Shown here piece by piece: positions 1-64,000 of a stretch of DNA of 64,000 nt. Every line of letters starts with the position of its first letter. Position 1 is the stretch's first letter. Under the pieces are notes generated by a model. That model was given only the letters and a program-made list of their open reading frames with translations, had not been told where the DNA came from and did no database searches. The translations under genes and the position numbers were made by a program. The stretch comes from Candidatus Sericytochromatia bacterium (GTDB lineage: Bacteria > Cyanobacteriota > Sericytochromatia > S15B-MN24 > VGJW01), in NCBI GenBank assembly GCA_035285865.1, contig JAYKHS010000014.1:32001-96000 (forward strand), given 5' to 3'.

Positions 1-240
1 CGTGCCCCCGAGGCCGTCGATGGCGAGGAATGCCGGATGGGGCATGACCCGCTGGCCAAAGGCCGCCTGCACGGTGCCCGCGTCACCGTCGCGCAGGTCC
101 AGCGAACGTGCCACGACCGTATCGACGCCGTCCTCGGCTCCGGCTGTCGTCTCGAGCAGCGTGCCGAAGCCGACCTGGTGAAAGGCCAGGAGGGCCTCGG
201 CTGCCCCCGTCAGGTCATCCGCGACGATCCGGATCGGCAT
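1..240 (-). CDS. Four-carbon acid sugar kinase (DUF1537) family N-terminal part, runs off window
   Basis: Manual translation from ATG at 240: MPIRIVADDLTGAAEA..., matching the 'IADDLTGA' N-terminal signature. Confidence 0.65.
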   Translation of the reverse strand, partial: MPIRIVADDLTGAAEALLAFHQVGFGTLLETTAGAEDGVDTVVARSLDLRDGDAGTVQAAFGQRVMPHPAFLAIDGLGGT

Positions 241-262
241 GTGCCGCCAGGCCCCGACGGGC

Positions 263-610
263 TCAGGCGTCCCCGTCCTGACGGTCCGAGCGGCTGCCGA
301 GGAGCTGGAAGTTGTTGGCCCGGATGACGAACATCTCGCGCCACTGGCCCTCGCGGTCCTTGTACTTGTCCAGCTCGAGGCGGCCCTGGATGCCGACGAG
401 GCCCCCCTTGCGGATGTACTTGGCCGCTGCGTCGGTCTGGCGACCGCGCAGCTCGATGCGGAACCAGTCCGTCGCATCGACCCCTTCCTGGCGCCGGACC
501 GGGCGGTTGACCGCCAGATTGAACTTGACGATGGTGTCCCCGGACGGTTCGAAGACGCGGACCTCGGGGTCGGCACCGGCGCGACCGACCAGAACGACGC
601 TGTTGACCAT
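263..610 (-). CDS. ssb: Single-stranded DNA-binding protein (short, cyanobacterial type)
   Basis: MVNSVVLVGRAGADPEVR...FNLAVNR...TDWFRIE...KGGLVGIQGRL; C-terminal part of the 263..3736 ORF. Confidence 0.92.
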   Translation of the reverse strand: MVNSVVLVGRAGADPEVRVFEPSGDTIVKFNLAVNRPVRRQEGVDATDWFRIELRGRQTDAAAKYIRKGGLVGIQGRLELDKYKDREGQWREMFVIRANNFQLLGSRSDRQDGDA

Positions 611-781
611 GATCTTGAAAACCTCGATGCGGATTGGACGTGGATGGGCGGGGAGGGCTGTTGGGGCCTTCCGCCACCATCGTCCACCCGGGACCGGCGA
701 CGATCCAAGCATGCCATGACGGCGATGCTTCGTGGAGCCCGCCGGAGGTACGATGTCGGCAACCCCGACCGGAGTCCAGCC

Positions 782-2980
782 ATGACGACACAGGCCATCC
801 TGATCGACCCCGCCTCCCCCGACGGCCTCGGGGCCGCCCTCGTGATCCGACGGCTCGTGCCCGAGGCCGTGCTCGTGCCACCTGCCCATCTCCCGCCGGC
901 CCTCGAGCCGCTGGTGCGGATGCACGGTGACATGCTCGGCCTTGCCGATGCCGTCCTTCCCGAGGAAGGCGGCGTGGTCGTCTGGCATCCCGAGGGCCAG
1001 CAACCCGGCATGCCCGTTGCCCTGGCGGAGCGTGCGGAGACCCGGACCGTGACGCTGCCCGCCGGTGCCCTGTCGATGACCGCGGGCCTGCTGCCGCGGC
1101 TGCGCGAGCGGGGCATCGCCCTCTCTCCGATGGAGGCGACGCTGCTCTACCTTGCGGTGATGGACGGTTGTCGCGGCTTTCCGGGGACGGTCGAACTCGA
1201 GGCCCTGACGCGGCTGCTCGAGGCCGGGGCGGATCGGGAGCTGGCGTCCCGCTGGAGCCTGCTGGGGCCGGAGGCCGTGCTGCGTGCGCCCCTGGCCACG
1301 GCCGTGACCGTGGGCTCGCTGATGAGCCATCCTGTCCGGACGGTCGAGGTCACGACGACGGTGGCCGCGGCCTGGGACGTCCTGACCGAACATCCCCACG
1401 GCAGCCTGGTGGTGGTGGACGCAGCCGGTGCCCCGATGGGCCTCGTGCTGCGGCCGGATGTGGCCCGGGCGGTGCGCCACGCCCTCTCCGAACGGCCCGT
1501 GCGCGAGGTGATGTCCCCGTGCCCGGCCTTGCTGACGCCCGGGAGCGGTGCGGAGGCCCTGCTGCCCGTCGTGCTCGGCCCCGGCCCCGGGAAGGCCGTG
1601 GTGGTGGAGGACGGTGGCGTCGTCGGCATCGTCAGTCGCTCGGACGTGATGGGCCTGCTCTATGCCCATCGCTTGCCGCCTTCCTTGCGGCCGGCGACCC
1701 TGGCCGAGCGTCTGCGGCGTATCTGGCCGGCGTCCGAGTTGGACCTGCTGGAGCGGATCAGGGCCTTGGCAGGGGATCAGCCCCTCTATCTGGTGGGAGG
1801 CGCGGTGCGGGACCTTCTGCTGGACCGGCCGAGCTTCGATCTCGATCTGATGACCGACAAGCTTGCCGATGCGTTCGTCACGCGACTCGGCAAGGCGCTG
1901 GACGCCGAGGTCATTCGTCACCAGGCCTTCGGGACTGCCACCCTGCGGCTGCCGGATGGTCGCCGCATCGATGTCGCGACGGCCCGCAAGGAGACCTACC
2001 GCCAGCCCGGGGCCCTGCCCGAGGTGCAGGCAGCCGGGCTGCGCCACGATCTCGGGCGTCGGGACTTCACCGTCAACGCCTTGGCTTTGCGCATCGACGG
2101 CGAGGCCTTCGGCGAGGTCGTGGACTTCTTCGGGGGGGTGGACGATCTGGAATCCGGCCACCTCCGCACCCTGCACAACCTGAGTTTCATCGAGGACCCG
2201 ACACGATTGGTCCGGGGGGTGCGCTTCGCGATGGCGACGGGCCTGCGCTTCCATCCCGAGACGGAGGGCTTCGCTCGCTACGCGACCTCGTCCGGCAGAC
2301 TGGACGGAGTCGGCGGGGAGCGTCTCAAGAACGAGCTGCGCAAGCTGCTCACCCGCGGCGAGGCCGCTGCCGGGGTACAGGCGCTCGCCGACCTCGATGC
2401 GTGGCGCCTGGTTTCGGGAGCGCTCGCCGGCTGGCATCCTTCGGAGCGCTTCGTGGACCGTCTCGCTCCCGTGACTGCGTGGCTCGCCGAACAGGGCGAG
2501 GAACCTGCCGAGGCAGCCTTCCTGCTCGTGCTCGGGGGGCTGTTGGCGCAACTCGAGGACCAGGGCCGTGCCGATGCTCTGGCCCGACTTCACCTGCCGG
2601 GCGGCGAACAGCATCGCCTGACGGCGGCCCTGTCCCGGCACGCGCGTCTCGAGCGCGAACATCCCGGCTGGTTCCGCCGGTCTCCGAGCGAGCGGTACCA
2701 GCAACTTGCCGACCTCGAGCGGCTCGGGCTGGCCTTGATGGCCCTGCTCTCCGAGACGGGCAACCTGCTGCCTGTCCTGGACGAGCATCTGGCCCACCGC
2801 CGGCTCGAGGTCGCCGTGGACGGCGATTGGCTCCGGCAACAGGGTCTGCCCCCGGGGCCGCGGACTGGCGAGGTCCTGCGTCGGGTTCGGGCCGCGCTGA
2901 TTGATGGCAAGGTCGCGACCGCTGCAGATCAGCAGGCGTTCGCGCGCACGCTGCTGGCCGAGGGTGAGGAGCGCGCCTAG
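782..2980 (+). CDS. CBS-domain tRNA nucleotidyltransferase (CCA/A-adding enzyme) with degenerate DHH-like N-terminus
   Basis: CBS pair (VGSLMSHPV...GIVSRSDV), LVGGAVRDLLL..DLDL, DLGRRDFTVNALA, FIEDPTRLVRGVRF. Confidence 0.88.
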   Translation: MTTQAILIDPASPDGLGAALVIRRLVPEAVLVPPAHLPPALEPLVRMHGDMLGLADAVLPEEGGVVVWHPEGQQPGMPVALAERAETRTVTLPAGALSMTAGLLPRLRERGIALSPMEATLLYLAVMDGCRGFPGTVELEALTRLLEAGADRELASRWSLLGPEAVLRAPLATAVTVGSLMSHPVRTVEVTTTVAAAWDVLTEHPHGSLVVVDAAGAPMGLVLRPDVARAVRHALSERPVREVMSPCPALLTPGSGAEALLPVVLGPGPGKAVVVEDGGVVGIVSRSDVMGLLYAHRLPPSLRPATLAERLRRIWPASELDLLERIRALAGDQPLYLVGGAVRDLLLDRPSFDLDLMTDKLADAFVTRLGKALDAEVIRHQAFGTATLRLPDGRRIDVATARKETYRQPGALPEVQAAGLRHDLGRRDFTVNALALRIDGEAFGEVVDFFGGVDDLESGHLRTLHNLSFIEDPTRLVRGVRFAMATGLRFHPETEGFARYATSSGRLDGVGGERLKNELRKLLTRGEAAAGVQALADLDAWRLVSGALAGWHPSERFVDRLAPVTAWLAEQGEEPAEAAFLLVLGGLLAQLEDQGRADALARLHLPGGEQHRLTAALSRHARLEREHPGWFRRSPSERYQQLADLERLGLALMALLSETGNLLPVLDEHLAHRRLEVAVDGDWLRQQGLPPGPRTGEVLRRVRAALIDGKVATAADQQAFARTLLAEGEERA

Positions 2981-3619
2981 GTGTTCGGCTTCCTGACGGG
3001 TGCATCCGGCGGGCAGGACCTGCTGGAACGCCTGACGCTGCAACTGCCGCTGTTCATCGTGTCGATCACCCTGCACGAAGCGGCCCATGCGTGGGCTGCC
3101 TGGCGGATGGGGGATGACACGGCCGCGCGCATGGGCCGCCTGACCCTGAATCCGCTGGCTCATCTCGATCCGATTGGCACGCTGATGCTGCTCTTCGCAC
3201 CCGTGGGCTGGGCGCGTCCGGTTCCCGTCGACGAGGGTCGCCTGCGGCGCTGGGGTTCCAGCCTCGTGTCCGCCGCGGGACCGGCCAGCAACCTCCTGCT
3301 CGCATTTCTCGCCCTGCTTGCCCTGAAGCATCTCGAGATGCCCACGCCCGGGACGGCCGAGGCGATGGGCGAGATGCTGAAGGTGCTGGTGCTGCTCAAC
3401 GTGAACCTCGCTGTCTTCAATCTGCTGCCCATCCCCCCTTTCGATGGTGCCGGCATGCTGCTGGGCCTCCTGCCCGAGCGTGCACGGCCGGCCATGCACC
3501 AGCTGGTGCCCTACGGCGTGGTGATTCTGGTCCTGCTGATCTTCCTGCCTCAGGGACAGGCTTTCCTCGGGGACGTGATGCGGACGGCGCTGGCCTGGCT
3601 GCTTCGGGTGACGCCCTGA
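2981..3619 (+). CDS. Site-2 protease (peptidase M50)
   Basis: HEAAH zinc motif, GRLTLNPLAHLD, AAGPASN, FNLLPIPPFDG. Confidence 0.92.
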   Translation: MFGFLTGASGGQDLLERLTLQLPLFIVSITLHEAAHAWAAWRMGDDTAARMGRLTLNPLAHLDPIGTLMLLFAPVGWARPVPVDEGRLRRWGSSLVSAAGPASNLLLAFLALLALKHLEMPTPGTAEAMGEMLKVLVLLNVNLAVFNLLPIPPFDGAGMLLGLLPERARPAMHQLVPYGVVILVLLIFLPQGQAFLGDVMRTALAWLLRVTP

Positions 3620-3660
3620 GCGCGTGGTGGCTGCGGATCCGGCAGGGCCTCTGGTTCCTG

Positions 3661-4092
3661 ATGCCGCGCATCCGGGACGAGGACGTGCGGTGGGCGGCAG
3701 GCTTTCTGGGGCCAGGGCTCCACGGCCTATTTGCAAGGATGGGCCGAGAGGACCGCAGCCATGCGCTCAGGGTCGCGCGGCGCGTGGCGCAGGCAGGTGG
3801 CGGTCCCGAGCTTGTCCGGGCCGCACTGCTGCATGACGTGGGGAAGCCCGAGGGGTACGGATTGCTCTGGCGCACCCTGTGCGTGCTCGCTCCCGGTCAG
3901 CCCGGACGAGAGCCGTCGCCCGTCGGTGGCCGTGGTCTCGCCTGGGCCCGCGCGATCTACCACCACCACGAAGAGGACGGCCTCGTCCTGCTGCGCGAGG
4001 CGGGGGCAGACAGGGAAACCCTGGATCTGCTGGAGGGGCGGGGGGCCGAGCCTGTGCTCCGACTCCTGCGCGAAGCCGACGATCTGGGTTAG
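3661..4092 (+). CDS. Small HD-domain phosphohydrolase
   Basis: HALRVA...AALLHDVGK...HH...ADD; true start may be slightly upstream. Confidence 0.75.
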   Translation: MPRIRDEDVRWAAGFLGPGLHGLFARMGREDRSHALRVARRVAQAGGGPELVRAALLHDVGKPEGYGLLWRTLCVLAPGQPGREPSPVGGRGLAWARAIYHHHEEDGLVLLREAGADRETLDLLEGRGAEPVLRLLREADDLG

Positions 4093-4415
4093 CCGTCCAG
4101 GTCCTTGAAGCGCGCGCCGTCCCGGCCCATGGACTTGGCAAGCGCGGCGGCTGCGGCCTCCGCGAGGCGGATGTCGGCCTGGTTGGCGAGACAGGACAGG
4201 ACGAAAAGCATGTCGCCGAGTTCCTCTGCCAGGTTGGCAGGCACAAGACCGGGTCTTGGTGTCTTGCCTCCCCAGAGCCCGTTCGCTGCGCGTGCGACTT
4301 CGCCCAGCTCCTCCGTCAGGCGCGCGAGTTGGGCAAGTGGCGGAAAGTAGCCACCGTGGGTACGGACCCAGCCGTCGACCCGGTCCTGCAAGTCGTCCAA
4401 GGAATCGATGCGCAA
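4089..4415 (-). CDS. MazG-like nucleotide pyrophosphohydrolase (YpjD-like)
   Basis: YFPPLAQLARLTEELGEVAR...EELGDMLFVLSCLAN. Confidence 0.88.
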   Translation of the reverse strand: MRIDSLDDLQDRVDGWVRTHGGYFPPLAQLARLTEELGEVARAANGLWGGKTPRPGLVPANLAEELGDMLFVLSCLANQADIRLAEAAAAALAKSMGRDGARFKDLDG

Positions 4416-4502
4416 AGGTACCCCCGGTTCACCTGTGCCAAGCGAGTGCCTTCAGGGTACACAGGCTGCGGAGCCCTTGGCACGTTACCGAGGGGTTGGG
4501 CC

Positions 4503-5081
4503 TTGAGATACCTGTCCTTCTGTCTGGCATTGTTCGTCTGGATTCTGCTCGCGCTGCCCGCATTGGCCGAGGAGGAGGCCACCCTCTCGTTCCGGGTGGT
4601 GGAGACGCCGATTTCCCGTGAGGTCAAGCGGACGGTCGAACGCCGAGAAGAGCGTATCCGCGGGCGGCGCGTGCTGGCAGAGATCGAGCGCAGCGTCGCG
4701 GTGGAGCGCATTCGCGTCGACACCATTCAGACGCGGGTCATCACTTGGGTCGAACATCGCCAGGTGAACAAACCCGTCGAGGAGCGCGTGTGGGGGCAGA
4801 CCGGGGTCGAGATGGACCCGGATCAGCAGGCTGTGCGTCCCGTCTACGGATGGATCACCCGCCGCATCGACCCCAATCCGGTGGATGAGGCCATCCGGCG
4901 AGAGCGCATCGACGAGCGGGTCGTCGCCAGCGAGATTCGTGTGGTGCGTCGGCCGCTGGGTGAAAAGCGCAAGGTTCGTCCGCTGAACTCTCCGTCCGGG
5001 GGCGGCCGCTCTGCCCTTCCGGCATCGCTCGCCGGTTCGCCATCGTCTGCCGCAAAGGGGCCTCTCCACGGTGGTGGATAG
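4503..5081 (+). CDS. Hypothetical exported protein
   Basis: TTG start gives signal peptide (MRYLSFCLALFVWILLALPALA|EEE) followed by a beta-rich charged body. Confidence 0.6.
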   Translation: MRYLSFCLALFVWILLALPALAEEEATLSFRVVETPISREVKRTVERREERIRGRRVLAEIERSVAVERIRVDTIQTRVITWVEHRQVNKPVEERVWGQTGVEMDPDQQAVRPVYGWITRRIDPNPVDEAIRRERIDERVVASEIRVVRRPLGEKRKVRPLNSPSGGGRSALPASLAGSPSSAAKGPLHGGG

Positions 5082-6591
5082 GGCGTTGGCGAAGTCCGGC
5101 GTGAAGCGCGTGCTCGGCCTCGGGATCGCGCTCTGCGCCCTGTTCTGGATCGTGCCGGATGCGGCTTCTGCAGCCCCACCGGCACAGCCTGCGGCGCGGG
5201 ATCTGGCGTTGGTGGCGTGGGTCGCCGAAGCCGATCGCCTCGCCGGCCCGGGCAACAAGCCCGTGGCGGGCTTCTCGTTCCGCAAGGTTCCGATCCTGCT
5301 CGTGGATCCGGGCCGCATGGCGTTGGCATTCCATGTTCGGACTTCTCTTCCGGGGTTCAGGCCGATCGGATCAGGCGCCTTGACCGTCCAATGGCGGGCA
5401 GGAGCCACGACTGACCTGGACTCGGGCAGTCTGGAGGTCCGCCTTGCCGGGATCCGCATGGTGGCCGCGCCTTACGATCTGCTGCCCGGCTTCTTCCCGA
5501 CGGGGCCTTCGCCGACGGCCCTGCTGGTTCTTGGCCTGAACCATCATGTTCTTGCCAAGGCGACGTGGGCCCGTGACTTGCGGGCTCGGGTCGGTTCGGC
5601 CCAGGCGCAGGCCCGGGGACTCGCCCGCGAACTGGATGCTCTGGGCTTGGCCCTCGTGACTCGGGATGCCGCAGCACAGAAGGCGGCCCTGCTGGGCTTC
5701 CTTTCGGCCCGTCGCAGTCGGCGTGCGGGCTTGTCGGTGGGTGACGCGCAGGCAGAGGATCATCGGGAGGCCCTGCGGGCACTGATTCGCCACTGGCCTA
5801 TGGTGCGCCAGGCGTCGGCCGCAGGTCCTCGTGCATCGGACGTGCCTGCGGCTCTGCCTTGGAGACACGCCTCGGCAGCCGAGCAACTGGCGTGGTTGCG
5901 TAGCCGTTGTATTCAGGCCATGGGCGGGCGCGAGGTGGACGGAGACCCCCTGCTCGTGACTGCATTGGCGCAGGCAGCGATGCTCGACCGTTTCGCGGGA
6001 GAAGGATGGCAGGAACGTGTCCTGCGTAGCGGCTCGATGACGACGGTTCTTGCTCGTGCCCTTGGCTTCGAAGACGGACTACAGGGCATTCCCGTCGATC
6101 GCTTCCGGACTGCCGAACCGACCGTGCCTGAGGTCGGCCCCGATCGTTCGGAGCGCCTGTCCGCCTTCGAGATGCAACCGGGCATCGCCATCGCGCTGCA
6201 GCTGCCGGCACCGGCCCGTGGCCACGACGCCCGCGGGGGGCTGACGTGGGCTCCTGCGCAGCGTGCTCCCTACCGCCTCGATCCGCGTACGGTGCTGCTC
6301 GAGGGCCTTATGTCGCTCAGTTTCGAGGGCAGCGATCGGTCGCTGGACGTGTCGCGATTGCCCGTGCTGGGTGTCGCCGGGGAGCGGTCCTGGCCGTTCG
6401 GCCGCCTCGTGTTTCGTGCTGACCCGCGCAACCTTCAGATCCTGGTCGATGGCCGCCGCATCCGGCGCGCCCCGGGCCTCTGGCGCGTGCACCGCAGACT
6501 CGAGTTGCTGCATCCTCAGTTCCGCTACGTCACGCATCGCGGTCAGTTGCGTATCGACGAGGAGCAGATCGAGGTCGCGGACGTGCGGTGA
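5071..6591 (+). CDS. Hypothetical exported protein
   Basis: 506-aa ORF with signal-like N-terminus, overlapping the upstream stop; no family recognised. Confidence 0.6.
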   Translation: MVDRALAKSGVKRVLGLGIALCALFWIVPDAASAAPPAQPAARDLALVAWVAEADRLAGPGNKPVAGFSFRKVPILLVDPGRMALAFHVRTSLPGFRPIGSGALTVQWRAGATTDLDSGSLEVRLAGIRMVAAPYDLLPGFFPTGPSPTALLVLGLNHHVLAKATWARDLRARVGSAQAQARGLARELDALGLALVTRDAAAQKAALLGFLSARRSRRAGLSVGDAQAEDHREALRALIRHWPMVRQASAAGPRASDVPAALPWRHASAAEQLAWLRSRCIQAMGGREVDGDPLLVTALAQAAMLDRFAGEGWQERVLRSGSMTTVLARALGFEDGLQGIPVDRFRTAEPTVPEVGPDRSERLSAFEMQPGIAIALQLPAPARGHDARGGLTWAPAQRAPYRLDPRTVLLEGLMSLSFEGSDRSLDVSRLPVLGVAGERSWPFGRLVFRADPRNLQILVDGRRIRRAPGLWRVHRRLELLHPQFRYVTHRGQLRIDEEQIEVADVR

Positions 6592-6635
6592 GGCGTGGCG
6601 CACCCCGATTGGGTGGGTAAAGCCCATGAGGGGGG

Positions 6636-8468
6636 GTGCTCGTGTCGTCCGAAACCCACGGTCCTGTCGCCAGCGGTCGGCCACCGCTGGGCGAAGTCCT
6701 GCTTCGCCTGCGGCGCCTCGATCAGGCCAGTCTCGAGGCTGCCCTGCGGGAACAGCGTGACCTCAACGTCCGCCTGGGCGACCTGCTGTTGCAGAAGGGC
6801 CTCATCGATGCCGATTCGCTGCAGGAGGCCCTGACCCTGCAGGAGCGTGGCACGCAGGATGCTCCCGTCGCCGCGCGGAAACGTCTCGGCGAGCGGCTGC
6901 TGGCACAAGGCCGCATCACCGCGGAGCAGTTGGCGACAGCGCTCGAGAGCCAGGCCCTCTCCAAGGCGCGCATCGGCGAGATTCTTGTCGAGATGGGCTT
7001 CGTGTCGGACGAGGATGTCACCCGCGCCCTGAAGGGTACCGACACGCTCGGCATTGCTTCTCGCCCTCAGGTGCGTCCTGCGGCCGGGACAGCACCCCTC
7101 GCCCAGCGGACGCAACCTCTCGAAGGCGGCAAAACCGAGGTCGCCGAGGCCTTCCGCGCGGTCTTCGGTCGGAGTCCCGGCCCGGCGGAGCTCGAACCGT
7201 TCCGCGGGCGTCTCGCCGCAGCCGGGGTTCGGGACCGTCAGGAATTGCTCTTCCGGCACGTCATCGCCGACAGGGTGGTGCAGTTGGTGGGCGGCGACCT
7301 GGTCTCGAAAACTCGCGGTGCGGACGGCGCGCCCGTCCTGACCGGGCTGTCGCCGGAGGATCTGGCCTTGGCGCAGACACTGGCCGCCGATCCGGGGTTC
7401 GATCCGGGGCAGGCCGCGCAGGCTTTTCAGGCGCGGTCCCTGCGGGCCTCCTTCAGGCGGTCTGTCGGCCGTGACCCGGCTGCCGGTGCCGAGGAAGCCT
7501 TCTGGACCGAGGCGTGGACCAGTGGTGAGGCGGCCATGTTCCTCGAGGCGTGGGGCGAGGCCTGGCAGCGCTTCCTGGCCGACCATCCCCTGCTGCGCGG
7601 GGATGCGCGGACGTTGCTGCCGCTGCTGCCCGGTCCTGATGAACTGCGTGAGTCCCTCGCGTTGTTCCGGGCTCGCCACGGGGATGACTTCTTCGCGGCC
7701 CTCATGGCCGGCGCCTACTTCAACGCGCGGCGCATCGAGGCCCGTCAGGTCGAGCAGGGCCGGCAGGAGGTCCTCTCCAGCCTGCGCGAAGGTCAGGTGC
7801 GCAAGCGGCTCGAGCAGCTGCTTGCCGATTTTCTGGGGACAGTGCCTCCGGCACTGGCTCAGGTCCTCGCCCAGTGGATTCAGGCAGCCGGTGGTGGCAT
7901 GACAGCGGATGGGCCCGCGGTTCTGGAGCGCTTGCTTGTGGACTTGCTGGAACGCCTGATGGCGGTGCTCGAACGCCACGGCGGTTCGGACCCTGCGCGT
8001 CTTGGGCACGCTCTCGAGGCCGCCCTTGAGATGCTGGCCTCCGGACTGGTCCTGAGCGACGAACTGCTCGAAGCCCTGGTCGCACAGGCGCCTGCGAGCG
8101 AGGCAGGCGCGGGTGGCGATCCGGTCGCGGGCGTGCGGGCGCAGGTTGACCAGATGCTTTTCGACTTCCTGGGACAGGTCCAGGCAGACCGACCTGAGGC
8201 GGATGCGCTCGTGCAGGCTCTGATGAGCGGCAATCGTGACCTTGGAGACGTCGCAATGGCTCTTGAACGGCAGTGGCGTTCGGGCCTTGCGCCCTTCACG
8301 ACCGAGGATGCACAGGCCTTCGTCGGACATCTCAATCTGTTGCATCGCGGCCTTGCCTTCATGCCCGGTCCCGAGGACGAGTGGGTCAAGCGGATGCTCG
8401 CGCGTGAGGTTCTCCCCGCCGACGTGGCCCGGCACTGGGCGGCCGAGGTGGCCGTTGAGGTACCATGA
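6636..8468 (+). CDS. Protein with tandem MshEN-like (c-di-GMP-binding type) N-terminal motifs and unknown helical C-terminus
   Basis: Four RLGxxLxxxG-type motifs: PLGEVLLRLRR, RLGDLLLQKGLI, RLGERLLAQGRI, RIGEILVEMGFV. Confidence 0.7.
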   Translation: MLVSSETHGPVASGRPPLGEVLLRLRRLDQASLEAALREQRDLNVRLGDLLLQKGLIDADSLQEALTLQERGTQDAPVAARKRLGERLLAQGRITAEQLATALESQALSKARIGEILVEMGFVSDEDVTRALKGTDTLGIASRPQVRPAAGTAPLAQRTQPLEGGKTEVAEAFRAVFGRSPGPAELEPFRGRLAAAGVRDRQELLFRHVIADRVVQLVGGDLVSKTRGADGAPVLTGLSPEDLALAQTLAADPGFDPGQAAQAFQARSLRASFRRSVGRDPAAGAEEAFWTEAWTSGEAAMFLEAWGEAWQRFLADHPLLRGDARTLLPLLPGPDELRESLALFRARHGDDFFAALMAGAYFNARRIEARQVEQGRQEVLSSLREGQVRKRLEQLLADFLGTVPPALAQVLAQWIQAAGGGMTADGPAVLERLLVDLLERLMAVLERHGGSDPARLGHALEAALEMLASGLVLSDELLEALVAQAPASEAGAGGDPVAGVRAQVDQMLFDFLGQVQADRPEADALVQALMSGNRDLGDVAMALERQWRSGLAPFTTEDAQAFVGHLNLLHRGLAFMPGPEDEWVKRMLAREVLPADVARHWAAEVAVEVP

Positions 8469-8499
8469 GGGGGCTCCCGACCCTGATGGAGCCCTGCCT

Positions 8500-9786
8500 G
8501 TGCCTCGCGACATCCTGATCATTTCCAACGCCCCGGGCGAACTCGCCGCGTGGGTTCGGCCTGTCGTCGGCGCCCTGCTGGAGCGCTTCCCGGAGGTCTC
8601 GATCACGGTCGCGCTGGTGCCGTGCCCTTATGCATCGGGACAGGAGGCCGCCACCATCGCGGCGTGGCAGTTGCCGCTGACCGTCTGGACGCCGGCACAG
8701 ACCCTGCGATTCCTGTTGCTGGGTCAGCGCCCCGACCGTCGTGGCGCGGCCGAATCGGGCGCGGTGCTGTTCCTCGGGGGAGATCAGTTCTTCGGGGTGC
8801 TGGCCGCGCGCAGGACCGGTTGGCCTTTGCTGGTCTACACCGAGACCGTGGGGCGCTGGGCCAGTGCCGTCACCCGATTCATGCTGTCGGATCGCAACCC
8901 TTATCTCGCCCTGCGTGGCCGTAAGGTACCGCCCGGCAAGCTGGTTCTCGTCGGCAACCTCATGGTCGATTCCGTTGCCCCGTCCATGACGCCCGCAGCG
9001 GCACGGGAGCGTCTCGGATTGTCCCAGGGCTCCCTCGTCGTGGGGTTGTTGCCCGGCAGCAAGCCCTTCAAGGTCCGCAGCGCCACGCCTTTCATGGTGG
9101 AGGTTGTTGACAGGCTGCATGCCGTTGATTCCAGTGTGCAGTTCATCCTGCATCAGTCCGCGTTCACCCCGCTCGAGATGTTCGAGGCGGCCCTCGCCGA
9201 GGGACCCGAGGCTGCGCGTGCCACGCGTATCCTGAAGGCCCCGGGTGGTGCGCTCATGGTCACGCCCGGTGGGGCACGCATTCGCATCGTGCCGCCGGCG
9301 ATGCAGTTCGATGGCCTGCAGGTCGATGACCTTGCCCTGACGGTACCCGGTACCAACACGGCCGAACTGGCGGTGCTTGGCGTGCCACAGCTGGTGGTCC
9401 TGCCCTTGCTGCGTCCGGAGGACATCCCCCTCGAAGGTATTCCCGGCCGCATAGGCCAACTCCCGTGGCTGGGGCCTCGCATCAAGCGGGTGGTCATTCG
9501 TCAGTTGCTCCGGCATCTGCGCTTCACGGCACTGCCGAATCAGCGGATGGGTCGAATGGTCACCCCCGAATTGGTTGGGGCCATCACGCCCGAGATGGCC
9601 GCGACCCAAGCCGTCGAGCTGCTCGCCGATCACAATCGCCGGCGCCTGATTCGCATCGACCTGTTGCAGGCGATGGGCTATCGGGGTGCTGCACAGGCGG
9701 TGGCCGATGTTCTTCAGGATGTCTGGACGGGCCAGAAGCCGGTTGGTGGCGAAGTGGCGAGTCCTGGCCTCGATCCGGGTGTCTGA
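8500..9786 (+). CDS. Lipid-A-disaccharide synthase-related glycosyltransferase (LpxB-like)
   Basis: DILIISNAPGE, FLGGDQF, VGNLM, GLLPGSK, GTNTAEL, ALPN..PEL. Confidence 0.8.
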   Translation: MPRDILIISNAPGELAAWVRPVVGALLERFPEVSITVALVPCPYASGQEAATIAAWQLPLTVWTPAQTLRFLLLGQRPDRRGAAESGAVLFLGGDQFFGVLAARRTGWPLLVYTETVGRWASAVTRFMLSDRNPYLALRGRKVPPGKLVLVGNLMVDSVAPSMTPAAARERLGLSQGSLVVGLLPGSKPFKVRSATPFMVEVVDRLHAVDSSVQFILHQSAFTPLEMFEAALAEGPEAARATRILKAPGGALMVTPGGARIRIVPPAMQFDGLQVDDLALTVPGTNTAELAVLGVPQLVVLPLLRPEDIPLEGIPGRIGQLPWLGPRIKRVVIRQLLRHLRFTALPNQRMGRMVTPELVGAITPEMAATQAVELLADHNRRRLIRIDLLQAMGYRGAAQAVADVLQDVWTGQKPVGGEVASPGLDPGV

Positions 9787-9799
9787 GTACACGATCCGG

Positions 9800-11506
9800 A
9801 TGCCTGAAGCCACGGTCCGGGAGCCTGAGGCCACGACCGCGGCCTGGATGGCCCTTATCCGTCCCTACCCGTTGAGGCTGGTCGGGTTAGGTGCCCTGAC
9901 GTGTGCTTCGGCAGCCGTCCAGTTGGCCCTGCTGCCGCAAGCAAGGCGCATGACCGAGGTCTTCCCAGCCCTTGCCGACGGCCGGCCGCACGCCATCCGT
10001 GACCTGCTGCTCTTTCTGGCCGTCCTCGTGGCGCTCTTCGTGGGGCGGAGCCTGCTCACCGCGCTCCTGCAACTGGTCGCTGCCGAGACCGCCGTTCGCG
10101 CGGCCCAGCGCCTGCGCCTCGCAGCCTTCGACGGCTTGCAGCGGCGCAATCTGGCCTGGTTCGACAGCCAGCGGCAGGGTGATCTGGCCGCCCGCCTCGT
10201 GGCCGAGGCCGGGATGATTCGTGAGGCCCTCGGGCTGGCCCTGGCCGACCTGGGGCCCGGGCTGCTGGTGCTCGTTGGCTCGATGGCTTGGCTGGTCTGG
10301 ACCTCGTGGAGCCTTGCGGCGGCCGTACTGCTCGGACTGCCCGTGGTCTCAGGCCTTCTGGCCCTATTCTCCCGATCCCTTCGGCGCTGGTCCCTCGCCG
10401 CGCAGGACCAGGGCGGTCTGCTGACGGCCCGGGTCGTCGAGCATCTGCGCCAGATGCCCGTGGTCAGGGCCCACGGACAGGAGCAGCGTGCCCTCGAGGC
10501 TTTTCGGGCGGACAGCGAACGCCAGTGGGGCTACTGGCGGCGTGCCTTGCGGGTCCAGGCTTTCCAGCTGCCGACCGTGGCCCTCGTCCAGATGCTGGCC
10601 ATATGCGCCGTCCTTGCGTGGGGTGGCCTCGAGGTGGCACGCGGACACATGACTCTGGGGGACATGCTCTCCTTCGGGGCGGCACTGGGCTTGTGCGTCG
10701 ATCCGGTCCTCCAGGTCACGCAGGCGTGGGGACGGCTGCAACAGGCCGCAGGCGCGCTTGGACGACTGACCGAGTTGGCGCGTGTCCCCGAGTCAGAGGC
10801 CGAGCCCGTGGGTGGGCTGCGATGGGATGGTGCGCTCGAGTCCTTGGCCTTGCGTGGTGTCACCTATGCCTATCCCGATGGCGAGGGGAATCTGGGACCT
10901 TTCGACCTGGAGATTCCTGTCGGGGGTCTGACGGTGCTGACCGGGCCTTCGGGCGTTGGCAAGAGCACGCTGCTTGCCTTGCTGCTGGGACTCAGAGTGC
11001 CCACGGATGGACGGGTCGAGGTCAACGGAACGGATCTCGGCCTGCTGGACCGGGTCGATTGGCGTCGGCATCTGGCGTGGGTGCCGCAGGACCCTCTCAT
11101 CCGTCAGGGGACGGTTCGGGACAACCTCGTCGAAGACGCGGGACCGTTGCCCGACCATGTCCTTGAGGAGGCGCTCGCAACGGCTGGCGCATCGGCTTTC
11201 GTCGCATCGCTGCCCAAGGGTCTGGACACGCTGCTCGGAGATGGGGGCAGCGGATTGTCCGGTGGTCAGCGGCAGCGTCTCGCGCTGGCCCGCGCCGTAT
11301 GCCGGCAGCCCCGCCTGCTGGTGCTCGACGAGGCGACCAGTGCCGTGGACGAGCTCCTCGAGGAAGACATTGTCCAGCGGGTGGCTGCACTCAAGGGAAA
11401 GACGACCGTGGTGGTGGTGACGCATCGGCCGGCATGGGTGGCCGTGGCGGATCGCGCCCTTCGGCTGGAGCGTGGGTCAGCGCCAGAAGCAACCCCAACT
11501 CGCTGA
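9800..11506 (+). CDS. MsbA-like ABC exporter (TMD + NBD)
   Basis: TM helices; Walker A GPSGVGKST, LSGGQRQ, LLVLDEATSA, H-loop VTHR. Confidence 0.9.
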   Translation: MPEATVREPEATTAAWMALIRPYPLRLVGLGALTCASAAVQLALLPQARRMTEVFPALADGRPHAIRDLLLFLAVLVALFVGRSLLTALLQLVAAETAVRAAQRLRLAAFDGLQRRNLAWFDSQRQGDLAARLVAEAGMIREALGLALADLGPGLLVLVGSMAWLVWTSWSLAAAVLLGLPVVSGLLALFSRSLRRWSLAAQDQGGLLTARVVEHLRQMPVVRAHGQEQRALEAFRADSERQWGYWRRALRVQAFQLPTVALVQMLAICAVLAWGGLEVARGHMTLGDMLSFGAALGLCVDPVLQVTQAWGRLQQAAGALGRLTELARVPESEAEPVGGLRWDGALESLALRGVTYAYPDGEGNLGPFDLEIPVGGLTVLTGPSGVGKSTLLALLLGLRVPTDGRVEVNGTDLGLLDRVDWRRHLAWVPQDPLIRQGTVRDNLVEDAGPLPDHVLEEALATAGASAFVASLPKGLDTLLGDGGSGLSGGQRQRLALARAVCRQPRLLVLDEATSAVDELLEEDIVQRVAALKGKTTVVVVTHRPAWVAVADRALRLERGSAPEATPTR

Positions 11507-12599
11507 AGAAGAGGATGCTGTTGCGCCCCTCGGCGAGCGTGAACTCGAAGACTCCCATCACCAGATAGCCCACCACGCCCGAGGCCAGAGCGGCCACAAG
11601 GGCTCCGTCCGGTCCCTGGCGCACGACCTCGACGGCTCTGCGGATGACGCTCAGCACCATCAGGATGAAGGCCACCAGCATGGGCAGGCCGTATTCGGCT
11701 GCGAGGTGCAGGAAGACGGAATGGGCATGGGACAGGTGCTCGAACTCGTCGGGATAGCGGAATCTCGGGTAGATGACCGGCCACGTTCCGGGGCCCCAGC
11801 CCGTCCAGGGGCGGGCCTGAACCATGTCCATGGCAGCGGCCCAGACCAACCTGTGCCCCTCGTTGCTGACGACCCCGGGTTCGATCACGCTGTGCAGCCG
11901 AGGCGCCCAGATCGGCAGGGACAGAAGCAGACAGGCGGCGAGGACCCCGAGGATGACGAGCGTCGTCTTGCGCGCTTCCTGTCGTTCCCGGGCCGGCACA
12001 AGGGCATGCCGCAGCACCAGCAGCACCGGCAATACGGCCGCTGCACCAATCCACGCCGAGCGCGAGCGTGTCAGCAACAGGCCCAGGCCGAGGATGCCGA
12101 AAGCCAGCGCGGTCCGCCACGGACGTCTCGGCCAGAGTGTCGTGGCCAGCGGACCGATTAGCATCAGGTAACCGGCGAGGACATTGGGATGGAAGAACAC
12201 CGAGTTCAATCGCCCGTCCTCGGTTCCGAGCCGGATCTCGCCGGGGCCGATCGGGATGACCGCATGCCAGCCAGCGAAAACCACGGCGATGCCGACAAGG
12301 ACCCAGGGCACCAGCCCCCAGAAGAGGGCCGTGAGCCAGCGCTGGCGCCATTCCTGTCGGCGCAACAGATGGCCGCAGGTCCACGTGATCGCGAGGTAGG
12401 CGATGGCGATTGGCAGTGCCAGCCACGAACGTTCAGGATGACTCGAACATGCCACTGACAGCAGAGTCGCCCCGACCAGCCATAGCCAAGACCGGCCGAC
12501 CGGATGGGGCCCGAGGGGGACGCGCATTCGGCGCCACCAAAGGGTGCCTGCGGCGGCCAACAGGCACAGGGCCGAGAGAGCAGGCAATATCGGCAGCAA
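11391..12599 (-). CDS. O-antigen ligase family (Wzy_C) membrane protein
   Basis: RLNSVFFHPNVLAG, LLTRSRSAW, PWTGWGPG, HAHSVFL; the frame stays open upstream so the start may be earlier. Confidence 0.85.
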   Translation of the reverse strand: MLPILPALSALCLLAAAGTLWWRRMRVPLGPHPVGRSWLWLVGATLLSVACSSHPERSWLALPIAIAYLAITWTCGHLLRRQEWRQRWLTALFWGLVPWVLVGIAVVFAGWHAVIPIGPGEIRLGTEDGRLNSVFFHPNVLAGYLMLIGPLATTLWPRRPWRTALAFGILGLGLLLTRSRSAWIGAAAVLPVLLVLRHALVPARERQEARKTTLVILGVLAACLLLSLPIWAPRLHSVIEPGVVSNEGHRLVWAAAMDMVQARPWTGWGPGTWPVIYPRFRYPDEFEHLSHAHSVFLHLAAEYGLPMLVAFILMVLSVIRRAVEVVRQGPDGALVAALASGVVGYLVMGVFEFTLAEGRNSILFFSELGLLLALTHAPAEGRDPPRPPMPADASPPPRSSFP

Positions 12600-12619
12600 C
12601 CAGGCCGCGGCAAGCAGCA

Positions 12620-12654
12620 GGAACCCCGGCCCCCTGAGGGGGGAGCCGGGTTCC
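12620..12654. terminator. GC-rich hairpin downstream of the carboxypeptidase gene
   Basis: ggaaccccggcccc-tga-gggggagccgggttcc imperfect inverted repeat; no clear U-tract. Confidence 0.35.
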
Positions 12655-12691
12655 GGTAGGGGTGCCGTCAGCGGGGGGACGACCTGATACC

Positions 12692-13924
12692 TCAGAGCCT
12701 TGCGGCGGCGGCGCGGGGATCGGCCGAGATGTCGATCAGGTAGAGCAGGTTCTCACGCCACTCGTTCCAATCCTCGTCCACCTCGCGGTAGGGAGCGCTG
12801 AAGCCGGAGTCGTTGAGTTCGACGCCGAAGGCGATCGTGCCGTGCTTGACGTACTGCCAGGTCGAGAAGTCGCCGTAGGTGTTGTAGAGCGTCCGCGAGA
12901 TCGAGCCGGCGCGGTAGCGGATGGGCTTGGCCATCTTGTCGGCAAGCTTCTGGTAGGTGACTTCGTCCTTGGTCTTCTCCTTCGAGAAACCGAAGGGCCA
13001 CAGGACCATGCCACCGTAGTTGTGGATGTCCACCGACACGTTGAACTTCTTCATCTCGAAAACCTTGGCCATGACCTGGGTCTCGGGCTCGGAGTTCGCA
13101 GCCGTGCCGTGGTAGTCGTCGGCCGAGCCGCGGTTGTTGCCCTGGGTCCAGTGGTCGTCGTAGTTGCGGTTGATGTCGACGCCCTGCGAGCCGTCGGCAT
13201 TGCGGCGCATGTTCTTGCGCCACCAGGCATCGCCGGACTCGACGTTCTTGCGACCGTCCGGATTGACCACCGGCACGACCCAGATGTCGCGGGTGTCGAT
13301 CAGGCGCGTGATGCGCTCGTCCTTGCCGTAGTTGCTCAGCAGGTGGCTGACCAGCCTGAAGCTGACCTCGACAGGAGGCAGCTCGCGGGCGTGGTGGCCC
13401 GAGTCGATGAGGATGCCGGGCAGGTTGGCTTCAGGCTTGGAGGTGATGCGGATGACGATGATGTCATTGCCCTGCAGCGACTTGCCGAGGGTCTGGATGC
13501 GGGCGATGCCCGGAGCGGCCTCGACGAGCTTGCGGTAGTCGGCGTAGAGCGAGTCCACCGTGTGGTAGCCGGCCATGTAGGAACCGGTGATGGCCTCTAC
13601 CTGCGCAGGACGCTGAAGCACTTGGTACGTCAGGCCGGCGCGACGCAGGGCCGCCTCGTCCCGAGCCGTCACGGTGCCATCCACGGTGCCGGCCTGCATG
13701 TCGACGTTCTCGAAGAGGTCCAGGCCCAGCTTGGCCAGCGTCTCGAGCTGGCGATCATCGCGGAATCGGATGCGAACGACCTGACGCTCGCCCTGCTGGA
13801 ACGAAGCGTAGGAGCGGACGCTGCGGGTCCCCTGCGTGCCCAGACGGCCCTCGGAGGTGGGCTGGCCGCAGCCGGCAGTGGCGGCAACCATCATGGCAAG
13901 CGCTGCGGCGAAGGATTTTTTCAC
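12692..13924 (-). CDS. M14 zinc carboxypeptidase (carboxypeptidase T-like), probable lipoprotein
   Basis: Lipobox-like TAGC; HHARE, PVVNPDG, WRKN, GVDINRN, SEPET, DIHNYG, terminal VEL. Confidence 0.9.
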   Translation of the reverse strand: MKKSFAAALAMMVAATAGCGQPTSEGRLGTQGTRSVRSYASFQQGERQVVRIRFRDDRQLETLAKLGLDLFENVDMQAGTVDGTVTARDEAALRRAGLTYQVLQRPAQVEAITGSYMAGYHTVDSLYADYRKLVEAAPGIARIQTLGKSLQGNDIIVIRITSKPEANLPGILIDSGHHARELPPVEVSFRLVSHLLSNYGKDERITRLIDTRDIWVVPVVNPDGRKNVESGDAWWRKNMRRNADGSQGVDINRNYDDHWTQGNNRGSADDYHGTAANSEPETQVMAKVFEMKKFNVSVDIHNYGGMVLWPFGFSKEKTKDEVTYQKLADKMAKPIRYRAGSISRTLYNTYGDFSTWQYVKHGTIAFGVELNDSGFSAPYREVDEDWNEWRENLLYLIDISADPRAAAARL

Positions 13925-14037
13925 GGTGTCTCCGGGGACGGTGGGGGGTGAAACCGATTTTACCCTTGCTTAATCGTTCCTTGGCTTCGGGAACTTGCGT
14001 GATTCGCGAAGAATCCGTGAACTTTCCGGGTGGTACG

Positions 14038-16221
14038 ATGGACCTGATGGCCAGGCATGAGGCGCTGTATCGCAAGTACCGTCCCCAGACCTTCGGGGAT
14101 CTGGAGGGCCAGGACCCCATCAGCAGGACCCTGCGCAACGAGATCCGCCAGGGCCGCCTGACCCACGCCTACCTCTTCACCGGCCCGCGCGGCACGGGCA
14201 AGACAACCACCGCGCGCCTGTTGGCCAAGGCGCTCAACTGCGTCGGCGGTCCCGCGGAGGAACGGCAGGGTGCCGATCCTTGCGGACGCTGCTCCGCGTG
14301 TCGGGCCATCGAGGACAAGAGTCACCTCGACGTCATCGAGATCGACGCTGCCTCGAACCGAGGTCTCGAGCACATCCAGGAACTGCAGCAGCGGACGCGG
14401 CTCGCCCCGCTCCAGGGACAGGCCAAGGTCTTCATCGTGGACGAGGTCCACATGCTCACGGATGCGGCGTGGAACGCGCTGCTCAAGACGCTCGAGGAGC
14501 CTCCGGCCCACTGCACCTTCATCCTGGCGACCACCGAGGTCCACAAGGTTCTGCCCACGGTGGTCTCGCGCTGCCAGCGCTTCGATTTCCGGCGCATTCC
14601 GCTGGCCGACCTGACGGGTCGGCTCGCCCATGTGGCGGAGTGCGAGCGGATCGTGCCGGACGCACCCGCCCTGGCCGAGTTGGCGCGCCGAGCGGACGGT
14701 GGCTTGCGTGATGGCCTCTCCCTCCTCGAGCAGGTCGCGGCCACCGTCGAACCTGACGAGCAGGGGTTCCGGCACCTCTCGGCGAGCACCGTGGCAGAGG
14801 CTCTTGGCCTGGTCTCCGAAGACACGGTGCTGACGCTGGGCGACCGTCTGCTCGAGGGCGATGTCGTCGGTGCGATGCAGGCTGCTCGCGATATTCTTGC
14901 CGCGGGTCATGATCACCGCGCGATTCTGCGCGAGTTGCTGGCGTGGACGCGTGACCTCGTCCTGGTGCGCCTGGCGCCAGATGCCGTGAGCACGGAGGTT
15001 CGCGGGCAAGTGGTTCGGGATCGGCTTTTGGCTCAGGCGGCACGGGCTCCGGAGGCCGTCACGGATGCATTTCTCGCCATCCTGCGCGAGACCGACGGCA
15101 TCATGCGCGGCACGCCGCAGTGGCAGGTATGGCTTGAGGTCGCCCTGCTGCGGATGAGTCGCCCGCTCGCGGCAGCCCCCGGTCGCGCGGACCACGTCGC
15201 AAGCGGTCCTGACCCGCGCGTGACCGTACTGGAGTCCAGGCTCGAGGCGCTCGAGCGTCGTCTGGCGGCACAGGCTTCCTCCGGGTCTTCGCCCGCCTCC
15301 TCGCAGGTTGCGCCGCCGCAGTCTGCCCCACCGCAGCGTGCTGTTCAACCTGCCGCTCCCCCGCAGGAACTGCCCCCGGCGCCTCGGGAAGAAGGCCCCG
15401 GGCGGGAACCCGCTCCTGCTGCCGGCTCCCCGCTGCCTCCCGTGGCGGGCGATGAGGGTGGGGCTTTCGGTGAGGCCCTGCGCCAGGACCGGGCCCGGGA
15501 GGTCGTTCCCCGTCCTGCGGTGCCGCCGCCGTCCGCTCGGCCCGCGCCAGCCCCGTCCGCGCCGGAACCGGCAGGCGAGGACGTTCGTAACCTGGTCGGC
15601 GATGCCATTCGTCGGGGCATGCATTCGCGGCGTTCGGCGATCCTGCTGGGCTCGTTGCAGGCGGCGACGTGGGATGCGGTGGCCAACAAGGTCATGCTGA
15701 CGCTCGACAAGGAGATCGATGCCTACAAGGAGGGCATGGAAGGCCGGCAGGAGCTGGAGCAGGTCATCCGGGGCTGTTTCCGGGCCGATACGCACGTCGC
15801 GTTGCTGGCCTGGCGGCAGGGACGAGGGACTCCCGGGCGTTCGCCTGCTGCAGCGCGACCCGCCTCGCCACCTCCTGCCGCTGCAAGACCGACTCCGCCT
15901 GCCCCCACCGTGCGTTCGGAGGCATTCGCCCCGGCCGTCTCGCCGACTTCGTCCGCGCCCGGCGGTTCGAACGGTTTGTCCGGGCAATCTCCCTCGCCCG
16001 CCGCGGGCGACAGTTTCGTCGCCGTTGCGGAGCACGGAGCCTCGCCAGGCGTTCCGGGCCCGGAAGACTTCGATGCAGAGGCGCCTGTCGCCGAAGGACC
16101 GCCTGCGGAGCGCAGCGTCGATGCGCCGATGCTCCCTTCCGGGGCAGACCTCGCAGGCGATCCCGAGGCCACGGTGGCGTTGGCGGCCGATATTTTCCTC
16201 GGCCGGATCATCCGGGGCTGA
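14038..16221 (+). CDS. dnaX: DNA polymerase III subunit gamma/tau
   Basis: LYRKYRPQTF, GPRGTGKTT, CGRCSAC, EIDAASN, DEVHML, SRCQRF; long Pro/Ala-rich C-terminus. Confidence 0.95.
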   Translation: MDLMARHEALYRKYRPQTFGDLEGQDPISRTLRNEIRQGRLTHAYLFTGPRGTGKTTTARLLAKALNCVGGPAEERQGADPCGRCSACRAIEDKSHLDVIEIDAASNRGLEHIQELQQRTRLAPLQGQAKVFIVDEVHMLTDAAWNALLKTLEEPPAHCTFILATTEVHKVLPTVVSRCQRFDFRRIPLADLTGRLAHVAECERIVPDAPALAELARRADGGLRDGLSLLEQVAATVEPDEQGFRHLSASTVAEALGLVSEDTVLTLGDRLLEGDVVGAMQAARDILAAGHDHRAILRELLAWTRDLVLVRLAPDAVSTEVRGQVVRDRLLAQAARAPEAVTDAFLAILRETDGIMRGTPQWQVWLEVALLRMSRPLAAAPGRADHVASGPDPRVTVLESRLEALERRLAAQASSGSSPASSQVAPPQSAPPQRAVQPAAPPQELPPAPREEGPGREPAPAAGSPLPPVAGDEGGAFGEALRQDRAREVVPRPAVPPPSARPAPAPSAPEPAGEDVRNLVGDAIRRGMHSRRSAILLGSLQAATWDAVANKVMLTLDKEIDAYKEGMEGRQELEQVIRGCFRADTHVALLAWRQGRGTPGRSPAAARPASPPPAAARPTPPAPTVRSEAFAPAVSPTSSAPGGSNGLSGQSPSPAAGDSFVAVAEHGASPGVPGPEDFDAEAPVAEGPPAERSVDAPMLPSGADLAGDPEATVALAADIFLGRIIRG

Positions 16222-16278
16222 CGTTTGCCCCGCCAACTCAGGCAAGGTCGTCAGCCCGGCCGCAGGACAAGCCAGCGG

Positions 16279-17328
16279 ATGGCGATGCCGTCATGGAGCC
16301 TGTGGCTGGCGGGTGTCCTGGCCTCGCTCGCCCTCGTCGCGGTGCTTGTCGGCGCTTTCGCCTCGGCCTGCGCCCCGATGGATGCTGAGGATGACGAGGC
16401 CGTGTTCGTCGATCTCAGGCAGGGCGAGGGGCCCAGTGCCCTTGCAGGTCGCCTTGCGGCCGAGCGTCTGATTCGCAGTGGTCTGGCCTTTCGGCTGGCG
16501 GCACGCTTCTCCGCATCGCCCCAGCGCTGGCGGGCCGGACACTATCGCCTCAAGCGGTCGATGGACGTCCCCGAGATGCTGGCCATGCTGGACGCTGCGC
16601 AGCCCATCCCGCGGCGCCTGACGGTGCCGGAAGGGACGGACCTCCCGGGGCTTGTCGCGCGCCTGATGCGCGAAGCCGGTCATGATGCCGCCACTTGGGG
16701 GGGCCTCTGCCGTGCGCCCCATCGCTTCGCGGCTGGCCGACCCTGGCTCGCGGACCTCGGTGCGGATGCGACTCTGGAGGGTTACCTTTTCCCGGATACC
16801 TACGACCTGCCGGAGCAGACCGGACGGCCCGAGGTGCTCCTGGGCAGGATGCTGGACCGTTTCGGGCAAGTGGCGTGGCCCTTGCTGCGGCTCGGGGGGC
16901 ATGGACTCACGCCGCGCGAGGTGCTGGTTCTCGCCTCGATCGTCGAACGAGAGGCCGTGCGTGCCGAGGAGCGTCCCCTGATTGCCGGCGTCTTTCTCGG
17001 GCGCCTTGCGGTCGGCATGCCCCTGGGGTCCGATCCGACGGTCGAGTATGTCCTCGGTTTCCGGCAGACGGTGGACCGGCCACTGACTCGAAAGGACATT
17101 GCGGTGGACAGTCCTTGGAACACCTACAGGGTCAAGGGTCTGCCGCCCGGACCCATCTGCAATCCGGGCGTTGCGAGCATCCGTGCCGTCCTTGCGGCCG
17201 GACGCACCGACCTGCGCTATTTCGTCGCCCGTGGAGACGGGAGCCACGTATTCAGTCGCACGCACGCGGAGCATCGCGCGGCCGTTCGCGCCGTTCGTTC
17301 GCGCCGCAAGGCCGCTACTGCGGGCTGA
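16279..17328 (+). CDS. mltG: Endolytic transglycosylase MltG
   Basis: N-terminal TM, TVPEG, LEGYLFPDTY, LASIVERE, SDPTV, SPWNTY, GLPPGPICNPG. Confidence 0.93.
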   Translation: MAMPSWSLWLAGVLASLALVAVLVGAFASACAPMDAEDDEAVFVDLRQGEGPSALAGRLAAERLIRSGLAFRLAARFSASPQRWRAGHYRLKRSMDVPEMLAMLDAAQPIPRRLTVPEGTDLPGLVARLMREAGHDAATWGGLCRAPHRFAAGRPWLADLGADATLEGYLFPDTYDLPEQTGRPEVLLGRMLDRFGQVAWPLLRLGGHGLTPREVLVLASIVEREAVRAEERPLIAGVFLGRLAVGMPLGSDPTVEYVLGFRQTVDRPLTRKDIAVDSPWNTYRVKGLPPGPICNPGVASIRAVLAAGRTDLRYFVARGDGSHVFSRTHAEHRAAVRAVRSRRKAATAG

Positions 17329-18430
17329 CCTGCCGGCTCCAGGTCTCCGGATACTCTGCCCAGTCGACGTGGGCCGCTTCCGGGACGATCTCGAGCGGGT
17401 TGCGGGCGTCGATCATGACGGCCTGTTCGTCGGTCTCGTGCTTGAGGTGCTGGTTCGCCAGAGCCTTGGGGTGGGGACCATGGTGGATGCCGTAGGGGTG
17501 GTAGGTGACCCAGCCGGCCCGGATGCCGTCCCGACTGAAGAAGTTGCCGTCGTGATAGAAGATGACCTCGTCGAAGTCCGTGTTGCGATGGAAGAACGGG
17601 ACGCGCAGTGCCTCTGGGTCTCCGGTCTCGAGCGGGCGTGGCAGGAACGAGCAGATGACGAAGTTCTGGGCCAGGAAGGTCGTGTGCACCGACGGTGGCA
17701 GGTGGTAGCGCGGCGAGACCACGGGCCGGATATCGCGCACGTTCAGTTGCCAGACCGTGGCATCGCCCTTCCACGCCACGACGTCCAGCGGGTGGAAGGG
17801 ATACCAGACGGATGTGAGGGTGCCCCTGCGGCGGATCAGCACCTCGAACTCTCCGGTCTCCTGATGGGCTTCGGGTTCGGGCGTGCGGATGACCCCCGGG
17901 TCGAACAGGGCATGGGGGCCCAGCATGCCGCGTTCGGGCAAGCGGATCTCCGTGGCTGACGCGATGACGAGTTGCATCTGTTCGACGCCTGCATCAGGCA
18001 CCCAGCGATGGGTGATGCCCCGGGGGATGACCAGATAGTCCCCCTTTGCGTAGCGCAGCGGGCCGAAGTCCGTCTCCAGCAGGCCCGTGCCCTGATGGAC
18101 GAAGTGGACCAGATCGCAGTCGGCATCGCGGAACCAGAAGGGCATGGCCTCCTGCCGGCGGGACACGGCCAGTGTGACGTCGGCATTGCGCAAAAAAGGC
18201 TGGGGCAGGCCGCGCACGTCGGCGTGGTCGGCAGGAATAAGCGCTGCCACGTTCAAGGCTCTGGGCCGTGTCGGACCCTCGATGCGCGTCCAGCACGTGG
18301 GCGCGTTGCGGTGGTAGAGGTGTGTGGCCCGCCCGAAGAAGCCGCTACGGCCGTACTCCTCCTCGAAGGTGCCCTCGGGCAGGTTCACGTGCGCCTGCAG
18401 CGGGGCTCCGCCCTTGTTGATCGGGAACAT
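17315..18430 (-). CDS. hmgA: Homogentisate 1,2-dioxygenase
   Basis: EEEYGRSGFFG, HPLDVVAWKG, HLPPSVHTTF, PFFHRNTDFDEV, HPYGIHHGPHP. Confidence 0.9.
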   Translation of the reverse strand: MFPINKGGAPLQAHVNLPEGTFEEEYGRSGFFGRATHLYHRNAPTCWTRIEGPTRPRALNVAALIPADHADVRGLPQPFLRNADVTLAVSRRQEAMPFWFRDADCDLVHFVHQGTGLLETDFGPLRYAKGDYLVIPRGITHRWVPDAGVEQMQLVIASATEIRLPERGMLGPHALFDPGVIRTPEPEAHQETGEFEVLIRRRGTLTSVWYPFHPLDVVAWKGDATVWQLNVRDIRPVVSPRYHLPPSVHTTFLAQNFVICSFLPRPLETGDPEALRVPFFHRNTDFDEVIFYHDGNFFSRDGIRAGWVTYHPYGIHHGPHPKALANQHLKHETDEQAVMIDARNPLEIVPEAAHVDWAEYPETWSRQVSPQ

Positions 18431-18503
18431 CGGGGTCTTCCTCGGTCGTTCTGGCGACCGGTCCTCGGCGATCGGTCCTCGAGGCCCATGGTACCATCGG
18501 CCC

Positions 18504-19364
18504 ATGACGGCTCCCCGACTGCCGGACGCACCTGGACCCGAGGCCATGACCTACGGGGACTACCTCAAGATCCGCGAGATGCTTGAGCTGCAGCAGCCCC
18601 AGTCCGATCCGCCCCATCACGACGAACTGCTGTTCATCGTCATCCATCAGGCCTATGAGCTCTGGTTCAAGCTCATGCTGCACGAACTGGACGTGGCCAT
18701 GGCGTGCATGGCCGAGGGCAAGGTTCTGCGGGCCCATCACTTCATGAAGCGGGTGACGCGCGTCCAGGACCTGCTCCTGCACCAGATTCACGTCCTCGAG
18801 ACCATGTCGCCGCAGGAGTTTGCCGAGTTCCGGGACATCCTTCGGCCGGCGAGCGGGTTCCAGTCGCTGCAGTTCCGCGAGATCGAATTCCTTGCCGGCC
18901 TGCGTGACGAGGCCTACATGAAGTTCTTTGCCCAGCGGCCCGAGATGCAGCAGGGTCTCAAGGACTACGGCAGCCGCCGGACGATTTGGGAAGGATTCGT
19001 CGATGTCCTTGCCCGACGCTTCCCCGGCATGTCGCAGGAGGACGCCCTCGAGGCCCTGTACCGAAACTACGAGGCCAATGTCGACCTGTACATGCTCGCC
19101 GAGTCACTGGTCGATTTCGATGCCCTCCTGGCCCAGTGGCGCTACCATCACGTGATGGTGGTCTCCCGGATCATCGGTGACCTGCCCGGTACCGGTGGTT
19201 CCGAGGGTGTGGCCTATCTGAAGACCACCCTCGAGCGTCGGGCCTTCCCCTTGCTCTGGCAGGTCCGCTCCCATCTGGGAGACGGTCTTGCGGGATGGTC
19301 CGCATCCGCGCCTGCACCCCGACGCGACGGGCCTTCGGGCGGAGGCTGCCCGCTGGGCCACTGA
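18504..19364 (+). CDS. kynA: Tryptophan 2,3-dioxygenase
   Basis: YGDYL, HDELLFIVIHQAYELWFK, ASGFQSLQFR, GTGGSEG. Confidence 0.95.
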   Translation: MTAPRLPDAPGPEAMTYGDYLKIREMLELQQPQSDPPHHDELLFIVIHQAYELWFKLMLHELDVAMACMAEGKVLRAHHFMKRVTRVQDLLLHQIHVLETMSPQEFAEFRDILRPASGFQSLQFREIEFLAGLRDEAYMKFFAQRPEMQQGLKDYGSRRTIWEGFVDVLARRFPGMSQEDALEALYRNYEANVDLYMLAESLVDFDALLAQWRYHHVMVVSRIIGDLPGTGGSEGVAYLKTTLERRAFPLLWQVRSHLGDGLAGWSASAPAPRRDGPSGGGCPLGH

Positions 19365-19386
19365 CCGGTCACGGTCGGTTCGCGCT

Positions 19387-20418
19387 ATGATCGAGGGCAT
19401 GCTGCCCACGACCACGACGGTGCCCTCATCGACTCTTGCGCTGCCGGAGCAGCGTCGGTTGTACCGGACGATGGTCCTGATGCGCGAAATCCATCATCGC
19501 GCCATTGCCCTGCAACGGCAGGGGCGCATTGGTTCCTGGCTGGGTTCCGAGGGTCAGGAGGGAGCCATTGTCGGCAGTGCTTTCGCCCTGCAGCCGGACG
19601 ACTGGGCCTTTCCGAGCTACCGCGAGCACGCGCTTGCGCTGGTGCGGGGCATCCCTACGGTGCGTCTCTTCCATCATCTGTATGCCAATGCTGCGGACAG
19701 CATCATCGGCAGGAACCTGCCGCCCGAGTACAGCTTCCGCGAGATCAACTTCGTGTCGGTCAGCGCTCCCGTCGGCAATCAGGTCCCTCAAGCCGTGGGC
19801 GCGGCCATGGCCAAGCAGGCCAAGCACGAACCCGGAGCCGTCATCACCTATTTCGGCGATGGGACGTCTTCGGAGGGCGACATCCATACGGGCATGGCTG
19901 TGGCCGCGCGACGCCGAGCGCCGGTGGTCTTCGTCTGCCAGAACAACGGATGGGCCATATCCGTGCCCACGGCACGTCAGACTGCCGGTGCCATCGTGCT
20001 CCGCGCCCCTGCGCTCGGGATGCATGGCGTGCGCGTGGATGGCAATGATGCCCTTGCTGTCCATCAGGTCGTGGCCGAGGCACTCGACCGGGCCCGTTCC
20101 GGCGGCGGCCCGACGCTCGTCGAGGCCATGACCTACCGTCTGGGGGCCCACTCCACCTCGGATGACCCCACCAAGTACCGTCCCGAAGCCGAGCTCGAAG
20201 CGTGGCGCCTCAAGGACCCGATTCCCCGTCTCGCCGAGGTGCTCGGACTGTCGGAGGCGGAACGGGCGGAGATTCTGGCCGATGTGCGCCAGGAAATCGA
20301 TCGTGCTGTCGAAGCCGCCGAGCAGACGCCTCAGCCGGACCTCGCCACGATGTTCGACGATGTCTACGCCGAGCAGCCGTGGCACGTGGCCGCACAGGCA
20401 AAGTCCGCGCTTTCCTGA
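19387..20418 (+). CDS. 2-oxoacid (pyruvate/branched-chain) dehydrogenase E1 alpha subunit
   Basis: LQRQGRIG, GQEG, TPP motif FGDG..SEGD...NNGWAIS, HSTSDDP. Confidence 0.9.
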   Translation: MIEGMLPTTTTVPSSTLALPEQRRLYRTMVLMREIHHRAIALQRQGRIGSWLGSEGQEGAIVGSAFALQPDDWAFPSYREHALALVRGIPTVRLFHHLYANAADSIIGRNLPPEYSFREINFVSVSAPVGNQVPQAVGAAMAKQAKHEPGAVITYFGDGTSSEGDIHTGMAVAARRRAPVVFVCQNNGWAISVPTARQTAGAIVLRAPALGMHGVRVDGNDALAVHQVVAEALDRARSGGGPTLVEAMTYRLGAHSTSDDPTKYRPEAELEAWRLKDPIPRLAEVLGLSEAERAEILADVRQEIDRAVEAAEQTPQPDLATMFDDVYAEQPWHVAAQAKSALS

Positions 20419-20515
20419 TCCTCGGTGGCGCTTTTTAACCTGTTCTTGGGCAACTGACGCGTCCGGTTGGCGATAGTACCCGTGGTCTCCGGGGGGAGGC
20501 CGGGGGGATGAACGC

Positions 20516-21202
20516 ATGGGCATCTGGCAGGCAATCGGCAAGGCCGCACAAATTGCGCCCAAGGTGGCGCCGGCCGCTGCCGCAGGGGTATCTCGCGTGG
20601 CGACCGTCGTGCCGCGTATCGGTCGAGATGCGCTCGCCGTCAGCAGACAGCTTGCCCGCAATGGGGTCGCCTCGCACCTGCGCGTTGCCGGCAGGCTCGA
20701 GGATGCCGTTGCCGCCGCTCAAACCGCGCGCAAGGCAGAACTGGCCAAAGCCGCATCAAAGGGACTCGACTTCGCGACCCGTGCGCTGGACAAGGGCATG
20801 CGCGTTGGCGTGCGTGCGCATGACAAGGGCATGCAACTGGTACTGAGTGCTGCCCGCAACCAGATCGACAACCGCATCTACCTCGGGGCCAAGCGCCAGG
20901 ATGTGGCCCTCGTGCTGCTCGAACCGGCCGCGCGGAAGCAGGTGCTCAAGATCTACGGATCGGGGCTGCAGCGCCACAACAAGGTCTTCAAGCTGATGGA
21001 GAAGGGGCTCTCGGGCAAGATCCGCGAGCTGTTGGACGACGGGGTTGTCCGGCATCGTGCCGCCATCCGTGCCGCCAAGCCCGAATGGCGCAAGGGGCTC
21101 AAGGAATGGGCGACGACCGGCGCAGAGCGCCACGCTGCCGTGGTCGGTCAGGACGGTGCCGTCTCGAGCGCCCTGCGCAGCCTGGTTGATCGCCGGCCCT
21201 AG
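20516..21202 (+). CDS. Hypothetical basic protein
   Basis: 228-aa ORF with GC3-biased codons and an upstream GG-rich RBS; no family recognised. Confidence 0.6.
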   Translation: MGIWQAIGKAAQIAPKVAPAAAAGVSRVATVVPRIGRDALAVSRQLARNGVASHLRVAGRLEDAVAAAQTARKAELAKAASKGLDFATRALDKGMRVGVRAHDKGMQLVLSAARNQIDNRIYLGAKRQDVALVLLEPAARKQVLKIYGSGLQRHNKVFKLMEKGLSGKIRELLDDGVVRHRAAIRAAKPEWRKGLKEWATTGAERHAAVVGQDGAVSSALRSLVDRRP

Positions 21203-22530
21203 CGGACCGGAAGGACGAGGGCCGACTGGGGCGCATCCTGCATCCACGCCTCGATGGTGTCGGGTTCGGTCGTGACCCCTGCCGTCAGGTTCTCGGGGGC
21301 GCCCGGCGTGACGAGGATGTCGTCCTCGATGCGGATGCCGATGTCGTGCCACCGCGGGTCCAGTCCGGGCGTTCCTGCCGCAAGGTAGAGGCCCGGTTCG
21401 ACCGTAAGGACCATGCCGGGTTGCAAGGTCCGTGACTTGCCGTTCTCGCGATAGGTGCCCATGTCGTGGACATCGAGGCCCAGCCAGTGGCTTGTCCGGT
21501 GCATGTAGTACGGACGGAACGCGCCCGAAGCCTTGAGTTCGGCAGGGTCGCCCGACAGGATGCCGAGGTCGACGAGCCCCGGGACCAGGACATCGAGTGC
21601 CGCGTCATGGACGTCATCGAAAGCAGTCCCGGGCACGCAACGGGCGATGGCCGCCTTCTGGGCCGCGAGCACGACGTCGTATGCCGCACGCTGGGCTGAC
21701 GAGAAACGGCCGTTCACCGGGAACGTGCGGGTGATGTCCGAGGCGTAGCCTTCGACCTCGCAGCCGGCGTCGATGAGGACCAGATCGCCGTCCTGCAGGA
21801 CAGCGTCGTTCTGGTTGTAATGCAGGATGCAGGCATTGGCTCCACTTCCGCAGATGGGGTGATAGGAGGGGCCCTGGCTGCCGCGCATCCGGAACACGTA
21901 CTCGAGGGTCGCCTGAAGCTGATACTCGCAGGCTCCCGGGGTGGCTGCACGCATCGCCGCCAGGTGTGCCTCGGCCGCGATGCCTGCTGCGCGACGCATC
22001 AGGTCCAATTCGGCCGGCTCCTTGAAGAGCCTCATCTCGTGCAGGATCGGCAAGGGATCGACCAGCTCCGACGGGGGCGTGATGCCCATGCGGGCTTTGC
22101 CGCGCAGGGTATCGACCCAGCCTCGGACGCGCTGATCCCACCCGGCATCGCGGCCCCACGGGAACCATACGCGCTGCTGGCCCCGGACGAGTTCGGGCAA
22201 CACCTTGTCCAGATCCTCGATGGAGTGGGCTTCATCGGCTCCGTAGCGTGCAAGTGCGCCCTCGACACCCGCACGGCGTCCGGTCCAGACCTCGCGTTCG
22301 GGATCGCGCGGGGGGACGAAGAGGATGAAGGCTCCTTCGGCCCGGCCAGGAACGAAGACGGCCACGGAATCGGGCTCCCCGAATCCCGTCAGGTACCAGA
22401 AGTCGCTGTCGAAGCGGTAAGGATACTCGACGTCATGGGAGCGCACGGCGTGGGGGCGCGTCGGCAGGATGGCGACACCGTGGCCGAGCGCATCGAGAAA
22501 ACGCTGTCGACGAGCGGCGAAGACGGACAT
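21199..22530 (-). CDS. pepP: Xaa-Pro aminopeptidase P
   Basis: YRFDSDFWYLTGF, DAGCE..YASDITRTFP, HWLGLDVHD, TVEPG, GIRIEDD. Confidence 0.95.
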   Translation of the reverse strand: MSVFAARRQRFLDALGHGVAILPTRPHAVRSHDVEYPYRFDSDFWYLTGFGEPDSVAVFVPGRAEGAFILFVPPRDPEREVWTGRRAGVEGALARYGADEAHSIEDLDKVLPELVRGQQRVWFPWGRDAGWDQRVRGWVDTLRGKARMGITPPSELVDPLPILHEMRLFKEPAELDLMRRAAGIAAEAHLAAMRAATPGACEYQLQATLEYVFRMRGSQGPSYHPICGSGANACILHYNQNDAVLQDGDLVLIDAGCEVEGYASDITRTFPVNGRFSSAQRAAYDVVLAAQKAAIARCVPGTAFDDVHDAALDVLVPGLVDLGILSGDPAELKASGAFRPYYMHRTSHWLGLDVHDMGTYRENGKSRTLQPGMVLTVEPGLYLAAGTPGLDPRWHDIGIRIEDDILVTPGAPENLTAGVTTEPDTIEAWMQDAPQSALVLPVR

Positions 22531-22606
22531 GCTGAAACCTCCCGATACCTTGATTCTACCGCGCCGGAGGGACGTTACCCGGCGGTACGGGCGCCCGGTC
22601 GCGGCC

Positions 22607-23521
22607 TCAGGTCCGGGTTGCGATGGCCGTGCCCATGCGGACCTGGACCTCGACGCCCCGAACGCTGGCGGCGACCAGATCCTCGTCGAATCGCAGCCGC
22701 CCCGGTTCGGCCAGCAACAAGGTCGTCGACCCCCCGAAGGCAAAATGTCCCTTCTCTTGCCCGCGCGCCACCGGACCTGGCTCATGGGTCTGGACAATCG
22801 AACCCACGCAGAGTGCGCCAACCTCGACAAGGGCCAGTCTGCCGAATCCCGGCGTGTCCATCAGGGTCAAGGTCCGCAGGTTGGCTTCGAGCACGCCGGG
22901 CACGCGCGCGAGCGCGAGGGGGTGGACCGAGTGCAGTGGCCCTGCGAGGGTCCGGGTGACACCGGCCACCCCGGACGCCGGGAAGTGGAAACGATGGTAG
23001 TCATAGGGGGCAAGCCGCAGGACCAGACCGCTGCCACCCCGGTAGGTCTCCGCCAGGTCGTGGTCTCCCAGCAGGGTCTCCAGGCGCGCGGCAGCACCCT
23101 TGATCGGCATCTCCAGATGCGTCCCGACGCTCGGGAATACCAGGATCTTGCCGTCTCCCGGAGAGAGGAGGCGCTCTGGATCGGGGTCGAGGGGCCGAGC
23201 CTCGGGCTTCAAGTGCCGGGCGAAAAACGCATTGAAGTGGGGGAAGGAATCGGGCGGATCGCGGAACTCGGCCGTGTCTAGTCCGAAGTGCCGGATGAAC
23301 GGCAGGATCCGCTTCCGGCTGGCGGGACGCTCCTGCATCAGGCCATAGGCCCTACTGACGGCCGGGACGTGGGCCAACAACCAACGCAAGCCCAGCGAGA
23401 AGGGGGGACCGTACAGCGCGCGCACGGCCCAGCCGCCGTGCACGACCTCCCGAAACCAGGTGCCTGCGTGCCGATCGAGGATCATCCCCGGCTCAGGCGG
23501 GGTACCCCAGTCGTCAGTCAC
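22607..23521 (-). CDS. psd: Phosphatidylserine decarboxylase proenzyme
   Basis: FNAFFAR, SPGDG, RLAPYDYHRFHFP, EVGALCVGSI, autocleavage motif FGGST. Confidence 0.92.
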   Translation of the reverse strand: MTDDWGTPPEPGMILDRHAGTWFREVVHGGWAVRALYGPPFSLGLRWLLAHVPAVSRAYGLMQERPASRKRILPFIRHFGLDTAEFRDPPDSFPHFNAFFARHLKPEARPLDPDPERLLSPGDGKILVFPSVGTHLEMPIKGAAARLETLLGDHDLAETYRGGSGLVLRLAPYDYHRFHFPASGVAGVTRTLAGPLHSVHPLALARVPGVLEANLRTLTLMDTPGFGRLALVEVGALCVGSIVQTHEPGPVARGQEKGHFAFGGSTTLLLAEPGRLRFDEDLVAASVRGVEVQVRMGTAIATRT

Positions 23522-24219
23522 GGCGTGTCGACGAGCCGTGCGGCCTCTGCCGTCCCGGGTGTCATCTGGCGATAGGCGGCCTGGACATGCAGGAAGGTGA
23601 GCCCGATGGCCATCAGACCGGCAAGGACGACGCCTGTCCTGCGGGGCTTGGGGATGCGCAGACCGGAGATCATGGCGGCCGCTAGCAACAACATCACGCC
23701 GCAGAGGAACGGGACGCGCCACGCCTCGGGCAGCACTGGCAGGGCGAGTCCGGCAAGCGGCAGGATGCCGGCGACCGAGGTCACGGGCAAGCCGGTGAAC
23801 ATCGGCCGGCCACCGGACAGTTCGAGGCCCTGACGGTTGAAGTAGGCGAGTCGGATGGCCGGGGCACCCAGGTAGAGGAAGACCGCAAGCACGGCGAGCG
23901 GGAACTGGCCGAGGCCCAGCTGGAGGGCGATGATGGCCGGTGCGAAACCGAAAGAACACATGTCCGCGAGGCTGTCGAGCTCCTTGCCCATGCCCGAGGC
24001 CATCTCGGAACGCGGCAGGTTGCGGGCGACGGGACCGTCCAGCATGTCCGCGATGCCCGCCCAGATGAGGGCGACGAGCGCGAGGTTCGGCTGGCCCTGG
24101 ATGGCCAGCCACGAGGCCAGCAGGCCCATGGCGAGGCCGGCCAGCGTGATGGAGTTGGCAAGGTCGATGTGGGGCAACATCGGCCCGACGCGAAGCGGAG
24201 ACGGTTTCATCCATCCCAT
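23518..24219 (-). CDS. pssA: CDP-diacylglycerol--serine O-phosphatidyltransferase
   Basis: CDP-alcohol motif DMLDGPVAR...GKELDSLAD; RLAYFN, FTGLP; adjacent to psd. Confidence 0.88.
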   Translation of the reverse strand: MGWMKPSPLRVGPMLPHIDLANSITLAGLAMGLLASWLAIQGQPNLALVALIWAGIADMLDGPVARNLPRSEMASGMGKELDSLADMCSFGFAPAIIALQLGLGQFPLAVLAVFLYLGAPAIRLAYFNRQGLELSGGRPMFTGLPVTSVAGILPLAGLALPVLPEAWRVPFLCGVMLLLAAAMISGLRIPKPRRTGVVLAGLMAIGLTFLHVQAAYRQMTPGTAEAARLVDTP

Positions 24220-24349
24220 TGTACCCCCGACGCGGCCATCGTCGGCCAACCGGAGCGACATTGGGTCGTCATGTTCGCCTTGACGCTGCCGACGGCCGGG
24301 CGTATCACGGAAGGCGGCCGTGATGGGGCGGCCACGACGGAGGGTGACG

Positions 24350-24688
24350 ATGTTCACGTTCATGGCGACCTATGCGACACCGGAGAATCCCGAAGAGTTC
24401 GAGCGCCGCTATCGCGAGGAGCATCTGCCCCTGCTGGCCCGGGTCCCCGGCCTGCAGTCCTGCACCGTCCTGAAGCCTTCGCGCCAGGTGGTGGGCACCG
24501 GGGCCGACACGTGGATGGTCGCCCTTGTCCACTTCGAGGACGCCGCCGCCTTCAAGGCGGCCGCGCGGACCCCGGAGTGGGCGGCCGCGGGGGCCAACAT
24601 CCAGGAAATCGCCGGGACCGGCTGGATGGCGCATCTGGCCGATGCCGAGGAGTGGACGCCCGCATCCGTCGTCGGAGCCGGCGCATGA
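24350..24688 (+). CDS. EthD family (dimeric alpha/beta barrel) protein
   Basis: FERRYREEHLPLLARVPGL...FED..AF.AA..TPE. Confidence 0.8.
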   Translation: MFTFMATYATPENPEEFERRYREEHLPLLARVPGLQSCTVLKPSRQVVGTGADTWMVALVHFEDAAAFKAAARTPEWAAAGANIQEIAGTGWMAHLADAEEWTPASVVGAGA

Positions 24689-25668
24689 GCGCCGTCGCAC
24701 CCGATCCGCGGCTGGCCGGGCGTCCTGCCGAGAGCTTCGCATTCCGCAACATCCGCTACGTGAAGGCAGCGCGTCGGGCGACCGTCACCATCAATCGTCC
24801 CACCGTGCTCAACTGCCTCGATCTGCCGACGCTCATCGAGCTGCGCCAGGCCTTCGAGGATGCCTCGATGGATGATGAGGTGGCGGTCCTCGTCCTGACG
24901 GGCGAGGGGGAGACGGCGTTCTGCACCGGTGCCGACGTCAAGGAGCAGACCGCATTCCTCGCGCGCCCGCAGGACTACTGGAAGTGGATGGGGGCCTTCA
25001 CGGCCGCCCTCGAGCAGTTGCGCCGGCTCGGGAAGCCATCGGTGGCGCGTTTGAACGGCTTGGTCGTGGGCGGGGGCAACGAGTTCAACATGGCTTGTGA
25101 CCTCGCCGTCATGGTCGACGATGCCTACATCCGGCACGTCGGTCCGGCACGCGGTTCGGTTCCTGCCGCCGGCGCGACCCAGTGGCTCCCGATCATCATG
25201 GGAGATCGCCGGGCCCGGGAGATGCTGATGCTCTGCGACGAGGTGCCTGCACTGCAGGCGCTGGACTGGGGGCTCATCAACCGGGCCGTGCCCCGCGCCG
25301 AACTGGATGGCGCCGTGGATGAGCTTGTAGGTAAACTTATCAACAAACTTCCAGAGTGCACTCGTTACACAAAGCAGCAAGTCGACTTCTGGAAGGACTT
25401 CAGCTACTACCAGACCATCGGCCATGCCCGCGACTGGCTCACGCTGCACGCCGGTGTCCACGAGACGGCCGAGGGCCTGGGCGCCTTCGTCGAGAAGCGT
25501 CATGTCGACTATGCGATGCTGCGTGATCGGGTGGCGACCGGCCACGGTGCGGAGTTGCCCGACGGCCCGGCCTTTGCCGATTGCCCGGCATGCGGGGCGA
25601 CGGACTTGCCCGTCCGCCATCGCTTCTGTGGTCATTGCGGGGCTCCGATGGCGGGAGGGGTAGCCTGA
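24685..25668 (+). CDS. Crotonase-superfamily enzyme (MenB/BadI/Oah-like) with C-terminal zinc ribbon
   Basis: INRP..LN, AFCTGAD, VGGGNE, HVGPARGSVPAAGATQWLP; tail CPAC..x..CGHCG. Confidence 0.8.
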   Translation: MSAVAPDPRLAGRPAESFAFRNIRYVKAARRATVTINRPTVLNCLDLPTLIELRQAFEDASMDDEVAVLVLTGEGETAFCTGADVKEQTAFLARPQDYWKWMGAFTAALEQLRRLGKPSVARLNGLVVGGGNEFNMACDLAVMVDDAYIRHVGPARGSVPAAGATQWLPIIMGDRRAREMLMLCDEVPALQALDWGLINRAVPRAELDGAVDELVGKLINKLPECTRYTKQQVDFWKDFSYYQTIGHARDWLTLHAGVHETAEGLGAFVEKRHVDYAMLRDRVATGHGAELPDGPAFADCPACGATDLPVRHRFCGHCGAPMAGGVA

Positions 25669-26360
25669 TGCGGGACGTCGACGCGCTGGTGCATCGGGCG
25701 CAGGGCATGCTCGAGCATGACCCGCGGGTCCGCCGCTGGCAGGTGCGATCCGATGGCGCCATTGCCATCGAGATCGAGGTCCAGGGGGCCGTTCCTCCCC
25801 AGGATCGCTACCAGATCATCGAATCCCTCGGTCGTCCGCTCTATCGGGTCGATCGCCCCGAAGGCTCTCTGGATGCGCTGCTGGCCGACCTCGTCGTGGT
25901 GCGCGTCGACATCGACGGCGTGCCTGAGCCGGAGATGATGCTCGAGCCGTGGGAGCGCCTCGGTCAGATCAACCACCAGTTCTGGGTCGACCTGTGGGTG
26001 ACGTTCGGGTTCGTCCAGCGGGGGAAGCCCTGGAAGGCCATCAAGCACATGCAGCACCTGCGGGACCTGATCTTCGAGGTCGGCCGCATGGTGGCCGAGG
26101 ACCCCAAGGCGCGGGACGAGGTCGTCATCCCCGAGGACCTGGTGCCCTCGATGGCGCGAACCTGCTCCGGGCCAGAGCCTGCAGCCATCGGCCAGGCCCT
26201 GATGTATGCGATCTTCGTCTACCGTCGGATGCGGGACGCCCTCGGCGGGCGGATGCAGATGACTTTCCCCCCGGAGCATGAGGAGCGCCTGATTGCCGAG
26301 TTGGTCGACACCTTCGGGCGTCCCGAGGAGCTGGCGCGCATGAGCGAGGAGGCCCGATGA
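25668..26360 (+). CDS. Hypothetical protein, weak resemblance to the nucleotidyltransferase substrate-binding helical domain
   Basis: Coupled to both neighbours; FW......RG.PW.A......LR pattern. Confidence 0.6.
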   Translation: MRDVDALVHRAQGMLEHDPRVRRWQVRSDGAIAIEIEVQGAVPPQDRYQIIESLGRPLYRVDRPEGSLDALLADLVVVRVDIDGVPEPEMMLEPWERLGQINHQFWVDLWVTFGFVQRGKPWKAIKHMQHLRDLIFEVGRMVAEDPKARDEVVIPEDLVPSMARTCSGPEPAAIGQALMYAIFVYRRMRDALGGRMQMTFPPEHEERLIAELVDTFGRPEELARMSEEAR

Positions 26361-27154
26361 CCACCGTGGCACCGGACATCCTGTCGACGGAGGAACTCGT
26401 CGTCACCCGTGGCGATGCCGTGGCGTGGCTTCGGCTGAACCGGCCCAAGGCCCTGAACGCGTTGTCGCCCTCGTTGATGACCGCGTTGACGGACGCCGCG
26501 CTTGCCCTGGATGCCGATCCGGAAGTTCGGGTGATGGTCGTGATCGGCTCGGAACGGGCCTTCGCCGCCGGCGCCGACATCAAGGAGATGGCCGAGGCCA
26601 CTCCCGTGGACATGCTGACGCGAGACACCATCGCGCTCTGGGATCGCTTGCGCCGGGTGCGCAAGCCGCTGGTCGCCGCGGTCTCCGGCTTCTGCCTCGG
26701 TGGCGGTTGCGAATTGGCGATGGCGTGCGACCTGCTCGTGGCGGCCGACAACGCTGTTTTCGGTCAGCCCGAGATCAACCTGGGCGTGATTCCGGGTGCC
26801 GGCGGGACCCAGCGCCTGACGCGCGCCGTGGGCAAGGCGCTGGCGATGGACATGATCCTGACGGGCAGGCAGATCAACGCGCGGGAGGCACTTGCGCACG
26901 GTCTGGTGAGTCGCGTTTGGCCCATCGAGGTATTCGAGGACGAGGTCGCCGAGTTGGCCCGAGCCATCGCAGCCAAGGCACCGATGGCACTGCGCATGGC
27001 CACGGAGTCCGTGGACAAGGCCTTCGAGACCTCGCTTGCCGAGGGCCTGGATGCCGAACGCCAGCGGTTCTATGGCCTCTTTGCCACTGAGGACCAGAAA
27101 GAGGGCATGAAGGCCTTCGTCGAGAAGCGCCCCGCCCGATTTGTCGGTCGTTAG
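26357..27154 (+). CDS. paaF: Enoyl-CoA hydratase (PaaF-like)
   Basis: LNRPKALNAL, AFAAGADIKEM, GGGCELAMACD, FGQPEINLG, GGTQRL. Confidence 0.85.
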   Translation: MTTVAPDILSTEELVVTRGDAVAWLRLNRPKALNALSPSLMTALTDAALALDADPEVRVMVVIGSERAFAAGADIKEMAEATPVDMLTRDTIALWDRLRRVRKPLVAAVSGFCLGGGCELAMACDLLVAADNAVFGQPEINLGVIPGAGGTQRLTRAVGKALAMDMILTGRQINAREALAHGLVSRVWPIEVFEDEVAELARAIAAKAPMALRMATESVDKAFETSLAEGLDAERQRFYGLFATEDQKEGMKAFVEKRPARFVGR

Positions 27155-27166
27155 GAGATCCCTGTC

Positions 27167-27985
27167 GTGTCGGAAGCCGCCATCCTGCCCGCGCCCACTG
27201 CCCCTTACACGACCCTGGCCGTGTCGGTGGATGAGGCTGTTGCCTGCATCACCCTGTGTCGTCCCGACAAGATGAACGCGTTCGACGACGCCATGAAGGC
27301 CGATCTTCTGGCCGCGCTCAAGGCAGTCGAACGGGATCCTGCCGTGCGTGCCGTCGTCCTGACGGGTGCCGGACGCGCGTTCTGCTCCGGCCAGGATCTG
27401 CAGATGGATCCGGACAAGGCGAACGACCTGCCCGTGGGCCGGATGCTGCGCGAGAAGTACCACCCTATCTTCGAGAAGCTGCGCAGCATGCCCAAGCCCG
27501 TCATTGCCGCCGTGCAGGGCGTTGCGGCCGGCATGGGCGTCAGCCTTGCCCTGGCCTGCGACATGCGGGTCATGGCCAGCGAGACCTACATGACCGTCGC
27601 CTTCATCCGCATAGGGTTGATCCCGGATTGCGGGGCCACGTGGACGCTCACGCGCCTGATCGGGCCGGGGCGGGCCTTCGAGCTTGCCGCGACGGGAGAT
27701 CGCCTGTCTGCCGAGAAGGCTCTCGCCTGGGGAGCGGTCAACGAGGTGGTGCCTTCGGGCCAGGTCCTCGAGGCCGCGATGCAGCGTGCGCGAGTTCTGG
27801 CCGCAGGGCCCACGCGCGCTCTGGGGTTGCTCAAGAAGGCCTTGGACAACGCCATCGAGGCGGACTTTCCCACCCAGTTGCTGTTCGAGAGCCACATGCA
27901 GCAGACGGCTGCCCGTACGGCGGACTTCGCCGAGGGCGTGCGGGCCTTCGGCGAGAAGCGGCCTCCGCAGTTCACCGGGGCCTGA
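27167..27985 (+). CDS. paaG: Enoyl-CoA isomerase (PaaG-like, 1,2-epoxyphenylacetyl-CoA isomerase)
   Basis: AFCSGQDL, AAGMGVSLALACD, IGLIPDCG (Asp in place of the hydratase Glu). Confidence 0.8.
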   Translation: MSEAAILPAPTAPYTTLAVSVDEAVACITLCRPDKMNAFDDAMKADLLAALKAVERDPAVRAVVLTGAGRAFCSGQDLQMDPDKANDLPVGRMLREKYHPIFEKLRSMPKPVIAAVQGVAAGMGVSLALACDMRVMASETYMTVAFIRIGLIPDCGATWTLTRLIGPGRAFELAATGDRLSAEKALAWGAVNEVVPSGQVLEAAMQRARVLAAGPTRALGLLKKALDNAIEADFPTQLLFESHMQQTAARTADFAEGVRAFGEKRPPQFTGA

Positions 27986-28099
27986 GGGATCGCTGCCGCT
28001 CGGCCTGCTCCGAGACCGCGGAATTGCACGGATGTCGGCGCGGAGCCGCCCGGCGACAGTGGTAGAATGAGGACAGGCCTGTCGCACGAGGAGGTACGC

Positions 28100-28906
28100 A
28101 TGGTCACCGAGCAAGAGATGCTGGATCGCCTGGCGCGGGGTGAGAAGATCACGTCCCGCGAAGAGATGACGGACGATTACTTCGAGCAGCTGCGCAACTT
28201 GATGTTGCAGCAGGCGGATTCGGAGCTGGCCGGTGGCCTCGGCTACGTTCCCTGGATCGAGAAGGCGCCGACGATCGACGAGAAACTCGCCGTTGCCTCC
28301 ATCGTCAAGGACGAGATTCGGCACGCCAAGGCCATGTACAAGCTGCTCGAGAAGATGGGCATCGATACCGAGGCCCACATCGCCAAGCACGACTACAACT
28401 TCCGGCTCGAGGACGGACAGGTCGACATCGGTGCCGACCGGATGAAGGACGATACCCGCGTCAACATCTTCTACTACCCGATCGAGTCGTGGTCGGACTT
28501 CATCATGTTCAACTTCTGCATGGACCGCGGCGCCGGGCACCAGCTCGAGGATGTCCTCGAGTGCAGCTACCAGCCTTGGGCCAAGGAGATCGAGCTCATC
28601 TTCAAGGAAGAGCTCACGCACGTCGGCCACGGCAATTTCTGGGTCAAGAAGCTGGCTGCAGATCCGGCAACGCGCGACGAGGCGCAGGCTGCCCTCGACA
28701 AGTGGTACGTCCGCACGATGAACATCTTCGGCCGACCCAATACCCGCCGCAATGCCCTGTACCGCAAGTACGGGCTGAAGAAGCGGGACAACGACGAGGT
28801 CCGCAAGGCCTTCAAGGCCGAGATCGATCCCCTCATCGAGGCAGCGGGCCTCAAGGTTCCCGCCTGGTCGGCTCCTTGGGAAGCCGAGGTCGCGGCCGTC
28901 CGTTGA
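28100..28906 (+). CDS. paaA: Phenylacetyl-CoA epoxidase diiron subunit (PaaA-like)
   Basis: QADSELAG, APT, KDEIRH and KEELTH diiron ExxH motifs, CSYQPW, QAALDKW; strong RBS gaggagg. Confidence 0.8.
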   Translation: MVTEQEMLDRLARGEKITSREEMTDDYFEQLRNLMLQQADSELAGGLGYVPWIEKAPTIDEKLAVASIVKDEIRHAKAMYKLLEKMGIDTEAHIAKHDYNFRLEDGQVDIGADRMKDDTRVNIFYYPIESWSDFIMFNFCMDRGAGHQLEDVLECSYQPWAKEIELIFKEELTHVGHGNFWVKKLAADPATRDEAQAALDKWYVRTMNIFGRPNTRRNALYRKYGLKKRDNDEVRKAFKAEIDPLIEAAGLKVPAWSAPWEAEVAAVR

Positions 28907-30102
28907 GTATCCTTTCCCCGGGTGGCCGCCTCGCGGTGTGCGGGGCGGGCACCATGGGCCGAGGCATCGCCCAGGTGGCAGCCGCGGCAGGCCACGAGGT
29001 GCTTGTCCTTGATGCCTTGCCCGGGGCTGCCGAACGGGGCATCGCGGCCATCTCGGCCGACCTGCGCAAGTTGGCCGCCAAGGGCAAGGTCCCGGTGGCC
29101 GAGGTCGAGGCGACCTTGTCCCGCCTGCGTGCCGTCGATTCGCTTGGGCAAATCGCGGGAGCGTCGATCCTGATCGAGGCCATCCATGAGGACCTCGCGA
29201 CCAAGCAAGCGCTTTTCCGCGAGGCCGGTGCGCTGCTCGGCCCCGAGGCCTTGCTGGCTTCCAACACGTCGGCCTTGCCGGTGACGGCGCTGGCGGCCGA
29301 GGCGCCGGATCCCCGCCGAGTCGTCGGGATGCACTTTTTCAACCCCGTGCCGCGCATGGCCCTATGCGAGATCGTGCGCGCCCGGCAGACCTCGCCGGAG
29401 ACCGTGGCCGAGGCCGAAGCCCTGGCCGCGGCCTTCGGCAAGCAGACGGTCACGGTCGCCGACACTCCGGGGTTCCTCGTGAACCGCGTCGCTCGTCCCT
29501 ATTACCTTGAGGCCGTGCGGATGCTGGGCGCCGGGGAGGGGGATGTCGTCGGCATCGACGCTTCGGCCCGGGCTGCAGGATTCCCGATGGGCCCCTTCAC
29601 CCTGATGGACCTCATCGGGATTGATGTCAATCTGGCCGTGTCCCGGGCCGTTTTCGAGGGCATGTCCGGCGAACCGCGGTTCCGGCCCCACGTCCTCCAG
29701 CAGCAGCAGGTCCACGCCCGTCAGTACGGCCGCAAGAACGGTCACGGGTGGTACGCGATGGACGCGGCTGGGCAGCCTGTCGTGCCGGAGGGAGCAGGCT
29801 GGACCCGTTCCTATGTCGCCGAGAGCCTGCCGGGGCTGGATGCGACGGCCAGCCGGCTCGTGGCAGCCATCATCAACGAGGCGCACCATGCCTGGGCTGA
29901 AGGCTGGGCCGGTGCCGAGGAAGGTGGCGCCGTGGTCGACCGTGCCGTGAGGCTCGGATTGAACTATCCGCATGGCCCCTTGGCGTGGGGTGATGCGCTG
30001 GGTCTGGATAGGGTGTTTGCGGTGCTTGAGGCCCATGCCGAAGTCTTCGGGGGCGAGCGTTTCCGTCCTGCCCCGCTCTTGCGTCGTCGCCTGTCTCGTT
30101 AG
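28903..30102 (+). CDS. paaH: 3-hydroxyacyl-CoA dehydrogenase (PaaH-like)
   Basis: GAGTMGRGIAQ, IEAIHE, SNTSAL, GMHFFNP, PGFLVNR, FPMGPF. Confidence 0.85.
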   Translation: MSILSPGGRLAVCGAGTMGRGIAQVAAAAGHEVLVLDALPGAAERGIAAISADLRKLAAKGKVPVAEVEATLSRLRAVDSLGQIAGASILIEAIHEDLATKQALFREAGALLGPEALLASNTSALPVTALAAEAPDPRRVVGMHFFNPVPRMALCEIVRARQTSPETVAEAEALAAAFGKQTVTVADTPGFLVNRVARPYYLEAVRMLGAGEGDVVGIDASARAAGFPMGPFTLMDLIGIDVNLAVSRAVFEGMSGEPRFRPHVLQQQQVHARQYGRKNGHGWYAMDAAGQPVVPEGAGWTRSYVAESLPGLDATASRLVAAIINEAHHAWAEGWAGAEEGGAVVDRAVRLGLNYPHGPLAWGDALGLDRVFAVLEAHAEVFGGERFRPAPLLRRRLSR

Positions 30103-30126
30103 TCCTGCCTTTCGGAGAGCCTGTCC

Positions 30127-31338
30127 ATGGCCGCACACGAAGCCCTGATCTACAGCGCGGTCCGCACCCCCATCGGTCGTCTGGGTGGAGCGCTTGCCGG
30201 GGTGCGCCCCGATGACCTCGCCGCCGTGGCCATTGCAGAGGCGATGCGTCGCAGCGGACTGGACCCGGAACTGCTCGAGGATGTCATCCTCGGATGTGCC
30301 AACCAGGCCGGGGAGGACAACCGTAACGTCGCCCGCATGGCCTCCCTGCTGGCAGGCTTGCCCATCGGCTCCGGCGGGCAGACCGTCAACCGTTTGTGCG
30401 GGTCGGGCTTGCAGGCCGTCATCACGGCCAGCCACGCCATTCGCGCCGACGAAGGCCGCATGTTTCTCGCCGGCGGAGTCGAGTCGATGACTCGGGCCCC
30501 GTTTGTCATGGGCAAGGCTGACAAACCCTGGAGCCGCGATCTGCAGGTCCATGACACTTCCCTCGGCTGGCGATTCGTGAATCCACGGCTGGCCGAGCTG
30601 CATCATCCCTATGCGATGGGGGAGACCGCCGAGAATGTGGCCGAGCGTTACGGAATCTCGCGCGAGGACCAGGATGCGTTCGCCATTCGCAGCCAGCAGG
30701 CGTGGGAGCGGGCGCAGCAGCACGAGCTGTTCGCGGATGAACTGGTGCCGGTTTCGGTGCCCGGTCGCAAGAAGGGTGAGGTGCTTGCGGTCTCGGTGGA
30801 CGAGCATCCGCGCCCGGAAACGAATCTCGAGGGTCTGGCCCGACTGAAGCCGGCTTTCCGGCAAGGGGGTACGGTGACGGCCGGCAACGCCAGCGGCCTC
30901 AACGACGGTGCCGCGGCGCTGGTGGTGGCATCCGAGGCCCTTTTTGTGCCTGAGGGAGTCCGCCCACTCGCCCGGGTGGCGGCGTCGGCCGTCGCGGGCG
31001 TGGATCCCGCCGTCATGGGTGTGGGACCTGTGCCGGCCGTCCGCAAGGCCTTGGCGCGGGCGGGGCTCTCGGTGGGCGACCTCGCTGCCATCGAGTTGAA
31101 CGAGGCCTTTGCGGCGCAGGCCTTGGCCTGTATCCGGGAGTTGGACCTGGATCCCGACCGCGTCAATCCTCTGGGCGGCGCGATTGCCTTGGGGCACCCG
31201 CTGGGCATGAGCGGTGCCCGCATCCTGACGACGCTGGTCCATCACCTCCGTCGGACCCGCGGTCGCTTTGGCCTGGCCACGATGTGCGTGGGAGTGGGCC
31301 AAGGCATCGCGCTCATCATCGAGAACCTCGACGCGTAA
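30127..31338 (+). CDS. paaJ: 3-oxoadipyl-CoA thiolase (PaaJ/PcaF-like)
   Basis: GCANQAGEDNRNVARM, NRLCGSG, NEAFA, GHPLG, MCVGVGQG. Confidence 0.88.
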   Translation: MAAHEALIYSAVRTPIGRLGGALAGVRPDDLAAVAIAEAMRRSGLDPELLEDVILGCANQAGEDNRNVARMASLLAGLPIGSGGQTVNRLCGSGLQAVITASHAIRADEGRMFLAGGVESMTRAPFVMGKADKPWSRDLQVHDTSLGWRFVNPRLAELHHPYAMGETAENVAERYGISREDQDAFAIRSQQAWERAQQHELFADELVPVSVPGRKKGEVLAVSVDEHPRPETNLEGLARLKPAFRQGGTVTAGNASGLNDGAAALVVASEALFVPEGVRPLARVAASAVAGVDPAVMGVGPVPAVRKALARAGLSVGDLAAIELNEAFAAQALACIRELDLDPDRVNPLGGAIALGHPLGMSGARILTTLVHHLRRTRGRFGLATMCVGVGQGIALIIENLDA

Positions 31339-31367
31339 GCCCCCCCGGCCGAGGGCCGGAGGGGCTT
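31337..31367. terminator. Hairpin between convergent genes (probable bidirectional terminator)
   Basis: aagccccccc-ggcc-gag-ggcc-gga-ggggctt inverted repeat immediately after the thiolase stop. Confidence 0.6.
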
Positions 31368-31383
31368 CGAGACAGGCCGCAGG

Positions 31384-31509
31384 TCAGCGCACGTCCTTGG
31401 TCGGCTTCGGCTTGGGGGTGGGATGGTCGTGACCGTCATGTGCGAAGGCGACGTTCGTGGTGGCCACGATGACCAGCGCGCAGGCAAACAGGGAGAGGAT
31501 GCGACCCAT
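31384..31509 (-). CDS. Small secreted His-rich peptide (41 aa), not in the ORF track
   Basis: Manual translation MGRILSLFACALVIVATTNVAFA|HDGHDHPTPKPKPTKDVR; strong RBS AAAGGAG upstream; paralog at 32055-32198. Confidence 0.7.
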   Translation of the reverse strand: MGRILSLFACALVIVATTNVAFAHDGHDHPTPKPKPTKDVR

Positions 31510-31596
31510 GGCTTGACTCCTTTGTGAAGCGGGGGTGCTCCACGTTAGGTCAGTCAATGCCGATTTGCGAGTTCCTTAACAAGCAATTGATGTTGC

Positions 31597-32049
31597 TTAA
31601 TCCGGTGACGCTTCGATCGGGATGGTCCGTGGCTGCGCGATCTCGAGGCGAGGAAGCCAGACCGCCAGTACGCCGTCCTTGAGCGTGGCCCGGATGCGAT
31701 CGATGGCCACGTCCGCAGGCAGGGGCACGGTCCGGGCGAAACGGCCGTGGGGCCGTTCCGATGCCAGGGGTCGCGTGCCATCCGTCTCGAAGCGCAGGCG
31801 CTCGCCCGTGACGAGCAGTTGCCGCCCTTCGACCTGCAGGCCGAGGTCCTCCTGCCTGAGCCCGGGCACATCGAGTTGCACGACGAAGGCTTCGGCTTGC
31901 TCGAGCACGTCCATCGGCGGCTCCCAAGGAGCAAGGCCCCGATCCGGTGCGGCGCCATCGCGCCGTTCCACCTGATCGAGGCCTTGTCCAAGCTCCTCGA
32001 GCAACCGCAGCAGCAGGGGGGAAACCCTGGAGCCTTGGTGCTGGGTCAT
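31597..32049 (-). CDS. Small heat shock protein (Hsp20/alpha-crystallin)
   Basis: PPMDVLE, LDVPGL, L.VTGER, SERPHGRFARTVPLP, ATLKDGVL.V.LP. Confidence 0.9.
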   Translation of the reverse strand: MTQHQGSRVSPLLLRLLEELGQGLDQVERRDGAAPDRGLAPWEPPMDVLEQAEAFVVQLDVPGLRQEDLGLQVEGRQLLVTGERLRFETDGTRPLASERPHGRFARTVPLPADVAIDRIRATLKDGVLAVWLPRLEIAQPRTIPIEASPD

Positions 32050-32054
32050 GAGCG

Positions 32055-32198
32055 CTACTTGGGCTCCTTGGTGGGCTTGGGGAGCGGGCAGCTGCCATGG
32101 CCACCGCCGCAATCGTGAGCGCTGGCCATCGAGCCGGTGCCCATCACGCCCATCACGCCCGCAACCAGGGCGGCGACCAGAATCTTCCGCATCATCAT
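32055..32198 (-). CDS. Small secreted peptide (47 aa) with His/Cys N-terminal mature part
   Basis: MMMRKILVAALVAGVMGVMGTGSMASA|HDCGGGHGSCPLPKPTKEPK; RBS GAGG upstream; stop 5 nt before the Hsp20 start. Confidence 0.7.
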   Translation of the reverse strand: MMMRKILVAALVAGVMGVMGTGSMASAHDCGGGHGSCPLPKPTKEPK

Positions 32199-32287
32199 TC
32201 CATCCTCGTGGGTTAACTTGCCGTAAAGAAGAGGATAGCGAAGGACCTGGCGACATGGAGTCAAGGTAATGCAGATTGAAGAAAGAT

Positions 32288-32782
32288 TTAATGAGGCCGG
32301 CGATGCAGCAGGACCACGGCTTGTGCCGCGATGCCCTCGGCGCGGCCGATGGCCCCCAGATGGTCGGGAGTCGTCGCCTTGATGGATACGGCGTCCGTGC
32401 CTGCGCCCAGGCGGCCGGCCAGCACGGCGCGCATCTCCGGGATCCATGGCTTGAGCCGCGGCCGCTGGGCGATGATGGTGAGGTCGGCGTTGCCCAGAAC
32501 CCATCCGGCCCCATCCACCAACGCCGTGACGGTATCGAGCAGCACGAGGCTGCTCGCGCCCTTGAATCGCGGGTCACCGGGGGGGAAATGGGTACCCAGG
32601 TCTCCCAGGGCCAGGGCACCCAGCAGCGCATCCATCAGCGCGTGGGTGACGGTGTCGGCATCGGAGTCCCCGTCGAGCCCCCGTTCGCCGGGGATGGTCA
32701 CGCCACCGAGCACCAGCGGGCGGTCTTCCGCGAAGGCGTGCACATCGTAGCCGCTGCCGATGCGGATCGGGGGATGGAACAA
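32288..32782 (-). CDS. ispF: 2-C-methyl-D-erythritol 2,4-cyclodiphosphate synthase
   Basis: RIGSGYDVHAF, LVLGGV, SDAD..HALMDALLGA, SIKATT, GRAEGIAA. Confidence 0.93.
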   Translation of the reverse strand: MFHPPIRIGSGYDVHAFAEDRPLVLGGVTIPGERGLDGDSDADTVTHALMDALLGALALGDLGTHFPPGDPRFKGASSLVLLDTVTALVDGAGWVLGNADLTIIAQRPRLKPWIPEMRAVLAGRLGAGTDAVSIKATTPDHLGAIGRAEGIAAQAVVLLHRRPH

Positions 32783-32818
32783 GGTTGAAGCCTCCGTCTG
32801 GTCTGCCCATGGCATAGC

Positions 32819-34690
32819 ATGGCAGCCATGGAACGTGTCTGGGACGTCGTCGTCGTCGGCGGTGGCCACGCCGGCATCGAGGCGGGCATGGCCGCCCACC
32901 GGCTGGGGGCCATGGTCCTGCTCGTCACCACGGATCGTGCCACCTTGGGCGCCATGCCCTGCAATCCGGCCATCGGCGGGCCCGCGAAGTCCACGCTGGT
33001 TCGCGAGGTTGATGCGCTTGGGGGATGGATGGCCCGCGCAGCCGATGCCTCCCGCATCCAGGCAAAGGTCCTGAATGCCAGCAAGGGACCTGCGGTGCAG
33101 GCCTTGCGCCTGCAGTGCGACAAGCATGCCTATGCGGCTTGGATGAATCGTCTGGTCTCTGCACACCTCACGGTGCTCGAGGCCTCGGCCCGGGATTTCG
33201 CCCCGATTCCCGGGGGGTGGTCCCTCGAGACGAATGTCGGTGCGGTCAAAGCCCGGAGCCTGGTGCTGACGACCGGCACGTTCATGTCCGGACTGTGTCA
33301 CACGGGCGCGGCCTCGAGTCCCGGCGGGCGAATCGGAGAAGCTCCGTCGACCGGTTTGTCCGAAGCCCTGCGGCGGCTGGGATTGCGCACGCGGCGCATG
33401 AAGACCGGCACGCCGCCCAGGGTGGATCGGCGCTCGCTGGACTTCAGCCAGATGCAGCAGGCCCCGGGGGATGCCGGGGACCTCGCGCTGTCCTTTCTGC
33501 CGCTCGATCGCAGCCATGTCGATGTCATGTGTCATCTTGTTTACACAAATGAAAAGACACATGAGATTGTTCGTGACAATATGCATTTGTCGCCAATGTT
33601 TCAGGGGCGGATCGAAGGGCCGGGACCGCGGTATTGCCCGAGCTTCGAGGACAAGGTCCACCGTTTTGCCGACAAGCCGGCTCATGGCCTCTTCATCGAG
33701 CCTGAGGGCCTCGAGACCGACTGGATCTACGTCCAGGGTTTCTCGACCTCGCTGCCTGCCGACGTGCAGCTGGCCATGCTGCGGACCCTGCCCGGATTCA
33801 GACAGGTCGAACTGCTGCGCCCCGGCTACGCCGTGGAGTACGACCAACTGCCCGCCATCCAGCTTGCTCCGACCCTCGAGGTCAAGGATTGGCCCGGTCT
33901 CTTCACGGCGGGCCAGATCAACGGCACCTCCGGCTACGAGGAGGCCGCCGCCCAGGGGCTGCTGGCCGGCCTGAACGCGGCGCGCCACGCTCGTGGAACC
34001 CCCGGTGTGGTCCTGCCCCGCGACGGATCGTTCCTGGGCACGCTGGTCGATGATCTGACGACCATGGACATCCCCGAGCCCTACCGGATGTTGACGGCGA
34101 GGTCGGAGTATCGGCTCGTGCTGCGCGGGGACAATGCCGACCTGCGCCTGACCCCCCTCGGGCGGGAGCTGGGTCTGGTGCCCGATGAACGATGGCAGGC
34201 TTTCGAGGCGCGACGCGAGGCGATTGCAGAGGCTCTGCGCTGGCTGGAACGGACCCGCATCCTGCCGTCTGCAGAGGTGGATGCTGTGCTGGCACCCCAC
34301 GGAGAGGCACTGGCTGTTCCCTCGACCCTGGCCGATCTCCTGCGTCGCCCGCGCGTGCCGGCCGAGACCGTCTGGGCGCTCGGGGCGCGCACGGGCGACG
34401 CTTCGGATGTCGTCGCGCAGGCGGCCATCACGACCAAGTACGCCGGCTACATCCGCCGGATGGAAGAGGACATCCGACGCCAGGCCGCCTCGGTCGCCGT
34501 CGCCATCCCCGCCGGACTCGACTATGGTCAGGTGCAGGGGCTGTCGCAGGAGGCGCGCGAGAAGTTGGGGCGCGTCCGGCCGACGACCCTGGGCCAGGCC
34601 CAGCGCATTCCCGGGGTGACGCCTGTGGACATCGGCCTGCTGCGCGTCCATCTGGCCCGCGTGTCCGGTGGTGCCCCCGTGGTAGCATGA
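32819..34690 (+). CDS. mnmG: tRNA uridine-5-carboxymethylaminomethyl modification enzyme MnmG (GidA)
   Basis: GGGHAG, CNPAIGG, SKGPAV, KTGTPPR, GPRYCPS, AGQINGTSGYEEAAAQG. Confidence 0.96.
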   Translation: MAAMERVWDVVVVGGGHAGIEAGMAAHRLGAMVLLVTTDRATLGAMPCNPAIGGPAKSTLVREVDALGGWMARAADASRIQAKVLNASKGPAVQALRLQCDKHAYAAWMNRLVSAHLTVLEASARDFAPIPGGWSLETNVGAVKARSLVLTTGTFMSGLCHTGAASSPGGRIGEAPSTGLSEALRRLGLRTRRMKTGTPPRVDRRSLDFSQMQQAPGDAGDLALSFLPLDRSHVDVMCHLVYTNEKTHEIVRDNMHLSPMFQGRIEGPGPRYCPSFEDKVHRFADKPAHGLFIEPEGLETDWIYVQGFSTSLPADVQLAMLRTLPGFRQVELLRPGYAVEYDQLPAIQLAPTLEVKDWPGLFTAGQINGTSGYEEAAAQGLLAGLNAARHARGTPGVVLPRDGSFLGTLVDDLTTMDIPEPYRMLTARSEYRLVLRGDNADLRLTPLGRELGLVPDERWQAFEARREAIAEALRWLERTRILPSAEVDAVLAPHGEALAVPSTLADLLRRPRVPAETVWALGARTGDASDVVAQAAITTKYAGYIRRMEEDIRRQAASVAVAIPAGLDYGQVQGLSQEAREKLGRVRPTTLGQAQRIPGVTPVDIGLLRVHLARVSGGAPVVA

Positions 34691-34761
34691 CAGCCTGATT
34701 GCTGCTTTTCCGGTCGGGTGACGTGGCCCGCCGGCCTTTTCCGAGAAGGGGTTTGCGCGCC

Positions 34762-36465
34762 ATGGAACGCGACGTCGCCGAGATGGGTCTGGTCATCGTG
34801 GGCGGGGGGCCTGCCGGCTTCTCGTGCGCGCTGCGGCTCGCCCAGCTCATCGATGCCCATAATGCCGACGTGGCCGCAGGCCGCGTCTCCGGCACGCCGC
34901 TCGACAAGGAGTCCATCGTCGTCCTCGAGAAAGCGACGGACATCGGCAGCCACCAGCTTTCGGGTGCCGTCCTCGACCCGCGGGCCCTGCGCGAGCTGGT
35001 GCCCGACTTCATGGCCAAGGGCTGCCCCGTCGAGTCGCCCGTGACCTCGGACGAGGTGCTGGTCCTCGGCGAGGACTGGCAGTTCCGCCTCCCCGTCGTG
35101 CCACCGGCCCTCGACAACCACGGGAACCTCATCGTCTCGCTCAACCGTTTCACGGGCTGGCTCGCCGGGCTCGTCGAGCAGGCCGGAATCACCGTTGCGC
35201 CGGGCATGCCCGTTGGCAGCGTGCTGTACGAGGACGGTCGCGTCACGGGAGTCCGTGGCACGGACAACGGTCTCGATCGTGACGGCAAGCCCAAGGCCGG
35301 GGCCTATCAGCCCGGAACCGACTTCATCGCACCATTGACCATTTTTGCCGAGGGCACGCGCGGCCATCTGGCCAAGGACCTGGTGGCTCGCCTTGGCCTG
35401 GATGCAGGGCGCCATCCCCAGCGGTGGTCGCAGGGCATCAAGGAAATCTGGAAGATCCGCCCCGAGAAGCACCAGTTGGGCAAGGTCACCCACACCATGG
35501 GCTGGCCGCTGCGCAGCGAGGAGTATGGCGGCAGCTTCATCTACCACATTGCCGACAACCACGTGTCCATCGGCTTCGTCTCCGGTCTCGAGTACGCCGA
35601 CCCGCGTTTCGATCCGCATCGGGTCATGCAGCAGTTCAAGACTCATCCCCTCGTGCGCGATCTGCTCGAAGGCGCCACGCTCGTGCGTTACGGGGCGAAG
35701 ACCATTCCCTCCGGCGGCTGGCACACCATGCCCAAGCTCTCTTTCCCCGGGGGCCTGCTGCTGGGCGACAGCGCTGCCCTCGTCAACGGCATGCGCCTCA
35801 AGGGCATCCACACCGCGATGAAGTCGGGCATGCTGGCGGCCGAGACCGCCTTCGAGGCGATGAAGCGCGGCGAGGCCCCGCAGGACCTGCTCGATGGCTA
35901 CGAGACCCGGCTGCGCTCGTCCTGGGTGGGCCAGGAACTGCGTGCCGTCCGGGACTTCCACCAGGGCTTCGAGCGCGGTTTCTTCGCCGGTCTCATCAAT
36001 GCCGGCTTCGTGACGGTCTCCGGGGGCAAAGGGCTCTTCACCGACAGCCTCGGGCACTCAGGCGGCCACACCCGGATGCAATCGCTTGCCGCCTACTATC
36101 CCGATGGCGTGCCGGCCGACGACTTCCGTCCGGATGGCGTGCTGACCTTCCGCAAGCTGGATGAGGTCATCAAGAGCGGCACCATCCATGAGGAGAATCA
36201 GCCCTGCCATCTCGTCATCGCCGAGGAGGCCCGCGAGGACATCTGCAACGACCGCTGCACGCGCGAGTTCGGCAATCCCTGTCAGCACTTCTGTCCCGCC
36301 CAGGTGTACGAGATGGTGGCCGCAGGCGAGGGCGAGCAGGCTCGGCTCGTGATCAACGCCTCGAATTGTGTCCACTGCAAGACCTGCGACATCATGGATC
36401 CCTATCAGGTCATCCAGTGGGTCGCGCCCGAAGCGGGCGGCGGTCCCGTCTACAGCGGGATGTAG
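34762..36465 (+). CDS. Electron transfer flavoprotein-ubiquinone oxidoreductase
   Basis: GGGPAG, LSGAV, AEGTRG, GIKEIW, KGIHTAMKSG, CPAQVYE...NCVHCKTCDI. Confidence 0.93.
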   Translation: MERDVAEMGLVIVGGGPAGFSCALRLAQLIDAHNADVAAGRVSGTPLDKESIVVLEKATDIGSHQLSGAVLDPRALRELVPDFMAKGCPVESPVTSDEVLVLGEDWQFRLPVVPPALDNHGNLIVSLNRFTGWLAGLVEQAGITVAPGMPVGSVLYEDGRVTGVRGTDNGLDRDGKPKAGAYQPGTDFIAPLTIFAEGTRGHLAKDLVARLGLDAGRHPQRWSQGIKEIWKIRPEKHQLGKVTHTMGWPLRSEEYGGSFIYHIADNHVSIGFVSGLEYADPRFDPHRVMQQFKTHPLVRDLLEGATLVRYGAKTIPSGGWHTMPKLSFPGGLLLGDSAALVNGMRLKGIHTAMKSGMLAAETAFEAMKRGEAPQDLLDGYETRLRSSWVGQELRAVRDFHQGFERGFFAGLINAGFVTVSGGKGLFTDSLGHSGGHTRMQSLAAYYPDGVPADDFRPDGVLTFRKLDEVIKSGTIHEENQPCHLVIAEEAREDICNDRCTREFGNPCQHFCPAQVYEMVAAGEGEQARLVINASNCVHCKTCDIMDPYQVIQWVAPEAGGGPVYSGM

Positions 36466-36636
36466 CCATCGCGAGGCCCGTCGGTCCCCGTACCGGCGGG
36501 CCTTGTCGCATCCGGGGCTTGCGCCATCGTTGCGCCTTCGTCGCGCCTGCACACCCCAAACAGGAAGTCGGTCCGCCCGCACGGGCAGACCGACTTCGGA
36601 AACCGGAACAACGGCCGTGAGGCCGCTGCTGCAGCG

Positions 36637-36834
36637 TCAGTCCGGCTCGATGGCACCGTCGATCGGGCAGGCCGCCAGGCAGGCCCCGCACGAGATGCAC
36701 ACGGCCTCGTCGATGAAGTAGAAGTTGGTGCCCTTGGTGTTGGTGCCGTCTCCGGGATGGATGCAATCCACGGGACAGACGGGCACGCAGTCGGCGACGC
36801 CTTCACAGACGTCCTTGAGAATGACGTAGGACAT
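36637..36834 (-). CDS. Small dicluster ferredoxin
   Basis: CEGVADCVPVCP...CISCGACLAACP. Confidence 0.88.
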   Translation of the reverse strand: MSYVILKDVCEGVADCVPVCPVDCIHPGDGTNTKGTNFYFIDEAVCISCGACLAACPIDGAIEPD

Positions 36835-36871
36835 GAATGGAAATCCTGAAGCAAGCGGAGACGGGACGACT

Positions 36872-36893
36872 CCCTAGGTGTTTCATCCTAGGG
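36872..36893. promoter_or_regulatory. Perfect inverted repeat upstream of ferredoxin (operator or terminator)
   Basis: CCCTAGG-tgtttcat-CCTAGGG in the intergenic region. Confidence 0.35.
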
Positions 36894-36924
36894 TCGCGCG
36901 GAGCCTCTGTCAAACGGCAGCCCG

Positions 36925-37704
36925 TCAGTGCTGCAGTTTCCAGCCCGAGCGGAAGACGGCCGTGACTCCGGCAAGCGCCACCACGGCCAAGCCCCCGACG
37001 ATGGAGAAGCCGTGGAGCACCGGCAATGCGGCGTGGCCGGTGACGGCCCAGCGCAGCATGTCGACCATCGGCGTCATCGGATTGAGCCTGGCGAGGGTGG
37101 CCAGCGGACCGGGGAGGCCGTCCTGGTGGACGGACAGGAAGACGCCGGCCGTGTAGACCAGCGGGGTCACGAGGAAGGTCTGCGGGATGGACATCTGATC
37201 GAAGCTCTCGGCCGCCAGCCCCATCAGCAGGCCGAGGCTCGCGAAGCACACGGCCAGCAGGATGACGAGAGCCACGAGCGCCACCGGATGCACGGGCAGG
37301 CTGGCCCCGTACGGCGTACCGACGAGGAGGCCCACGCCAAGCACCAATCCGGCGATGAGCAGCGCGCGCAGGATGGTCCCGGACAGCAGGCCGAGCACCA
37401 TCTCGAGTCGGGACAGCGGGGCCACCAGGATCTCCTGGATGCTGCCCGTGAACCGCAGGATGAACAGCGAGGCCGCTGATTCGCCGAAGCTCGTCTCGAC
37501 GATTTGCATGAACATGAGTCCGGGCAGCAGGAAGGCGACGTAGGGCAGGCCCTCCATCTCGCCCACGGCACGGCCGAGGCCGATCACGAACACCGTCAGG
37601 AACAGCACGGTCGCGATGATCGGCGGCCAGACGACCTGGTTGATGATTCTGAAGGTCCGACGCAACTCCCTGCGGCACAGCGTGAGGAGACCGACGAAGT
37701 TCAT
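36925..37704 (-). CDS. ABC-2 type transporter permease (YadH-like)
   Basis: RRELRRTFR, YVAFLLPGL, EILVAPLS, LNPMTPMVD.LR. Confidence 0.88.
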   Translation of the reverse strand: MNFVGLLTLCRRELRRTFRIINQVVWPPIIATVLFLTVFVIGLGRAVGEMEGLPYVAFLLPGLMFMQIVETSFGESAASLFILRFTGSIQEILVAPLSRLEMVLGLLSGTILRALLIAGLVLGVGLLVGTPYGASLPVHPVALVALVILLAVCFASLGLLMGLAAESFDQMSIPQTFLVTPLVYTAGVFLSVHQDGLPGPLATLARLNPMTPMVDMLRWAVTGHAALPVLHGFSIVGGLAVVALAGVTAVFRSGWKLQH

Positions 37705-38642
37705 CGCGAGGCCTCGACTGCCGCCCGGTGGCTCGTGATCTCGAGGAACACGTCCTGCAGGCTCCGATGCCGCAGGTCCACCCGCGTCACCGGCCCGAGG
37801 GCCGACAGGCGCGTCATGCAGGCGGCCACCTGATCCGGAGTGAGGTTCCCGACGCGTACCGTCATGCGGCTCTCGTCCCAATCCAGGGCCGGCGGAGGCG
37901 TCGTGTCCTGCGGCATCGTGACCGGGGCCGCATAGGTGACTTCGAGGACTTGTCGCTCGCCTTGGCCCGTCAGCGTCCGCGTGGGTGCCAGCGCAAGGAT
38001 GCGCCCTTCGCGCATGATGCCGATGCGGCTGCAGAGTTGCTCGGCCTCTTCCAGATAATGCGTCGTCAGGATGATCGTCAGCCCCTCGTCCCGGCTGAGG
38101 GCGCGAAGCATAGACCAGAGCGCGAACCGCAGCTCGACGTCCACGCCGGCCGTCGGCTCGTCGAGGACCAGCACGCGCGGCCGATGGATGAGCGCCCGCG
38201 CGATCGTCAGGCGTCGCTTCATGCCCCCGCTCATCTTCTGGACCTCGCCGTCCCACTTGTCCCACAGGTCGAAGCGTTTCAGGAGGTCGTCCGCGCGCTC
38301 CGCACACGTTCGGGCCGGAATGCCGAAGTAGCCGGCCGAGTAGACCAGCGTCTCACGGACCGTCAGGTAGCGATCGAAGTTGTACTCCTGGGGCGCGAGG
38401 CCGATGTAAAGGCGGGCCCTGCGGGGCTCCCGAACCACATCCGCGCCGTGGACCTCGAGCGTCCCCTCGGTCGGAAGCGTCAGGCCGACGAGGCAGGAAA
38501 GCGTCGTGGTCTTGCCTGCACCATTGGGGCCCAGCAGCCCGAAGAACTCGCCTTCCGGAACCTCGAGGTCAAGGCCCCGGACGGCTTCGAGCGTGCCATA
38601 CCGCTTCACCAGGCCCGCGATGCGGACGGCAGCAGCGGTCAG
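37701..38642 (-). CDS. ABC transporter ATP-binding protein (YadG-like)
   Basis: GPNGAGKTT, MSGGMKRR, LDEPTAGVD, TTHYLEEAE; start approximate. Confidence 0.9.
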   Translation of the reverse strand: MTAAAVRIAGLVKRYGTLEAVRGLDLEVPEGEFFGLLGPNGAGKTTTLSCLVGLTLPTEGTLEVHGADVVREPRRARLYIGLAPQEYNFDRYLTVRETLVYSAGYFGIPARTCAERADDLLKRFDLWDKWDGEVQKMSGGMKRRLTIARALIHRPRVLVLDEPTAGVDVELRFALWSMLRALSRDEGLTIILTTHYLEEAEQLCSRIGIMREGRILALAPTRTLTGQGERQVLEVTYAAPVTMPQDTTPPPALDWDESRMTVRVGNLTPDQVAACMTRLSALGPVTRVDLRHRSLQDVFLEITSHRAAVEASR

Positions 38643-38851
38643 ACGACGCCCCCGAACTTCATGGAACCTCGCTTGCGCCGACGTCGCGGCGGCGTCGGGT
38701 CCGGCTCGCCCAGGCTGTCGAGCGGCGTCCAGCCGCACTCCGGGCACTTGGCCGTTTCGAGACGGATGGGATTCGCGTCCGTCGCCGTCACGGTGAAGGT
38801 ATGCTGGCAGCGACGGCAGCAGAAGGTGTAGGTGACGTGCTCCTGCGCCAT
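38639..38851 (-). CDS. Small zinc-ribbon protein
   Basis: YTFCCRRCQHTF...CPECG; stop overlaps the start of the ABC ATPase. Confidence 0.6.
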   Translation of the reverse strand: MAQEHVTYTFCCRRCQHTFTVTATDANPIRLETAKCPECGWTPLDSLGEPDPTPPRRRRKRGSMKFGGVV

Positions 38852-38871
38852 GATGGGGAGAAGTCTAGCAG

Positions 38872-39825
38872 ATGGACGCGCAACAACTGGTGACGGCTGT
38901 CCCTGGCTGCGGACCGTCCCGACCCGTGGGCATGCTCCGGGTCGAGGGCACGGAGGCCGCCGCGTTCCTCAATGGCTACACGACCCAGGAGGTCGCCACG
39001 CTGGTCCCCGGCGAGGTCCGGCTGGGCGCCATCACCGACTGGAAGGGCCAGGTGACGGATGTCGTGACCTTCGCGGGCCTGACGGATGCGGTGCTGGTCT
39101 CGGGCAGTCCAGGTCGTGCAGCAGAAGTCCACAAGGGCCTGCGGCGCTACCTGCTGGGCGTCGATGTCCGGCTCATGCCCGTGAGCGGTTGGCTGGCCCT
39201 CGAGTTGGACCCTGGGGCACGCCCGATGCCCGCGGTTCTCGAGGATACCGGGGCCATTGCCGCCGTACTCGGTCTCTCGGGGGTGCCGGGAGTCCGGGCG
39301 GTGCTGCTCGGTGCGGTCACGCCCTCCGCAGGCCCCGCTGCGCGGTTGCTCGTCCCCGAGGGTGATCTCCCTGCCTGGGGTGAGGCGATTCGGGCCGCCG
39401 GGTGGTCGTCGCGAGACCAGGAAACCTTCGACCGCCAGCGGATCCGATCGGGCTGGCCGGAGCCGGACCGGGATCTGCCGGCGGCCTGCAATCCCTGGGA
39501 GGCGCGGCTCGCACCCTTCGTCCGCATGGACAAGGGCTGCTATCTGGGCCAGGAAGTCGTGGCCCGCCTGATCAACTACAAGCGCGTCCAGCGCTGGTTG
39601 ATGGGCACCCGGTCCACGGCGGCCGTCCCCGAGGGCACGCCCCTCCTTTCCGGTGAGGAAACGGTCGGTCGCATGGGCTCGTCCGTCCCGGATGCGGCGG
39701 GCCAATGGGTGGGCCTTGCCCTCGTCGGGGCTGCCTTGGCGGTGCCCGGCGCTGTCGTCCGGACAGCCGAGGGGCAGGAACTGACGCTTGAGGAGCGGCC
39801 CCTGTGGGCCGGGATCACGGATTGA
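38872..39825 (+). CDS. ygfZ: Folate-binding protein YgfZ (GcvT-like)
   Basis: Signature KGCYLGQEVVAR. Confidence 0.9.
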   Translation: MDAQQLVTAVPGCGPSRPVGMLRVEGTEAAAFLNGYTTQEVATLVPGEVRLGAITDWKGQVTDVVTFAGLTDAVLVSGSPGRAAEVHKGLRRYLLGVDVRLMPVSGWLALELDPGARPMPAVLEDTGAIAAVLGLSGVPGVRAVLLGAVTPSAGPAARLLVPEGDLPAWGEAIRAAGWSSRDQETFDRQRIRSGWPEPDRDLPAACNPWEARLAPFVRMDKGCYLGQEVVARLINYKRVQRWLMGTRSTAAVPEGTPLLSGEETVGRMGSSVPDAAGQWVGLALVGAALAVPGAVVRTAEGQELTLEERPLWAGITD

Positions 39826-40477
39826 GGCGTGATCGCAGCCAACGGATGCCGAGGATGCCGGCCAGAAGGGTAAGCTGACGCCAGTCCGCCCGGGCCGCGA
39901 CATGCGGCGAACGGGCCCGGGAGGAGGGGCCGGCATGTTGTCCTGCGGTCCCGGAGGCCACGGTCCACGACACCGCCACCGCCGGCATGCCCTTGAAGCA
40001 ACCGGTGTCGCCCGAGGCCGGATCGTGGACGAGGGCAAACTGCCAGGGTTGGCGGAAGTGGTGCGCGTGCGTGTGCTGATCCGTGCCCGAAAGGAAGACG
40101 CCAAGGCCGGGATGCGTGTGGTACCAGCCGACCACGGCAAGCTCCGGAGCTTCCCTCGCCATCCGCGCCAGCAGGGCGTCCCACGTTTGCGGGGTGAAGG
40201 CAAGATGCACGCCGGAGCCCAGGGTGTCGGGAGCCTCGAAGGCCGTGGTGGCCTCGATCAGCGTGTCGGTGGCGTCATGGTGGACCTTGCCGAGCAGCAG
40301 GCCGCCCACCTCGCAGGAAGGTGACGCGGCCCCATGCCGTTCGATCAGGGCCAGGCAGGAAGCGTGCAGCACCACCGACGCGGATGAGGCTGACGGCCCC
40401 AGCGCACGCCGCCGCCCGGCCGGGTCTGTCGCGGCCTCGACCCACGGATCGGGCGTGGTCTCGCGCCACTCGATCAC
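39815..40477 (-). CDS. JAB/MPN (Mov34) metallopeptidase with C-terminal hydrophobic tail
   Basis: EVGGLLLG...VVGWYHTHPGLGVFLSGTD (E-xn-HxH-x7-S-x2-D); tail LTLLAGILGIRWL. Confidence 0.9.
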   Translation of the reverse strand: MIEWRETTPDPWVEAATDPAGRRRALGPSASSASVVLHASCLALIERHGAASPSCEVGGLLLGKVHHDATDTLIEATTAFEAPDTLGSGVHLAFTPQTWDALLARMAREAPELAVVGWYHTHPGLGVFLSGTDQHTHAHHFRQPWQFALVHDPASGDTGCFKGMPAVAVSWTVASGTAGQHAGPSSRARSPHVAARADWRQLTLLAGILGIRWLRSRLNP

Positions 40478-40481
40478 GGCG

Positions 40482-40997
40482 TCAGACGTCCCGCCATTCG
40501 AGGCGCGGCTTTGCGACCTCGGTGGCTTCTGCCGGTCCGGGCCGATCGGCCAGCGGAAACAGGTCCGGATGGGCTTCGTACCAGTCCGCGGCCTCGCCGT
40601 TCGCTGCGCTGTCGAAGTCGAAGAGCTGCGGATCGCAACGCAGGATGTCGATCAGCCGCATCACGAGGTCGCCCAGGGTCTCCCCGACCATCCAGCGCGA
40701 TCCCAAGCAGAACGTGCCGTTGGCGAAGACATGGGGATGGAAGACCGGCGACAAGGCCCGGACGATCGGTGCCTCGAGCGGATAGGCCGAGGTCAGTCGG
40801 ATCTCGATGCGGTGCTGTTCGCGGCGGACCGGGGTTTCGCCATCCAGCTTCTCGATGGCGGGCATCGTCAGGCGGATGAGGTGCCTGTCAGGCGGGGTGC
40901 CTTGCGATTGCAGGACCTCGACCACCGTCGGCAGTGTTTTCGCCACGGCGGCCAGCGCCCGGGCATCGGCATCGAGGCGACGTCGGCGGGCCTCCAT
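40482..40997 (-). CDS. Ubiquitin-conjugating enzyme E2-like protein
   Basis: RRRRL.AD N-terminus; AYPLEAP..., VFHPHVFANGTFCLG..W, L.DLV, SAANGEAA (UBC fold, catalytic Cys). Confidence 0.88.
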   Translation of the reverse strand: MEARRRRLDADARALAAVAKTLPTVVEVLQSQGTPPDRHLIRLTMPAIEKLDGETPVRREQHRIEIRLTSAYPLEAPIVRALSPVFHPHVFANGTFCLGSRWMVGETLGDLVMRLIDILRCDPQLFDFDSAANGEAADWYEAHPDLFPLADRPGPAEATEVAKPRLEWRDV

Positions 40998-40998
40998 C

Positions 40999-41259
40999 TC
41001 AGGCCCCGGCCTCCAGCAGCGGCACCACTTCGAGCAGGTCTCCGCTCTGGACGCCGCAGGGCCCGAGCGCACCTTGCGCGGGCAACTGTCGGCCAAGGCG
41101 GACGCAACGCAGCATGAAGTCGGTGTCGCGCGGCAGGCGCCAGTTCTGACGGCTGGCCTCGATCAGCTCCTCGACCGTGTAGTCGATGGGCAGCCGGACT
41201 TCGGCCTGCCGCGACTTGTCGAGGGTCCGAATGGTCACGGCAATCACGTCGTCGTCCAC
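40999..41259 (-). CDS. Ubiquitin-like (beta-grasp, EsaB/YukD-like) protein
   Basis: GTG start with AGGAGG RBS; IAVTIRT...V.LP.D.TVEELI...L...GVQSGDLLEVVPLLEAGA, 86 aa, penultimate Gly. Confidence 0.8.
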   Translation of the reverse strand: MDDDVIAVTIRTLDKSRQAEVRLPIDYTVEELIEASRQNWRLPRDTDFMLRCVRLGRQLPAQGALGPCGVQSGDLLEVVPLLEAGA

Positions 41260-41263
41260 GGAT

Positions 41264-42406
41264 TCATTCCTCCTGAATCCATGATGCCCCACAGGCGACC
41301 CACTGCGTCGTCAGATCCGCGATGCCGATCACGTGACCGGCAACCAGGCCCCACTCCGCAAGAGTGCGGTCCCGGTTCGGGGTCGTACCGTCGATGGCCT
41401 CGAGGGTCGTGACCCAGCGCTCCTCGTGGCATCCCGGGCAGGCTGCATCCCGTCGGGAAACCCGCGCCACCGGAGCCAGCACGGCCTCTTCGGTGGCACA
41501 TGTCCTGCACTCTAGGCTCACGGCCACCGCGAAGGGCAGCAGGATGCGCCGGTCCGCGTGACCGGCCAGCAGGTCCGTCGGCCGGATGGCCTCGGGTGCC
41601 GGTCCCTGCGCGAGGTCCGGCAGGCATCCGTGCTCGGGGCAGGACTCGGTTTCGGGCAGCAGGTCCTCGAGAAGGACGGGCGGATGGAGTTGTAGGGTCC
41701 GGCGCGTGCCCGCCGCCATCGGGGTCCATGTCGGAAACGCGAGGGCCAGGACCTGGTCCACCAGCATGGCTCCGGCCAGGGAGGCCGTCACGGCAGTGGT
41801 GGGCACGGCCGTTCCCGAGGATTCGCGCAGCAGACCGGCACAACTGCGGGACGCCTGCAGGCGGCGTTGCATGCCGGGGGTCATGCCGCAGGCGTAGCAG
41901 GCACCTGTCGTCCCGTCCCCGTAGCGGCTGACCTGGCACGCCTCGGCAGACAGCCCTCCGTCCAGATAGGGCACGCCCGCCCGCAGGCAGAGGCGGTTCA
42001 GGGCAAGGCGCGCTCCGACGGAGTCGAGGCAGCCGATGACTGCGTCGGCCTTTCGGACCGTCGCGATGCCGAGGTCTGTCCCCACGTCCCCGATCACCGC
42101 CTCCACATGCAGGCCGGGAGACAGTTCGCGCAGGCGTTCGGCCGCGACGAGGGCCTTTGGGCGGCCGAGATCGTCCGTGCGGAAAAGCACCGAGCGCACC
42201 AGGTTGCTGGCCTCGATGCGATCGCGGTCGAGGACGAGCACCTGCCCCACCCCGACCAGGGCCAGACCCTTCAGAACCTCGTTGCCGAGCGCTCCCGCAC
42301 CCGCCACGATGATCCGGGTCCGGGCCAGTCGCTCCGTGTCCCAGCCGGAAATCAGGCGATGGCGGGCGTGTCGGTCCCGCTCCGGCAGGGGGAAGGCGTC
42401 GCTCAC
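41264..42406 (-). CDS. E1-like ThiF/UBA adenylating enzyme with C-terminal zinc-finger extension
   Basis: RHARH..W, GAGALGNE, DRDRIEASNLVRS, GRPKA, GCLDS..AR, CYAC, RSC (putative catalytic Cys), CRTC/CPGC. Confidence 0.9.
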   Translation of the reverse strand: MSDAFPLPERDRHARHRLISGWDTERLARTRIIVAGAGALGNEVLKGLALVGVGQVLVLDRDRIEASNLVRSVLFRTDDLGRPKALVAAERLRELSPGLHVEAVIGDVGTDLGIATVRKADAVIGCLDSVGARLALNRLCLRAGVPYLDGGLSAEACQVSRYGDGTTGACYACGMTPGMQRRLQASRSCAGLLRESSGTAVPTTAVTASLAGAMLVDQVLALAFPTWTPMAAGTRRTLQLHPPVLLEDLLPETESCPEHGCLPDLAQGPAPEAIRPTDLLAGHADRRILLPFAVAVSLECRTCATEEAVLAPVARVSRRDAACPGCHEERWVTTLEAIDGTTPNRDRTLAEWGLVAGHVIGIADLTTQWVACGASWIQEE

Positions 42407-43068
42407 GCGTCACCCGCTCCGTTCAGCGTGATCTGCTCGGGCGACTTGGGCAGGATCTCGAGCCCGTATGCGGGATGATCCCGCAGCAGTCCGCGGACCC
42501 GGACGTACCGGCCGACCCAGTCCTCGAACCGGTGTCCGGCCTGCTCCCAGCGCTCGAGGTCTCCGCTGAACACGACCAGTTTGAAACCGTCGAAGGGATT
42601 TCTGCTGGCGTGGAACTTGATGAAGTGGGTGCCGGTGGCCCGCGAGACCTGATGACCCAGCACCCGCCCCTCGAAGACCACGACGGTGTTGGCATGGCCC
42701 TCGAGGTCCGAGAGGCCCAGCACGCGCTCGGCCTGCCGATCCCCCGCGACGAGTGCCACCTGCCCGGGTTGGCCCAGTACCTGCCAGGACATGCCCGAGG
42801 TCTGCCGGCAGTTGACGCAGGCACCCGCATTGTGGGTCTGGAGGAAGGTCCACGAACTGGGGTGGTAGCCGGTCTGGCAGTGGGTGCACAGGACGATGCG
42901 GGCCCCGGGGACAAGCGGTGTCCCGTCGAGGGGATCGTGTGCCGTGCCGCCGGATTGCCCGAAGCTCACGGGCCGCGCGGGCTCGGGTCCTTCCTCGCCG
43001 GGTTCCGGCGGGGCACCGTTGTCCCGCCATTCGAGCGGGCGTCGCCCCCTAGAGGGTGGGGACGTCAT
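42403..43068 (-). CDS. RING-like zinc finger + OB-fold protein (candidate E3/sensor)
   Basis: DPLD-x-CTHC-x4-H..SW-x-CVNC followed by VVFEGRV...HFIKF...FKLVVF...VGRYVRVRG. Confidence 0.65.
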   Translation of the reverse strand: MTSPPSRGRRPLEWRDNGAPPEPGEEGPEPARPVSFGQSGGTAHDPLDGTPLVPGARIVLCTHCQTGYHPSSWTFLQTHNAGACVNCRQTSGMSWQVLGQPGQVALVAGDRQAERVLGLSDLEGHANTVVVFEGRVLGHQVSRATGTHFIKFHASRNPFDGFKLVVFSGDLERWEQAGHRFEDWVGRYVRVRGLLRDHPAYGLEILPKSPEQITLNGAGDA

Positions 43069-43540
43069 GTCGCCAGCCTTCGCGCCAGTCGGGCAGGTTC
43101 GGGCGACCGTCGACCGTCAGCGCGATCCCGGTGTCCCCCAGCAACTCGACGGTGATCGGTTGGTCCTGCTCCTTGCCCTGGAGCAGGTCGGCACGGACCC
43201 AGAAGGCACTGCCCCCCAGTTGCAGGGAGACCCAGCCTTCGAGCGTATCGCTTCCGCCAAGCTTCCCCATGACGCAGCGCACCTTGCCGCGGCCCAGATC
43301 TCCCTGAATGACGGAACGGCGCGCTTCGATGCGGCGCCAGGCCCACCAGGAGGGGATCAGGGCAAGCACCCCGGGGAAGAGCCATCCGGGCTCGCGTGAC
43401 CAGGCGGCCGCGCAAGCAGGCAGCAAGGTCGGCAACCACGCCGCACGGCCGGCCCACCGGAGCCAGGTCATTCGTTGGCGCAGGTGGCGCCGCTCCTCGT
43501 TCGTCAGGCTGCGCTGCGAGGTGAGGAATGCCGCCTTCAC
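43049..43540 (-). CDS. Hypothetical two-TM membrane protein
   Basis: GTG overlapping the upstream stop; two Trp-rich hydrophobic segments then a small beta domain. Confidence 0.55.
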   Translation of the reverse strand: MKAAFLTSQRSLTNEERRHLRQRMTWLRWAGRAAWLPTLLPACAAAWSREPGWLFPGVLALIPSWWAWRRIEARRSVIQGDLGRGKVRCVMGKLGGSDTLEGWVSLQLGGSAFWVRADLLQGKEQDQPITVELLGDTGIALTVDGRPNLPDWREGWRHDVPTL

Positions 43541-44220
43541 GGCAACAGGCCCTCGGCACGGCACGCTTCGATGAAGCGCGTGGCACGGCCCGGATCAGGG
43601 AACGCCATGCGTCGGGTCAGGGCAGGCTCTGCGCTCTGGCCGGACTCGACCATGCCACAGCGCCTGTAGAAGAGGTCCGAGCCCGATTTCAGCAACGCGT
43701 CCAGCACCAGGGCTGCCTCGAGGCGCGAGGCCTCGTAGAGGGAGGCGACAAGCAGGAGCTTGCCGATGCCCTTCAGCGGCGAACCCGGCAGGCGCTCGAG
43801 GTATCGGACCTCGAGCACGGGCACCGGGCCACTGCGGTCCATCCCGACGGCGACTCCACCCACGATGCGCCGGGCCGTACCGCCGGGGTCGAGCAACTCG
43901 ACGACCATCAGGCTCGAGGCCTTGCCGAAATCCACGTGGCCCTTGACGTCGCGTCCCGACGCGCGGCCGAGGGCCAGCCCGACCCAGTCGAACCAGGTGG
44001 GCTCCGGCCAACGTGCGAAGACCTGCGCGTCCTCCGGTCGGCCCCTGCGGATGACCACAGGTACGGGCACACCGTCCGGGCCTGTCAGCGCGGCCATCTC
44101 GATCAGCCCCGCAGGGCGTGCCTGGCCGATCAGCGATCCGGTCGACGTGCGTTCGCCGGGACGCCCCGGTCCCTTGGCCTTCCGGGACTTCCGGCGCTTG
44201 AAGAGCCTGGAGAGCCACAT
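43537..44220 (-). CDS. GNAT-like acetyltransferase
   Basis: LEVRYLE, KGIGKLLL (motif A-like), LVLDAL, FYRRCGM. Confidence 0.55.
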   Translation of the reverse strand: MWLSRLFKRRKSRKAKGPGRPGERTSTGSLIGQARPAGLIEMAALTGPDGVPVPVVIRRGRPEDAQVFARWPEPTWFDWVGLALGRASGRDVKGHVDFGKASSLMVVELLDPGGTARRIVGGVAVGMDRSGPVPVLEVRYLERLPGSPLKGIGKLLLVASLYEASRLEAALVLDALLKSGSDLFYRRCGMVESGQSAEPALTRRMAFPDPGRATRFIEACRAEGLLP

Positions 44221-44313
44221 GCCTTCATCCTACCGCACGGAAACCCGCCGGGGACTTGGGCAGAAAGGCCGGTCCTGATACGATCGCAACGTCCCAGTCA
44301 AAGGAGTCCGGGC

Positions 44314-44907
44314 ATGCTTCTGGCCGCTACCCTGGCGTCTGCCATGCAGATGCCCTTCTTGACCGACCTGCTCGAGGGCTTCAGTCCCGCGCCGGATCCG
44401 GACGGAGAGGGCATCGTCGTGCGCATCCGTGACACGGAGCGGGATTCCATGAAGATCGTCCAGGGCCAGATCAACGCACCGGTCCCCCCTGCGGTGCTCT
44501 GGAGCGTCATCACCGACTACGAGGCCTATCCGCGAATCTTCGACCGATATCGGAAGATGGAGATCCTCGAGAAATCGGGGAGCTGGGAACTGCATCGGTC
44601 CGAGGTCGATTATCCGATCTTCGGTTCGCGCTGGGTCTCCAACGTGCTCCAGCACGATCGGCCCGGCTTGAAGATCCGCTTCCAGCGCGCCGAGGGCACC
44701 ATCAAGCAGGTCGAGGGCGTCTGGACCTTGAAGGAGACGGCCCCGGGACGTTCGATGATGCGTTACGCGGTGCGTTTGGACCCGGGCCTGCCTTTCGTCC
44801 CGAGCTGGGTCGTCACTTGGGGGACCCAGACGATGATGCCCTCCATCCTGCGTTCGGTGGCCAACGAGGCCGTCAAGCGCCACCGCGCGACCGCCAAGGC
44901 CAGCTGA
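44314..44907 (+). CDS. SRPBCC/polyketide-cyclase family protein
   Basis: I.APVP..VLWSVITDYE.YP..F, EG.IKQVEG.W.L; RBS aaggag. Confidence 0.8.
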   Translation: MLLAATLASAMQMPFLTDLLEGFSPAPDPDGEGIVVRIRDTERDSMKIVQGQINAPVPPAVLWSVITDYEAYPRIFDRYRKMEILEKSGSWELHRSEVDYPIFGSRWVSNVLQHDRPGLKIRFQRAEGTIKQVEGVWTLKETAPGRSMMRYAVRLDPGLPFVPSWVVTWGTQTMMPSILRSVANEAVKRHRATAKAS

Positions 44908-45691
44908 GTCGGATCCAGCGGGCCAGCGACCGACCGCCGCCGCCGCCGTGGCGGATGCGCAGGTCGTGCAGCCGGTTGACCGAAGGCAGCGCGGGGCGGC
45001 CCTTGCCATCAAGGAAAGCCGCATCCAGCGCGTCGGCCTGCCAGCGGCAGGCATAGGCTTCGATGTCCTTGCGCCAGGCGTCGCGCACGGCGTAAGAGCC
45101 GTAGGTCCTGCACAGCAGGGGGCGGACGGGGTGGATGCTGCAGCGGTCGTCCTCGAGGAACGGGCACGACAGGTTCAGTGCTCCGGGCCGCAGATGCAGG
45201 TTCCACGGCAGCCGCATCACGCGTTCCGCCAACCACAAGGCAAGTCCATGGGGGCCGTGAGTCCTCCGGTATCGTGCAGCGAAGCGGTGCCGTGCCGCGT
45301 CGTCCCAGTTGGCCTCGACCCAGTCGCGGATGGCCTCCCACTCCCGGGGCAACACGAGGAAGTAGGCGGTCGGGTACGTGCAGCAGCCACTGCAGCCCTC
45401 CCGGCAGCGACTTTCGGGGTAGGCCGCGGCCACCCCCGCCGAAATCCTGTCGGCTAGCCGGTAGAGCGCTTGCAAGGCACGGGAGGGACGCCAGCCAGGT
45501 GCCTCGAGCGCATTCATCTCCAGCCGCGCCTCTCCCAAGGCACGGGCCAGCGGAGCGAATTCGGGCCTTCCTCCCAGCATCGGCAGCGGCAGGTAGGTGG
45601 CCGGAGGGGCCTTGGCACGCTCGCGAACGAGTATCTCCCCGAAGGACGCGTCGCTGTCGGAGTTCTGCGGGAATTCGAAGTCGGAATTCAT
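44873..45691 (-). CDS. YkgJ family Zn/Fe-chelating cysteine-cluster protein
   Basis: CREGCSGCC...CPFLEDDRCSIHPVRPLLCRTY. Confidence 0.85.
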   Translation of the reverse strand: MNSDFEFPQNSDSDASFGEILVRERAKAPPATYLPLPMLGGRPEFAPLARALGEARLEMNALEAPGWRPSRALQALYRLADRISAGVAAAYPESRCREGCSGCCTYPTAYFLVLPREWEAIRDWVEANWDDAARHRFAARYRRTHGPHGLALWLAERVMRLPWNLHLRPGALNLSCPFLEDDRCSIHPVRPLLCRTYGSYAVRDAWRKDIEAYACRWQADALDAAFLDGKGRPALPSVNRLHDLRIRHGGGGGRSLARWIRLSWPWRSRGGA

Positions 45692-45735
45692 CTGGTCTTT
45701 ACCGGATTCGGTCAGGGTTGGCCGATGACCATGGC

Positions 45736-47721
45736 ATGGTCCGTTCTGCCTCGCCCGCGAGGCCATGGTACGCCCCCGCCCGCGCCGGTGGGCTCGTGGC
45801 CATGTTCGCGCTGTCGGCCTGCACCCGCGGGGTGCCGGGCACGGTGCCTGCCGCGTGGCCTGCTGCGGCGCGGGTCGCGCCCCTCGCGCAGGGTGAGCGG
45901 GAACTGGTCCTCGAGCTGGTCGCGTCCTTGCCGCAGGCCGAACCCGAGGCCGTGCGCGCGCTGGGCGGCACGGCTGCGGGCCGTGAGGTTCTGGTCCAGT
46001 TCGCGGACGGACGCCTGCACGACCTTCCCGGAGCCGTCCGGGTGGCTCCGAGCCTTGTGCCGGGGCTGGGGCGCTATCGCCTCTCCGCGGCTCTGGATGC
46101 CGCCACGATGCAACGGTGGGGAGCGTCCGCGCCGCTGGCCTATGCAGAGCCGGTGCATCGCCTTTCCATCACCGGAAGCCGTGTGCAGGCTGCCGCGCAG
46201 CGCGTCGGGCCCAACGATCCCGGTCTGAATACCGCCTGGGGCTATGCCCGGGTGGGCGGAGGCGAGCTCTGGGCGCGTGGCGTACGGCCACAGAGTCCGG
46301 TGATCGTCGCCGTGGTCGACACCGGCGTGGATGCCGCGCATGAGGATCTCAAGGGTGTGGTGCTGGCGGGGCGGAACCTGGTCCAGCCCGGGCAGGCGCC
46401 TTACGACAAGCATGGCCATGGCACGCACTGCGCCGGAGTCATTGCCGCGCTGGCCGACAACGGCAAGGGAATCGCCGGTGTGGCCGCGGGTGTCCGCATC
46501 ATGCCGATCAAGGCTCTCGGGGATGACGGGTCCGGCGAGGACCCGGTGCTGGTCGATGCAATCGAGGCCGCCGTCAGCGGCGGTGCCAAGGTCATCAGCA
46601 TGTCTCTGGGTACCGACCAGGACCTGATCTCGGTCCGTCGCGCGATTCAGTCGGCGGTTGCCAAGGGCGTGGTCATCGTGTCTTCGTCCGGCAACCAGGG
46701 AGCCGAGCAGGCGCTCTACCCGGCCCGCTACCCGGAAGTCATCGCCGTAGGCGCCACCGACCTCGACGACATGCGGGCCACCTTCTCGAACGACGATCGC
46801 AACGTCCGTCTCACGGCACCGGGTGTCGTCATCCGCTCCACGGTCCCCGGGGGGTACGACTACATGTCGGGTACCAGCATGGCGGCTCCACACGTCTCGG
46901 CGGCCTTTGCCTTCATGGCGAGCCTCCGTCCCGACATGAGTCCGTCCGCCGTGATGGACCTGCTGGTCAGGACAGGGGCTCGGGTTTCGGGGTTCTCGCA
47001 CAAGGCCGTGGGTCTGGATCTGCTGCGTGCGGCCCATGAAGCCGGCCTGCCCGTCGGCGCCCTGCCGACTCCGGATCCGAATGCTCCGACGCCCGGACCC
47101 GATCCGGATCCCGGACCCGATCTGCCTCCCGGCGATGATCCCGCGACGCCTCCACCCGGGTCCGGCGGTAGCGTGCCCATGCCCGACTGGGGTGACGTCG
47201 CCCTGCCCGGCTTCGGCGGGGGTGGTTCGGGCCCGGCACCCGGCCCCTCGGCCGCTCCGGTCCCGGGCGTGGGAGCCCCCGGCTTCGACTGGGTTCCGCT
47301 GCCGTCCTTCGGTGGCAACCCCACATCCGGCGCTTCCGATCGCCAGGCCACTGTGCCGGCGGCAGAGGCGCTCTCGGACCTCGACCGGGGCCGTGCGGCT
47401 CTGCTCGACGTCTTCGCCTCCCGCACGGATCTGGAGGCCTTCGATGCCGAAGCGGCGCGCCTCGCACGGGTCGGGGCGCTGGCACCGGGCTCCACTCAGA
47501 AGGCCGTCATCCGCGATCTGCAGAAGGCCCTCCGCCTGCAAGGGGCGGCCGTGCGCGAGTCCGGCAGTTTCGACGAGGCGACGGCAGCTGCAGTCGTCGC
47601 CTGGAAGCGGCAGCACGGGCTCCATGAGCCGTTCCGGGATGCCCGGGGCGAATGGGCCGTTCGGCCGAGCGTGGACCTGGACCTCTTCGGCCGCATCGTC
47701 CTGGCGTCCGTAGGCAATTAG
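45736..47721 (+). CDS. S8 subtilisin-like serine protease lipoprotein with Pro-rich linker and C-terminal peptidoglycan-binding-like domain
   Basis: Lipobox LSAC; VAVVDTG, HGHGTHCAG, SSGN, SGTSMAAPHV; C-terminal IRDLQKAL...GSFDEATAAAV. Confidence 0.9.
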   Translation: MVRSASPARPWYAPARAGGLVAMFALSACTRGVPGTVPAAWPAAARVAPLAQGERELVLELVASLPQAEPEAVRALGGTAAGREVLVQFADGRLHDLPGAVRVAPSLVPGLGRYRLSAALDAATMQRWGASAPLAYAEPVHRLSITGSRVQAAAQRVGPNDPGLNTAWGYARVGGGELWARGVRPQSPVIVAVVDTGVDAAHEDLKGVVLAGRNLVQPGQAPYDKHGHGTHCAGVIAALADNGKGIAGVAAGVRIMPIKALGDDGSGEDPVLVDAIEAAVSGGAKVISMSLGTDQDLISVRRAIQSAVAKGVVIVSSSGNQGAEQALYPARYPEVIAVGATDLDDMRATFSNDDRNVRLTAPGVVIRSTVPGGYDYMSGTSMAAPHVSAAFAFMASLRPDMSPSAVMDLLVRTGARVSGFSHKAVGLDLLRAAHEAGLPVGALPTPDPNAPTPGPDPDPGPDLPPGDDPATPPPGSGGSVPMPDWGDVALPGFGGGGSGPAPGPSAAPVPGVGAPGFDWVPLPSFGGNPTSGASDRQATVPAAEALSDLDRGRAALLDVFASRTDLEAFDAEAARLARVGALAPGSTQKAVIRDLQKALRLQGAAVRESGSFDEATAAAVVAWKRQHGLHEPFRDARGEWAVRPSVDLDLFGRIVLASVGN

Positions 47722-47730
47722 TCGGAGGCG

Positions 47731-48042
47731 ATGGTGGCGCCCCGTCGGCTCGACTTTCTTCTGGAGCTAGCCCCGGGCGGAGATGCGCGCGCCCCCGGCG
47801 GAGCCGTCACGTGCGCGCTCTGTGGCCACTGGGATCACCCGCCCCCTTGCCGCTGGCCCCATGAGACCCGGACGGAGGTCCGCGAGTCAGGTCTCGCGGT
47901 CACGGTCACGGTGACGTGCCCGGATGCCGAGTGGCCCGAGGTCGCGGAACGCGTCCGCTCCGCACTTGTCAGGGGCGAGCAGGCGGGTCCCGACGGCCGT
48001 ATGTCCTGCTGGGCCGTGGTTGCGGAGTCCTCGGAACAATAG
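47731..48042 (+). CDS. Hypothetical protein
   Basis: RBS ggagg; APGGAVT.ALCGHWDHPPPC..PH motif. Confidence 0.55.
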   Translation: MVAPRRLDFLLELAPGGDARAPGGAVTCALCGHWDHPPPCRWPHETRTEVRESGLAVTVTVTCPDAEWPEVAERVRSALVRGEQAGPDGRMSCWAVVAESSEQ

Positions 48043-48140
48043 ATCTGCAAGTGCCGCGTGCCCGAGATCAAGTGGCAACTCAGGGCGCTGTAGTCCAGCA
48101 ACCTTGGTCACGTCACCAGTGCCTTGATGATTGCATGGCT

Positions 48141-48641
48141 CTATCGTCGGTCCAGTTTCTCAAAGCGGTGGCGTTGCCAAGGCTTGAATTTCAAATGCTC
48201 TTCGTCCAGCCTTCTGTTCACTGAATTCAGTGCGTCATTGATGTAATTTTCAAGCTCAGAGAATTTTTTTTGCGAAATTATTTTCTGTGTTGGGGAAAGG
48301 TTGTCGAACTTCTTATAATAAGGATTCGCTAGCTCGTAAAATCTGATACCATACCAAGATCTTTTGAGCTTTACTGCGTTAAAGGTCTCAAAGGTGCTCG
48401 GATATTGAGCCAGGAGGTCTTCTACTTGTGGCTTCAGTTCGCTTATGGCGTTATCGAAGATTGTCTTGCTGCTTCTTGTTCTAGGTGAACGATTTGCTTG
48501 AGTTGCCACGGGCGGGTCTACAAAGGTTGTGGTCTTTGCTGCCTCGCACCCTTTCGGCCCTACATTCAAGGCGATTGCAAGCAACACGCACTTCGTGACA
48601 TCATTCCCAAGCGCGTTCTTCATGTAGTCAAGAATCCCCAC
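48141..48641 (-). CDS. Hypothetical low-GC orphan protein
   Basis: 166-aa ORF in a visibly AT-rich segment; Lys/Asn-rich, possible signal-like N-terminus. Confidence 0.55.
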   Translation of the reverse strand: MGILDYMKNALGNDVTKCVLLAIALNVGPKGCEAAKTTTFVDPPVATQANRSPRTRSSKTIFDNAISELKPQVEDLLAQYPSTFETFNAVKLKRSWYGIRFYELANPYYKKFDNLSPTQKIISQKKFSELENYINDALNSVNRRLDEEHLKFKPWQRHRFEKLDRR

Positions 48642-48851
48642 TTCAGTTCAAGGATAGGTCGAATTGCTGCATTTGAGCAATTTGATCATTCGATGATCAT
48701 GGAAGACCATTGGTGGGTCTGTGATGGCGAAAGGCAGGCCGGACTCGTCTCGAGGTACTTGATCGGTTGCTCACCTGCTCGGATCGATGGGCCGCGCGCC
48801 GTGTAGGATCATCCCCATCCCTCGACAGGAAGGCATGCCGGCTAGCCTCTG

Positions 48852-51800
48852 ATGCACCCCTACCTCGCCGCTCTGGAACAGCGCGTGCTCGTCTTCGACG
48901 GTGGCATGGGCACGATGTTGCAACCCTTGGAGCTGACGCCCGACGACTACCAGGGGTTGGCCGGCTGCCCCGAGATCCTCGTGGCAAGCCGTCCGGACGT
49001 CATCCGGCAGGTGCACCGCGCCTACCTCGAGGCCGGTGCGGATGTCGTGGAGACCAACACCTTCGGAGGCAACCGCCTGAAGCTGGCCGAGTGGGGACTC
49101 GGGGAACGGGTGCACGAGATCAACGTGGCCGCGGCCCGTCTTGCGCGCGAGATGGCCGATGCATTCGCGGCGCCGGACAGACCGCGCTTCGTGGCGGGTT
49201 CGATCGGTCCTACCGGCATGCTGCCCTCGTCCGGGGATCCGGTCCTGGGTGCGATAGGCTTCGAGGCGCTGGCCGACATCTTCCGGGAGCAGGCGCTGGC
49301 GCTGATGGACGGGGGATGCGATCTGTTGCTGGTCGAGACCGCTCAGGACATCCTCGAGGTTCGCGCGGCCATCGCGGGCATCCGCAGGGCCTTCGCCGCG
49401 GCGGGGCGTACCTTGCCGCTGCAGGTCCAGGTCACCCTCGACACGACGGGCCGGATGCTGCTGGGCACGGACATCGGTGCCGCCCTCGCGATCATCGGGG
49501 CCTTGCCCGTCGATGTGGTGGGCCTGAACTGTGCCACCGGGCCGGACGCGATGCGGGAGCCGGTGGCCCTGCTGGCCGAGCGCTCCACGCGGCCGGTCAG
49601 CATCCTGCCCAATGCCGGCCTGCCCCTCAATGTCGACGGCAAGGCCGTCTATCCGCTGGAACCCGAGCCGATGGCGCACATCCTCGCCGAGTACGTCTCG
49701 CGCTACGGTGTGCGAGTGGTCGGCGGCTGCTGCGGCACGACTCCGGCGCATATCCGGGCCTTGGTCGCGGCGGTGGCGCACTTGCCGCCGCAGCCGCGAC
49801 CGGGGTCCAGTCCGGCCCACGTGGCCAGCGCCATGCGCGCCGTGGCCCTTGATCAGGAGCCCGCCCCCCTGCTGGTCGGGGAGCGCCTGAACGCCCAGGG
49901 CAGCCGCAAGGTCAAGCAGTTGCTGCTGGACGGGGATGATGACGGGCTGGTGCAGGTCGCCCGACAGCAGGTGGCTGCGGGGGCTCATGTGCTGGACGTC
50001 TGCGTCGCCCTGACCGAGCGTGCGGACGAGGCCCAGACGATGGCGCGCGTGGTGGGTGCCTTGTCTCGAGGCGTCGAGGCGCCCCTGATGATCGATTCGA
50101 CCGAGCCCGCGGTCCTGCGGGAAGCGCTGCGTGCGTGCCCCGGTCGGGCCATCGTCAACTCGGTCCACCTCGAGAACGGCCGGACCCGGATCGACACTGT
50201 CCTGCCGGACGTGCTCGAGCATGGTGCCGCCGTCGTCGCCCTGACGATCGACGAGGAGGGCATGGCCCGCTCTGCGGATCGCAAGCTGGCCGTGGCGGCG
50301 CGCATCCATGACCTTTGCGTGGCCGGGCATGGCCTTGCCTCCGATGCCCTCATCGTGGATACGCTGACCTTCACGTTGGCGACGGGGGACCCCGAGTATG
50401 CCCGGTCCGCGCTCGAGACGATCGACGGCATTCGTCGGGTCAAGGAGGCCTTGCCGGGCGTCCGGACCATCCTCGGTGTCTCGAACGTGTCCTTCGGGCT
50501 GGGGGCAGAGGCCCGCAAGGTCGTCAACGCAGTCTTTCTGCATCATGCCGTGCGGGCCGGCCTGGACATGGCCATCGTCCATCCCGATCACGTGTTGCCG
50601 CTCCACGAGATGCCTGACGAGGCCCGGGAACTGGCCGAGGACCTCGTGCTGGCGCGCCGGGAAGATGCCCTGCCTCGTCTGATTGCCTGGTTCGATCGGG
50701 CGGAAGGTGTGCCCGTGGCCGGCAACGCGAGGGCCTCCGGGAGCGACGCGGGCACCGCCGAGGAGCGTATCCACCGGCAGATCGTCGAACGGCGACGCGA
50801 GGGCATCGAGACCCTGCTCGACGAGGTCCTCGCGCGTCGCAGCGCCGTGTCGGTCCTGAACGAGGTGCTGCTGCCCGCGATGAAGGAAGTGGGGGATCGC
50901 TTCGGTGCCGGCGAGCTGATCCTGCCGTTCGTCCTGCAGTCGGCCGAGGTCATGAAGCGTGCCGTGGCCCATGTGGAGCCGCATCTGGATCGCGTCGACG
51001 GGGTCACGAAGGGGACGGTGGTGCTGGCGACCGTCTTCGGGGATGTCCACGACATCGGCAAGAACCTCGTCCACGTGATTCTGGCCAACAACGGCTACAC
51101 GGTGCACGACCTGGGCAAGCAAGTGCCCGTGCAGACGATCCTGGATCGGGCCCGCGAGCTGGGAGCCGATGCGATCGGCCTCTCCGCCCTGCTGGTCTCG
51201 ACCTCGAAGCAGATGCCGATCTGCGTCGAGGAAGCCCACCGACAGGGCCTGCACCTGCCCATCCTGATCGGGGGCGCCGCCATCAATCCGTCCTTCGGTC
51301 GGCGGGTCGCCCTGCTGCCGGACGGGCAGCCCTATCCCGCGGGGGTCTACTATGCCCGGGATGCCTTCGAGGGCCTGTCGCTGCTGGATCGCCTGACGGA
51401 CCCCGAGCGCCGCGAGGCCTTGGTCGGCGAGGTCCGGGAGGCGGCGCTTGCCGCGGCGGAACGGCCAGAGCGTCCATCTGCGCCGGTCGTCCGGGTCGGC
51501 AGGTCCGCAGTGCCGGTCCAGGATGTGCTGCCGGAGCCGCCGTTCTGGGGAGCCCGCGCCTTGGACGACGTGCCCTTGGATGATCTCTTCGATCTGCTGG
51601 ATCGCGACAGCCTGTTCCGGCTTTCCTGGGGCGGTCGCGGCACCAAGGGCGAAGCATGGGATCGGTTGGTGGAGGACACGTTCGTGCCGCGGCTCCGGCG
51701 CTTCCGGGCAGAGTTGCGATCGGCGTCCTGGGTCCGTCCTCGTGCGGTTTTCGGCTTCTATGCCTGTGTGGCCGAAGGGGATGCCATCGTGGTCTATCCC

Positions 51801-52304
51801 GACCCCGAGGCTCGAGAGCCTGTGGGGCGGTTCCACTGCCCTCGCCAGTCCTCGGGAGAGCACCTCTCGCTGGCGGATTACGTGCGGCCCGTCGATGCTG
51901 GCGGACGGGACGTGCTGGCGTTGCAAGCCGTCACGGTGGGAGCCGAGGTGACGGAACACCTGGCCCGCCTGCAGGCGGGTGAGGCGTGGGCTGATGCCTA
52001 CATGGCCCACGGACTGGCCGTCGAGCTGGCGGAGGCACTTGCCGAGTGGACGCACCGCCGCGTCCGCAGCCTCTGGGGTCTGGCCGAGGGCCGGGGCAAG
52101 CGTTACAGCTGGGGGTATCCCGCCATTCCCGACCTGGACGACCATCGCACGCTGTTCCGGGTCTTGCCGGTTGCCGAGGCCATCGGGCTGTCGTTGACGG
52201 AAGCGTGCCAGTTGCTCCCGGAGCAATCGACCGTGGCCGTGGTGCTGCACCATCCCGAGGCCCGCTACTTCTCGGTGCGTCCCGCCGCGGGCGGTCCCGC
52301 GTGA
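48852..52304 (+). CDS. metH: Cobalamin-dependent methionine synthase
   Basis: DGGMGT, GLNC, GGCCGT, pterin domain GERLN, GDVHDIGKNLV, shortened activation domain RYSWGYPA. Confidence 0.96.
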   Translation: MHPYLAALEQRVLVFDGGMGTMLQPLELTPDDYQGLAGCPEILVASRPDVIRQVHRAYLEAGADVVETNTFGGNRLKLAEWGLGERVHEINVAAARLAREMADAFAAPDRPRFVAGSIGPTGMLPSSGDPVLGAIGFEALADIFREQALALMDGGCDLLLVETAQDILEVRAAIAGIRRAFAAAGRTLPLQVQVTLDTTGRMLLGTDIGAALAIIGALPVDVVGLNCATGPDAMREPVALLAERSTRPVSILPNAGLPLNVDGKAVYPLEPEPMAHILAEYVSRYGVRVVGGCCGTTPAHIRALVAAVAHLPPQPRPGSSPAHVASAMRAVALDQEPAPLLVGERLNAQGSRKVKQLLLDGDDDGLVQVARQQVAAGAHVLDVCVALTERADEAQTMARVVGALSRGVEAPLMIDSTEPAVLREALRACPGRAIVNSVHLENGRTRIDTVLPDVLEHGAAVVALTIDEEGMARSADRKLAVAARIHDLCVAGHGLASDALIVDTLTFTLATGDPEYARSALETIDGIRRVKEALPGVRTILGVSNVSFGLGAEARKVVNAVFLHHAVRAGLDMAIVHPDHVLPLHEMPDEARELAEDLVLARREDALPRLIAWFDRAEGVPVAGNARASGSDAGTAEERIHRQIVERRREGIETLLDEVLARRSAVSVLNEVLLPAMKEVGDRFGAGELILPFVLQSAEVMKRAVAHVEPHLDRVDGVTKGTVVLATVFGDVHDIGKNLVHVILANNGYTVHDLGKQVPVQTILDRARELGADAIGLSALLVSTSKQMPICVEEAHRQGLHLPILIGGAAINPSFGRRVALLPDGQPYPAGVYYARDAFEGLSLLDRLTDPERREALVGEVREAALAAAERPERPSAPVVRVGRSAVPVQDVLPEPPFWGARALDDVPLDDLFDLLDRDSLFRLSWGGRGTKGEAWDRLVEDTFVPRLRRFRAELRSASWVRPRAVFGFYACVAEGDAIVVYPDPEAREPVGRFHCPRQSSGEHLSLADYVRPVDAGGRDVLALQAVTVGAEVTEHLARLQAGEAWADAYMAHGLAVELAEALAEWTHRRVRSLWGLAEGRGKRYSWGYPAIPDLDDHRTLFRVLPVAEAIGLSLTEACQLLPEQSTVAVVLHHPEARYFSVRPAAGGPA

Positions 52305-54130
52305 GGAAGCCGCTGGCCGAGGTGCTCGCCTCGGGAGAGAGGCTGCTCTTCGACGGCGCGATGGGCACGATGCTCTACCAGAAGGGCGTCTTCATCAACC
52401 GCAGCTACGACGCGCTCTGCTTCGAGGAGCCCGATCTCGTGGCCTCGGTTCACGCGGAATACGTTCGTGCCGGGGCGCAGATTCTCGAGACCAATACCTT
52501 CGGCGCGACGCGGCCTCACCTGGCGGCCCACGGCCTCGGTGACGACGTGACGCGCCTGAACCGCGTCGCCGCAGGGCTCGCCCGCCGTGCGGCCGGTGAG
52601 GCTATCTGGGTGGCCGGTGCCATCGGACCCCTGGGCATCCGCCTTGAACCTTACGGTCCCACGGCCCTCGAGGAGGCGCGGGTCTGTTTCGGCGAGGCCG
52701 TGGACGGGCTGCTCGAGGGTGGCGTGGATGCCTTCGTGCTGGAGACCTTCTCGGACCTCGAGGAGATGCACCAGGCGATTCTCGCCGTGCGGATGCGGAC
52801 GACGCTGCCCATCATCGCCCAGATGACGCTGCAGGAAGACGGGCGTACCAGCTACGGGGCCACGCCGGAGGAGATCGCCCGCGCCCTGGACGGATGGGGT
52901 GCGGATGTCGTCGGCTTGAACTGCTCGGTGGGGCCTGCTCCCCTCCTGGAGGCCATCGAGCGGATGGCCGGGATCACGGCGAGACCCCTGTCCGTGCAAC
53001 CGAACGCCGGGATGCCCCGAGAGGTCGCCGGGCGCAAGATGTACCTGTCCAGCCCGGAGTACATGGCGCGGTACGCGCGTCGTCTGATGCAGGTTGGGGC
53101 GAGGCTCGTCGGAGGTTGCTGCGGGACGACCCCCGAACATGTGCGTCTGATGGCCGATGCCGTGCGGGCGCGGGGGCCGGGGCGCGTGCGTGTCGTGTCC
53201 CGCGAGCAGGCCGTCCCGGCGGTCGTCGCCCAGGAACCGCCCGTCCCGTTGGCCGCGCGTTCGCGCCTCGGGGCGCGTCTGGCGTCGGGGGAGTTCGTCT
53301 CGTCCGTCGAGTTGTTGCCGCCCCGGGGCGTGGACGTTGCCGACTGGCTGGAGCGGGTGCGGCACTTGCGCGACGCCGGCATCGACGCCCTGAACGTGCC
53401 GGACGGGCCCCGTGCCCAGAGCCGGATGAGCGCCCTCGCCGCGAGCGTCCTGCTGGCCCGCGAGGGGCTCGAGCCCGTCGTCCACTACACCTGCCGGGAC
53501 CGGAATCTGCTGGGCATGCAGTCGGATCTGCTCGGAGCCGCGGCCCTCGGCATCGGCAACCTGCTGCTCGTCACCGGGGATCCTCCCAAGATGGGGCCCT
53601 ATCCGCAGGCTACGGCGGTCTTCGACATCGATGCCATCGGTCTGGCCAACATGGTCCGGAACCTCAACCTCGGGCTGGACCTCGGAGGGCATCCGATGGG
53701 CAGCCGTACGGCTTTCTGCTATGGCGTCGGGGTCAATCCCGCGGCCCTCGACCTCGAGCACGAACTGCGGCGCTTCGCCTGGAAGGTCGAGGCGGGTGCC
53801 CAGTTCGCCATTACCCAGCCGGTCTTCGATGCGGCCCAGTTCGAGGCCTTTCTCGAGCGCGCCCGGCCTTTCGGCATCCCGATCGTGGCCGGCATCTGGC
53901 CTTTCGCCAGCCATCGCAATGCCGAGTTCATGGCCAATGAGGTCCCGGGCGTCTCCGTCCCTCGGGAGCTGTTGCGCCGCATGCAGCGCGCCGAAGCGGG
54001 CGGTGCGGCTGCCATCGAGGGCGTGGCGATCGCGCGCGAGATGCTGGCGCGATTCCGCGGGGCGATCCAGGGCGTGCAGATCAGCGCTCCGCTCGGGCGA
54101 GTGGACCTGGCGCTTGCCGTGCTAACCTAG
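52301..54130 (+). CDS. Bifunctional homocysteine S-methyltransferase / 5,10-methylene-THF reductase (YitJ-like)
   Basis: DGAMGT, GLNCSVGP, GGCCGTTP then VELLPP, TCRDRN, TGDPP, KVEAGA..ITQPVF. Confidence 0.92.
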   Translation: MRKPLAEVLASGERLLFDGAMGTMLYQKGVFINRSYDALCFEEPDLVASVHAEYVRAGAQILETNTFGATRPHLAAHGLGDDVTRLNRVAAGLARRAAGEAIWVAGAIGPLGIRLEPYGPTALEEARVCFGEAVDGLLEGGVDAFVLETFSDLEEMHQAILAVRMRTTLPIIAQMTLQEDGRTSYGATPEEIARALDGWGADVVGLNCSVGPAPLLEAIERMAGITARPLSVQPNAGMPREVAGRKMYLSSPEYMARYARRLMQVGARLVGGCCGTTPEHVRLMADAVRARGPGRVRVVSREQAVPAVVAQEPPVPLAARSRLGARLASGEFVSSVELLPPRGVDVADWLERVRHLRDAGIDALNVPDGPRAQSRMSALAASVLLAREGLEPVVHYTCRDRNLLGMQSDLLGAAALGIGNLLLVTGDPPKMGPYPQATAVFDIDAIGLANMVRNLNLGLDLGGHPMGSRTAFCYGVGVNPAALDLEHELRRFAWKVEAGAQFAITQPVFDAAQFEAFLERARPFGIPIVAGIWPFASHRNAEFMANEVPGVSVPRELLRRMQRAEAGGAAAIEGVAIAREMLARFRGAIQGVQISAPLGRVDLALAVLT

Positions 54131-54135
54131 GCATC

Positions 54136-55224
54136 ATGCGCCTTCTGGACCTCGTGCATGCCCTCGACGCGCAGGTCGGTCGACCCGCCACCTTGTCGAT
54201 CGTGGGCACGGCCAAGAATGTCGGCAAGACGACCACGCTCAACTGGCTGATCGAGCGCCTCGCGCCTGCGGGACCCCTCGGCCTGACTTCCGTCGGTCGG
54301 GACGGCGAGGATCTCGATGCCGTCACGGACCTTCCCAAGCCGCGCATCCGTCCTCCGGTCGGTACGCTGCTGGCGACGGCAGAAGCCTCGGCCCGCAGGG
54401 CCACGGCGCCGTTGGTGCGGATCGCGGAAACCGCGGTCCACACGGGTCTGGGGCCCGTGGGTATCTACCGTGTCGCCGGGCGGGGAGCCGTGGAGATCGC
54501 AGGACCCGTGACGGTCGAGGGCGCGGTCGCGGTGCGCGAGGCACTGCTGGGTGCGGGTGCCGTGCGGGTTCTCGTGGACGGGGCCATCGATCGGAGGGCT
54601 TCGGCCTCGCCCAAGCTGGCCGAGGGTGTCCTGCTCGCGACGGGACTGGCCATGGCGGCATCCGGCGGGGCGCGGCTCGCCCCGATGGCGGGCATGCGGG
54701 CGGATACGCTGGCTCGGCCCGAACCCGGTGCATTGGCATACCGCGAACGGACGATTGAGGATAGCATTTACGTTGTTGATTTGTTGACAATGAATCAAAG
54801 CGGTAATTTGATTGAAGTTCTTTATCCGTCTTGCATGAATGCTGACGGCAGCGTTGTCCCCTATCTCTCGGGTCAGGCGCTGGAAGATCCTGTGGCCTTC
54901 GCGGCGTGGCTGCCCGACGACCTGCAGGCCCTGCATCTGCCCGGAGCCCTCTCCGAAGGCCTCGCCCAGGCGTTGCTCGACCGCCGCTTGCCGACCGTGC
55001 CCATCGTGCTGCCAGACGCCACGCACGCCGTCTGTCGTCCCGCGACCCTCGCTCGCCTGCGCAGGCGCGGGCACGCCATCGAGGTTCGTGAGGCCATCCG
55101 CCTCCTGGCCGTCACGTGCAACCCCACGGCTCCGCACGTGCAGGCCCTGGATGCCGCGGACTTGCTGCGCGCGCTGCGCGAGGCCCTTCGGGTACCGGTC
55201 TTCGACCTCGTCGCACAACCGTGA
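54136..55224 (+). CDS. kamB: Lysine 5,6-aminomutase reactivase subunit KamB-like
   Basis: SIVGTAKNVGKTTTLN, GLTSVGRDGE, PKPRI, VDGAIDR; lies near kamDE. Confidence 0.65.
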   Translation: MRLLDLVHALDAQVGRPATLSIVGTAKNVGKTTTLNWLIERLAPAGPLGLTSVGRDGEDLDAVTDLPKPRIRPPVGTLLATAEASARRATAPLVRIAETAVHTGLGPVGIYRVAGRGAVEIAGPVTVEGAVAVREALLGAGAVRVLVDGAIDRRASASPKLAEGVLLATGLAMAASGGARLAPMAGMRADTLARPEPGALAYRERTIEDSIYVVDLLTMNQSGNLIEVLYPSCMNADGSVVPYLSGQALEDPVAFAAWLPDDLQALHLPGALSEGLAQALLDRRLPTVPIVLPDATHAVCRPATLARLRRRGHAIEVREAIRLLAVTCNPTAPHVQALDAADLLRALREALRVPVFDLVAQP

Positions 55225-55345
55225 ATCTGCCCGAGTCGGCCCTGAAACCTTTGCCATGCGTCAAATGCGCGTGAAACCCGTTACGCGCAGCGGATGATCG
55301 GTGCATGGTGATCGGGTATCCCTCTCATTACCGAGGCATCCCCCG

Positions 55346-56845
55346 ATGTTCAAGCCGGAGATGGGCGTCCGCTCCCCGTCGGGCCTGCTCAGGCACAAGG
55401 GGCTGACGGGCGAGTTGCCGGCCATCGACGGTGGCGAGAATCCGCAGGAGGCTCGCGCGGCCAAGGCCCCCAATCGGCCATCCCCCGGACCTTCGGCCAC
55501 GACGCAGGACGGCTTCGCGGGCAGCCGGGATTGGCAAGCGGCCATCGACAGGATGGCTTCCGGATTGACCCGGGGGCCGGTGGACGCTCCTGTCGGCGAG
55601 CCGACGCCGGCTCCGAGGCCGTTGCCACAGGCCGCCGAGCCGAATCCCGCGGAGCCGCTCCCGGCGTTCCGCAGGGGAACCGCCCAGCAGATCCAGGCGA
55701 CATTCATCGCCCAGTCCTACGGTGGTGGCGGACACCCCATGGCGGCTGTTCCCGAGGATCTGGCCAAGCGTCTGGGCGGCGATGGGCAGGCCCTCAGGGC
55801 GCTTGAACTGCTGATGGTCCGCGGCATTGCCGAGCGGATGGACAGTCGCGGGAACCGGGTGATCGATCACCTGCGTGCCATCCTCGACATGCCCGTCGTC
55901 GCCGGACGTCCCAGCCCGTTGCAGGTCGCACGGGAGCTGATGGACGGCCTGTTGTCCCCCCACAGCATCCAGCAGGGGCAGGGGACCTTCAGCTGCACGG
56001 CCGCGACCATCCAGGGCATCCTCGCCAGCACGAATCCCGGTGAGTATATGCGCGTGGTCCGGGGCCTCGTCTTCGAGGGTGAGGTCCAGACTCAGGGCGG
56101 GGATGTCTTGAAGGCCGATCTGCGTGGCCTGAAGGTGGACGAGGGGCGGAACGTCACCGAAGACATTTTCCAGGAGTCCGTGATGGCCTTCGGGAAGGCC
56201 ATGGGGGACGGTGGTGGTACCAGAACCTATGGCAACGGTTCCTACGGCAGCGGCAGCATGCCGCGGACACCTGCCCAGTCCCCTGCCTCCGGTGCAGCCC
56301 AGCCGAAGGCCCCGCCTCAGGCGCCCGCAAGCGGCAGCAAGGCCGGGGCGGTCAAGCCCCCGCCACCGCCCCAGCGTCGGTGGGGATCCGAACTGGGTGG
56401 CGGTCACGATGGGCTGACGTCGGCTCAATTCACCGGCATCGTGCAGTCGCTGACCGGTCAGAAGTCCGCGGCCATGGAGCCCAGCGACGGTTTCACCAGG
56501 CAGGCGATGCTCGCGATTCTGGGCGAGCTGCTGCACAACGGTCCGGTTGCCGTCGGCATCGCCGGGACCGACAACGAGGGCAAGCCCACGATGCACGCGG
56601 TTCGCGTGACGGCGAGTGCCAACGGCGTCATCACCTTCGAGGACTCGGGCACCGGCGAGTCGAAGTCGGCACCCGTCGATGAGTTCCACTCCAGACTCAA
56701 GATGATCATGGTGCCTTTCGAGGAGTACGACCGCCTGACCGGACTGGGCCTCAGCACCGGCCTGCGCACGATGCCCAGCGGTGGTGGCGGTGGGGGTGGT
56801 GGCGGTCTGGTCGGGCCGAGCGCCGGCCGCATGGCCCTGAAGTAG
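55346..56845 (+). CDS. Hypothetical protein with possible papain-like cysteine peptidase triad
   Basis: IQQG..TFSCTAAT, MHAVRV, FEDS; Pro/Gly-rich linkers; start uncertain (55301 or 55346). Confidence 0.55.
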   Translation: MFKPEMGVRSPSGLLRHKGLTGELPAIDGGENPQEARAAKAPNRPSPGPSATTQDGFAGSRDWQAAIDRMASGLTRGPVDAPVGEPTPAPRPLPQAAEPNPAEPLPAFRRGTAQQIQATFIAQSYGGGGHPMAAVPEDLAKRLGGDGQALRALELLMVRGIAERMDSRGNRVIDHLRAILDMPVVAGRPSPLQVARELMDGLLSPHSIQQGQGTFSCTAATIQGILASTNPGEYMRVVRGLVFEGEVQTQGGDVLKADLRGLKVDEGRNVTEDIFQESVMAFGKAMGDGGGTRTYGNGSYGSGSMPRTPAQSPASGAAQPKAPPQAPASGSKAGAVKPPPPPQRRWGSELGGGHDGLTSAQFTGIVQSLTGQKSAAMEPSDGFTRQAMLAILGELLHNGPVAVGIAGTDNEGKPTMHAVRVTASANGVITFEDSGTGESKSAPVDEFHSRLKMIMVPFEEYDRLTGLGLSTGLRTMPSGGGGGGGGGLVGPSAGRMALK

Positions 56846-57028
56846 GCCTGTTTCCGGCTTGCAGGTGCCTGCGGCCCTGCGTTCCTCGCCACGCGGTCCC
56901 GTCCTTCCCGGCAAGGCGTCCCGGCCGTGCTACCATGGGCGCAATCGGGCACAGGGAAAGCATCGTGGCCCCCTGTCGGCGGCTCGGTGAGGCCGCCGGT
57001 ATCCGTGCCCGGATCAGAGGCCTCGACC

Positions 57029-58585
57029 ATGAAGTTGCCCCTCGATGAAGCCAAGGTGGCCTACGCCAGAGCCTTGGCGGAACGTGTCGTGTCGCCCCTG
57101 CTGGGCTCGTTCGCGCAGCGGTCCACCGTATCCATCGAACGGGCGGTGCTGCGCCTCTACGGCGTGGATGGCGTCGATGCCGAGGATATCCCCTGGCCCA
57201 ATCGCGTGGTGGATCGCCTGAAGCAGGACGGTCATCTGGCTGCGGGGGCGGCTCTGGCACTCGGGGCCACGGTCCTTGCGACCGCTCTCCCGGTTCAGGA
57301 CGCGGCGGTGCATCTGGCCGAGCATGGGCTCGGGGTCGATCTTGCCAATCCTGCTGTCGCCGGTTCGGCGCGGGACTGGGCGGATATCGAGGCGCGCAGG
57401 GCCCTCATGCAGCTTGCAGCGAGCCGCAAGGTCCGCAGGGAGATGCGGCAGCGTCTGGGGACCGGGCCCGCTCCCCAGAAGTACCTGATCGTGGCCACGG
57501 GCAACATTCACGAGGATGTGCCGCAGGGCGTCATGGCGGCGAGGCAGGGTGCCGACGTCATCGCCGTCATCCGCTCGACGGGTCAGAGCCTGCTCGACTT
57601 CGTGCCTTATGGCGAGACCACCTACGGTACGGGGGGCACCTATGCCACCGGCGCCAACTTCCGTCTGATGCGGCAGGCTCTGGACGAGGTCGGCGAGGAA
57701 CTGGGCCGCTATATCCAGCTCACCAACTATGCCTCCGGCCTGTGCATGCCCGAGATCAGTGTCCTTGCGGCACAGGAGGGCCTGGACATGCTGCTCAACG
57801 ACGCGTTGTACGGCATCCTGTTCCGAGACATCAACATCCATCGGACGCTGACGGACCAGCATTTCAGTCGCATGCTCAACGCCTTCAGCGGCATCATCAT
57901 CAATACCGGCGAAGACAACTACCTGACGACAGCGGATGCCTACGAAGAAGGCCATACCGTCCTTGCCAGCCAGTTCATCAACGAGCGTTTCGCCAAGGCA
58001 GCCGGCATGCCGGAGTCCCTCATGGGGCTGGGCCATGCCTTCGAGATGAATCCGAACACCGAGGACGGCTTGCTCTACGAGATCGCGATGGCACAACTGG
58101 TCCGCCAGGTCTTCCCCGAGGCCCCGATCAAATGGATGCCTCCGACAAAGCATGTGACGGGCAACATCTTCTGGACTTACGCACACAACACGATGTTCAA
58201 TCTGGTGGGGGTGCTGACTGGGCAGTCCATCGAACTGCTCGGCATCCTGACGGAGGCCATCCACACACCCTTCGCCTCGGATCGTTACCTGGCCCTGCAG
58301 AACGCGGACTATGTGAACCGCTATGCGCGACACCTGTCCGAGGAGATCCGGTATGCCCCGGACGGACGCATCGCACGGCGTGCCGCTCAGGTTCTCGACG
58401 AAGCGGTGACTTTGCTGGAGCACGTGGCCGAGGATGGCCTGGTGCCGTCCGTCGCCAAGGCCGTGTTCGCAGGCGTGACCCGCCTGCCCGACGGTGGCAA
58501 GGGCCTCGCCGGAGTCTTCGACCGGGCGGAAGGCTACCACAATCCCTTCGAGGTCCTTCTGGCCCGTCAGGAGGTGCGCGTATGA
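57029..58585 (+). CDS. kamD: Lysine 5,6-aminomutase alpha subunit
   Basis: [56 protein letters not shown]. Confidence 0.93.
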
Positions 58586-59358
58586 CCGGCATCCGCGAGG
58601 CCGATCTGGAGCGTCTGAAGCCCTACGGCGACACCATGGACGACGGCAAGACGCAGTTGTCCTTCTCCTTGCCGGTCCCGGCCGGACCCGAGGCTGCGGA
58701 GGCCGCGAAGCGCCTCGTCCTCGCGCACGGTTTCGCCGATCCCATGATGGTCCGCATGGAGCCGATGGGGCCCACCATGAGCTTCTTCGTGTTCTACGGG
58801 GCCATGCAGCAGACCGTCGACTACAAGAACCTCGTCGTGCCGAAGGCCGAGTTCGAGGCGTTGGACATGCACCAGATCGACGACCTCATCGAGCGCGAGT
58901 TCGGCCGCCGGCTGGTGGTCGTGGGTGCCTGCCCCGGAACCGATGCCCACACCGTCGGCATCGACGCCATCATGAACATGAAGGGCTACAACGGGCACTA
59001 CGGCCTCGAACGCTACCGCATGGTGAAGGCCGTCAACATGGGCGCTCAGATTCCCCCCGAGGCGCTCGTGGCCCGGGCCATCTCCGAGAATGCCGATGCC
59101 ATCTTGGCTTCTGTCGTGGTTACGCAGAAGGACCTCCACATCACGACGCTGACCGAGTTGGTCGAGGTCATGGAGGCCGAAGGTGTCCGGGATCGGATGT
59201 TGGCCATCGTCGGAGGCCCCCGGATGACCTACGACCTCGCCACCGAACTGGGCTTCGATGCCGGTTTCGGTCCCGGCAGTTATGCCGAGGATGTGGCCGC
59301 CTATGTCGCGCAGGAGTTGCTGCGGCGTCAGGGCAAGCCGATGGCCGCCAACGTCTGA
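58582..59358 (+). CDS. kamE: Lysine 5,6-aminomutase beta subunit (B12-binding)
   Basis: [23 protein letters not shown] cobalamin motif, MNMKG (PLP Lys), YGLERY. Confidence 0.93.
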
Positions 59359-59387
59359 TCGCAAGCCTGCACCAGGAGAACCCGACC

Positions 59388-59789
59388 TTGGACACTCCCA
59401 TCACCGCGACCCTGCGTGTCCGCATGGGTGCGCACGATGCGCATTACGCCGGTGGCCTGGTGGCCGGGGCAAAGATGCTGGAGCTCTTCGGGGACGTGGC
59501 CACCGAACTGCTGATTCGCCGCGACGGCGACGAAGGCCTGTTCGCGGGCTACTCCGACGTGAAATTCCTCGCCCCGGTGCATGCCGGTGACTACATCGAG
59601 GCCGAGGGTCGGATCGTGCGTGAGGGCAACACGTCCCGCACGATGGAGTTCGTGGCCCGCAAGGTCATCGCCCCGACGCGGGGCGATGGCTTGGCCGAAT
59701 CCGCCGCCGATCTGCTGCGGGAGCCCGTCATCGTCTGCACGGCGACCGGCACGTGTGTCACACCCAAAGCCTGTCAGCGTCTCGGCTGA
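59388..59789 (+). CDS. kal: 3-aminobutyryl-CoA ammonia-lyase (hotdog fold)
   Basis: [49 protein letters not shown] aggag. Confidence 0.9.
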
Positions 59790-59861
59790 GCCCCTCGCAA
59801 GAGGTTCGCGGCCGTGACGGGTCACGTCGCGCGGACAGGTGCAGGGCCCGGGGGGGACGCG

Positions 59862-61340
59862 TCAGGGGGCGCCTTGGCCGGTCGCAGCCAGCAACTGGGC
59901 CTCTGCCACCGCCAATTCGGCTTCGGCGTCCACGACGGACTGCCGAGCCTGAGCGGCGGCCATCTCCCGGAGATTGACCAGCAGCAGCGTGCCGAGACCC
60001 TGCGCGAAGCGCTGGCGTTCGCCCTCGGCCACCCGTTCCGCAACGGCCGCCGCTTCCCGGGCCTGGGCGCGGGCTTCGGTTGCCCTGCGCAGGGCCGAGA
60101 GCGCGTCTTGGACTTCGAGCCGAATCTGGTCCCGCGTCTGACGGAATTCCGCGTCCAGGACCCCGAGATCCGCGCGGGCCGCCTCGGCGCGCCCTCTGGC
60201 TTCGCGCTGGCCGAGGGGGACCTGGAAGGTCACGCCAAGTTCGAGGGCGGGCTCCCCGAGGATGCGGACGGGCTGGCCGTTGGCCTGCGGCAGGCCGGCA
60301 TCGACGGCCCCCATTGCCGAGACATCCACGCGCGGGGCCACCTGGTTCTCGGCCAGTCGAAGCTGCACCAACCCTGCTTCCTGCAGGGCCTGCCAGCGCA
60401 CGAGTTCCGGACGGCGCGCCATGGCTTGCTGTAGAGCCTCCTCCTGAGTCATCCGGGTCGTCGCGTGTCCGGAGAGCCGACTCCAGTCCGCGGGTGCCCG
60501 ATCGGGCGTGGGGACCTGCGGCACCCCAGCTTGATCCCGCCAATGGAAGCCGAGCGCGAGGGCGGAACGCTCCAGCGCGCGCAGCGCGGTCACGACGCCC
60601 TGGCGGCGCTCGAGCACGGCTCTGCGGTTCTCGAGGTGCTCCAGGGCCGGCAAGGCTCCTGCCCCGACCCTTGCCCCGATCTGGGCGTCGCGATCCTCGG
60701 CCAGGGCCAGCAGGTCGCGAGCCACTTGCAACCGTCCGGCGGCGGCTGTCCAGCGAATCCACGCCTCGGATGCCGCGAGCCTCACGCGGAGGCGCGGTAC
60801 GGCCGCCTCGGCGCGTGCCGCCGCAGCCACCCTTGCGGTCCGTTCGATGCCGGCCCGGCGGGCATCTACGGGGCCATCGCGCAGCAGGGGAAGCGAGACC
60901 CCGGCCCGGAACTCTCCGGCATCGAGCGTTTCCAGATGGCCGTAGTAACCGGGGATGGCACTGCCTTGAAAGGCCTGTCCGAGGCGCCAGCCCGCAGTCA
61001 GGGACGCGCCTTGCAGCGGCGTGGCCTGCGAGAGGATGAAGTCCGAACGTCCGTAGCGGTAGTAGCCGGCCGGGGCGGCCCAGCCGTTGGCCTGGACCTG
61101 AAGATCGAAGGCACCGTGTGCGGCCTGCTCCTGCCCTTCAGCGGCCCGTACCCGTGCGTCGGCGGCCACCAGCGCCGGATGCCGCCCCTCAAGGGACGCC
61201 AGGACTTCCGAGAGCATCAGCGGGGACGCTCCACCAAGGGCAGGACCTCGGTCGAATGCCTCCAGGGGGGCCAGCGGCGCAGGGCCCAGCACGGTGGCCA
61301 CGGCCGCGACGCCGACGAGGCGATGGGCCCGGTGCGCCAT
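59862..61340 (-). CDS. TolC-family outer membrane channel
   Basis: HP.L.AA, GAFD, SLPLLR, RRPEL, ERQRF.QG...LLLVNLRE. Confidence 0.85.
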   Translation of the reverse strand: MAHRAHRLVGVAAVATVLGPAPLAPLEAFDRGPALGGASPLMLSEVLASLEGRHPALVAADARVRAAEGQEQAAHGAFDLQVQANGWAAPAGYYRYGRSDFILSQATPLQGASLTAGWRLGQAFQGSAIPGYYGHLETLDAGEFRAGVSLPLLRDGPVDARRAGIERTARVAAAARAEAAVPRLRVRLAASEAWIRWTAAAGRLQVARDLLALAEDRDAQIGARVGAGALPALEHLENRRAVLERRQGVVTALRALERSALALGFHWRDQAGVPQVPTPDRAPADWSRLSGHATTRMTQEEALQQAMARRPELVRWQALQEAGLVQLRLAENQVAPRVDVSAMGAVDAGLPQANGQPVRILGEPALELGVTFQVPLGQREARGRAEAARADLGVLDAEFRQTRDQIRLEVQDALSALRRATEARAQAREAAAVAERVAEGERQRFAQGLGTLLLVNLREMAAAQARQSVVDAEAELAVAEAQLLAATGQGAP

Positions 61341-62689
61341 CAGGGCGCATCCTCCGCTTCGGAACCGGCCGGCTTGGACCCGGGAGTTTTTTCCTTCGCG
61401 TCCTCGGGAGCACGGGCGAGACTGGGCGGAAAGCCGTTGAACTGTCGCCACAGCTCGTACCCGAGGGGCACGACCTCGAGCAGCACCCAACCATGTACCA
61501 GCACGCCCTGGCGCAGGTAGGTGGCCGAGGGCCACGGTGCGTCTGCGGGATCCGGGGTGACGACGACCCGGAAGTCGCCCTTGCCGTCGTCGGCGGCATC
61601 GACGAAGGCGACCCTACCCCCGAAGGTGCCGACGGCTACCGAGGGCCAGCCGACGAACTGTACGGCCGGCCAGCCTTCGAATTGCAGCCGAACCTTGCGC
61701 CCAGGGGCAATCAAGGAAGCGTCGTTGCCATCGACCGTGATGGCCACGGCACGGTCCCGGGTTTCGGGGACCAGCGTCAGCAGGGGTTCGCCCGCCTTGA
61801 TGAGCTCGCCGCCCTGGCCCGTCATCACGCGGGTCACCATGCCGGCACGGGGCGCACGGACCTGCTGGGTCGCCTGCCTCGCCAACCCCGTCTCTGCGCG
61901 CAGCAGCGTGGTCCGGGCAGCCTGCAGGTCGGTACGTGCCGCCTGCACGGCAGCACGCGCACCCTGGGTCTCGGCCAGCAAAGTGGCATCGGCCTGTCCG
62001 ACTGCGGCTCGAGCTCCGGCGAGGGCTGCCTCTGCGGCTGCTCGTTGGGCCAGGGCAGCATCCCGGCCTGTCCGAGCACGAGCCTCTGCGGCAATGGCCA
62101 GTTCGAGGTCGCGCTGGGCCACAAGGCCCTTGAGGACGAGCTGGCGATGGCGCTTCAGGTTCAGGGTGCTGGCCTCCAGCTCCGCCTCGGCTGCACCCAC
62201 GGCCTGGATGGCCGCGTCCCTGCGGGCCGTAGCTTCCGTCAGGCGTGCTGCCGCCCCCCGGGCCGACTCGCGTTGCAGCGCGGCGACCGATCGTTGCCGA
62301 TCGTCGAGGGAAGCGACACGGTCGGCCAGCTCGGCGACGCGGTTTGCGGCCAGGTCCCTTTCGTTGGCCAGGCGCTCGAGCCTCCGCGGGTCCACATCCC
62401 GAATCTCGATCAGGGGGTCCCCCGCACGCACCCTATCGCCTTCGCGAACGCGGACCGCCGCGAGTACGCCGTCCACCGGGGCATCGACGCGCTGCTGTCG
62501 CGCGACCGGTGCGAAGGCGACCACCTTGCCGTCCCCGGCGACGTTCTGTTGCCACGGTGCCAAGGTGGCGGCCGTGAGCAGGATCAGGAAGACCTTCGCC
62601 AGTCGTCTGGCCACGCGGCGCGCCGAGGTCGTCCCGGGAACCTGTTCCCAGACGGGCAGGCGCCCGAGCGGGAAGTCGGACGGTTTCAC
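61340..62689 (-). CDS. HlyD-family membrane fusion protein
   Basis: PWQQ, APVDG..VREGDRV, coiled coil, VRLQFEGWPAVQFVGWP. Confidence 0.88.
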   Translation of the reverse strand: MKPSDFPLGRLPVWEQVPGTTSARRVARRLAKVFLILLTAATLAPWQQNVAGDGKVVAFAPVARQQRVDAPVDGVLAAVRVREGDRVRAGDPLIEIRDVDPRRLERLANERDLAANRVAELADRVASLDDRQRSVAALQRESARGAAARLTEATARRDAAIQAVGAAEAELEASTLNLKRHRQLVLKGLVAQRDLELAIAAEARARTGRDAALAQRAAAEAALAGARAAVGQADATLLAETQGARAAVQAARTDLQAARTTLLRAETGLARQATQQVRAPRAGMVTRVMTGQGGELIKAGEPLLTLVPETRDRAVAITVDGNDASLIAPGRKVRLQFEGWPAVQFVGWPSVAVGTFGGRVAFVDAADDGKGDFRVVVTPDPADAPWPSATYLRQGVLVHGWVLLEVVPLGYELWRQFNGFPPSLARAPEDAKEKTPGSKPAGSEAEDAP

Positions 62690-64000
62690 GCCTCTCCTCC
62701 TTCCAGTCGACCCTCGCGGAGCGACCGGGCTTTGCCAAGACGCTGCCGGACACGCGCGTCATCGGAGGCCACGACAAGCGTCCACGGCTGGTCGGCTCGG
62801 ACAAGGAAGGGACAGAGATGCTCGAGGACGGTCTCGGGGAGGCCATCGAGCGTGCCGTCAAGCAACAGCAACGTAGGACTTGCGACGGCGGCGCGCGCCA
62901 CGGCGAGGCGCACGCACGCCGGGGCATCGAGGGGCTTGCCCTCGGCCTGAAGTTCGGTGTCGAGTCCTTCGGGCAGCAGCTCTGCATCAAGCCCGACTTC
63001 AAGGAGCCAGGCGCTGGCCCGGCCTCGGGTCAAGGTTTCGTCGCCCATCGCCAGATTCTCGAGGATGGTCCCGGAAAACAGCGCCGGTCGTCCGATGAGC
63101 ATCACGCGCCGATGGATGTCCTGGGGCGCGATGTCGCGCACGTCGCGGCCCTCGAGTGCCACCACTCCCTGGTCGGGCTGGCGTAGGCCGGCAAGCAGTT
63201 CGAGCAGGCGGGTCCGGCCGGCCCGATCCGGGCCTTGCAGCACGAGCCGGCCGCCAGCGTCGACCGCCAGATCGAGATCCTGCAGGATCGGTCTGCCCGC
63301 ATCGGCGCACGAGATGCCGGTCAGGCGGAGACTTGTCCTGTCCGGCAGATCGACCCCGTCTCCGTCGAGATTCTCGACCTCCAGATCCACCACATAGCCG
63401 ACCTTGTCCACGGCTGCGAGGAGGTCATAGAACGATTCCAGATACTTGCCAAGCTGCACCAGCGCCCCGACCAATGCCGTGACGACCAGTTCCGCCGCCA
63501 CCAGCTGCCCGAGGGTGATGGCCCGTTCCATCACCAGCCAGCCGCCGGCTCCAAGGGCGACGGCACTGGCCACGGCGTAAAGCGTCAGGACTCCTGCGGT
63601 CTGGCCGAACAGCACGCGAAAGTGCTTCCTGCGGGCTTCCAGATATCCTGATGCCAGCAGGTCGACCTTCTGGCGCACCCAAGCCGGGCCTGAGGCCAGC
63701 TTGACAGCCTCCGGGTGCTGCGCGATCTCCTGCAGCAGGGCCACCATCGCGTACTTCGCGCTGCTCTCGACGCGTGCCGTCTCTCCCCCGATGCGGATGC
63801 GCCCGAAAACCAGGACTCCGACCAACACCACCAGCACCAGGTCGAAGACCAGGAAGGCCGGGTGGTAGAGCGCCAGCACGAGGGTGCCGACCAGCAGGGT
63901 CAGGACCACCTCGACGCCTCCGAGCAGGAGGCTCACGGACTTCTTCTGGATGATGAACACATCGAAGAACCGATTCAGCACTTCGGGCGGGTGGCGGCCG
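62686..64000 (-). CDS. Type I secretion ABC transporter subunit with degenerate NBD (5' part outside window)
   Basis: NRFFD, ITLGQLVAAE TMD; Walker A altered to GPDRAGRT; Walker B LLLLDG. Confidence 0.8.
   Translation of the reverse strand, partial: GRHPPEVLNRFFDVFIIQKKSVSLLLGGVEVVLTLLVGTLVLALYHPAFLVFDLVLVVLVGVLVFGRIRIGGETARVESSAKYAMVALLQEIAQHPEAVKLASGPAWVRQKVDLLASGYLEARRKHFRVLFGQTAGVLTLYAVASAVALGAGGWLVMERAITLGQLVAAELVVTALVGALVQLGKYLESFYDLLAAVDKVGYVVDLEVENLDGDGVDLPDRTSLRLTGISCADAGRPILQDLDLAVDAGGRLVLQGPDRAGRTRLLELLAGLRQPDQGVVALEGRDVRDIAPQDIHRRVMLIGRPALFSGTILENLAMGDETLTRGRASAWLLEVGLDAELLPEGLDTELQAEGKPLDAPACVRLAVARAAVASPTLLLLDGTLDGLPETVLEHLCPFLVRADQPWTLVVASDDARVRQRLGKARSLREGRLEGGEA

Follow-up and report, generated by a model that had tools for sequence, protein, structure and literature searches.

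A chromosomally resident Sericytochromatia gene cluster that probably encodes a eukaryote-type ubiquitin-like conjugation cascade

Results

Gene organization of the cluster

The window analysed here is a 64,000-nucleotide stretch of contig JAYKHS010000014.1 from a Candidatus Sericytochromatia bacterium, a relative of the cyanobacteria. On its minus strand, between positions 39815 and 44220, the open reading frames (ORFs) read from the window sequence form a run of seven co-oriented, tightly packed genes. From the operon 5' end, these encode a GNAT-fold protein, a small protein previously labelled 'TM', a RING-OB protein, an E1, a ubiquitin-like protein (Ubl), an E2 and a JAB peptidase. The sequence GTGA at 43540-43537 is common to the GNAT stop codon and the start of the following gene, and a second GTGA at 42406-42403 is common to the RING-OB stop and the E1 start; both overlaps, like the seven co-oriented genes, had been reported in a preliminary description of this DNA and are present on the minus strand. 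The small ORF (stop 43049) overlaps the RING-OB gene (ATG at 43068) by 20 nt. The Ubl GTG start (41259) lies 4 nt beyond the E1 stop (41266-41264) and 9 nt after an AGGAGGA (41274-41268), with GTG 41292 as a possible alternative start. A 1-nt gap separates the Ubl stop (41001-40999) from the E2 ATG (40997), and a 4-nt gap separates the E2 stop (40484-40482) from the JAB GTG (40477).

The gene-neighbourhood survey that the preliminary description had called for found the same genes in the same order in relatives, with the cluster in all seven genomes sampled from the host family. Because this arrangement recurs, the clustering reflects more than chance.

Core conjugation proteins

The E1 (41264..42406, minus strand; 380 aa) combines a ThiF-type adenylation domain (Pfam ThiF 150.1 bits, cut-off 28.1) with a C-terminal zinc-ribbon domain. 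Among PDB sequences it matches UBA7, UBA1, UBA3, UBA6 and SAE2 best (E 2e-25 to 1e-20), and ThiF (3e-18) and MoeB (6e-16) rank behind these eukaryotic enzymes. Nine of nine aligned E1s keep GxGxxG, D60/D62, SNLxR71, K84 and D128 in the adenylation part, as well as C170xxC173, S188-C189, C256..H259, C300xxC303 and C323xxC326. A separate catalytic-cysteine domain is absent. Judged by its position and invariance, Cys189 in the crossover loop is the candidate thioester site, a placement shared with ThiF, MoeB and UBA5.

The E2 (40482..40997, minus strand; 171 aa) is a canonical UBC protein, with 33.5 bits to UQ_con (cut-off 27) and a profile that retrieves UBE2B, UBE2A and Rad6 from the PDB at E about 1e-14, among 271 E2 sequences at E <= 0.01. 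The previously noted HPH motif and cysteine are seen in the sequence as H87-P88-H89 and the catalytic C97 (HPH-x7-C); H87, P88 and C97 are invariant across 12 E2 sequences (motif HP[HN]..C). The JAB/JAMM metallopeptidase (39815..40477, minus strand; 220 aa) is Rpn11-like and a candidate processing enzyme and deconjugase. It scores 43.6 bits to JAB (cut-off 22.5) and 32.6 bits to Prok-JAB, and in the PDB it is matched best by PSMD14/Rpn11 (3.8e-12), followed by 6fjv, an Rpn11-like protein of Caldiarchaeum (1.5e-11). Alignment to PSMD14 places E56, H120-x-H122, S130 and D133, in agreement with the zinc ligands having been called intact. The earlier assignments of E1, E2 and JAB therefore hold, all three lying above Pfam cut-offs with UBA7/UBA1/UBA3, UBE2A/B-Rad6 and PSMD14/Rpn11 as nearest solved proteins.

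The Ubl (40999..41259, minus strand; 86 aa) ends in PLLEAG-A and matches YukD at 27.1 bits (Pfam cut-off 27). Its homologs match the Rad60-SLD and ubiquitin families, and its profile reaches the Rad60 SUMO-like domain in the PDB at E 0.0015. These marginal but consistent matches, together with a conserved terminal glycine, suggest a member of the ubiquitin family and agree with the stand-alone Ubl proposed before. The Ubls of eight relatives all have P-x-L-E-A-G and, after it, 1-12 residues that vary; of those from 43 metagenome loci, 24 stop exactly at the conserved Gly and 16 carry 1-6 further residues, giving 0-12 over all sets together. We predict Gly85 as the reactive C-terminus and Ala86 as a removable tail. 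None of the other cluster genes comes near the Ubl in conservation: within the genus the Ubl shares 91-98% identity with relatives, against 64-80% for E2 and 58-64% for JAB, and across the family 66-75%, where E1, E2, JAB and RING-OB reach 37-51% and the GNAT-fold and small hydrophobic proteins 29-42%.

An E1 and a Ubl could also form a ThiS/MoaD-like sulfur-carrier pair serving cofactor or thionucleoside synthesis, and the E1 here is a ThiF-family adenylyltransferase that weakly matches ThiF, MoeB and SAMP-E1 models, with its candidate cysteine placed as in ThiF, MoeB and UBA5. We consider this reading very improbable. The NCBIfam ThiF/MoeB scores all fall far under cut-off (for example 111 versus 275), the E1 is nearer to eukaryotic UBA enzymes, and alongside the pair the cluster encodes a canonical E2, an Rpn11-like JAB and a RING-fold protein. 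Furthermore, the C-terminus of the Ubl is Ala-Gly with a tail instead of Gly-Gly, and neither a rhodanese domain nor thiamine or molybdopterin genes were found in the cluster, in line with the earlier remark that a ThiS/MoaD biosynthetic context is missing.

The RING-OB protein as a candidate E3

The candidate E3 (42403..43068, minus strand; 221 aa) consists of a disordered N-terminus (residues 1-41), a RING/U-box-fold domain (42784..42948) and a C-terminal OB fold (residues about 110-216; 42421..42741); the AF2 model of the whole protein has pLDDT 78.8 and pTM 0.76. The RING-like domain has a single zinc site (C61, C64, C84, C87), keeps H69 and carries S72 where a cysteine is expected. An alignment of 14 sequences from three phyla shows invariant D, CxxC, H, S, L and CxxC. 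Modelled alone (AF2, pLDDT 92.8), the domain gives U-box and RING domains as top Foldseek rows, with TMq 0.6-0.74 yet E 0.17 or worse. An exhaustive VIA-align search returned nearly only RING or U-box E3 domains, at Z 5.5-6.8, a range that the tool calls middling, with rmsd 1.4-3.1 A (1.5-2.5 in the top ten) over 48-55 aligned residues. The window protein and its homologs fall below every Pfam RING cut-off scanned; Prok-RING_1 gives 19.7 bits in the window protein and 16-23 when homologs are included (cut-off 29.1). The models support a degenerate, one-zinc form of the RING/U-box fold, so the RING and OB folds described earlier stand, with the RING part reduced to one zinc site and under Pfam cut-offs.

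Four PDB matches of the OB domain reach E <= 0.001 in Foldseek, all of them asparaginyl-tRNA synthetase chains, presumably through their OB anticodon-binding part. Weaker rows include LysRS/AspRS, RPA, Stn1 and CST, and OB_YrrC is weakly matched by two homologs (L017, 14.9 bits; P0159, 22.4 bits). In the sister family (G013) the RING is joined to HIRAN, not OB (52.3 bits, cut-off 24.7), and apparently also in G026. Other partners are a TM helix, in betaproteobacterial and Angelobacter MAGs, and TPR repeats, which occur in 5 of the 17 RING ORFs from metagenomes and in 6 of 141 library representatives. Such varied partners are as expected of a modular E3. Moreover, the RING gene lies inside or adjoining E1-Ubl-E2-JAB clusters in three phyla.

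Co-folding of E2 with the RING domain scored 0.47 against 0.00 for the best control. Of 157 solved complexes, 116 score at least this high, and so do 2 of 215 mismatched pairs, although scores of 0.60 or below were seen for only 18 of the 157 solved complexes plus both mismatches. The runs agreed in at least 59% of contacts, with partner pLDDT of at least 84. Since E2-RING complexes have already been solved, the pass may reflect structures memorised by the predictor, and it lends weak support to docking.

A working cascade in which RING-OB is a substrate, regulator or nucleic-acid-binding partner, and E2 transfers the Ubl directly with or without the GNAT-fold protein, would fit the failed Pfam cut-offs, the missing second zinc site and the weak co-fold. 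It would also fit three loci (L034, L036, L046) where an E2 relative adjoins a JAB and no E1, Ubl or RING was detected within about 4 kb. We nevertheless judge a non-E3 role improbable: the RING/U-box fold spans the whole domain length, RING-OB accompanies E2 in all seven family genomes, the domain is placed in or beside E1-Ubl-E2-JAB clusters in three phyla, and its varied adaptors are those of an E3.

Proposed cascade and comparison with known systems

We favour, as fairly probable, a working, chromosomally resident Ubl-conjugation cascade of eukaryote/Caldiarchaeum type. Its steps are drawn from family knowledge and conserved residues. The JAB peptidase would remove Ala86 and expose Gly85, which E1 would adenylate. 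Cys189 of E1 would then bind the Ubl in thioester linkage and pass it on to Cys97 of the UBC-type E2. The RING/U-box domain of RING-OB would then dock E2~Ubl, with the OB fold picking the target or site of action, and a target lysine would receive the Ubl. JAB may also undo the modification, and the GNAT-fold, small hydrophobic and CxxCxxCC proteins could act as lineage-specific modulators.

Bacterial Ubl/E1/E2/RING-E3/DUB operons have been a predicted class since 2011 and are so far known to have been reconstituted only from an archaeon. The cluster belongs to this class, and the targeting subunit is the unusual part of this version. The nearest solved relatives of its E1, E2 and JAB are eukaryotic UBA, UBC and Rpn11 proteins and Caldiarchaeum Rpn11, rather than ThiF/MoeB, Bil, Bub or CBASS Cap2/3, which bears out the eukaryote-style character suggested earlier. 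The Ubl glycine with its short tail has the same arrangement as Gly97-Ala98 of Bil type II, where Chambers et al. found that JAB trims the tail.

A regulatory, non-degradative mark appears more likely than a degradation signal; the proteasome family PF00227 was not found in the host genome (82.7% complete). The exchange of OB for HIRAN in the sister family suggests a target associated with nucleic acid, a link carried by one domain swap, as OB folds bind many ligands. TM-anchored RING proteins elsewhere and a C-terminal TM helix at the end of the JAB homologs in two relatives (L016, L017) point instead to a membrane-proximal rather than DNA-linked role.

Distribution and chromosomal residency

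E2 and RING-OB each occur in 7/7 sampled genomes of the host family and in 2/10 of the sister family. Among the other 43 relatives sampled, E2 was found in none and the RING profile gave one marginal match (E 2.3e-4). The cluster and its flanks are syntenic among family genomes, and within the genus the locus is the same, adjoining housekeeping genes (YgfZ-like, ABC transporter, MetH-like). The cluster has a GC content of 0.69-0.71, against 0.65-0.73 for its flanks. Family-wide presence, conserved flanks and flank-like GC support long residence, as the preliminary description had proposed from composition and the lack of a mobile element.

The E2 family is nonetheless patchy across Cyanobacteriota, Acidobacteriota, Betaproteobacteria, Verrucomicrobiota and Actinomycetota MAGs. 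Such scatter across phyla is what cassettes spread by horizontal transfer, possibly for defence, would show, and speaks against the resident cascade that we favour. In a Bil-like anti-phage system, infection would lead to joining of the Ubl to a phage or host protein, blocking virion assembly or replication, and the RING-OB/HIRAN subunit would sense, or be recruited to, phage nucleic acid. Published work links all bacterial E1/E2/JAB systems characterised so far to phage defence or stress, assigns CBASS type II and Bil I/II to phage defence, and predicts the same for other operon families with a RING E3. The variable E3 adaptor (OB, HIRAN, TPR, TM) is likewise reminiscent of defence systems, whose sensors diversify. 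However, PADLOC (PADLOC-DB of 2023) named no system among the ORFs scanned, giving generic E1-E2, E2 and JAB models and weak BilC/BilD matches (E 1e-3 to 2e-5). Defence genes were not seen among the neighbouring ORFs examined, and the fixed locus beside housekeeping genes, family-wide presence and matching GC argue the same way. We therefore regard anti-phage defence as unlikely, and a resident stress or regulatory system as more likely than a mobile defence cassette.

Accessory and neighbouring genes

The GNAT-fold protein (43537..44220, minus strand; 227 aa) is a lineage-specific accessory, present in six of seven family genomes and missing at the G006 locus. The window ORF has no Pfam or NCBIfam match, and the L017 homolog stays under the Acetyltransf_1 cut-off (17.9 bits, cut-off 20.7). 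ESM Atlas features (0.94-0.95 to GNAT clusters) and structure (query TM 0.55-0.60, target TM 0.72-0.76, against RimI- and Pat-type GNATs) uphold the earlier GNAT assignment, and an xxxGxG loop is visible as PLKGIG. The protein is probably an acyl-CoA N-acyltransferase.

The 'TM' label of the small protein (43049..43540, minus strand; 163 aa), which has an N-terminal hydrophobic hairpin and a C-terminal domain, finds no support in the hydropathy of the window protein: its 19-residue Kyte-Doolittle mean peaks at 0.82 (1.42 in L014), both below 1.6. Homologs in L015 and L018 have two segments each of at least 1.77, and L017 has no homolog. Pfam, NCBIfam and PADLOC gave no match to the window protein, and ESM Atlas returned unnamed clusters only.

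The seven genes are real, but the functional unit probably extends beyond 39815-44220 to an upstream gene for a CxxCxxCC (PF03692) zinc/iron-chelating-domain protein (44873..45766, minus strand; 28.2 bits, cut-off 23). This protein has no NCBIfam or PDB sequence match. Its homolog adjoins the cluster, in differing positions, in L012, L014, L017 and L018, and in L018 a single 417-aa ORF carries both JAB and CxxCxxCC domains. A SRPBCC/START-like gene (44356..44907, plus strand; Polyketide_cyc 56.6 bits), whose functional link to the cluster is uncertain, is divergent from it and also lies beside it in L012, L014, L015 and L018 (tblastn).

A compact operon of predicted ubiquitin-like conjugation components

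ORF calling in the window identified seven open reading frames between 39815 and 44220, all on the minus strand, encoding in order a GNAT protein, a small hydrophobic protein, a RING-OB protein, an E1, a ubiquitin-like modifier (Ubl), an E2 and a JAB peptidase. Read from the reverse complement, the TGA of gene 1 (GNAT) and the GTG of gene 2 have a common GTGA (43540-43537), as do the TGA of gene 3 (RING-OB) and the GTG of E1 (42406-42403), while 20 nt (43049-43068) belong to both gene 2 and gene 3. We took as the Ubl start the GTG at 41259, which comes 4 nt after the E1 stop (41266-41264) and nine bases past an AGGAGGA (41274-41268). Gaps of 1 nt and 4 nt separate the Ubl stop from the E2 ATG (40997) and the E2 stop from the JAB GTG (40477), respectively. 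The seven-gene Ubl operon proposed in the preliminary description is upheld by these reading frames and GTGA junctions, by the Pfam scores of E1, E2 and JAB, and by the RING/U-box and OB folds of the third protein. Base composition is likewise similar to that of the flanks, as had been claimed (GC 0.69–0.71 for the cluster, 0.65–0.73 for the flanks). Rfam and tRNA scans of the whole window returned no match.

E1, E2 and JAB resemble eukaryotic enzymes

The E1 (380 aa) matches the Pfam family ThiF with 150.1 bits. Against PDB sequences, its best matches are UBA7, UBA1, UBA3, UBA6 and SAE2 (E 2e-25 to 1e-20), with ThiF (3e-18) and MoeB (6e-16) both behind these UBA-type E1s. Alignment of nine E1s revealed an invariant GxGxxG loop, D60/D62, SNLxR71, K84 and D128, together with a C170xxC173...C256xxH259 site and, in the C-terminal domain, another CxxC...CxxC pair; an inserted catalytic-Cys domain is absent from this alignment. 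S188-C189 is also invariant and lies in the crossover loop, sixteen residues past the first CxxC, making Cys189 a candidate thioester site as judged from position alone.

The E2 passes the Pfam UQ_con cut-off (33.5 bits, cut-off 27), and its H87, P88 and C97 are invariant, with position 89 being either His or Asn. Its profile best matches UBE2B, UBE2A and Rad6 in the PDB (E ~1e-14), with 271 E2 sequences found at E ≤ 0.01. The JAB protein (220 aa) matches the Pfam families JAB (43.6 bits) and Prok-JAB (32.6 bits), and its best PDB matches are PSMD14/Rpn11 (3.8e-12) and the Caldiarchaeum Rpn11-like protein (1.5e-11). The JAMM motif is intact, with E56, H120, H122, S130 and D133 aligning to PSMD14. 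Considering the PDB sequence matches of E1, E2, JAB and Ubl together, the four core parts appear to fall in the eukaryote-like branch of their families.

In two relatives, the JAB homologs (L016:2371-3147 in genome G007 and L017:6570-7319 in genome G005) carry a strongly hydrophobic C-terminal helix (hydropathy 2.0–2.2), which suggests a tail-anchored deconjugase in these genomes. The C-terminus of the window JAB has only a weak counterpart of this helix.

The Ubl modifier and its C-terminus

The Ubl (86 aa) matches the Pfam family YukD marginally, with 27.1 bits at a cut-off of 27. Its profile finds the Rad60 SUMO-like domain in the PDB, again marginally (E 0.0015), and its homologs match the Rad60-SLD and ubiquitin families. 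The motif P-x-L-E-A-G is invariant in eight relatives and is followed by A, G, RA, or 11–12 unrelated residues. The window Ubl ends in Gly85-Ala86 and has Ala-Gly, not Gly-Gly, at the conserved end. When metagenomes were scanned with the Ubl alignment, the conserved Gly was terminal in 24 of 43 loci and followed by 1–6 further residues in 16; the other three end in ...THGG or ...THGIG. For Bil type II, Chambers et al. (preprint) showed that a comparable tail, Gly97-Ala98 in E. aridi, prevents adenylation and is cleaved off by the JAB. By analogy, the JAB encoded here should expose Gly85 of the Ubl.

Identity to the window proteins was compared by tblastn. Within the genus, it is 91–98% for Ubl, 79–90% for RING-OB, 74–86% for the small protein, 67–73% for E1, 64–80% for E2, 67–83% for GNAT (88% over a 57-aa fragment at locus L013) and 58–64% for JAB. 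Across the family, the corresponding values are 66–75% for Ubl, 49% for RING-OB, 29–30% for the small protein, 42–49% for E1, 43–47% for E2, 41–42% for GNAT and 37–51% for JAB. These values mark the Ubl as the most constrained component of the cluster, evolving, like ubiquitin, slowly relative to its enzymes.

A candidate E3 with a one-zinc RING-like domain

A full model of the candidate E3, RING-OB (221 aa), was built from a 21-sequence alignment (pLDDT 78.8, pTM 0.76; residues 1-41 disordered). Foldseek against the PDB identified the C-terminal half as an OB fold, with four matches at E ≤ 0.001. All four are asparaginyl-tRNA synthetase chains, matched through their OB anticodon-binding part; weaker rows include LysRS/AspRS, RPA, Stn1 and CST.

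We aligned 14 zinc-domain sequences, drawn from Sericytochromatia-like, acidobacterial and betaproteobacterial loci. D, C-x2-C, H, S, L and C-x2-C are identical in all of them and correspond to one complete zinc site, with the His retained and a Ser at the PHD/RING Cys position. Modelled alone, the domain reached a pLDDT of 92.8. Foldseek placed U-box and RING domains on top (TMq 0.6–0.74) but with E ≥ 0.17, and the RING-only model had no match at E ≤ 0.001. An exhaustive VIA search of 48,161 chains gave Z scores of 5.5–6.8 and rmsd values of 1.4–3.1 Å (1.5–2.5 for the top ten) over 48–55 of 55 residues. Z below 8 is middling according to the tool, and we relied on the consistent fold class of the matches, not on the score: by title, the large majority of the 50 rows are RING/U-box domains of E3 ligases, including the Rad18 and Bre1 RINGs, and the others are complexes such as the spliceosome, APC/C, SEA, GATOR2 and RQC. 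Searched against PDB sequences, the RING profile yielded only insignificant zinc-finger and PHD-like patterns, together with PRDM9 repeats, which we took as spurious.

Co-folding the E2 with the RING domain weakly supports an interaction (0.47, best control 0.00). Of 157 solved complexes, 116 reach the mark passed here, as do 2 of 215 mismatched pairs, and scores of 0.60 or below comprise just 18 of the solved complexes plus both mismatched pairs. At least 59% of contacts agree between runs, and the partner pLDDT is at least 84. Because E2-RING complexes are textbook structures, the pass may reflect memory.

The Prok-RING_1 (PF14446) cut-off of 29.1 bits is reached neither by the window RING-OB (19.7) nor by four homologs (16.1–22.8), the protein of the Angelobacter MAG locus L028 (16.0) or the best of 141 representatives (28.1). 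Prok-RING_1 is nonetheless the Pfam family that the domain matches best, and we treat the RING-like domain as a relative of Prok-RING_1, not a member. Among 1.84 billion proteins, the RING profile found 491 representatives at E ≤ 0.001 (87 at E ≤ 1e-10), a sizeable domain family that Pfam misses at its cut-offs. We scanned 141 of the best 150 representatives with Pfam, leaving out eight fragments (61–93 aa) and one already seen: 119 had no family, six had TPR repeats, three had SH3_3, and HIRAN, PG_binding_1 and a sub-threshold OB_YrrC occurred once each. A motif search of metagenome loci added 24 RING-bearing ORFs, and TPR repeats were found in 5 of the 17 scanned with Pfam after omission of seven near-duplicates.

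Other fusion partners occur in relatives of the operon. In the sister-family genome G013, E1, Ubl, E2 and JAB are followed by a RING-HIRAN gene (L019:7616-8245, plus strand; HIRAN 52.3 bits, cut-off 24.7), and a second sister-family genome, G026, encodes an apparent RING-HIRAN (G026:C528:417-1004), identified by a full-length match to the RING profile. In betaproteobacterial and Angelobacter MAG loci, the RING domain belongs to small proteins whose N-terminus forms a TM helix (hydropathy 2.5–2.6), encoded beside E1-Ubl-E2-JAB. A constant E2-docking fold combined with swappable adaptors (OB, HIRAN, TPR, TM helix) looks like an E3 ligase.

Two loci contain additional genes. The relative G004 has a second, RING-only paralog between the RING-OB and E1 genes (L015:2696-3034, minus strand; 112 aa as first called). 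In the Angelobacter MAG locus, a small DnaJ-domain protein (L028:5178-5573, plus strand; 75.5 bits) is encoded directly upstream of the E1 of E1-Ubl-E2-JAB, and the TM-anchored RING-like protein lies on the opposite strand, just downstream.

Accessory genes

The first protein of the cluster (227 aa) has no Pfam match, and one homolog reaches 17.9 bits for Acetyltransf_1, below the 20.7 cut-off. The ESM Atlas relates its features to GNAT clusters (0.94–0.95), and its structure matches RimI- and Pat-type enzymes with TM scores of 0.55–0.60 by query and 0.72–0.76 by target. An xxxGxG loop, a candidate acyl-CoA pyrophosphate-binding loop, is visible in the sequence.

No named relatives of the small protein (163 aa) were found in Pfam, PADLOC, NCBIfam or the ESM Atlas. 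It has two hydrophobic stretches, which exceed the Kyte-Doolittle threshold of 1.6 in the homologs at loci L015 and L018 and fall below it in the window (0.82) and at locus L014 (1.42). The earlier label of a transmembrane protein is thus plausible on account of the L015 and L018 homologs and weak for the window protein itself.

In family relative G006, JAB and a CxxCxxCC protein (PF03692) are fused into one 417-aa ORF (L018:2219-3472, minus strand), and elsewhere in the family the two genes are separate but adjacent, with varying position of the CxxCxxCC gene. Because of this fusion and adjacency, we count the window CxxCxxCC gene (44873-45766) as a probable component of the cluster. The protein has no match in NCBIfam or among PDB sequences. 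The family may include a lysine methylase, a reading that we dropped.

The cluster is present throughout the family and keeps its locus within the genus

MAGs that carry the label Candidatus Sericytochromatia or Tanganyikabacteria encode the nearest named proteins. We searched 61 genomes, including the window genome itself (a 2.8-Mb assembly, 82.7% complete). The E2 was found in all seven other family genomes, in 2 of 10 sister-family genomes and in none of the remaining 43; the RING-OB profile followed the same pattern with one additional marginal match (E 2.3e-4). The GNAT gene is present in six of the seven family genomes, and other small ORFs take its place at the G006 locus.

A gene-neighbourhood survey, suggested in the preliminary description, was carried out by tblastn on eight fetched relative loci. 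It recovered the same order in the genus loci, namely GNAT, small protein, RING-OB, E1, Ubl, E2 and JAB, flanked by YgfZ-like, SRPBCC and CxxCxxCC genes. The claim that the cluster is long resident is supported by its presence in 7/7 family genomes, by the same locus within the genus and by its housekeeping neighbours. Presence throughout the family speaks for a function in the cell itself more than for a selfish or exclusively defensive one.

Diverged E2-like genes (UQ_con 22–24 bits) were also observed beside a UbiE methyltransferase gene in Actinomycetota, Chloracidobacterium and Blastocatellia MAGs (loci L034, L036 and L046, respectively). In L034 and L046, next come a JAB gene and an RNase D-like gene; in L036 that position is taken by a MauE-like gene, with no JAB match. 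Neither E1 nor Ubl was detected near the E2-like gene of these three loci, which look like a different, reduced system.

Comparison with known conjugation systems

Among the closest known systems is an archaeal one: Caldiarchaeum subterraneum carries an operon for Ub, E1, E2, a small RING finger protein and Rpn11 (Nunoura 2011), and this cascade, with separate E1, canonical E2 and RING-type E3, has been reconstituted (Hennell James 2017) and studied further (Fuchs 2018). Both clusters are compact, with overlapping genes; a small zinc protein of the RING type accompanies a separate Ubl, an E1, a canonical E2 and an Rpn11-like JAB, the components are nearer to eukaryotic ones than to ThiF/MoeB, and the Ubl has a C-terminal tail, predicted here to need processing. 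The zinc-domain spacing C-x2-C-x4-H-x2-(C/S)-x10-11-C-x2-C equals the latter half of the motif that Nunoura 2011 gives for the small RING finger protein of Caldiarchaeum, and the Caldiarchaeum Rpn11-like protein is, as described, among the best PDB matches of the window JAB. The host here is bacterial, however, and the order is E1-Ubl-E2-JAB, compared with Ubl-E2-E1-RING with Rpn11 on the other strand in Caldiarchaeum, where the Ubl ends in Gly-Gly instead of Ala-Gly. The window RING lacks the first CxxC pair and one further Cys of its archaeal counterpart, leaving one zinc site, and is fused to an OB fold. Finally, the window E1 is without an inserted catalytic-Cys domain, and the cluster adds a GNAT fold, the small hydrophobic protein and the CxxCxxCC protein.

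In bacteria, E1/canonical E2/RING-type E3 cascades are known only as predictions. Burroughs, Iyer and Aravind reportedly predicted sporadic bacterial Ub/E1/E2/RING/JAB operons in 2011, together with Prok-RING_1. A citing paper credits mobile operons of this kind to Burroughs et al. 2011; Hennell James 2017 mentions that the operons of some bacteria are complete and encode distant homologues of E2 and E3, and Chambers et al. describe several uncharacterised bacterial operon families encoding Ubl, E1, E2, RING E3 and DUB. The window cluster has a common parts list with the predicted 2011 operons, and the TM-RING beside E1-Ubl-E2-JAB in the betaproteobacterial and Angelobacter loci agrees with them as well. 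In contrast, RING-OB and RING-HIRAN replace the TM-RING here, and the locus is fixed across the family and not visibly mobile. The cluster is a member of a predicted class that is uncharacterised in bacteria. New in it are a RING that has a single zinc site and is joined to OB or HIRAN, accessory genes of the GNAT and CxxCxxCC types, and its fixation throughout a bacterial family. Judging largely by titles and abstracts, we found no publication on the RING-OB/RING-HIRAN variant or on experiments with a RING-containing bacterial operon; the 2011 survey may already list these architectures.

The studied bacterial systems (CBASS Cap2/3, Bil, Bub) have, as described in the sources, diverged E2s and no E3, whereas the window encodes a compact set in which each part is seemingly catalytically intact. 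Bil type I/II (BilABCD) also has separate Ubl, E2, JAB and E1 genes and a conserved Ubl Gly followed by a few non-conserved residues (Gly97-Ala98 in E. aridi BilA, Gly85-Ala86 here). It differs in gene order (Ubl-E2-DUB-E1, compared with E1-Ubl-E2-JAB and a RING-fold gene upstream), in its CEHH-type E2 without canonical C-terminal helices (the window E2 passes UQ_con and has HPH..C) and in having no RING component. The PADLOC BilC and BilD models match only weakly (E 1.4e-3 and 1.9e-5). Bub type I/II systems contain Ubl-E2 or E2-E1 fusions and the DUF6527 serine protease BubE, whereas the window genes are all separate and Pfam found no DUF6527 in the cluster. CBASS type II (Cap2/Cap3) combines an E2-E1 fusion with a CD-NTase and an effector; here E1 and E2 are two distinct genes, the PADLOC E1-E2 models cover just the adenylation domain (at most 68 bits), and neither the seven genes nor those immediately next to them include a CD-NTase. 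A PADLOC check, also suggested beforehand, returned generic E1-E2, E2 and JAB models and no named system.

The cluster is also distinct from the sulfur-carrier pairs ThiS/ThiF and MoaD/MoeB. NCBIfam gave only ThiF/MoeB/SAMP-E1 matches, far below threshold (TIGR02356 111, cut-off 275; MoeB models 76–90, cut-offs 266–449), and the E1 has E2, JAB and RING as neighbours. The operon types 6a-6e of Iyer 2006 rely on E2s that are non-classical or inactive, or on fusion proteins, unlike the window cluster.

Proposed mechanism and role

From family knowledge and the intact residues, we infer the following chain of steps. JAB would trim the Ubl tail, and E1 would adenylate the Ubl and then form a thioester with it. 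The Ubl would pass to E2, again as a thioester, the RING would assist its transfer to a target lysine, and JAB could reverse the modification.

The proteasome family PF00227 was not found in the window genome (82.7% complete), and the control search was positive in 10 of 14 reference genomes. On this basis we consider a degradation tag unlikely and a degradation signal less likely than a regulatory mark. The cluster bears on the pre-eukaryotic use of ubiquitin-like tagging, in a cell with no proteasome found.

We favour a resident cellular function because the cluster is family-wide at a fixed locus within the genus, has housekeeping neighbours and matches no PADLOC system. Defence is a serious rival, given the precedent of Bil and CBASS as described in the sources and the patchy occurrence of the E2 family across phyla. 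The exchange of OB for HIRAN suggests a nucleic-acid-linked target, and the TM and tail-anchor features in relatives suggest action near the membrane.

HIRAN and RING form the domain pair of eukaryotic Rad5/HLTF. Rad6 (UBE2A/B) provides the best PDB matches of the E2, the sister-family protein combines RING with HIRAN, and the Rad18 RING is among the structural matches; on the other hand, the cluster encodes no Snf2 ATPase, OB replaces HIRAN in the window and no sliding-clamp-like target is implicated. The comparison is a functional analogy only, and the E2 match ranking is not a phylogeny. Speculatively, and with odds that we consider long, RING-OB (RING-HIRAN in the sister family) could be a nucleic-acid-directed Ubl ligase that brings a Rad6-like E2~Ubl to ssDNA or free 3' ends, whether at a stalled fork or on DNA crossing the membrane into the cell, and modifies a protein bound to that DNA. 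It would then be a bacterial counterpart of Rad6-Rad18/Rad5(HLTF) damage tolerance, in which acylation of lysines by the GNAT protein and deconjugation by the JAB would counteract each other.

Genes flanking the cluster

A START/SRPBCC protein (Polyketide_cyc; 44356-44907, plus strand) is a conserved divergent neighbour of the cluster. A START-domain protein is conservedly paired with the ubiquitin-like RnfH in proteobacteria, according to Iyer 2006; the likeness may be a coincidence.

A subtilisin-like S8 peptidase (45178-47721, plus strand) is encoded ~1 kb from the cluster with its YukD-matching Ubl. Its listed start overlaps the CxxCxxCC gene, and the true start therefore probably lies later. 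It scores 171.7 against the type VII secretion mycosin model, below the cut-off of 278.75. Together with YukD as the best Pfam match of the Ubl, this mycosin-like peptidase could point to type VII secretion; we rejected that reading because the Ubl sits between E1 and E2 and keeps the conserved terminal Gly.

Further along, GC drops to 0.524 over ~1 kb (48000-48999), in the stretch that separates the S8 peptidase gene from a long MetH-like gene. A low-GC ORF of 166 aa (48141-48641, minus strand) lies in this stretch, which looks like a small foreign insertion.
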